The notes beneath the pieces were generated by a model. It was not told the DNA's origin, ran no database searches, and saw only the letters and a list, made by a program, of their open reading frames with translations. A DNA stretch of 28,683 nucleotides, taken from contig DPYP01000212.1 of NCBI GenBank assembly GCA_003545375.1, positions 1-28,683 on the forward strand, written 5' to 3'. Positions 1 through 28,683 of this stretch are shown here, one piece after another. The DNA is from Lentisphaeria bacterium. GTDB taxonomy: Bacteria; Verrucomicrobiota; Lentisphaeria; JABSQK01; CAJWLW01. Position numbers and translations under genes: made by a program. Each line of letters starts with the position of its first letter. Positions within the stretch are counted from its first letter, which is position 1.

Positions 1-759
1 TCGGATTATGAAGTTGTACCGGTGTCGGACGGGGAACCGTTGCGGAGCGAACTTACGCACTTCGCAGAGTGCGTCCGCACCCGGCAGCAGCCGCGTTCGG
101 ACGGGGCCGAGGGTCTGCGGGTGCTGAAAGTGCTGGAAGCCGCCGAGGATTCACTCTTGCCGCATGCCACGGTGCAGCAGACGCCGTCCTATTTCATCCA
201 TCCATCGTCTTGCGTCGACGACAACGTCACCATCGGTGAGGGTTCGAAGATCTGGCATTTCAGCCATATCCTGCATCACAGCCGGCTCGGGCGGGAATGT
301 GTCGTCGGCCAGAATGTCAGTGTCGGACCGGATGTTGTGATTGGTGACGGTTGCAAGCTGCAAAATAATGTTTCGGTGTACAAGGGTGTGACCCTGGAAG
401 ACAATGTCTTTTGCGGGCCGTCCTGCGTCTTTACCAACGTCTACAATCCGCGGGCCTTCATCGAGCGCAAGGAGGAATTTCGCCCCACGCTCGTAAAGCT
501 TGGCGCGACGCTCGGTGCCAATGCCACGATCATCTGTGGTGCTACCATTGGCAGTTACGCCATGATCGGTGCCGGTGCTGTCGTGCGCGGTGATGTACCG
601 GACCACGCGATTGTTGTCGGCGTTCCGGCGCGTCAGATCGGCTGGGCCTGCACCTGTGGGGCGACGTTGCGATTTGAAGATGCCGTGGCCACCTGTCACT
701 GCGGCCGCACCGCGACGCTCACCGACGATCAGCGCGGCGTGCTGATCCGCAGTGACTGA
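1..759 (+). CDS. 5'-partial fusion: C-terminus of a Gfo/Idh/MocA (WbpB/WlbA-like) oxidoreductase joined to a hexapeptide-repeat N-acetyltransferase (WbpD/WlbB-like, UDP-2-acetamido-3-amino-2,3-dideoxy-glucuronate N-acetyltransferase)
   Basis: Frame 1 is open from base 1 ([14 protein letters not shown]...), so the GTG at 22 is not the real start. [37 protein letters not shown] is a typical Gfo/Idh/MocA terminal helix. [67 protein letters not shown] and GVPARQIGW are WbpD/WlbB signatures. Confidence 0.88.
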
Positions 760-778
760 GTGACAGAAGCTGCTTCTT

Positions 779-820
779 CCGTGGAAAGATTGGCGCAGCC
801 GAACCGCGGCCGTTCCACGG
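779..820. terminator. Stem-loop between convergent genes; possible bidirectional terminator
   Basis: CCGTGGAA (779-786) pairs with TTCCACGG (813-820), with an inner GCCG/CGGC stem (798-801/807-810). There is no U-tract. Confidence 0.4.
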
Positions 821-858
821 CGGCACAGCAACAACCACGAAGCAAGGTCTTGCCGCGT

Positions 859-1674
859 TTACAGGCCCTTGATTACCTCGAGCACCTGGTCGTAGTCAGG
901 GTGGTCGGTGACTTCACCGACGATTTCGGCGTGCGCGATATTGCCCTCGGTATCGACGACATGGACGGCGCGGGCCAGTAGCTGCAGTTCTTTGATCAAT
1001 AGCCCGTAGGCGTTGCCGAAGGCTTTGTCCTGGTAATCCGAGAGCGTAACCACCTTGTCGATGCCGTGGGTGTCACAGAAGCGGCTGGCGGCAAATGGTA
1101 GATCCATGCTGATACTCAAGATCACGGCATCGAGGTTGGCCGCCTCTTCGTTGAACCGCCGAGTCTGCTGCTCGCAAACCGGTGTGTCGAGCGACGGTAC
1201 GGAGCTGATGACGACAACTTTCCCGGCGTAGTCGGATAGCTTGACCGGCTGCAGCGCCGGATTGATAGCGATGAAGGCAGGGGCAGTATCGCCCACGGCA
1301 ACAGGTGTGCCCTGCAAGGTCAGCGGTTCGCCCTTGAATGTGATAAGGTCGCTGCGTTCCGCCGCTGGTTCGTCAGCGTTGCTGCCGCTGCCCACGGCTT
1401 TTTCGAGCTGCTCGACACGCGCCGCGAGGTCGTCGATTTTGCGACTGGTCGGCAGTTTACCGACCGCGGCGTTGACGGTGCCGTTGATCTTTTCCTCGAT
1501 GTCCTTGCGGGTCTTGGCAGATTCGTTGAGAAGATGATCGTACAGCTTGCGGCCCTCCTCTTCCGAGAGCTTGGCGCTCTCGGCCAGGTCCCGTGCGGTC
1601 TCGGCAATCTTCTCCTTGGTCATGTAAGCGAGTCCGAGGCCGGTCAGCATGGATTTCTTGATAAAGTCAATCAT
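859..1674 (-). CDS. tpx: Fusion protein: N-terminal phasin-like/COG3937 helical domain (aa ~1-93), GS linker, then thiol peroxidase Tpx (atypical 2-Cys peroxiredoxin, aa ~106-271)
   Basis: The Tpx part has ITFKGEPLTL, VPSLDTPVC (peroxidatic Cys167), SMDLPFAASRFC (resolving Cys200), LLARAVHVVD and EVTDHPDY. The N-terminus MIDFIKKSMLTGLGLAYMTKEKI...LSEEEGRKL...DLAARVEQLEK fits the COG3937 pattern. An AGGAG RBS precedes the ATG. Confidence 0.88.
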   Translation of the reverse strand: MIDFIKKSMLTGLGLAYMTKEKIAETARDLAESAKLSEEEGRKLYDHLLNESAKTRKDIEEKINGTVNAAVGKLPTSRKIDDLAARVEQLEKAVGSGSNADEPAAERSDLITFKGEPLTLQGTPVAVGDTAPAFIAINPALQPVKLSDYAGKVVVISSVPSLDTPVCEQQTRRFNEEAANLDAVILSISMDLPFAASRFCDTHGIDKVVTLSDYQDKAFGNAYGLLIKELQLLARAVHVVDTEGNIAHAEIVGEVTDHPDYDQVLEVIKGL

Positions 1675-1764
1675 GGTCAGTCTCCTACGGTGTTGTTCGA
1701 CGTCTGTATCGATACTAATGTTGCGGCCATTGCGAAAAAACGGTAATTCGGGCCTGGCGCCAGC

Positions 1765-2484
1765 TCAGCCGGTGATCAGCGTCCCGGCGCTGGTATCGCC
1801 ACCGACAATGCGCTGTAGGTTGGCGGCGTCATTGAAGTTACAGACGATGATCGGGATGCCGTTGTCCATGCACAAGGCGAAAGCGCTGGCGTCCATGATC
1901 TTGAGCCGCTTTTCGAGCGCTTCCTCATAGGTCAGCGTTTTGTAGCGCTTGGCGTCCGGGTGGGTTGCGGGATCTGCCGTGTAGACGCCATCGACTTTGG
2001 TAGCCTTGAGAATGGCATCGGCGCCGACCTCGCTGGCGCGCAGCGCCGCGGTCGTGTCGGTCGTGAAATACGGCGAGCCGGTACCGGCCGCGAAAATCAC
2101 GACGCGCCCCTTTTCGAGGTGCCGGATGGCGCGGCGGCGAATGAATGGTTCGGCGAAGCCGCGCATTTCAATGGCGGTCTGCACACGGGTCGGAACACCC
2201 AGCTTCTCGAGCGCATCCTGCAGAGCCAGGGCATTCATCACGGTGGCCAGCATGCCGATGTAATCGGCACTGACTCGGTCCATCCCGCGGCTGCTGGCGG
2301 CTATACCCCGGAAGATATTGCCACCCCCGATGACGAGGGCCACCTGCACACCCATCTCCTTCAGCTCCTTGATCTGGTTGGCAACGTTTTCAGTAGTCGC
2401 CGGGTCGACGCCAAATGGCAGCGGCCCCTTGAGTGCTTCGCCACTGAGCTTGACGAGGATGCGCTCGAAAATTATTTCAGCCAA
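1765..2484 (-). CDS. pyrH: UMP kinase
   Basis: Motifs [56 protein letters not shown] and KATKVDGVY. The start is reassigned to TTG at 2484, which has an AGGGG RBS 7 nt upstream. The 34-aa extension in the ORF track is not PyrH-like. Confidence 0.97.
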
Positions 2485-2592
2485 GGTATGAACCCCTGTT
2501 TTGCCGCGTGGATCGCGCGACACGTGGACTGACAAACTAACCTTGCACGGCGCTGTTTTATAGATGCCGCAGAAAAACCTTGCCACACGGGC

Positions 2593-2625
2593 AAAAAAAA
2601 AGAGCCACCGGACGGGTGGCTCTTT
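2593..2625 (-). terminator. Intrinsic terminator after tsf
   Basis: Perfect 11-bp inverted repeat AAAGAGCCACC (2599-2609) / GGTGGCTCTTT (2615-2625) with a 5-nt loop. The A-run at 2593-2601 gives a U-tract on the minus strand. Confidence 0.9.
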
Positions 2626-2632
2626 GAGAGCA

Positions 2633-3445
2633 TCACTGGGGGGCGACTTCGCCGACCTGCCAGCGGGCGAACCGGCAGATCTTTGCTTTCGGATTCACCT
2701 TCTCCACGGCGAGCTTGTCGTCGCGAACCCAGGCTTGCCTGGTCAGGCAGATATCCTTGTACCACTTTTGGATTTTACCGGTGAGGATCTTCTCGAGCAT
2801 GTCCGCCGGCTTGTCGGCGAGCTCTGGGGTGGCGGCGGCGATTTCCTTTTCCTTTGCCACGGCCTCGGCGGGCACGTCATCGGGCGAAACATATTGCGGA
2901 CTGTACGCGGCAACATGCATGCACAGATTCTTGAGGTATTCTTCGTCCGCTTCGCCGTCGACATCGACGAGCACGGCGATTTTGCCGCCGGCGTGGATGT
3001 AGGACTCGCATTTACCCTGCGCTTCCCAGCGCATGACGCGGCTGATCTGGATATTTTCACCGACTTGATTGACCAGGTCCGGCAGCTTGTCCTTGGCCTG
3101 GTCCTTGATCGCGTCGGTCTTGCAGCCTTCGCCGTCGAGCTCGGCAGCGGCGGTCGCCAGGCTGTCGCAGAATTGGCCGAAGACTTCGTTCTTGGCGACG
3201 AAATCGGTCTCGCACAGAACCTCGACGAGTACTGCGGTATTGTTGTTCAGCAGCGTGGTGACACGCCCTTCATTGGTGCTGCGACCCGCTTTCTTGGCGG
3301 CCTTTACGGCGCCGGACTTTCGCAACTGATCGACTGCTTCCTGGATGTCCCCATCGGATTCAACCAGGGCTTTCTTGCAATCCATCATGCCGGCACCGGT
3401 TTTTTCGCGCAGTTCGCGAACCAGAGTTGCAGTGATTTCAGCCAT
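2633..3445 (-). CDS. tsf: Translation elongation factor Ts
   Basis: Motifs [59 protein letters not shown] and MHVAA; lies directly downstream of rpsB. Confidence 0.98.
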
Positions 3446-3551
3446 TTCTTTCGGTCCTCTTTGTTAATGCAGTAAAGAGGCAGGCATGATCTGCTCTTGC
3501 CTGACTCCTGAAGATCAGTCCTTCCGCGGTCATTGCTGGAATTATCGAATC

Positions 3552-4397
3552 TTACTCGGCGTCTGCGGACTGTGCTTCCGGCTCGGCAACGGCGGTCTTA
3601 TCGTCCTTTTTCTCACTGGCGTCTTCATCGGCATCCTCGGCTTCAGCCGCGGCGGCTTCCTCGGCAGCGATGCGTACTTCTTCAGCTTCTTCGTCCGCTT
3701 TCTTCTTCGTGAATTCCTGTTTCGCCGCCTTCATAGTGGTGGACAGGACGTCGACGATGACTTTGATCGCGCGCAGCGCGTCATCGTTGCCGGGAATGAT
3801 GTGCTGGATATTGTCGGGATTACAATTGGAATCAACGACAGCGACAACGGGTACATTGAGGCGGTTGGCTTCACGCACGGCGATCTCCTCGCGCTCGACA
3901 TCGATGACGAACATGACATCCGGCATCTTGTGCATCGACGCGATACCGCTGAGGTTGCGTCCCAGCTTGTGCAGTTCCCGGCGCATTGAGGATGCTTCCT
4001 TCTTGGGCAGCGTCGCCATCTCTCCGGAAGTCTCCATGTCCTGGAGTTTCTCCATGCGATCAATGCTCTTGCGGATCGTCTTGTGATTGGTGAGTGTGCC
4101 GCCGAGCCAGCGCTCGCACATATAGTGGGTGCCGCTGTCGATCGCTGCCTGGCGCAGGCACTCCTGAGCTTGGCGCTTGGTGCCGACCATCAGCACTTCG
4201 CCGCCGGTCACTACCACCTCGTACAGATACTGACAGGCCTTTTCCAGATGAGTCATCGTCGTGCGCAGATCGAAGATGTATATGCCATTGCGGGCACCGT
4301 AGATGTATGGTTTCATCTTCGGATTCCAGCGCTTGGTCTGGTGCCCGTAATGGATACCGGCATCAAGCAGATTCTGCATCGTGATCTTGTCGGCCAA
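3552..4397 (-). CDS. rpsB: 30S ribosomal protein S2 with acidic C-terminal tail
   Basis: Motifs LLDAGIHYGHQTKRWNPKMKPYIYGARNGIYIFDL, VGTKRQAQ, RWLGGTLTN and IPGNDDALRAI. TTG start with a GGAGG RBS (4403-4407). Confidence 0.98.
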   Translation of the reverse strand: MADKITMQNLLDAGIHYGHQTKRWNPKMKPYIYGARNGIYIFDLRTTMTHLEKACQYLYEVVVTGGEVLMVGTKRQAQECLRQAAIDSGTHYMCERWLGGTLTNHKTIRKSIDRMEKLQDMETSGEMATLPKKEASSMRRELHKLGRNLSGIASMHKMPDVMFVIDVEREEIAVREANRLNVPVVAVVDSNCNPDNIQHIIPGNDDALRAIKVIVDVLSTTMKAAKQEFTKKKADEEAEEVRIAAEEAAAAEAEDADEDASEKKDDKTAVAEPEAQSADAE

Positions 4398-4509
4398 ACT
4401 TTCCTCCGGCGTTTTTGGAGTATGTTACATGTCCATTGAGAAACAGCGAAAAAGACGCCAGGCGGCGATCGCGTAAAAATAGTCGTCGCCAGTCGCATGA
4501 GGAACGCAT

Positions 4510-4537
4510 ACTATACGAGAGACCGCCGTATTGACAA
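4510..4537 (-). promoter_or_regulatory. Sigma70-type promoter for rpsB-tsf
   Basis: Minus strand reads TTGTCA (4537-4532), N16, TATAGT (4515-4510), about 110 nt upstream of the rpsB start. The -35 overlaps a plus-strand TTGACA (4531-4536). Confidence 0.6.
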
Positions 4538-4624
4538 TCAGCTTCGAGGATTAATTTCACAATTTTTCCGGACGGTTTCAGCGCCTTTCCTTGACCCCTT
4601 TCGGAAGTCCAACAACTTTGCAAC

Positions 4625-6577
4625 ATGCTGCAGCTCCAGAACATCACCAAAGCCTATGTCACCGGCCCGGTGCTCACCGACGTCACCTTTCGCGTCGAAC
4701 AGGGCGAACGCATCGGCCTGATCGGGCCGAACGGTGCGGGGAAAAGTACGATCGTGCGCATCGTAAGCGGCGAAATCGAGCCGGACAAAGGATCGATGAC
4801 TTTCCGCCGTAACACGACCGTGGCGCACGTGCGCCAGCAGATCCTGCCAAACACCACACAGACGCTGGTCGACTATGCGCAGGCGGCCGTGCAACGGCTG
4901 CTCGACGTCGAACACGCCATCACCGACATCGAAGCCTCACTGATCGATGACCCGTCCTCCCAACCGCTGCTGCGCAAGCTCGGTGAGCTTCAGACGGAAT
5001 TCGAACAGCTCGGCGGCTATGAAATGCGCACCCGTGCCGAAACCGTTCTCTCCGGCCTGGGCTTTTCCGCCGATGATCTGCACCGGCCGCTGCAGGATTT
5101 CAGCGGGGGCTGGCGCATGCGTGGAGAACTGGCCCGCGCCCTGGTCACGAACGCGGACCTGCTTTTGCTCGATGAGCCGACGAATTATCTCGACCTCCCG
5201 GCGATCGAGTGGCTCAAGAGCTATCTCAGCACCTTCGCCGCCACCTATATCCTGGTGTCGCACGACCGCTATCTGCTCAATGAGTTGACCAATGTCACGC
5301 TGGAGATGGTTAACTGCGCTGTCGAACGCTACCCCGGCAACTACAGCTATTACGTCAACGCACGCGAGCAACGGCGGCAACAACTCGAAGCCGAGAAAAA
5401 GTCCCAGGACAGGCAAATCCAGAAGATCGAACGCTTCGCCGAGCGCTTTGGCGCCAAGGCAACCAAGGCGACCGCCGTCAAAAGCCGACTGAAGGCGCTG
5501 GACAAAATTGAGCGTGTCGAGGTGCCGACGTACGAGTACCAGGGCGTCCGGATCCGCTTCCCGAAACCGCCGCACAGTGGCCACAGCATCGTCAAACTGA
5601 GCGAGGCCAGCAAGTCCTACAACGGCGAGGACTGGGTGCTGCAGAACCTTACCCTGCAGATCGAGCGCGGCGACAAACTGGCGATCGTTGGCCCCAACGG
5701 CATGGGCAAGACCACCCTGCTGCGGGTGCTTGCCGGGCGGCTCGACATCGAGACCGGCGAGCGCCAGCTCGGGCATCAGGTGCGCATCGGCTACCAGGCC
5801 CAGGATTTTCCCGAGACCATGGATCCGCAACTGACCGTCTGGGACACCGCTCGCAGCACCCCGTCCGGGCTCACCGACGGCGAGATTCGCGCCATGCTGG
5901 GCGCCTTCCGGTTCCCCGGCGACAACATCGACAAAAAAGTCGGCGTACTAAGCGGCGGCGAAAAGGTGCGGCTGGCGCTATGCAAACTGTTGCTGACGGC
6001 GCCGAATTTCCTGCTGCTGGACGAGCCAACAACGCATCTGGATATTCCGACGCGCGAATTCCTGCAGGACGCCCTCAGTTCTTACGAGGGAACCGTCTGC
6101 CTGGTCAGTCACGACATCGAGTTCATTCGCCACACTGCCGATTCGGTCCTCGAACTGTCGGAGGCCGGCGCCGAAAAGTTTCACGGCGATTACGACTACT
6201 ATCGTGTCAAGATCGCCGAGCGCCTGGCCGCCGCCGAGCCACAGGCCAGATCCGAAGCTGCGCCGGCAGAGCCCTCAAAACGCAAAGTGGCGAAACGCGA
6301 AGCAGCCGAGCAGCGGCAGGCCGTTTACAAACGGCGCAAACCGCTGCAGGCCAAAGTCACGAAGCTTGAAACGGAGCTCGACAAGCTGCATGCCGAGCAG
6401 GAGCACTTGTTCGAACGGCTCGCCGACCCGGCGCTGCCGCCGGACCAGATGGTCGAATTCAAACGACGCCTGCCCGAGATCAAAGCCGAGATTGACACCG
6501 CCAGCCAGGCCTGGCTCGTCGCGGCCGACGAATTGGAAGCAGTCGATACGAAGTTCGCAGAGGACGCAGCTGAATAG
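4625..6577 (+). CDS. ABC-F family ATPase (YheS/Uup/EttA-like ribosome-associated factor)
   Basis: Two NBDs: GPNGAGKS...FSGGW...LLLDEPTNYLD and GPNGMGKT...LSGGE...LLLDEPTTHLD. It has an inter-domain helical linker and a C-terminal coiled coil, and no TM segments. Confidence 0.95.
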   Translation: MLQLQNITKAYVTGPVLTDVTFRVEQGERIGLIGPNGAGKSTIVRIVSGEIEPDKGSMTFRRNTTVAHVRQQILPNTTQTLVDYAQAAVQRLLDVEHAITDIEASLIDDPSSQPLLRKLGELQTEFEQLGGYEMRTRAETVLSGLGFSADDLHRPLQDFSGGWRMRGELARALVTNADLLLLDEPTNYLDLPAIEWLKSYLSTFAATYILVSHDRYLLNELTNVTLEMVNCAVERYPGNYSYYVNAREQRRQQLEAEKKSQDRQIQKIERFAERFGAKATKATAVKSRLKALDKIERVEVPTYEYQGVRIRFPKPPHSGHSIVKLSEASKSYNGEDWVLQNLTLQIERGDKLAIVGPNGMGKTTLLRVLAGRLDIETGERQLGHQVRIGYQAQDFPETMDPQLTVWDTARSTPSGLTDGEIRAMLGAFRFPGDNIDKKVGVLSGGEKVRLALCKLLLTAPNFLLLDEPTTHLDIPTREFLQDALSSYEGTVCLVSHDIEFIRHTADSVLELSEAGAEKFHGDYDYYRVKIAERLAAAEPQARSEAAPAEPSKRKVAKREAAEQRQAVYKRRKPLQAKVTKLETELDKLHAEQEHLFERLADPALPPDQMVEFKRRLPEIKAEIDTASQAWLVAADELEAVDTKFAEDAAE

Positions 6578-6677
6578 ACGACGTGAATGCAGAGCGAGGC
6601 TGTCGAAAACATCGGGTGATTTGTATTTTTTCCCCGTTACATCGACGGGAACAGCCTTTTCCCTTGCGAACGCTGCG

Positions 6678-6707
6678 TGCACGCGCGGCTATCAGCCGTC
6701 GCGTGCA
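6678..6707. terminator. Strong GC hairpin between convergent ABC-F and MFS genes
   Basis: TGCACGCG-CGGCT-ATC-AGCCG-T-CGCGTGCA forms a 13-bp stem with a 1-nt bulge and a 3-nt loop. There is no adjacent U-tract. Confidence 0.55.
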
Positions 6708-6729
6708 ACAGCTGGTTTGTACTTTTGAT

Positions 6730-8040
6730 TCAGCCCCGTGTGTGGCTTCGAGTCGGCGTTCTCGCTGTCACGAAAAATGCCAGAGCCACAGCCGCACCGA
6801 AAATGGCCGCAGGCCAGAACGGCAGGCAGCCGATCATGCGGGTCTGCATCAGATCCACCACATAGCCCATCCCAGGCGCGATGATCATAGTGGCCACGCT
6901 CTTAGCTTGCGACTCAATGGAAAGGATAGTCGCGCCCATGTCCTCGTCCGAGTGTGTGTCAAAGCGGCTGATGAGCACCGGCCGCCAGAGGTTCTGCATG
7001 ACATAGAGCGCAATGAAACCGAGGATGATGACCGTGAACCAGCAGTAGTAGAGGGCCGGCACCAGCGCCGTCAGGATCAGTAGGGATATCAGCCACAGAA
7101 AGCGGGCCGTATGGTCCTCGCTACCGTGCTTGTCAACGAGCACGTACGCCTTGCGGCTGGCCAGAGCGGAAAGCAGGTACAGCGCGAAATAGACCGGCCC
7201 CACCAGCAGGGCCACCTGCTGGTGTTCGCTCAATCTGTCACTCAAGAGCAGTGCGCCGGTCAGTGGTATGGCTGCTGCCTTGAGAATGGGCTGCAGGTAG
7301 TCTTTAGCCGCCTTGAAGAAACCCTCGAACCCCATTGACTCACAAACAAGGCGCCGCAAAGAGGCCTGCTTCACGGACACGGCTAAGGTCTTCTTGAGGT
7401 GCAGCATCACTTCTTTGCCCGAAGTGGCTTTCTTGATGTTCCCGTCTACTTCGCGCGGGTACCCCATGAAATTGACGATGCCCAGGACATAGGGAATGAT
7501 GGAGAAGAAGAAGATGTATACGTAATTGCTGGTGGCAAACACGAATACAGCCGCCAGGATTGCCGAGAGGGCCGAGCCCAGCTTGGACCAGGAGCGGGTA
7601 TACCCGTAGACCTTCGTGCGCTCGTCCTCGCGGCCCTCCACACGAAGCCAGGTGAAGATCATGGCCTTGTGCGTGCCCGTGCGGAAAGCGTTGCCGACCG
7701 CAAAGAAACCCATGGCTCCGAAGAGAAGCGGCAGGATCGCCGCCGGTGGGATGGTTCCGTTGGTTGCGGCAACGCCGGTGACCCCGAATACCATGAAGCT
7801 GATAATGTAGCAGACAAAGCTGAGGATCATCGCCTTGCGCCGGCCGAACAGGTCGGCGACTGCGCCGGAGGGTATCTCCATCAGATTGGCGATGACCTCG
7901 CGGAACGCGACCAGGATCCCGATCATGAAGAAGGAGAGCCCCATCTGCCGGAAGGCCAGGATCAAGAACGGGTCGTAGTATTGCTGGTTCTTGAGAAAAC
8001 CGTATAGGCTGAAGCGGCCCAGCATGGGTTTGGTCTTCAT
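6730..8040 (-). CDS. MFS transporter
   Basis: About 12 hydrophobic segments and the MFS loop motif EIPSGAVADLFGRRKAM; also AFRTGTHKAMI and ATILSIESQ. Confidence 0.88.
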   Translation of the reverse strand: MKTKPMLGRFSLYGFLKNQQYYDPFLILAFRQMGLSFFMIGILVAFREVIANLMEIPSGAVADLFGRRKAMILSFVCYIISFMVFGVTGVAATNGTIPPAAILPLLFGAMGFFAVGNAFRTGTHKAMIFTWLRVEGREDERTKVYGYTRSWSKLGSALSAILAAVFVFATSNYVYIFFFSIIPYVLGIVNFMGYPREVDGNIKKATSGKEVMLHLKKTLAVSVKQASLRRLVCESMGFEGFFKAAKDYLQPILKAAAIPLTGALLLSDRLSEHQQVALLVGPVYFALYLLSALASRKAYVLVDKHGSEDHTARFLWLISLLILTALVPALYYCWFTVIILGFIALYVMQNLWRPVLISRFDTHSDEDMGATILSIESQAKSVATMIIAPGMGYVVDLMQTRMIGCLPFWPAAIFGAAVALAFFVTARTPTRSHTRG

Positions 8041-8400
8041 TCAGCCCACGTAATCTATCGACATCGGCATGGGGGCAGTCTCCCGACATTATTGAGAGCC
8101 GCGGCGTACTTGCCGTTGCCTCCATTAATTCTGTACATGATTCGATAATCATCATATCGTTGCTTGCGCATTCCGCAACTCTCTTGGTAAACGATTCTCA
8201 AGTGAACCGGACTAATCCGGCGGACTCGGGCGGGCGCGGCGAACTACCAGCCCTCATGGGTTGACGGCGTTGAGTGAATGGACACGGAAAGCCGTTCTGC
8301 CTTGATTGCAGCTTTTGCGGGAACTGCTGATCCCGGAAGCGTTGCGGGCACCTTGGAAAAAACCGACGTTGCGGATTAAGTTCCCACCGAGGTGCAGCCA

Positions 8401-8745
8401 ATGAACGCATTGATCCTTGTCGATATCCAGAATGATTTCATGCCCGGCGGCGCGCTCGCCAAGCCGGATGGCCATGACATCGTGCCGGTCGACAACGGCC
8501 ACCGCCGCGCGACGGGACTGACGGACTACCCGCGCGAACAAAGCGTCACCGGCGCTTGCGTTTATGGTGTGGCAACGGGCTATTGCGTCAAATGCACATG
8601 CCTGGACGCCCGTAACGAGGGGGTCGAGACCTCGATCATCGTGGATGCCTGTCGCGGCGTCGAGTTGCAGATCGGTGACGTCACAGCGGCAGTGGATGAA
8701 ATGCAGAGTGTCTGTGTGAACGTCATCCGCGGCATCGAATTATGA
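8401..8745 (+). pseudogene. pncA: Nicotinamidase/pyrazinamidase with a large in-frame internal deletion (114 aa versus ~200 typical)
   Basis: The N-terminal ALILVDIQNDFMPGGALAKPDGHDIVPV is joined directly to the C-terminal DNGHRRATGL..GVATGYCVKCTCLDA..IIVDACRGV. The central DWH, WPxHCV and KG motifs are missing. Confidence 0.8.
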
Positions 8746-9260
8746 CCTATGCAGTCGAAAAAATCGAAATCGTCATTGCCGACATCACGACGCTCGAAGT
8801 CGACGCCATCGTCAACGCCGCCAATGAGAGCCTGTTGGGTGGCGGTGGTGTGGACGGTGCCATTCACCGTGCCGCTGGCCCGGGCTTGCTGGCAGAGTGC
8901 CAGGGGCTCGGCGGCTGCCCGACAGGCGATGCAAAGATCACCGCGGGCTACGATCTGCCGGCGCGCCACATCATCCACACCGTTGGTCCGATCTATCGCG
9001 ACGGCACCCGGGGTGAGCCGGAGCTGCTGGTCTCGTGTTATCGGTGCAGCCTCGAATTGGCGGTTGCCAACGACGTGCGCACGATCGCTTTTCCGGCCAT
9101 CAGTTGCGGCATCTACGGCTATCCGCTGGCGGATGCCTGCGCGATTGCCGGTCGCGAAGTCACGGTCTTTGTCGAGACCAGCGGGGCAATCGACAAAGTC
9201 ATATTCTGCTGCTTCAGCGCCGACATCAGAGCGGCTTATGAGCAGGTGATCAAGGCTTAG
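8742..9260 (+). CDS. Macrodomain protein, O-acetyl-ADP-ribose deacetylase / ADP-ribosyl hydrolase (YmdB/MacroD type)
   Basis: Motifs [40 protein letters not shown] and [17 protein letters not shown] overlap with the pncA remnant. Confidence 0.95.
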
Positions 9261-9261
9261 C

Positions 9262-11457
9262 TTGGATACTCCGAAAGAGCGTACATCTCGGCTTGAGACG
9301 GCCCTGCCGATTGCAGCGGCGCTGCTGGTTTTTATCTGCATCTGTGAACCGTTGTTCAGCGGCCGCTATTACGCCGGCTTCGACCATCGCGAGTCGTTCT
9401 ATCCTTATCGCGTGATCTATGCGGCAGCGGTGGAGCAGGGCGAGTTGGGATTGTGGGGGCCGCACTACTTTCGCGGCTTTCCCCTGGCCGGCATCGGGCA
9501 GCCCGGAATTTTCCACCCGTGGCGCTGGATCTGCGCGAAATTCCTGCCGCTGGATGTCGGCATTGCTTTGGATCTGGTCATTACCTTCCCGCTGACGTAT
9601 CTCGGGGCGTTTCTGCTGTTCCGTCACTATCGCATGAATCGGCCGGTCGCTTTTTGGGGTGCGACCTTGCATGCCTGCAGTATTTTCTTCCTGTCCCACT
9701 TCGGCCAGACGCACATGATCACCATCCTCGGACACACGCCCTGGGTGGTACTGGCATACGAGTGTTCGATGCTTGCGAAGTCCCGCTGGTGGGCGCTGCT
9801 GCTGCTCGGGTTGGGGTATGCCTCGATGCATCTGCTGGGGCATCCGCATACGGTTTTTCTCGTGTCCTGTATCGTAGGGATCGCCATTCTGCATTGCGGT
9901 CTCCGCAATTCCTGGCGGCGGTCGTGGTGGATCGCCACGGGGCTGGCTGCCTTGGCAATCGTTGCCGGCACGATGATCGGCAGCCTGACATTGATCCCGA
10001 TGCTCGATCTGCTCGGCAACCATCCACGCGGTCAGCTGTCGGCGGGTGAGCATGGCAATTTCTCGGTGCACGCCATTCATCTGCTGCAGAACCTGTCGCC
10101 TGCCTTTTTCACGGAACTGCCGGGCGACCTGGTGTACAAGGACAATCAGCCGACTGTTTTCCTGCAGAACCCGACTGCCAACGCCGTGTATTTCGGTGCC
10201 GGCGTACTGGCGTTGATCAGTGTGGCAGCGGTACGCTGGCGCCGCGACTGGCTGGCGCCGAAGCACCGCGGGGCAGCGCTTCTTCTCGGCGGCATGCTGC
10301 TGTTGTTTCTTGTACTGACTATGGGACGATACGGCGGCCTGCACAGCCTGCTGTGGCATGTGCCGTGGCTCAATACCTTTCGCGCGCCGCACCGGTACAA
10401 GGCTGTCATCGCGGCGATCACGGTTGTGGCTGTCACGATCATTCTGCAGCGGCTTTGGCGGCATACGAGTGAGCCGATTGAAAAACGCCGGGATATTATC
10501 GCCGTGCTGCTGACGGCGGCGCCGTTTGTTGGTGTGTTTGTCATCGGCCTGACACTGGGCAGCGTGATTTTTCGTGGCACCCGCCTCGAGGTCAGCGGCA
10601 TCGGCCCACTGTTGTGGGGGCCGGCAGTGGCCGTCGCGGCCATCGCGCTGTTCTCCGCCAGGCAGCGAAAGTGGGCGCCGCAGCTGCTTGCCCTGCTGCT
10701 GGTTACCGACGTGGCGATGTTCGGACTGCACATCGTCCGAGACGTCGAATACCGTGACCGGCACGAACTCCTGACTTTTAAGGCGGCATTGCAGACCAGC
10801 GATCACACGTATCGGCTGATCGCGGATAGTAACCTTCCAGTGTGGGAAGGATATTATATGGTTGGCGGGTACGAGGGGTTGTTTCCGGTCGAACCGCTGG
10901 ACCTGGGAAATCTGCAGCATCTTCGACTGGCGGCGATCGGTGAATTTGAGGTCGATGGCGAGCGCCGGTCGATGGCTGATCCGTTACCGCGCGTGCGGCT
11001 GGTACCGAACCTCGAGATCAACGCAGAACCGCTGGCAGGACTGGCGGAGGCCGACCTCGAGTCGACAGCGCACTGCGGCCCGGGACACGCCGAGGCGTTC
11101 ACCTCGCCGGCACTCGGCGAAATGGAGTACGTGCGCACTGAGCACGACGGTTTCGAGGTGTTGCGGATGAGCGTCCAGGTCGAACACCGGCGCCTGCTCG
11201 TGGTTGCCGACAAATGGGACGCCGGCTGGCGGTGCCTGGTGGACGGTGAATACCGGCCGATCCTGCCGCTTTACAACGGCGCTGTGCGCGGCGTCATGGT
11301 CGACAAAGGCGAGCATGAAGTTATAATGACATACGCACCTGGTACTCTGGTAACTGCGACGCGGGTCGCGGCGGCCGGTGGGATCCTGTTGCTGTTGCTT
11401 GTCGCCGCAAGCTGGCGCTGCGGATTGAACTTTTCGACCGAATGGCGGTCTGTATAA
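9262..11457 (+). CDS. YfhO-like polytopic membrane protein (putative GT-C glycosyltransferase)
   Basis: Many TM helices plus LWGPHYFRGFPLAG..QPGIFHP near the N-terminus, FRAPHRY, and the C-terminal LVVADKWDAGWRCLVDG..RGVMVDKGEHEVIMTY followed by a final TM. This is the YfhO architecture. The TTG start is uncertain. Confidence 0.8.
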   Translation: MDTPKERTSRLETALPIAAALLVFICICEPLFSGRYYAGFDHRESFYPYRVIYAAAVEQGELGLWGPHYFRGFPLAGIGQPGIFHPWRWICAKFLPLDVGIALDLVITFPLTYLGAFLLFRHYRMNRPVAFWGATLHACSIFFLSHFGQTHMITILGHTPWVVLAYECSMLAKSRWWALLLLGLGYASMHLLGHPHTVFLVSCIVGIAILHCGLRNSWRRSWWIATGLAALAIVAGTMIGSLTLIPMLDLLGNHPRGQLSAGEHGNFSVHAIHLLQNLSPAFFTELPGDLVYKDNQPTVFLQNPTANAVYFGAGVLALISVAAVRWRRDWLAPKHRGAALLLGGMLLLFLVLTMGRYGGLHSLLWHVPWLNTFRAPHRYKAVIAAITVVAVTIILQRLWRHTSEPIEKRRDIIAVLLTAAPFVGVFVIGLTLGSVIFRGTRLEVSGIGPLLWGPAVAVAAIALFSARQRKWAPQLLALLLVTDVAMFGLHIVRDVEYRDRHELLTFKAALQTSDHTYRLIADSNLPVWEGYYMVGGYEGLFPVEPLDLGNLQHLRLAAIGEFEVDGERRSMADPLPRVRLVPNLEINAEPLAGLAEADLESTAHCGPGHAEAFTSPALGEMEYVRTEHDGFEVLRMSVQVEHRRLLVVADKWDAGWRCLVDGEYRPILPLYNGAVRGVMVDKGEHEVIMTYAPGTLVTATRVAAAGGILLLLLVAASWRCGLNFSTEWRSV

Positions 11458-11491
11458 ACGAAGCGATTCAACGTCGACCATGGAGCTGAAT

Positions 11492-12985
11492 ATGAACCGT
11501 TCTTGCCAACTCGCGATCATCGTCGTCCTTGTCAACCTGGCCCTGTGCCCGATTCTCACTCCAACCTTTGCCACGGAGGCCTGGTGGCCGTATGGCGAGC
11601 AACGTAAAGACTCTACTGAGCCGGCAAAGCTCGACACCTCGCCGCTCCCCGTAGAACTCAAGCAGCGCACCAGTTTCGCGGAAGTCATCCGCAGCGTTGA
11701 GCCCGGGGTGGTGAGCATTTTCACTACCAGGAAAATCGATGCCAGCGAGTATCCTCACTACAACCATCCTTTATTCCGCGAGTACTTCGAGAACGGCCAT
11801 CGCCCACCGGCCAAGGAAGAAGGACTCGGCAGTGGTGTGATCGTCACGGCGGACGGTTATATCATCACCAACAACCACGTGGTCGAAGACGCCGACGAGA
11901 TCAAGGTAGCGCTGATCAATCCGCGCCGGGAATTCGACGCACGAATCATTGGCACCGACCCGGGCACCGACATCGCGGTGCTGAAAATAGAAGCGGAAAA
12001 TCTGCCGGCGGTTGTTCTGGCAGACAGCGATCGGGTCGAGGTGGGCGACATGGTCATGGCTATCGGCAATGCGTTTGGCGTCGGGCAGACGGTGACTCGC
12101 GGGATCGTCAGTGCCACTGGCCGTAGTAGTGTTGGCCTTGTGAAATATGAGGATTTCATTCAGACCGATGCATCGATCAACCCGGGAAACTCCGGCGGCG
12201 CCCTGATCGATCCGATGGGGCGTCTGGTCGGGATCCCGTCCGCGATCATCAGCCGTACCGGCGGCAGTCAGGGTATTGGGTTTGCGATTCCGACCAACCT
12301 GGTGATGCACATCGTCGAGCGACTGTTGGCGGACGGCCGCGTCGTGCGCGGCTTTCTCGGCATCCAGATCGGCGACCTGACGGCCCAGCTGCAGGAGGCA
12401 TTCGACATGGAGAACCTGAACGGCGCCCTGGTCAACGAAGTCCTGCCGGACAGCGCTGCGGCCGAAGCCGGGATTGAGCATGGCGACGTGATTGTCAATT
12501 TCAACGATATCGCGATCCGCAATTCCGGTCATCTGATGCTGGTCGTGGCTCGGACGTCACCGGCGACCGTTTCCAAGGTGAGCGTGTTCCGAAACGGCGA
12601 AGCAATCGACATTGACGTCAAACTGAAGGAGCGTCCGGATCGCGATATCACCAACAGGCCGCCGACGGTCAGTGAACCGGAGACCGAATTGCTCCGCGGT
12701 ATTACGGTCGACGATCTCGATGCGCAAATGCGCCAGCGCTTCAATGTGCCGCCCGACATCGAGGGCGCCGTGGTCGTCGGTATCGAAGCGGACAGTCCGG
12801 CTATGGACAGCGGTCTGCGACTTGGCGACGTGGTCCTGGAGATCAACAAAATGGAGGTGCGCAACGCCGCCGACGCGATTACCACCAGCGACGAGCTCGA
12901 GGAAGTGGACAATGTGCTGGTCTACGTCTGGCGCCAGGGCAACCGGCATTTCATCATGATCGAGGAAGAGCCGGGCGACGAATAA
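11492..12985 (+). CDS. degP: Periplasmic serine protease Do/DegP-HtrA family with two PDZ domains
   Basis: Catalytic triad TNNHVV / TDIAVL / GNSGGAL, GLGSGVIV, IQTDASINPG, GIGFAIP, and two PDZ domains after a signal peptide. The ATG at 11492 has GGAG 6 nt upstream; the alternative start is 11480. Confidence 0.95.
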   Translation: MNRSCQLAIIVVLVNLALCPILTPTFATEAWWPYGEQRKDSTEPAKLDTSPLPVELKQRTSFAEVIRSVEPGVVSIFTTRKIDASEYPHYNHPLFREYFENGHRPPAKEEGLGSGVIVTADGYIITNNHVVEDADEIKVALINPRREFDARIIGTDPGTDIAVLKIEAENLPAVVLADSDRVEVGDMVMAIGNAFGVGQTVTRGIVSATGRSSVGLVKYEDFIQTDASINPGNSGGALIDPMGRLVGIPSAIISRTGGSQGIGFAIPTNLVMHIVERLLADGRVVRGFLGIQIGDLTAQLQEAFDMENLNGALVNEVLPDSAAAEAGIEHGDVIVNFNDIAIRNSGHLMLVVARTSPATVSKVSVFRNGEAIDIDVKLKERPDRDITNRPPTVSEPETELLRGITVDDLDAQMRQRFNVPPDIEGAVVVGIEADSPAMDSGLRLGDVVLEINKMEVRNAADAITTSDELEEVDNVLVYVWRQGNRHFIMIEEEPGDE

Positions 12986-13099
12986 ACGTGAGCGTTGCGA
13001 ATGCCCAGCAGAATTGTAATTCCTCGACGGTATGCTATTCCTCCTTATGCCTCATCTTTCTGCCATTGATATCTAAAAACGCTTCGAGGGGAACCTGAC

Positions 13100-13642
13100 A
13101 TGAAGATCCACATGACCGCCGTGCTGCTCACCTGTATGATCGGACTGACCGGATGCATGACTCACAAGAACGCCGTCAAGCTCAGGCAGTTGGATCGAGC
13201 CGTTGCAGTCATGCATCCGACCGCAGGCAACAGTGTGCGGGGTATCGTCAAGTTTATTCAGGATGGCGCACGGATCACTGTCATCGCCGATATCGAGGGC
13301 CTGTCACCGAACGCTAAGCACGCGTTCCACATTCATCAGTGGGGCGACTGCAGCAGCCCGGACGGCAAGAGTGCTGGCAGCCACTACAACCCCGAAGGCC
13401 ACGAACACGGCAATCCGGCCGCCAGCAGCCCCCGGCACGCCGGTGATCTTGGAAATCTCGAGGCGGATGCCGCCGGCAAAGCACACTACGAGCGGACCGT
13501 GTACAATCTGACGATCGCAGATTCACACAACCCGATCATCGGACGCGCGCTGATTATTCATAAAAAACACGATGACTTCGGCCAACCGACCGGCAATGCG
13601 GGCTCGCGTATGGCCTGCGGCACCATCGGTGTGGCAAAGTAG
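13100..13642 (+). CDS. sodC: Cu/Zn superoxide dismutase, lipoprotein
   Basis: Motifs HAFHIHQWGDC, GSHYNP, HG, HAGDLGNL, GRALIIH, DD..QPTGNAGSRMACG. Lipobox LTGC; GAGGGG RBS. Confidence 0.96.
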   Translation: MKIHMTAVLLTCMIGLTGCMTHKNAVKLRQLDRAVAVMHPTAGNSVRGIVKFIQDGARITVIADIEGLSPNAKHAFHIHQWGDCSSPDGKSAGSHYNPEGHEHGNPAASSPRHAGDLGNLEADAAGKAHYERTVYNLTIADSHNPIIGRALIIHKKHDDFGQPTGNAGSRMACGTIGVAK

Positions 13643-13841
13643 CATCTGAAAAGCTTCGCTGCGTTACGAGTTCATAAATGCTGGGTTGCGCGCGCCTGAG
13701 TCTACGGCATGGCGCAGCGCTTGCCGGTACTGCTCCGGCACGTCGTCCCGTTTGCCGCACTCCCGTGTGATACCGAAGTCCTGCCAATACGGACAGATCG
13801 TGATGCAAGCCACCGCTCTCCCAGTACTTGCCGACTATGTA

Positions 13842-13866
13842 TGACACGCGTTCGGAAAACGTGTCA
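13842..13866 (-). terminator. Hairpin downstream of srkA
   Basis: TGACACG (13842-13848) / CGTGTCA (13860-13866), about 26 nt past the kinase stop. There is no U-tract. Confidence 0.3.
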
Positions 13867-13892
13867 ATCGGTCACTTGGATCACCGTGCAGA

Positions 13893-14873
13893 TCAAAGGC
13901 AGCGTTCCCGGATCAGGCTGAGTTGGCGCTGCAACACGTTGAGCTCCGACTGCCAGAAATTTTCGTTGCCCCAGTCGGGAAAGCTTTCCTCAAAGCGCGG
14001 GTCACCGACTTGGCGGCTGCGCCAGGCGTCGAAGTAGAGAATGCGCATGGCCCGCAGTGGTTCGATCAGACGTAGTGACTGATGATCAAACGGGCGGAAA
14101 TCCTCGTACCCTTCAATCACCAGATTCACTTCGTGACGGGCGGCCCAGACATGGTCCGGCAGCAACATCCACAGATCCTGCACAGGCGGTCCCATGGCCA
14201 TGTCGTCGAAGTCGATGAGCATGATGCCATCGTCAGGGTGCAGCACGTTGGCAGTGTGGCAATCGCCGTGGATACGGATGTATTCTGCGTCGTCGAACAT
14301 CGGCTCGATCAGTTCCATTAGCTCGCTGGTGATAACGGCAAAAGCTTCTTCGTGGTGCGGTGGGATAAATCCTTCGTCGAGCAGCGTGTCGATGTGCCCA
14401 GCAGTCGACTGGGCGGGGTGCAGGATCACACGATGTTCCGCATCGTATTCGGCGCCGCAGCGATGGACGCGGCCCAGCAGCCGTCCGAGCCGGCGCCAAT
14501 CCTCGTCCTCGACAAACTCGAACATGCGGCCGTGGCGCTTCGGGTAGATCGCAAAAACAATTCCCTCGGCATCGCCCACGGTATATGAGTCATTCAAATC
14601 GAGCGGGGCGATGACGGGGATCTCGGCCTCTTCGCAGTCGAGTATGAACATGTGCTCGTCGACGATGGCGTCGTCGGTCCAACGATTCGGCCGATAGAAT
14701 TTGGCGATCAGCCGAGTGCCGTCTGTGGCCTCGAGTTCGAATACCCGGTTAATGTAACTGTTGAGCGGACTGGTCAGGCCGGTGAGCTCGACGTTCAACG
14801 CCTGCTCGACAGCCGTGATGATCGTGTCGGGTGTCAGTTTTTCGAAATCGTGCGGGTTGGTGTCTTCATCCAT
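13893..14873 (-). CDS. srkA: Stress-response Ser/Thr kinase SrkA/RdoA (YihE, APH-fold)
   Basis: Motifs LNSYINRVF, IAKFYRPNRW, RIHGDCHTANVL, IDFDD, GPPVQDLWMLL, LIEPLRAMR and DPRFEESFPDW. Confidence 0.93.
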   Translation of the reverse strand: MDEDTNPHDFEKLTPDTIITAVEQALNVELTGLTSPLNSYINRVFELEATDGTRLIAKFYRPNRWTDDAIVDEHMFILDCEEAEIPVIAPLDLNDSYTVGDAEGIVFAIYPKRHGRMFEFVEDEDWRRLGRLLGRVHRCGAEYDAEHRVILHPAQSTAGHIDTLLDEGFIPPHHEEAFAVITSELMELIEPMFDDAEYIRIHGDCHTANVLHPDDGIMLIDFDDMAMGPPVQDLWMLLPDHVWAARHEVNLVIEGYEDFRPFDHQSLRLIEPLRAMRILYFDAWRSRQVGDPRFEESFPDWGNENFWQSELNVLQRQLSLIRERCL

Positions 14874-15149
14874 CCTGCTACGGTAGCCACCGGCGATAAG
14901 AGTTCAAACAACTTACAGCGGTCGTCGCAAACGATAATCTCTGTGCCAATGACAACACATAACAAAACGAGGAGCAGTTCATAGGGCCGTCATGGCTTGG
15001 AGCATCATCGGATATTGTGTCAGCGGGCAGTATCATGCCTTTGCCGCGCGCTGTGGAACACGTCGACCCGGTCGCGTGACTGGTTTTTAGCGCTGCGATC
15101 ACGTAGCTTAGCCCTCCGATACCCGCCAACTTTCCCGTGTGCTGGGCCC

Positions 15150-16040
15150 ATGAATGAAGTGAAAAACTTTGTTGAGACGGCTGCCGTTGCGACGCTGATC
15201 GATTTGGCATCCTGGACCGACCGTCTGCCGATGCTGGCGCCGCAGTACCAGTCGGGCAGGCCATTTCCACATATATTTTTGGAAGGTATGCTGCGGCCAG
15301 ACAAGGCGTTGCAGGCGGCGCGCGAGTTTCCGACGCCGGAATCGACGTCCTGGACACACTACAAACACGTCAACGAAAACAAGCTCGGCAAGAACGACCG
15401 CGATCACTTCCCGCCATTGCTCGGGCAGATTGTTGATACGCTCAACAGCCCGGCATTCGTCGAGTGGCTGAGCCAGCTTACAGGTATAGAAGGGCTGATG
15501 TCCGATCCGCTGCTGGACGGCGGCGGGCTGCATCAAACGGAGCCCGGGGGCTTCCTCAATGTCCACGCCGACTTTACCATGCACCACTACCACAAACGCT
15601 GGCGGCGTCGCATCAATCTGATCCTCTACATGAACGAACGCTGGGAGGATGACTGGGGCGGTGCCATCGAGCTGTGGGACGGCGACATGCAGGCGTGTGT
15701 CGAGAGAGTACAGCCATATCTCAATCATGCGCTGATTTTTAATACGAACGAGACTTCGTACCATGGCTATCCGGATCCGATCCAGTGCCCGGACGGTGTT
15801 CAGCGACGCAGCGTCGCACTGTATTACTACACCACCGAGGCAGACAGCAGCTATTCAATGAAGTCCACGAACTACAAAAGCCGACCGGACGACAATGCTG
15901 TTGCCCGTATTAAAATATGGCTCGATAAAGTGGCGCTCGATATTTACTCACGGCTCAAGGCGCGATTCGGCTGGTCGGACGAGTTTGCCAGCAACATCCT
16001 GAGCAAGCTGGCCAGGGGCAAGAAAAAACGCGACGAATAA
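15150..16040 (+). CDS. 2OG-Fe(II) oxygenase (prolyl-hydroxylase-like superfamily)
   Basis: The HxD motif (VHADF), distal His (YHGYP), the RxS motif (RRSVALYYY), GGGLHQ and WGGAIELWD. The start is reassigned to ATG 15150; the upstream 51 codons do not look coding. Confidence 0.88.
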   Translation: MNEVKNFVETAAVATLIDLASWTDRLPMLAPQYQSGRPFPHIFLEGMLRPDKALQAAREFPTPESTSWTHYKHVNENKLGKNDRDHFPPLLGQIVDTLNSPAFVEWLSQLTGIEGLMSDPLLDGGGLHQTEPGGFLNVHADFTMHHYHKRWRRRINLILYMNERWEDDWGGAIELWDGDMQACVERVQPYLNHALIFNTNETSYHGYPDPIQCPDGVQRRSVALYYYTTEADSSYSMKSTNYKSRPDDNAVARIKIWLDKVALDIYSRLKARFGWSDEFASNILSKLARGKKKRDE

Positions 16041-16164
16041 ACTGAGTAGATATGTGGCAGGTACGGCTTAAATACGCATGTGGAAGGTTACCCGCCGGCC
16101 AGAGGCTGCCTCCGACAGTCAATAAGCACATTCAAAAACAGTAAAGGGATACGCGAAAAACGCC

Positions 16165-17817
16165 TCACTGGCGTTCGAGCTCTGCCCGTTTCGCCTCCAG
16201 CAACCGCCGCACCGCATCCGACGAGGTCTTGTCGATCAGAAGGTCCATCATCGTGACGGCGTTAGCGTGGCCCGCGGCATGCAAGGCAATGATTGCGTCG
16301 GCGCGAGTGCTCGGTGACAGAGCTGTGCTGTTCGCGACCTTGAGCAACTCCGGCCGCAGTGCCGGGTAGGGAACCTGACGGAGAAACAGTAGAGCCTTGG
16401 CCAAGCGCACTTCTCTGCGGCGATCGATCTTTGCAAAAATCGGTTTGAGATCTTCGGCGTTCACTTCGGCACCGGCCTGGACCAGCGGTACCAGGGTGTG
16501 ATAAGCCTCCGCCTCGAGCGCGATCGCGACGACCGACTTGTCTTGCTTGTTGCGTGCCGCGATGTCAACCATACGTGATACCAGAAATGCGACCGCCGGA
16601 GCGTTCTGCGCACGCACGGCAAGGTGCAGCGGCGTGTTTCCCGATAGATCCGCAGCGTCAATGTCGGCGCCGAACTCGGCAACGACCTGCAGGTGCGTGA
16701 AATCGGTCGCAGGTTCCTTGCCGCGGACGCCATGGCGTCGCGCCGCAGCAAAATGGGCCGGCCGCTTTTTGGCGAACGGCGTGACGGCATCGGCGTCGGC
16801 GCCGCTATCGACGAGCAACACAATGATCTCGGCCGAGCCCTTGCCACCGGCGGCATGGTGGATTGCCTGTCGGCCGTACCGATCTGCTGCAGCGATGTCG
16901 GCACCTGCCTCGAGGTACATCTCGACGTGTTCGAAGTCGGCCATTCCGACGATGGCATTGAGATTCGCTTCACAGCCGGAAACGGGATCGAGACCATAGT
17001 CGCGGAGCAACCGGGCGCGACGTGTCTGCTCGGTCAAATCCTGGATGGCCGGAAACAGCTTGCACGCCATCAGCGGGCATTCGCCCGCTTCGAGCAAGGC
17101 TACCAGCATCATGTCTGTTGACTGCCGCATTGCCACCTGGAACGGGCTGGGCCGTCCCGCGTTGACATTGGCGCCGTGCTCGATGAGCAACTTGACCAGT
17201 TCGGCATTGCGCGCTTCCACCGCCACAGTCAGTGGATTCGGTCCTCTCCTCGGGTAGCGGGCCGGCTTGGCGCCGGCGGCCAGGAGCATCCTGCAGAGTT
17301 CCATTCTTTTCGACTTCTTGACCTGCAGTGCCACGGTCAGTGCATTTGCTTTCCTGGAACCAGCATCGGGCTTGGCGCCGGCAGCCAAAAGCACCTTGAC
17401 GGCGTCAGCCTTGCCGGCGGCACAGGCCATCATGAGTGCGGTGCCGTCGGTCCGGTGCGGGGTGTCGAGTTTGGCACCGCGCTCGGCCAGCAGCGTCAGC
17501 CATTCATCAGCCTTCTGCGGGTGTCTGGTTGCAATCATCAGCGGTGTGGCGGCCTTGCCGTTGCGGGCATCGATGCCCGCCCCGGCATCGAGCAGGACAC
17601 GGCCGAGTTCGGGATCACCCGCGATGCAAGCCTGATGCAACGGCGATTGTCGCTTGTCGTTGAACGATTTGACACTTTCCGGATTTTTCTCGACGTAGGC
17701 CTGCAGGGTGGCCGGATCGTTGGCATCGATGATCTCAAAGATCTCTTTGGCGGGGGCGAGTGCTGTGAGCAGCGACACGAGGATTGCTGCTGGCACGATG
17801 GGATTGATGTTCAACAA
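16165..17817 (-). CDS. Exported ankyrin-repeat protein (~10 repeats) with a helical C-terminal tail
   Basis: Ankyrin-type motifs QSPLHQAC, ATPLMIA, GTALMMAC, PNPLTVAV, RQAIHHAA and GNTPLHLAV, each followed by LL..GA.. turns. Hydrophobic N-terminal signal (AAILVSLLTALAPA). The TTG start overlaps the suhB stop. Confidence 0.88.
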   Translation of the reverse strand: MLNINPIVPAAILVSLLTALAPAKEIFEIIDANDPATLQAYVEKNPESVKSFNDKRQSPLHQACIAGDPELGRVLLDAGAGIDARNGKAATPLMIATRHPQKADEWLTLLAERGAKLDTPHRTDGTALMMACAAGKADAVKVLLAAGAKPDAGSRKANALTVALQVKKSKRMELCRMLLAAGAKPARYPRRGPNPLTVAVEARNAELVKLLIEHGANVNAGRPSPFQVAMRQSTDMMLVALLEAGECPLMACKLFPAIQDLTEQTRRARLLRDYGLDPVSGCEANLNAIVGMADFEHVEMYLEAGADIAAADRYGRQAIHHAAGGKGSAEIIVLLVDSGADADAVTPFAKKRPAHFAAARRHGVRGKEPATDFTHLQVVAEFGADIDAADLSGNTPLHLAVRAQNAPAVAFLVSRMVDIAARNKQDKSVVAIALEAEAYHTLVPLVQAGAEVNAEDLKPIFAKIDRRREVRLAKALLFLRQVPYPALRPELLKVANSTALSPSTRADAIIALHAAGHANAVTMMDLLIDKTSSDAVRRLLEAKRAELERQ

Positions 17818-18587
17818 AGCCCCGTTGTCTCCTGCAGAAAAATGTCGTGAATAGCGCCGTTGCTGGCGACCAGTTGCCGATTTTTCTCGAATTGATCGCT
17901 ATTGCCGAAATCACTGACGCGACCGCCGGCTTCGTCGCAAATCAGGACCCCGGCTGCAACGTCCCAGGCATTGAGATTGAGCTCCCAGAAGAGGTCATAG
18001 ATACCGCAGGCAACATAGCACAGATCGAGCGCTGCAGAGCCGTCGCGATGAATGTCACGCACGAGATAGACCATCCTGTCGAAGATCGCCATCGTGTCGG
18101 GCTTGACGTTGAACCGTACGCAGGAGAAACCGGTCACCATCAGCGCGTCCTGCAACCTGGCGTTTTGCGAAACCCGGATCGGCCGGCCGTTGCGAAAAGC
18201 GCCGCCGCCGCGTTCAGCGTAAAACAGTTCATCGGTGGGCGGACAATAGACCAAACCGCACTCAGTGATGTCGTCCTTACGATAAGCCAGCGATACACTG
18301 TAGAACGGATAGCGGTGAAAAAAATTTGTAGTGCCATCGATCGGGTCGACGATAAAGACGCCGTGCTCGGTGCTGCCCGCCCCCTCGCCCGACTCTTCTC
18401 CGTCGAATCTGATGTCAGGAAAAGCTTCTGCCAAAGCGTCTTTGAGATACTGTTCGACTTCCCGATCGGCGGTCGTAACCAAATCGACGGGCGTCTTGAA
18501 GTCGACGTCGTTCTCGAGCTCGTTACTGAAATAGGCTCGAGACAGTTCGCCAGCCTGTTTGATGATGGGGATCAGCGTGTCGAGCAT
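17811..18587 (-). CDS. suhB: Inositol monophosphatase family protein (SuhB-like)
   Basis: Motifs DLVTTADREVE, GEE, IVDPIDGTTNF, RDGSAALDLCYVACG and LNAWDVAAG. The start is reassigned to ATG 18587. Confidence 0.93.
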   Translation of the reverse strand: MLDTLIPIIKQAGELSRAYFSNELENDVDFKTPVDLVTTADREVEQYLKDALAEAFPDIRFDGEESGEGAGSTEHGVFIVDPIDGTTNFFHRYPFYSVSLAYRKDDITECGLVYCPPTDELFYAERGGGAFRNGRPIRVSQNARLQDALMVTGFSCVRFNVKPDTMAIFDRMVYLVRDIHRDGSAALDLCYVACGIYDLFWELNLNAWDVAAGVLICDEAGGRVSDFGNSDQFEKNRQLVASNGAIHDIFLQETTGLC

Positions 18588-18716
18588 TGGGCGAAAGACT
18601 GATTGTTGGGCCGGTTGTTCATTGCAGTGTAGTTCACTCAGCGCAGAAGGTACGGCATCCGCCGGGGTATCGCCAATTGCGCGCATTACGGGATTACTGC
18701 GATAAAGTCAGATGCT

Positions 18717-19406
18717 ATGGCTCTCGACATTTTATTCTGTGACAATCATCTGCTGGCCGTGGTGAAGCCTGCGGGCATGCCGGTCGTGCCGGATGACAGT
18801 GGAGATTTGTCGCTTTTCGACATGGCGCGAAGCTGGATCGAAGTAGAGTTCGATAAACCCGGTCGCGCCTTCCTCGGCGTTGTGCACCGTCTTGATCGCC
18901 CAGTCTCTGGCGTCGTTCTGCTTGCCCGCACCAGCAAGGCGGCGTCACGACTGACAGAACAGTTCCGCGAACAACAGGTGACCAAGACGTACATCGCAAT
19001 CTGTCACGGCCTGCCGCGTCAGGATGATGGGAAGCTGGTGCACTGGCAGTCGAAGGACGAGCGTCGAAACCGCGTAACTGCCAGCGCCTCGAAAAGAGGC
19101 AACGCCAAACGCGCCGTCACACAATTCCGGGCGCTGCTCTGCGAAGGCAGGAAGACGCTGGTCGAACTGATTCCGGAAACTGGCCGTCCCCATCAATTGC
19201 GCGCGGCGATGGCGTCGATCGATATGCCAGTCCTCGGTGACGTCAAGTACGGGGCGCCGAAACCGCTGCCGGACAAGACCATTGCGCTGCATGCGCGTGA
19301 ACTTACCGTGGCTCATCCGATCACGAAGAAAGCGACGACTTTCTCATGCCCGCCCCCGGTCTGCCGGTGGTGGGCTCTGGCGCGTCAGGGACACGGCAGG
19401 AAATGA
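18717..19406 (+). CDS. RluA-family RNA pseudouridine synthase
   Basis: Motifs VVKPAGMPV, catalytic VHRLDRPVSGV, KTYIA, TGRPHQLR, PVLGDVKYG and IALHARELT. There is no S4 domain. Confidence 0.94.
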   Translation: MALDILFCDNHLLAVVKPAGMPVVPDDSGDLSLFDMARSWIEVEFDKPGRAFLGVVHRLDRPVSGVVLLARTSKAASRLTEQFREQQVTKTYIAICHGLPRQDDGKLVHWQSKDERRNRVTASASKRGNAKRAVTQFRALLCEGRKTLVELIPETGRPHQLRAAMASIDMPVLGDVKYGAPKPLPDKTIALHARELTVAHPITKKATTFSCPPPVCRWWALARQGHGRK

Positions 19407-19601
19407 GCGGAAACAATTACCCCGTTTTGTAACGTGAGACACCCGCTGCATCACCGGCAGCACACGATTTGCCCCGGATGGGAGCGCTCAGGAAAACCGA
19501 GGATATTTCCGTTCAGCCACTATTTACTTCCGCGGCGACGGGGGCAAAGTATGCCTCGACTTCCACTGATACTACTTTCGCAACACCCCTGGAATGACAC
19601 C

Positions 19602-20084
19602 ATGGAAATCTCGCAGGACATCGCTGTATCCTTCCACTACACCTTGAAGTTAAGCGACGGCGACGTTGTCGATTCTTCTGGGGGCCAGGATCCCATGATC
19701 TATCTGCATGGGCACGGCAACCTCGTTCCCGGTCTTGAATCCGCGTTGCTCGGCAAGAAGGCCGGGGACGTTTTCGAGACGACAATCTCTGCGGCACTGG
19801 GCTATGGCGATCGCAACGACGAGCTGGTGGAGGTGGTGCCGATGGACATGTTCGAGGGCATCGACGACCTCGCGACCGGCATGCAGTTCCAGATCAACAG
19901 GCCGGAAGGCACCCAGATCATCACTGTGGCGGAAATTGACGGCGAAGACGTCACCATCGACGGCAATCACCCGCTCGCAGGTGAAACCCTCCATTTCGAC
20001 ATCGACGTGACAGAAGTCCGCGAGGCCACCCAGGAAGAACTCGACCATGGGCATATCCACGGTCCCGGATGCCACCACGATTAG
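19602..20084 (+). CDS. slyD: FKBP-type peptidyl-prolyl isomerase SlyD with short His/Cys tail
   Basis: Motifs VSFHYTL, YLHGHGNLVPGLESAL, GYG, DGNHPLAGETLHF and REATQEELDHGHIHGPGCHH. The start is reassigned to ATG 19602. Confidence 0.95.
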   Translation: MEISQDIAVSFHYTLKLSDGDVVDSSGGQDPMIYLHGHGNLVPGLESALLGKKAGDVFETTISAALGYGDRNDELVEVVPMDMFEGIDDLATGMQFQINRPEGTQIITVAEIDGEDVTIDGNHPLAGETLHFDIDVTEVREATQEELDHGHIHGPGCHHD

Positions 20085-20091
20085 CCCCTGG

Positions 20092-21255
20092 TCAGCCCCG
20101 CAATGCGTTCAAACGCTTCTGTGACGGCAGCACCAGCACCGTCACCAGCATGGCGACAGCGAAACCGGTGGCCCAGTACAACGGTGTGCGGGCCGAGAAA
20201 TTGTCGACCAGCGTGCCGACCAGCCAGGGCCCCGTAAGCGTCGAGATCCCCGACGCGAAACCGATGAGCATGCCGGTCATCCACCGGCCGGCCTGCGACA
20301 CCAGCCCCTGGCCAAGTTGAATCACGATCGCAGTCGTCCAGGCCATTCCGACACCGATGAACGCCAGGCAGATGATCATCGACGTGCCTTCGAAAATCGG
20401 CAATAGCAGCAGCGGAATCAGTGACAGCGCGGTGGAACCGGCGCAGATGATCCGCTCGCGCCCGACTGCGGCGGTCATACCGCCGAGCAGCAGGCCGAAA
20501 GCCTGTGAGCCGTTGAAGATCGATTGCCACTTTCCGATCATGATCTGACCGTGCCCCGCAGCAACGAGGTAGGGCGGGATGGTGTACAACAGCACGTACA
20601 CGCAGAAGAACCGCATCGTATTCATCGCGATAAGCAGCCATACCGGCCAGTGCCGGCCGGCCAGCGCCTGAAGCCATGATACCTGGCCATCACTGTCGCG
20701 GGTATGGCGTTCGATCGGTCTGCCGAACATGACTACGCCGACAACGATCAGCACCAGCCCGGGCGCGATCGCCAGGATCGTCTGAGTCGTTACGGACGTT
20801 TCGGATTCGACTACATAGCTGATCCATAACGGCCCGACCGCCTGACCGAGAAAACCGCCGACCAGAAAAACGCCAAGCGTCCGGGACATCCCGGTGCGGC
20901 CCAGGCGCGTTGCGGTAATTCCTGCTTCCGGATGAAAGAAACCGACACCGCAGCAACCGATCATGATAAAGAGGACGGATGGCAGCAGCGGCTGTTGGAG
21001 CATCACCATGCTTATACCCAGCACGGCCACGACTGGCCCAAATGACAGCAGTCGCCCCACATTCACCCGGTCCGACAGCATGCCCCAAAGCGGCTGGCAC
21101 AATCCGAATGGCAGCGTGCAGAGCCCCAGGATCATGCCGATCTCTGTAGCACTGAGGTCGTATCGCTGCTTGATCGGCAGCCACAACGCGGGAATCATCA
21201 GCGCGTAGCTGTCGATGACAAAATGAAGGATGGCCAGAGCGGAGATTCGTCGCAT
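20092..21255 (-). CDS. MFS transporter (Fsr/fosmidomycin-resistance-like)
   Basis: HFVIDSY..IPALW, QPLWGMLSDR and GVGFFHPEA match the Fsr family pattern; about 12 TM segments. Confidence 0.85.
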   Translation of the reverse strand: MRRISALAILHFVIDSYALMIPALWLPIKQRYDLSATEIGMILGLCTLPFGLCQPLWGMLSDRVNVGRLLSFGPVVAVLGISMVMLQQPLLPSVLFIMIGCCGVGFFHPEAGITATRLGRTGMSRTLGVFLVGGFLGQAVGPLWISYVVESETSVTTQTILAIAPGLVLIVVGVVMFGRPIERHTRDSDGQVSWLQALAGRHWPVWLLIAMNTMRFFCVYVLLYTIPPYLVAAGHGQIMIGKWQSIFNGSQAFGLLLGGMTAAVGRERIICAGSTALSLIPLLLLPIFEGTSMIICLAFIGVGMAWTTAIVIQLGQGLVSQAGRWMTGMLIGFASGISTLTGPWLVGTLVDNFSARTPLYWATGFAVAMLVTVLVLPSQKRLNALRG

Positions 21256-21447
21256 GATCGAAGCTGGAAAGGGGCTGACAAGTGGTTTACAAGCGCTATC
21301 TTAGACAGCCAAAGCGCTATTGACCAACGGTCTCCTCGACAACAACCTTTATTTTTTCGCCGGCATGACTGAAATTGACAGGCCCGGCGAATACAAATCT
21401 TGTACCTCACCCGCACTCTCAAAACCCACAATCAAGGAGGAATGGTG

Positions 21448-21861
21448 ATGCGGTATCTGTCCATCATGATTCTCGTCCTCGGCCTCGCCGGCACGCAAGT
21501 GCTGGCCTCCGACAACAAGAACGGCAGCAACAAGGAAGCGGCATCCAGCGCCGAAGCGGACGATGCCATCAAGATCTGCCTGAAATGCGGCGAGATCAAA
21601 GGCGACGCCAAATGCTGCAAGGCTGAAGGTCGCACCAAGTGTGGCGGTTGCGGGTTGCTCAAGGGCTCGGTCGGCTGCTGCAAAATCCCGAACACCATCT
21701 GCAAAAGCTGCGGCGAGATCAAGGGCACTGCCAAGTGCTGCGACGCCGAAGGTCGCACCAAATGCGGCGGCTGTGGCATGTTCAAGGGGGCGGTCGGCTG
21801 CTGCAAGATCAAGGCGGACGACGGCGACAAGAAGGGAAATGCCGAGGGTAGCGGCAGATAA
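21448..21861 (+). CDS. Exported cysteine-rich repeat protein (137 aa, 16 Cys), function unknown
   Basis: Strong AAGGAGG RBS (21434-21440) 7 nt before ATG 21448. Sec signal MRYLSIMILVLGLAGTQVLA. Four CxxCGxxKGxxxCC motifs. Has its own terminator. Confidence 0.88.
   Translation: MRYLSIMILVLGLAGTQVLASDNKNGSNKEAASSAEADDAIKICLKCGEIKGDAKCCKAEGRTKCGGCGLLKGSVGCCKIPNTICKSCGEIKGTAKCCDAEGRTKCGGCGMFKGAVGCCKIKADDGDKKGNAEGSGR
21574..21810 (+). repeat. Intragenic tandem duplication, period 123 nt (41 aa)
   Basis: ICLKCGEIKGDAKCCKAEGRTKCGGCGLLKGSVGCCKI versus ICKSCGEIKGTAKCCDAEGRTKCGGCGMFKGAVGCCKI: 31/38 aa identical by manual count. Confidence 0.95.
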
Positions 21862-21889
21862 CACTGCTTAGCCATCCGGAAGTTCTCAT

Positions 21890-21928
21890 AGCGCTGCGGC
21901 ACCCGACCGGTGCGGCAGCGCTTTTTTT
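21890..21928 (+). terminator. Intrinsic terminator after the Cys-rich gene
   Basis: AGCGCTGC-G-GCACC-CGACC-GGTGC-G-GCAGCGCT followed by a T-run to 21928. Confidence 0.88.
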
Positions 21929-22064
21929 GTGACTCTTTGTCTTTCTGTTGTTGCGATTGAAAGGAGTAGATTACGAGGAGAAGATCAAGATCTGTCCCGC
22001 TGTTTGAACTGACACCTGTCGCAGACCCTGAGTTCTGTCGGAGGACAACCTGGCATCTCGAATC

Positions 22065-23045
22065 ATGATCCCCGAAGTTCATGTCGATCTTGCGGCCGAT
22101 GCGGCCGACCGCTGGCACCTGCCTGAGGCTCTGGCGGACCAGGCCCACGAGCTGCTCGATCTCTACAATGCCGACCTTGGGGGCACCAATTTCCTGGCGC
22201 AGCACGGTGATCATCTGCAGCAATTTGTCGACGCTCATGTACCGTCAGGAATGTACGAAGAGATCGTTGGCCTGGCTGAGCGCATGAACCGGCCACTACC
22301 CGAACTGCTGCTGGCCAACCTGCACTACGACGTCATCAAATTCCTCGGTTCAAACAGCCGTGCCGGCTGTACGGCATTCGCGATCGACACCCCGGCCGGG
22401 CCGGTGCACGCACGCAACCTCGACTGGTGGACCGAACTGGATATTCTGTCGCGTTTCACGATGCTGGCACATTTCACCGGGGCACCGGCCGGGCGCTTCT
22501 CTGTTGTTACGTGGCCGGGGTTTCTCGGGGCGTTTTCCGCGGTTGCTCCGGGGCGTTTCACCGTGACACTAAACGCTGTTTCCAGCAACGAGCCTGCAAG
22601 TTTCTCGATCCCGGTAACGATGTTGATCCGGTCGGTACTGGAAAATGTCGCAACCTTCGATGATGCAGTGACGACTCTGGCGACCACGCCGATCGTCTCC
22701 GACTGCATGCTGCTGCTTACGGGAACTGAGCAGGGCGAGATGGCGGTCATTGAGCGAACACCGACAAAACACGCGATTCGCCGACCGGAAAACGGCTGCA
22801 TCATAGTCACCAACGATTACATCCTGCTGGCAGACGAGACGGCAGCAGCGACCGACAGCGAGCTCGAATCGACGTCTGGCGGACGCTTCGAAAGCGTCCA
22901 GTCACAACTGCGCAAGGGCTGGCCCGGGTCGGTAGCCGAATGTCTGCCTATCCTCCGAGACGCGTCGGTGCAAATGGATATCACCGTACAGCAGATGGCC
23001 TTCAGTGCGGCGACCGGCGAGTACATCGTACGCCCGGTGGTTTAG
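22065..23045 (+). CDS. Ntn-hydrolase, C45 / acid ceramidase-NAAA-like amidase
   Basis: Autocleavage/nucleophile site G|CTAFA, HARNLDW, VTWPGFLGAFSAV, FTVTLNA and IVTNDY. The N-terminal PEVHVDL....DRW resembles the acid-ceramidase/NAAA alpha-chain start. Confidence 0.85.
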   Translation: MIPEVHVDLAADAADRWHLPEALADQAHELLDLYNADLGGTNFLAQHGDHLQQFVDAHVPSGMYEEIVGLAERMNRPLPELLLANLHYDVIKFLGSNSRAGCTAFAIDTPAGPVHARNLDWWTELDILSRFTMLAHFTGAPAGRFSVVTWPGFLGAFSAVAPGRFTVTLNAVSSNEPASFSIPVTMLIRSVLENVATFDDAVTTLATTPIVSDCMLLLTGTEQGEMAVIERTPTKHAIRRPENGCIIVTNDYILLADETAAATDSELESTSGGRFESVQSQLRKGWPGSVAECLPILRDASVQMDITVQQMAFSAATGEYIVRPVV

Positions 23046-23150
23046 GCAGTGGAAGGATGTCGAAATGGGGAAGGCCCGGAAGAATAATTAATTGGTCCTG
23101 GATGGTTCGGTAGGGTCGGTGTAACGGAACCCGCATGACGAACGGCACTA

Positions 23151-23702
23151 TCATTCATCGGTCGTCTTCGTCTCGGCCTTGGTCGTTGCAGCATTGGCTG
23201 CGACGAAATCGAGCGCCGCCGAGTTGATGCAGTAGCGCAAACCGGTCGGCTTGGGACCATCGCGAAAGAGGTGTCCGAGGTGGGCGTCGCAGCGGCTGCA
23301 GACCACCTCTGTACGCACCATGCCGTGGCTGCGATCCGTGTGTCCGACAACTTTCGATTCGTCGGCGGTATAGAAACTCGGCCAGCCGGTGCCGGACTCG
23401 AATTTGGTGTCCGAGTGGAAGAGATCCTGGCCGCAGCAGACACAATGATAGGTGCCATCGGCCTTGTGATCATTGTATTTGCCGGTCCCGGCGCGTTCCG
23501 TCCCAGCCTGGCGCGTGATGCGGTACTGTTCGCGGGTCAATTGCTTACGCCATTGCGTATCGGTCTTCACGACTTTTCCATCGGCGTTGGCCGTTGCCTG
23601 GACCACGCCGGCATCGTTGTCGGCCGGATTCGCTGCTGACTCGCGATCGAAGCATCCGGTCAGCAGGACAAACGCCGCTGTCAAAAAAAGCACTTTGCGC
23701 AT
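23151..23702 (-). CDS. msrB: Peptide-methionine (R)-S-oxide reductase, lipoprotein
   Basis: Motifs [10 protein letters not shown], Zn ligands CVCC and [21 protein letters not shown] and RYCINS. The start is reassigned to ATG 23702 (AGGAG RBS), giving the signal [17 protein letters not shown] with a lipobox. Confidence 0.96.
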
Positions 23703-23947
23703 GATGGTCTCCTGTCGTTCAAGCTGATCATAGTTCGACATCGCGCGAGACCGCCGGGTTCCCATCTGGCCCGGGCATCCCGCGAAACTGCGGAGTTCGC
23801 AGCCATGCGGAGCCGGCATGTTTGTAAACGCCCAATATGTCTCGACGCCAAATAACACTATGCGGGTTAATTCCTGTTTTCACAATCCCTGCCGACAGCC
23901 ACGCCGGCACCCGCGGATGGTTTCTTCTGACGGCCTCCCGGCGCTGT

Positions 23948-24487
23948 TCAAATCGGCGGCAGTGTCGAGCGTATCAGAATTTCGGCCCGCGCCGCGACCG
24001 GCAGTGCCGGTATCCGGATAACGCTGTAGCCAAGCTCGGTGTACACCTCGAAGATCAACGCATGCACCTGCGCCGCCGTCTCCGGATCTTCATAGCGCAC
24101 GCCATCCGCCGACACTTCACCGACCGGCTCCAGCAGGAACACCAGCCCGTAGCGATCACGTGCATTCTCGGCGATAGGCTTCGGCACTGGCAACCCGGCG
24201 ATGCGCAGGTACGCGATGCCGTCGGGGATACCGCGATCACAGAAGACGATCGACGCCGTCGCCCGACCTTCGCGGATCAACTGCTGCTCGAGTACCAGCA
24301 GCTGGAAGGAGATCCTGTCGCGCCATGGCAACGACTCGCTGTCACGCGAGCGCTGTTCAACAATGACGTCACGGGCGGTCTCGCGAACCATGCCGAAGCC
24401 GAGACGGCTGAGGCAGCCGACCAGGGTCGTCTTGCCGACGCCCGGTCCGCCGGTGAGCACAAATCGCCGCGGTGCGGGTGCGGTCAC
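23948..24487 (-). CDS. AAA_28 / NadR-C-terminal-like P-loop NTPase (nucleoside/nucleotide kinase fold)
   Basis: Motifs [35 protein letters not shown] and VRYE. The GTG at 24487 overlaps the msrA stop (GTGA). Confidence 0.85.
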
Positions 24488-25146
24488 TTCTTGGCTTCGG
24501 CCAGTTTCTTCTTGAACTTCTCGACCTTCGGCCGCACCACAAGCTGGCAATACGGCTGTCGCGGGTTCAAGGCATAATAGTCCTGATGATACTTTTCGGC
24601 ACTGTAGAACTTGCCTGCCGGCGAGAGTTCGGTGACGATCGGGTCATCGAAAACGCCGTCAGCCTCCAGTTCCCTGACCTTGGTCTCGGCCGCCGCTTTT
24701 TGCCCGTCGTCATGGTAGTAGATGACGGAGCGGTACTGCGTACCCTTGTCGTTGCCCTGCCGGTTAAGAGTCGTCGGGTCGTGGCTGCTGAAGAAGGCAT
24801 CGAGCAGTTCGATGTAGCTCGCTTTGGCCGGGTCAAAGGTAATTTGAACAATTTCGGCGTGACCGGAGCGGCCGGAGCACACTTGTTCGTATGTCGGATT
24901 ATCGGTCTCACCTCCGCCGTAGCCGGACACTGCGGATTCGACGCCATCGATGAGCTGGAACACCGCCTCGACACACCAGAAACAGCCGCCGCCGAATGTT
25001 GCAATCCGGGTGTTGCCATCGCTCATCTTTTCTGCTCCGGTAGTGGTTGGTTTCGCTGGTTCATCCGTCTTTTCGGTCCGCCCGCCGGCCAGCAGCAGTA
25101 CCGCCGAAATGAAAATGACTGTAAACGTACATATGATTTTGCGCAT
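24484..25146 (-). CDS. msrA: Peptide-methionine (S)-S-oxide reductase with N-terminal signal/anchor
   Basis: Motifs [55 protein letters not shown] and YC. The start is reassigned to ATG 25146 (GGAGG RBS), giving a hydrophobic leader [21 protein letters not shown]. Confidence 0.96.
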
Positions 25147-25176
25147 GGATGGATGCCCTCCAGTGCCGACTGTGTT

Positions 25177-25182
25177 ACTATA
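25177..25182 (-). promoter_or_regulatory. Possible -10 element (TATAGT) for msrA
   Basis: Same hexamer as the rpsB -10, 31 nt upstream of the msrA ATG. There is no convincing -35. Confidence 0.3.
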
Positions 25183-25533
25183 GCTCTTGAACACGACTGT
25201 AGCGCGAAGCTTTCCGAGCATCGAACCGCTACGGCGCTATAACGGCCGGGGACGGTCGTGTCACATGAGTCTGATACTATTGAGAACCCGTCATCGAGTC
25301 GAGGTTCGGAATGCCGGAATGATCAATCGCCGCCTCAGGCAGCGAAATAGACCGCGGCGTCATAGCGACTGACGCACCGGCGGTCGGCGATGACGGCGGC
25401 ATGGTCGGGCGAGCGTCGGTGCACTGTGCAGCAATGAATAACAGCGCTTTATCGTGCGTCATAACCCGGATAGATTAGTTAAGCTGACGATTGTTCATTC
25501 CGGAGGCATCCGGCAACTGCGGAGGATTCACAA

Positions 25534-28500
25534 ATAAAGAAGTTTCTCAAAATTACCGGGACCGTGGTTGCTGTCCTGATTCTGCTTGTTGCAGGCGTGC
25601 TCGTCTACGTCAACAACGGCGGTTTCATAAAACGGCATGTACTGCCGGCTATTGCTGACACATTAGAAACAACGATTACCGCCGACGACGTGACGTTTTC
25701 CATCTTCGGCGAGCTGCAACTCAATGATCTGATTCTCGGTGATGCCACCGAGCCGTTTCTCGAAGTCGAAACGGTGCGGGTGCGCTATCAGCTCATGCCA
25801 ATGCTCGGTGGCGAGTTCTATGTGGACGAGGTGCTGCTCGAAAACACGACAGTGGCTTTGAAGCAGGCGGCCGACGGCACTTTCATCTTTCCGTTCAAGC
25901 TGCCAGAGACGAAGGACGAGCCACCTCTGGAATCCGTACCCGAGTTCGCGGTGAAGGGCTTCAACATCAAGAACCTCAAGGTTACGCTTGACCGGCCGGC
26001 GGGCGATGAAACGCCAGCCGTCGCGGCGGTGCTGCAGAATATCAACGTCAGCATCCCGAAGATTGCACTCGGTGAACAGATCGGTGTCACCGTCACCGCC
26101 GACGGTAGTTACGCCGCGGGCGAGCAACTGCAGGCGACATTCGGCTCCCTCAAGATCAGCCTCAATGCCAACCTGCCGAAGGATCTGGTGATCAAGGACG
26201 TCAACGTCATCGAGCTTGAGGAACTGCTGATCAACGACATGTCCGGCAACGTCGCGGGTGTGACACTGGATGGTCGGCAGTTGAAGGTGTGGTTCACCGA
26301 CAGCCAGTTTGGCATGCAGGAGGCCATGGGCGGTCATGTTGAAGCAGAGTTCAGCGCCAAGAGCAAACTACAGATCGACGTTGCGCTGCTCGAGTCGCCG
26401 ATCACGCCGAAAATCGGCGGCGAACTGGCAGTTGCCTTCAATACATTCGCCCAGAACAACCAGACGTCCGTGCTCGACCTTATCGGCGTTCTTGTCGGTG
26501 ACTACAGGTTCGGTGACACCACGATCAGTTACGACGGTGCCATCACGCTGGCCGACAACGGCAGAACGATCGGCAGCCAGGGGGAGCTCAATGTCCAGGA
26601 ATTGACCGTGGCATCCACAGAACTGAAGCTGGAGCCACTGGATGATCCTGTGCAGATAACCGTCGGACATGACGTCACCTTTGCGGCCGGAAAAGAGTTG
26701 ACGGTCGACGCACTCCACGTCAGTGCCAAAGCAAAGGGTCGTGAAATCCTGAAAGTCACGTTGAGTAAGAAGACAACAATCGCTCTGACACCAGGTGCGG
26801 CTGGCAATAATTTGCCGCCGTCGCGGCTGCAAATCGTCAGCAAAGACTTCGATCTGTCTCTGCTGTCGCCACTGATCCCGCGCCAGGACAGCTTCGCGTT
26901 TCATGGCGGCCAATTAACCGACGACCTCGACGTGCTGATCGAGAATGACGGCAAGAAGATCACCGCCACCGGCACAGTGGACCTCAGTCGCGTGCATATC
27001 GCGGCGTCTGAGAAGCACATCAAGAATCTCGGTGTCTCCACCGCCATCGACATCGTCGTCAGCGACTTCGAACGCATTACGGTCAGGCCCGGCTCGCTCA
27101 AGGTATCTTCCGATGGCAATGTGATTTTCGAGGCGATTCTCCATGAGGCCGTGACAGTGGATATATCGAAAGATGCGGCGACCGCTGAGCTGCCGCCGGC
27201 GAGGTTGACGATCAGCAGTCAGGACTTGGACCTGATGCTCTTCGAGCCGTTCATCCCGCCAATCAAAGACTTTCAGTTCAGGGGCGGTCGCCTGACAGAC
27301 AATATCAACCTGCATGTCGAGAACGGCGGCAAGAAGATCGCTGCCACGGGCAGTTTCACGCTTGACAAGGCCGCTTTCCGATACGATCAGGACGAATTCG
27401 GCGAGCTCAATATCACAACCCAATTCGATGCGGTTATGACCGACTTTGCCAACGTGCAGTTCAAGCCTACGACGCTGCGGCTGACAACTGCCGGCAGGGA
27501 CGCGCTGGTCGTAACAGCCAATGGTGAGCTGCAGATCAAAACCACATTCGGCGCCGATGGCACCGAATCCAGCAAACTCGCCGGCACCGTCAACGTCACC
27601 GAGTTGAAGGTGTCGCCGGGAATCAGCGCGGCCCTGCCCTCTGCTGTCACCGACGCGGTCGCCTTGTCCAATGTCAATCTGGCGGGGACAGCCGTCATCG
27701 GCATCGAAGAGACGACGAGCTTCGACTTGGTAACCAACTTGAGGTCAGACGCTATCGAAATCGGCCTTGATGGTTTCAAGATTCCGCCTTTGTCGTATAC
27801 CGTCGACCTCAGTGCAGAATTCGCAGCCGATCAAATGCTCAAGTTGCGCAAATGCAGTGTGGTGCTCGACGACCCGGCCGGCAACCTGGCATCACTCGAT
27901 CTCACCGGCAACTTCGACGCATCGATGAAGGGACGCAAATCGGAACTGTCCCTGATTTCGCAGCAGCCATTGGTGGTGGACCGGTTTCTCGACATGATGG
28001 TGACAAGTTCTGAAACGACCGGACCGATCACCGCGCCGGATATCTGGGCCGTCGTCAATGTGGCGCTGACAAAGGTGACCTATAAAACCGTCGACATTGA
28101 AGATTTCCAGGGGGTCATCGTGCATAAAGACGGCAAAATCAGCATTGACTCCAGGAACTTCAAGATCAACGGTGTGTCGTCGAGCCTGAACGCTTCCTGC
28201 GGTTATGCCGCGATCCCGATGACCTACACCTGCGACTTCGATATGGGCGAACAGTCGGTCACCCCGCTGATCACCAGCTTTGCGCCGAAGGCGGCAAGCT
28301 ACATAGGTGCTGGCAGCATCAAGAGCTTCGCCATCAAGGGCGCCAGTGGTAAAGGCACCAAGTGGCCGGAGCTGATGGACCACCTCAACGCCGACATCAG
28401 TTTCGAAGTGACCGGGCTCAGGCTGCTCCAGTTTGCCGACGGCAGCCTGATGAATGTCCTCTCGGGCGCTGCCGGCGTGGCCATCGGCGTGACACCCAAC

Positions 28501-28683
28501 GACCTGTCACTGCAGGCCTGTGGCGGTCGACTGAAGATACACGACGGCAAAGTGCATCTGGAGGAACCCCTGACCATTCCGACCAAGGCCATGATACTGA
28601 TCATCCAGGGATCGTTCAAGCCCACCGGCGATATGCCCGGCGACCTTTGGGTTGAGGCCGGTTTCGGTGACCGCCTGGGGCAC
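25534..28683 (+). CDS. 3'-partial large AsmA-like (repeating beta-groove) envelope protein, >=1050 aa; absent from the ORF track
   Basis: I translated frame 1 manually and found no stop from 25534 to the window end. The N-terminus is (M)KKFLKITG + TM helix + ITADDVTFSIFGELQLNDLIL..EVETVRVRYQL..VDEVLLENTTV, an AsmA N-terminal pattern. The rest is alternating hydrophobic beta-strand sequence. Confidence 0.82.
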   Translation, partial: MKKFLKITGTVVAVLILLVAGVLVYVNNGGFIKRHVLPAIADTLETTITADDVTFSIFGELQLNDLILGDATEPFLEVETVRVRYQLMPMLGGEFYVDEVLLENTTVALKQAADGTFIFPFKLPETKDEPPLESVPEFAVKGFNIKNLKVTLDRPAGDETPAVAAVLQNINVSIPKIALGEQIGVTVTADGSYAAGEQLQATFGSLKISLNANLPKDLVIKDVNVIELEELLINDMSGNVAGVTLDGRQLKVWFTDSQFGMQEAMGGHVEAEFSAKSKLQIDVALLESPITPKIGGELAVAFNTFAQNNQTSVLDLIGVLVGDYRFGDTTISYDGAITLADNGRTIGSQGELNVQELTVASTELKLEPLDDPVQITVGHDVTFAAGKELTVDALHVSAKAKGREILKVTLSKKTTIALTPGAAGNNLPPSRLQIVSKDFDLSLLSPLIPRQDSFAFHGGQLTDDLDVLIENDGKKITATGTVDLSRVHIAASEKHIKNLGVSTAIDIVVSDFERITVRPGSLKVSSDGNVIFEAILHEAVTVDISKDAATAELPPARLTISSQDLDLMLFEPFIPPIKDFQFRGGRLTDNINLHVENGGKKIAATGSFTLDKAAFRYDQDEFGELNITTQFDAVMTDFANVQFKPTTLRLTTAGRDALVVTANGELQIKTTFGADGTESSKLAGTVNVTELKVSPGISAALPSAVTDAVALSNVNLAGTAVIGIEETTSFDLVTNLRSDAIEIGLDGFKIPPLSYTVDLSAEFAADQMLKLRKCSVVLDDPAGNLASLDLTGNFDASMKGRKSELSLISQQPLVVDRFLDMMVTSSETTGPITAPDIWAVVNVALTKVTYKTVDIEDFQGVIVHKDGKISIDSRNFKINGVSSSLNASCGYAAIPMTYTCDFDMGEQSVTPLITSFAPKAASYIGAGSIKSFAIKGASGKGTKWPELMDHLNADISFEVTGLRLLQFADGSLMNVLSGAAGVAIGVTPNDLSLQACGGRLKIHDGKVHLEEPLTIPTKAMILIIQGSFKPTGDMPGDLWVEAGFGDRLGH
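26812..27351 (+). repeat. Internal protein repeat in the AsmA-like ORF, period 378 nt (126 aa)
   Basis: LPPSRLQIVSKDFDL...GGQLTDD...ENDGKKITATG (26812-26973) versus LPPARLTISSQDLDL...GGRLTDN...ENGGKKIAATG (27190-27351): 30/54 aa identical by manual count. Confidence 0.9.

What the first reader, a model, noticed from the sequence alone, without database searches (positions are those of the whole stretch)
859..1674. Phasin-like domain fused to an intact thiol peroxidase: a possible granule/lipid-targeted peroxiredoxin
Seen: a ~93-aa amphipathic/coiled-coil domain, then a flexible GSGSNADEPAA linker, then a full Tpx with both catalytic cysteines (C167 in PSLDTPVC, C200 in SRFC). There is no internal ATG or RBS before the Tpx part (..GCG GCG GAA CGC AGC GAC CTT..), which favours a real fusion over a lost stop codon. 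Known: COG3937 phasin-like proteins are normally stand-alone ~100-aa proteins, and Tpx is normally a stand-alone ~165-aa enzyme that prefers organic hydroperoxides. Inference: the N-domain may anchor or oligomerise the peroxidase on PHA/lipid inclusions or the membrane to reduce lipid hydroperoxides in place. I do not know of a described example.
Basis: partly seen in the sequence, partly recalled or inferred. Interest (0 to 1): 0.75.

Follow-up and report, generated by a model that had tools for sequence, protein, structure and literature searches.

The report
Phasin-like domain fused to thiol peroxidase
A small group of uncultured marine-type Lentisphaeria carries a real gene fusion of a small helical "phasin-like" protein to an intact thiol peroxidase; it arose when the gene between two neighbours was lost, and it almost certainly has nothing to do with bioplastic (PHA) granules.

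Summary
Window 859-1674 (minus strand) is one 271-aa ORF with a strong RBS. It encodes a ~95-aa helical N-domain, an 11-aa linker and a complete Tpx with both catalytic cysteines (C167, C200).

The fusion is real. The same ORF occurs in two congeners and, at 67% identity, in a second lineage, always after pyrH. Both domains are under purifying selection; the linker is not.

Its origin is visible. The sister genus has pyrH, phasin-like (100 aa), valS, tpx (169 aa); loss of valS joined the two genes. One congener has deleted the fusion gene.

The N-domain belongs to a large family of stand-alone ~100-aa proteins that resemble Pfam Phasin, although this copy scores below Pfam's cut-off. PHA targeting is not supported. 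No PHA synthase was found in this genome or in 401 genomes sampled from the phylum, 63 of which carry the phasin-like gene. The stand-alone gene usually sits directly upstream of a UbiB/ABC1-family gene, in bacteria and in archaea, and this family of genomes lacks UbiB.

The likely function is a working Tpx tethered to a helical module that binds a membrane, lipid or protein partner. That step is inferred; a neutral fusion is a serious rival.

Verdict: narrow distribution, moderate interest, a new variant of a known kind.

The parts
859..1674 (-). Whole fusion ORF, 271 aa plus TAA stop (P0001)
   Evidence: Identical or near-identical ORF in G001, G002, L064 and L069.
1681..1686 (-). Shine-Dalgarno AGGAGA, 6 nt before ATG 1674-1672
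   Evidence: M1 aligns with M1 of the stand-alone homologues, so M1 is the true start, not M18 as in the NCBI call P0288.
1393..1674 (-). N-domain, residues 1-94: phasin-like, four helices (2-17, 20-33, 38-72, 75-97)
   Evidence: 730 homologues at 50% clustering, nearly all ~100 aa. 71/72 hit PF05597. AF2 model pLDDT 82.8. Nearest ESM Atlas folds are phasin clusters. pN 0.159 vs pS 0.763 against the P0003 gene.
1360..1392 (-). Linker, residues 95-105 (GSGSNADEPAA)
   Evidence: Variable in sequence and length between lineages. pN 0.53 against P0003. pLDDT below 50 for residues 95-108 in the full-length model; non-helical in the N-domain model.
862..1359 (-). Tpx domain, residues 106-271: atypical 2-Cys thiol peroxidase including the N-terminal beta-flap
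   Evidence: NF001808 at 200.1 bits, Redoxin at 3e-27. 19 solved Tpx chains at E<=1e-28.
1174..1176 (-). Codon of peroxidatic Cys167 (TGC) in PSLDTPVC
   Evidence: Read. Invariant column in A1. Aligns with C60 of B. subtilis Tpx 2jsy.
1075..1077 (-). Codon of resolving Cys200 (TGT) in SRFC
   Evidence: Read. Invariant column in A1. Aligns with C94 of 2jsy.
1765..2493 (-). pyrH (UMP kinase), upstream neighbour; the start is approximate. 90-nt spacer to the fusion gene with no terminator-like site
2633..3445 (-). tsf (EF-Ts), part of the conserved rpsB-tsf-pyrH context
3552..4397 (-). rpsB (ribosomal protein S2)
1..759 (+). Convergent downstream neighbour: 3' part of a GFO_IDH_MocA oxidoreductase / hexapeptide acetyltransferase gene. 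Not part of the fusion; it marks the deletion boundary in G003.

Best explanation
This is a genuine gene fusion restricted to one lineage of Lentisphaeria. It formed when valS, which separated a 100-aa phasin-like gene from tpx in the ancestral order rpsB-tsf-pyrH-phasin-like-valS-tpx, was lost and the two reading frames joined through a short unconstrained linker. These steps are shown. The product keeps everything a Tpx needs: the peroxidatic C167 in the PxxxTxxC motif, the resolving C200, the conserved Arg and the N-terminal beta-flap. It should therefore act as a thioredoxin-dependent reductase of organic and lipid hydroperoxides, which is inferred from homology. The N-terminal four-helix module is still under purifying selection. 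It belongs to a family that looks like Pfam Phasin, but outside this lineage it is normally the upstream partner of a UbiB/ABC1-family protein rather than of PHA synthesis. The most likely effect of the fusion is inferred and untested. The module would tether or concentrate the peroxidase at whatever it binds: a membrane or neutral-lipid surface, or a protein partner. That would place the enzyme near lipid hydroperoxides. PHA granules are very unlikely to be that target.
For: Fusion is real: the open 271-aa frame with a strong RBS recurs in G001, G002, L064 and L069 and on dozens of contigs from four sources. A 67%-identical orthologue, P0003, lies on 6 metagenome contigs, again after pyrH. 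Selection: against P0003 the N-domain has pN 0.159 and pS 0.763, Tpx has pN 0.174 and pS 0.62, and the linker has pN 0.53. Origin: G004/L021/L031 and an independent ENA contig, L030, carry pyrH, a 100-aa phasin-like gene (62% id), valS (893-913 aa) and tpx (169 aa, 61% id) on one strand. The alignment shows the join after ...LEKAV of the phasin-like protein and at residue 2 of Tpx. G000 has a different valS elsewhere. Tpx intact. N-domain family. Not PHA: PhaC_N 0/401 and class III PhaC over cut-off 0/401 in the phylum sample, against 63/401 for the phasin-like gene. UbiB link of the stand-alone family: 14 of 20 sampled loci in the phylum, G013 in the same order, three Ca. Methanoperedens MAGs and Cerasicoccus frondis, and L034. 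31 of 72 members also hit the UbiK-type coiled-coil family PF04380. UbiB/ABC1K proteins sit on lipid droplets in cyanobacteria and plastids (PMC12223511). Phasin-family domains are used, naturally in PhaF and in engineered BioF tags, as tethers for a second functional module (PMC5658603, PMC3574117).
Against: Nothing here shows that the N-domain binds lipid, membrane or any partner. Its helices are only moderately amphipathic (muH 0.30-0.49), and there is no transmembrane segment. The family's usual partner, UbiB, was not found in any of the five genomes of this family, G000-G004, so the ancestral context is gone. One congener, G003, has cleanly deleted the fusion gene, so it is dispensable. 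The deletion origin means the fusion could be a tolerated by-product with no new function. The distribution is narrow: two 90%-identity clusters, 32 sequences. Between G000 and G002 the N-domain shows 10 non-synonymous against 4 synonymous changes; the counts are small, but this is compatible with some relaxation.
Confidence: 0.55

Rival explanations
1. Neutral by-product. The deletion that removed valS joined two neighbouring genes in frame. Both halves keep doing their separate old jobs on one polypeptide, and the fusion adds no targeting or regulation.
For: The sister genus has the two genes 3 kb apart on one strand with valS between. The linker is unconstrained. The gene was deleted outright in congener G003. 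The fusion is confined to a narrow clade. No wider phasin-like/tpx linkage was seen in 24 other loci.
Against: The fusion has persisted while synonymous sites saturated (pS 0.62-0.76 against P0003), with both domains conserved. No lineage was seen to re-split it. A flexible tether to a 95-aa helical module will in practice change where a dimeric enzyme sits or how it assembles.
Confidence: 0.3
2. One reading: the N-domain is a true phasin that anchors Tpx on PHA granules.
For: There is family-level similarity to Pfam Phasin PF05597 (71/72 homologues at E<=0.01, best 6e-13). IMG names homologues 'PHA synthesis regulator phasin'. The nearest ESM Atlas folds are phasin clusters.
Against: No PhaC_N or class III PhaC was found in G000 (86% complete). 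None was found in 401 sampled genomes of the phylum, 63 of which have the phasin-like gene. This sequence is below Pfam's cut-off. The homologues' conserved neighbour is UbiB, not pha genes.
Confidence: 0.04
3. The N-domain acts on the enzyme itself. It could be an oligomerisation module that links Tpx dimers into larger assemblies, or a regulator that bears on the adjacent N-terminal beta-flap, which stabilises the catalytic triad.
For: Phasin-family proteins commonly carry leucine-zipper-like oligomerisation motifs (PMC5658603). The fusion point is only ~5 residues before the beta-flap. Removing that flap distorts the active site of S. aureus Tpx (bioRxiv 10.64898/2025.12.11.693838). Tpx is a dimer in solved structures (established knowledge).
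Against: There is no direct evidence. The 11-aa unconstrained, low-confidence linker argues against a fixed contact with the flap.
Confidence: 0.08
4. Not a fusion protein in vivo: either an annotation or assembly artefact, or Tpx is translated separately from an internal start, as several NCBI records annotate it (161, 178 or 254 aa).
For: PGAP calls of 161 aa (P0286), 178 aa (P0290) and 254 aa (P0288, this window's own record) exist.
Against: In those same records the full 271-aa frame is open. M1 has a strong SD and aligns with the M1 of hundreds of stand-alone homologues. The internal candidates are a GTG without an SD and a non-canonical codon. The N-domain is under purifying selection in frame. 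The junction is reproduced in many independent assemblies.
Confidence: 0.03

Closest known systems
Stand-alone bacterial thiol peroxidase Tpx (atypical 2-Cys peroxiredoxin; e.g. B. subtilis 2jsy, S. aureus 3p7x/8zwt, E. coli 1qxh/3hvs)
   Same: Residues 106-271 are a full-length Tpx. They match NF001808 at 200 bits and solved Tpx chains at E down to 1.6e-51. The PxxxTxxC peroxidatic motif, the resolving Cys 33 residues later, the conserved Arg and the N-terminal beta-flap are all present.
   Different: It carries a 105-residue N-terminal extension (helical domain plus linker). That extension was absent from all other Tpx relatives inspected except the P0002 and P0003 clusters.
PF05597-type phasins, especially PhaF of Pseudomonas putida and BioF-tagged engineered fusions
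   Same: It is a helical, moderately amphipathic ~100-aa module with family-level similarity to PF05597. PhaF is a natural case in which such a module is joined to a second functional domain, and BioF/PhaP tags tether enzymes to a surface (PMC3574117, PMC5658603, PMC7267194).
   Different: This copy is below the Pfam cut-off. No PHA synthase was found in the genome or the phylum sample. The partner domain is an enzyme (Tpx), not a histone-like DNA-binding tail. Homologues pair with UbiB rather than with pha genes.
Small coiled-coil accessory proteins encoded beside ubiB (UbiJ/UbiK of the E. coli ubiquinone pathway; Pfam BMFP PF04380)
   Same: The stand-alone homologues of the N-domain sit immediately upstream of a UbiB/ABC1-family gene in bacteria and archaea. 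31 of 72 also hit PF04380. The ubiJ-ubiB arrangement in E. coli is from my own knowledge and was not tested here.
   Different: The sequence similarity to PF04380 is weak and of the coiled-coil type. The fusion-bearing family of genomes has no detectable UbiB. No function of the phasin-like/UbiB pair is documented in the library searched.
Other peroxiredoxin hybrid proteins (Trx-Tpx P0087, Tpx-flavodoxin P0025 seen here; Prx-Grx hybrids such as H. influenzae PGdx, from my own knowledge)
   Same: It is a peroxiredoxin joined to a second module in one polypeptide.
   Different: Those hybrids add a redox partner that feeds electrons. Here the added module has no redox motif and no Cys, and it looks structural or targeting.

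Membership tests
Tpx subfamily of peroxiredoxins (NCBIfam NF001808; Pfam Redoxin PF08534) | Profile score above the curated cut-off over the full domain | tested here: met
   NF001808 scores 200.1 bits against a cut-off of 123, residues 111-269 on profile positions 4-166 of 167. Redoxin scores 95.5 bits against 26.6.
Tpx subfamily of peroxiredoxins (NCBIfam NF001808; Pfam Redoxin PF08534) | Peroxidatic Cys in the PxxxT/SxxC motif, with the conserved Thr and Arg | tested here: met
   The motif is P160-S-L-D-T164-P-V-C167. R235, P160, T164 and C167 are invariant columns in A1. C167 aligns with the Cp of 2jsy.
Tpx subfamily of peroxiredoxins (NCBIfam NF001808; Pfam Redoxin PF08534) | Resolving Cys about 33-34 residues downstream (atypical 2-Cys mechanism) | tested here: met
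   C200 is an invariant column in A1 and aligns with C94 of 2jsy.
Tpx subfamily of peroxiredoxins (NCBIfam NF001808; Pfam Redoxin PF08534) | N-terminal beta-flap characteristic of bacterial Tpx | tested here: met
   Residues 110-125 (LITFKGEPLTLQGTPV) align with residues 3-18 of solved Tpx chains. The role of the flap is described in bioRxiv 10.64898/2025.12.11.693838.
Tpx subfamily of peroxiredoxins (NCBIfam NF001808; Pfam Redoxin PF08534) | Thioredoxin-dependent peroxidase activity with a preference for organic hydroperoxides | not testable with these tools
   This needs an enzyme assay.
Phasin (Pfam PF05597 / TIGR01837; COG3937 wording in IMG) | Profile score above the curated cut-off | tested here: not met
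   PF05597 scores 17.7 bits on the whole protein and 21.3 bits on the domain alone, against a cut-off of 28.8. TIGR01837 scores 15.6 against 94.7. At family level, 71/72 homologues hit PF05597 at E<=0.01, best 5.9e-13.
Phasin (Pfam PF05597 / TIGR01837; COG3937 wording in IMG) | Small all-helical amphipathic protein | tested here: met
   The AF2 model has four helices and pLDDT 82.8. muH is 0.30-0.49. The nearest ESM Atlas folds are phasin clusters, TM 0.5-0.65.
Phasin (Pfam PF05597 / TIGR01837; COG3937 wording in IMG) | Occurs in a PHA-producing organism (PHA synthase present) | tested here: not met
   PhaC_N and TIGR01836 were not found in G000 (86% complete). Neither was found over cut-off in 0/401 genomes of the phylum.
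Phasin (Pfam PF05597 / TIGR01837; COG3937 wording in IMG) | Binds PHA granules | not testable with these tools
   This needs localisation or binding experiments.
UbiB-adjacent phasin-like small proteins (unnamed grouping seen here) | Sequence homology to the ~100-aa stand-alone family | tested here: met
   phmmer finds 730 representatives at E<=1e-3 and 65 at E<=1e-10. M1 aligns to M1, and G12, G14 and G41 are nearly invariant.
UbiB-adjacent phasin-like small proteins (unnamed grouping seen here) | Encoded directly upstream of a UbiB/ABC1-family gene | tested here: not met
   Here the gene follows pyrH and is fused to tpx. No UbiB homologue was found in G000-G004. The feature is met in 14/20 sampled phylum loci, in G013, in 3 Methanoperedens MAGs, in Cerasicoccus and in L034.

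The most novel reading that the evidence does not exclude
The widespread ~100-aa 'phasin family / COG3937' proteins of organisms that make no PHA would be accessory subunits of UbiB/ABC1 atypical kinases, working at membrane or lipid-droplet surfaces. The Lentisphaeria fusion would then be a natural experiment in which that lipid-surface module was re-used, after loss of UbiB, to station a lipid-hydroperoxide-reducing Tpx on the same surface. That would make it a bacterial, self-targeting membrane peroxiredoxin.
Probability: 0.2. Interest if true: 0.65.

Novelty: new variant of a known kind. Interest (0 to 1): 0.4.

Why it matters
If the N-domain does place Tpx on a lipid or membrane surface, this would be a rare natural example of a bacterial peroxiredoxin carrying its own targeting module. 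It would also be a natural counterpart of the engineered phasin-tag fusions used in biotechnology.

More generally, the work shows that proteins labelled 'phasin' in genomes without PHA synthases are probably something else. Their conserved pairing with UbiB/ABC1-family genes across bacteria and archaea gives a testable handle on two poorly understood families.

There is also a practical annotation point. Public records call this gene at 161, 178, 254 or 271 aa, so the fusion is hidden in several of them.

Against this, the fusion is confined to a narrow uncultured clade, arose by a simple deletion, and has been lost in a congener. Its biological weight may therefore be small.

Tried and rejected
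- **N-domain self-association:** Complex prediction with two copies of the N-domain (alignment A2) gave no verdict (score 0.02, mark 0.42). It is not used as evidence either way.
- **Full-length AF2 model from A4:** the model was poor (mean pLDDT 54.5) because the Tpx half of the alignment was shallow. It was not used for fold search.
- **Mixed alignment A3:** MAFFT misplaced the stand-alone N-domain sequences onto the Tpx part, so A3 was discarded.
- **Solved-structure searches with the N-domain:** Foldseek against PDB gave only non-significant helical matches (best E 0.9). The profile search of PDB sequences gave only coiled-coil noise such as haemagglutinin HA2.
- **The search for related loci with A2:** this failed because no stretch was conserved enough.
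- **Searches for further phasin-like fusions:** region 1-100, and the A2 profile with 'longer' lengths, returned only the P0002 and P0003 clusters. The tool itself rates the 'longer' search as weak evidence. Only the best 150 of 730 representative hits were listed, so distant fusions cannot be excluded.
- **Origin of the linker:** comparing junction DNA with the G004 phasin tail and the tpx 5' region showed no recognisable similarity.
- **Literature:** 'COG3937' gave one irrelevant paper. 'phasin + peroxiredoxin + fusion' gave nothing relevant. 'phasin + UbiB' gave two papers, neither on the gene pair.
- **Earlier scan notes:** they concerned other parts of the window only.
- **Paralogues:** a search for a paralogue of the N-domain in G000 found none.

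Full report
**1. What is in the sequence**

Window 859-1674 holds a single 271-aa ORF on the minus strand.
- An AGGAGA Shine-Dalgarno sequence lies 6 nt before the ATG at 1674-1672.
- Upstream on the same strand lie rpsB, tsf and pyrH. A 90-nt spacer separates pyrH from the ORF, and it holds no terminator-like site.
- Downstream, a convergent oxidoreductase/acetyltransferase gene ends at 759.

Residues 111-269 match the NCBIfam thiol-peroxidase equivalog at 200.1 bits (cut-off 123) and Pfam Redoxin at 3e-27. Nineteen solved Tpx chains match at E<=1e-28, the best being B. subtilis Tpx 2jsy at 1.6e-51. In that alignment C167 (PSLDTPVC) and C200 (SRFC) fall on the peroxidatic and resolving cysteines, and residues 110-125 supply the N-terminal beta-flap. 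T164, R235 and both cysteines are invariant among ten aligned relatives.

There is no in-frame ATG between M18 and M190.

**2. Is the fusion real?**

Yes, on four grounds.
- **Recurrence.** The same 271-aa frame is in species representatives G001 and G002 of the same genus, at 95% and 94% identity. It is also in the NCBI Lentisphaeria MAG records L064 and L069 and on dozens of contigs from NCBI, JGI, ENA and Logan.
- **A second lineage.** P0003 (267 aa, 67% identity; 7 sequences) carries the same architecture on six metagenome contigs, again directly after pyrH.
- **Selection.** Codon comparison with the P0003 gene gives pN 0.159 and pS 0.763 for the N-domain, and pN 0.174 and pS 0.62 for Tpx. 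Both are under purifying selection. The linker is free to vary (pN 0.53) and differs in length.
- **The start.** M1 of the ORF aligns with M1 of hundreds of stand-alone homologues, and G12, G14 and G41 are nearly invariant. M1 is therefore the true start.

Public annotation is inconsistent. This window's own record aa (from M18). Other MAG records or 161 aa, although the full frame is open in them.

**3. How the fusion arose**

In the sister genus (G004; the same contig in JGI/NCBI as L031, and an independent ENA contig, L030) the order on one strand is:
- rpsB, tsf, pyrH;
- a phasin-like gene (100 aa, 62% identity to the N-domain);
- valS (893-913 aa);
- tpx (169 aa, 61% identity).

The alignment shows that the fusion keeps the phasin-like protein up to ...LEKAV and keeps Tpx from its second residue. 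The last six residues of the phasin-like protein, valS and the Tpx start codon were lost.

The window's genome has a different, 52%-identical valS on another contig. The simplest history is loss of the local valS with an in-frame join.

A third state exists. Congener G003 (PyrH 92% identical) has pyrH followed after about 95 nt by the convergent neighbour, so the whole fusion gene is deleted there. G003 retains a different, 48%-identical Tpx, which G002 also has.

**4. What the N-domain is**

A full HMMER scan of 1.84 billion representatives found 730 relatives at E<=1e-3. Nearly all are about 100 aa and stand-alone. Only P0003, the representative of the fusion cluster, has Tpx size among the 150 listed.
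- IMG names several of them 'polyhydroxyalkanoate synthesis regulator phasin'.
- 71 of 72 aligned members hit Pfam Phasin PF05597 at E<=0.01 (best 5.9e-13). 31 hit the UbiK-type BMFP family, and 15 hit PHA_synth_III_E.
- The window's own copy stays below the Phasin cut-off, at 17.7-21.3 bits against 28.8.
- AlphaFold2 with the 72-sequence alignment gives four helices at pLDDT 82.8.
- The nearest ESM Atlas folds are phasin clusters. No solved structure matches.
- The helices are moderately amphipathic, and there is no transmembrane segment.

**5. Not PHA**

PhaC_N and class III PhaC are not found in the window's genome, which is 86% complete. In a sample of 401 genomes of the phylum, 379 of them of high quality, neither is found over cut-off. 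The phasin-like gene is present in 63 of the same 401. The PHA-granule reading is therefore very unlikely.

**6. The family's real neighbour**

The stand-alone phasin-like gene lies directly upstream, on the same strand, of a ~545-aa UbiB/ABC1-family gene in all of these:
- 14 of 20 loci sampled across the phylum;
- G013 of the window's own order;
- the metagenomic locus L034;
- three Ca. Methanoperedens (archaeal) MAGs, with gaps of 25-60 nt;
- the cultured verrucomicrobium Cerasicoccus frondis.

UbiB/ABC1K proteins are lipid-associated and sit on cyanobacterial and plastid lipid droplets (PMC12223511). No UbiB homologue was found in the five genomes of the window's family. In this lineage the phasin-like gene has therefore lost its usual partner yet is still conserved. 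I found no paper describing this gene pair.

**7. Distribution of the fusion**
- Word-based searches for longer proteins carrying the N-domain returned only the P0002 and P0003 clusters, 32 sequences in all.
- Among the 63 phylum genomes with the phasin-like gene, none extends into Tpx.
- Other Tpx proteins with extensions are unrelated: a thioredoxin fusion, a flavodoxin fusion, and a singleton with an apolipoprotein-like coiled coil.

These searches have limits, which are stated under Tried and rejected. The fusion looks confined to one narrow clade of uncultured Lentisphaeria.

**8. How it most likely works**

Shown:
- an intact Tpx is joined by a flexible, unconstrained linker to a conserved helical module;
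- both domains are selected;
- the fusion was formed by deletion.

Inferred from homology: thioredoxin-dependent reduction of organic and lipid hydroperoxides.

Inferred from family context only: the module binds a hydrophobic surface or a partner and so concentrates the peroxidase there. Natural (PhaF) and engineered (BioF, PhaP) phasin fusions work in this way (PMC3574117, PMC5658603).

I put about 0.9 on 'real fusion with this origin'. I put about 0.35-0.4 on functional tethering to a lipid, membrane or partner. The rivals are:
- a neutral by-product, about 0.3;
- oligomerisation or regulation of the beta-flap, about 0.08;
- PHA targeting, about 0.04;
- an artefact or separate translation, about 0.03.

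**9. Verdict**

This is a new domain architecture of a well-known enzyme, so a new variant of a known kind. It is real, with a clear evolutionary origin. It is also narrow in distribution, dispensable in a congener and of unproven added function, so interest is moderate.

The by-product may be of wider use than the fusion itself. 'Phasin-like' proteins in organisms without PHA synthases are partners of UbiB-family genes across bacteria and archaea.

Noticed in passing
L046, L048-L053, L055-L061; L065-L068; L034:6001-8011; G013:C21:79977-81978: The stand-alone phasin-like gene (~100 aa, PF05597-like) sits immediately upstream, on the same strand, of a UbiB/ABC1-family gene (~545 aa). This holds in 14 of 20 sampled Verrucomicrobiota loci, in 3 Ca. 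Methanoperedens MAGs, in Cerasicoccus frondis and in a genome of the window's own order. None of the 401 sampled genomes of the phylum has a PHA synthase. The 'phasin' label for this family looks wrong, and the pair seems undescribed in the library searched.
   Followed up: partly
L062 (G003:C44:7380-11099), about 2226-2321: A congener with 92%-identical PyrH has cleanly lost the whole phasin-Tpx gene. pyrH is followed after about 95 nt by the convergent oxidoreductase/acetyltransferase gene. The locus therefore shows three states: separate genes with valS (G004), fused (G000-G002, P0003) and deleted (G003).
   Followed up: yes
L021:3227-5968 (G004 valS) versus G000:C611:8448-11585: The valS between the phasin-like gene and tpx in the sister genus is only about 52% identical to the valS found elsewhere in the window's genome, which lies in a 1097-aa open frame. 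This suggests that valS was displaced by a different copy before or along with the deletion that made the fusion.
   Followed up: partly
L069:1171-1989, L070; window 859-1674: NCBI MAG records annotate the same ORF as 161 aa (starting at a non-canonical codon), 178 aa or 254 aa (this window's record, from M18). JGI and others aa. The fusion is hidden in several public annotations.
   Followed up: yes
window 1-759 (+); L069:2080-3486; L070:2080-3486: The convergent neighbour is a GFO_IDH_MocA oxidoreductase joined to a hexapeptide-repeat acetyltransferase in one gene (523+ aa in L069, and fused in the window). In the near-identical record L070 it is called as two genes (341 + 179 aa). This is either a second fusion/split polymorphism or a sequencing or annotation difference next door.
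   Followed up: no
L063:10-903 (P0094): This is a 297-aa Tpx with an unrelated ~145-aa coiled-coil N-extension that weakly resembles apolipoprotein A1/A4/E repeats (19.9 bits, far below cut-off). It comes from a single 1-kb metagenome contig, and the ORF starts 10 nt from the contig end. It may be an independent case of an amphipathic-helix module on Tpx, but it is a singleton.
   Followed up: partly
P0087 (379 aa), P0025 (313 aa), P0078 (250 aa): Other Tpx hybrids exist in metagenomes: thioredoxin + Tpx, Tpx + flavodoxin, and a thioredoxin fragment + Tpx. These add redox partners, unlike the phasin-like module.
   Followed up: no
window 2599-2625 (-): A strong terminator-like hairpin (11-bp stem, T-run) lies between tsf and pyrH. 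pyrH and the fusion gene may therefore form their own transcription unit, separate from rpsB-tsf.
   Followed up: no
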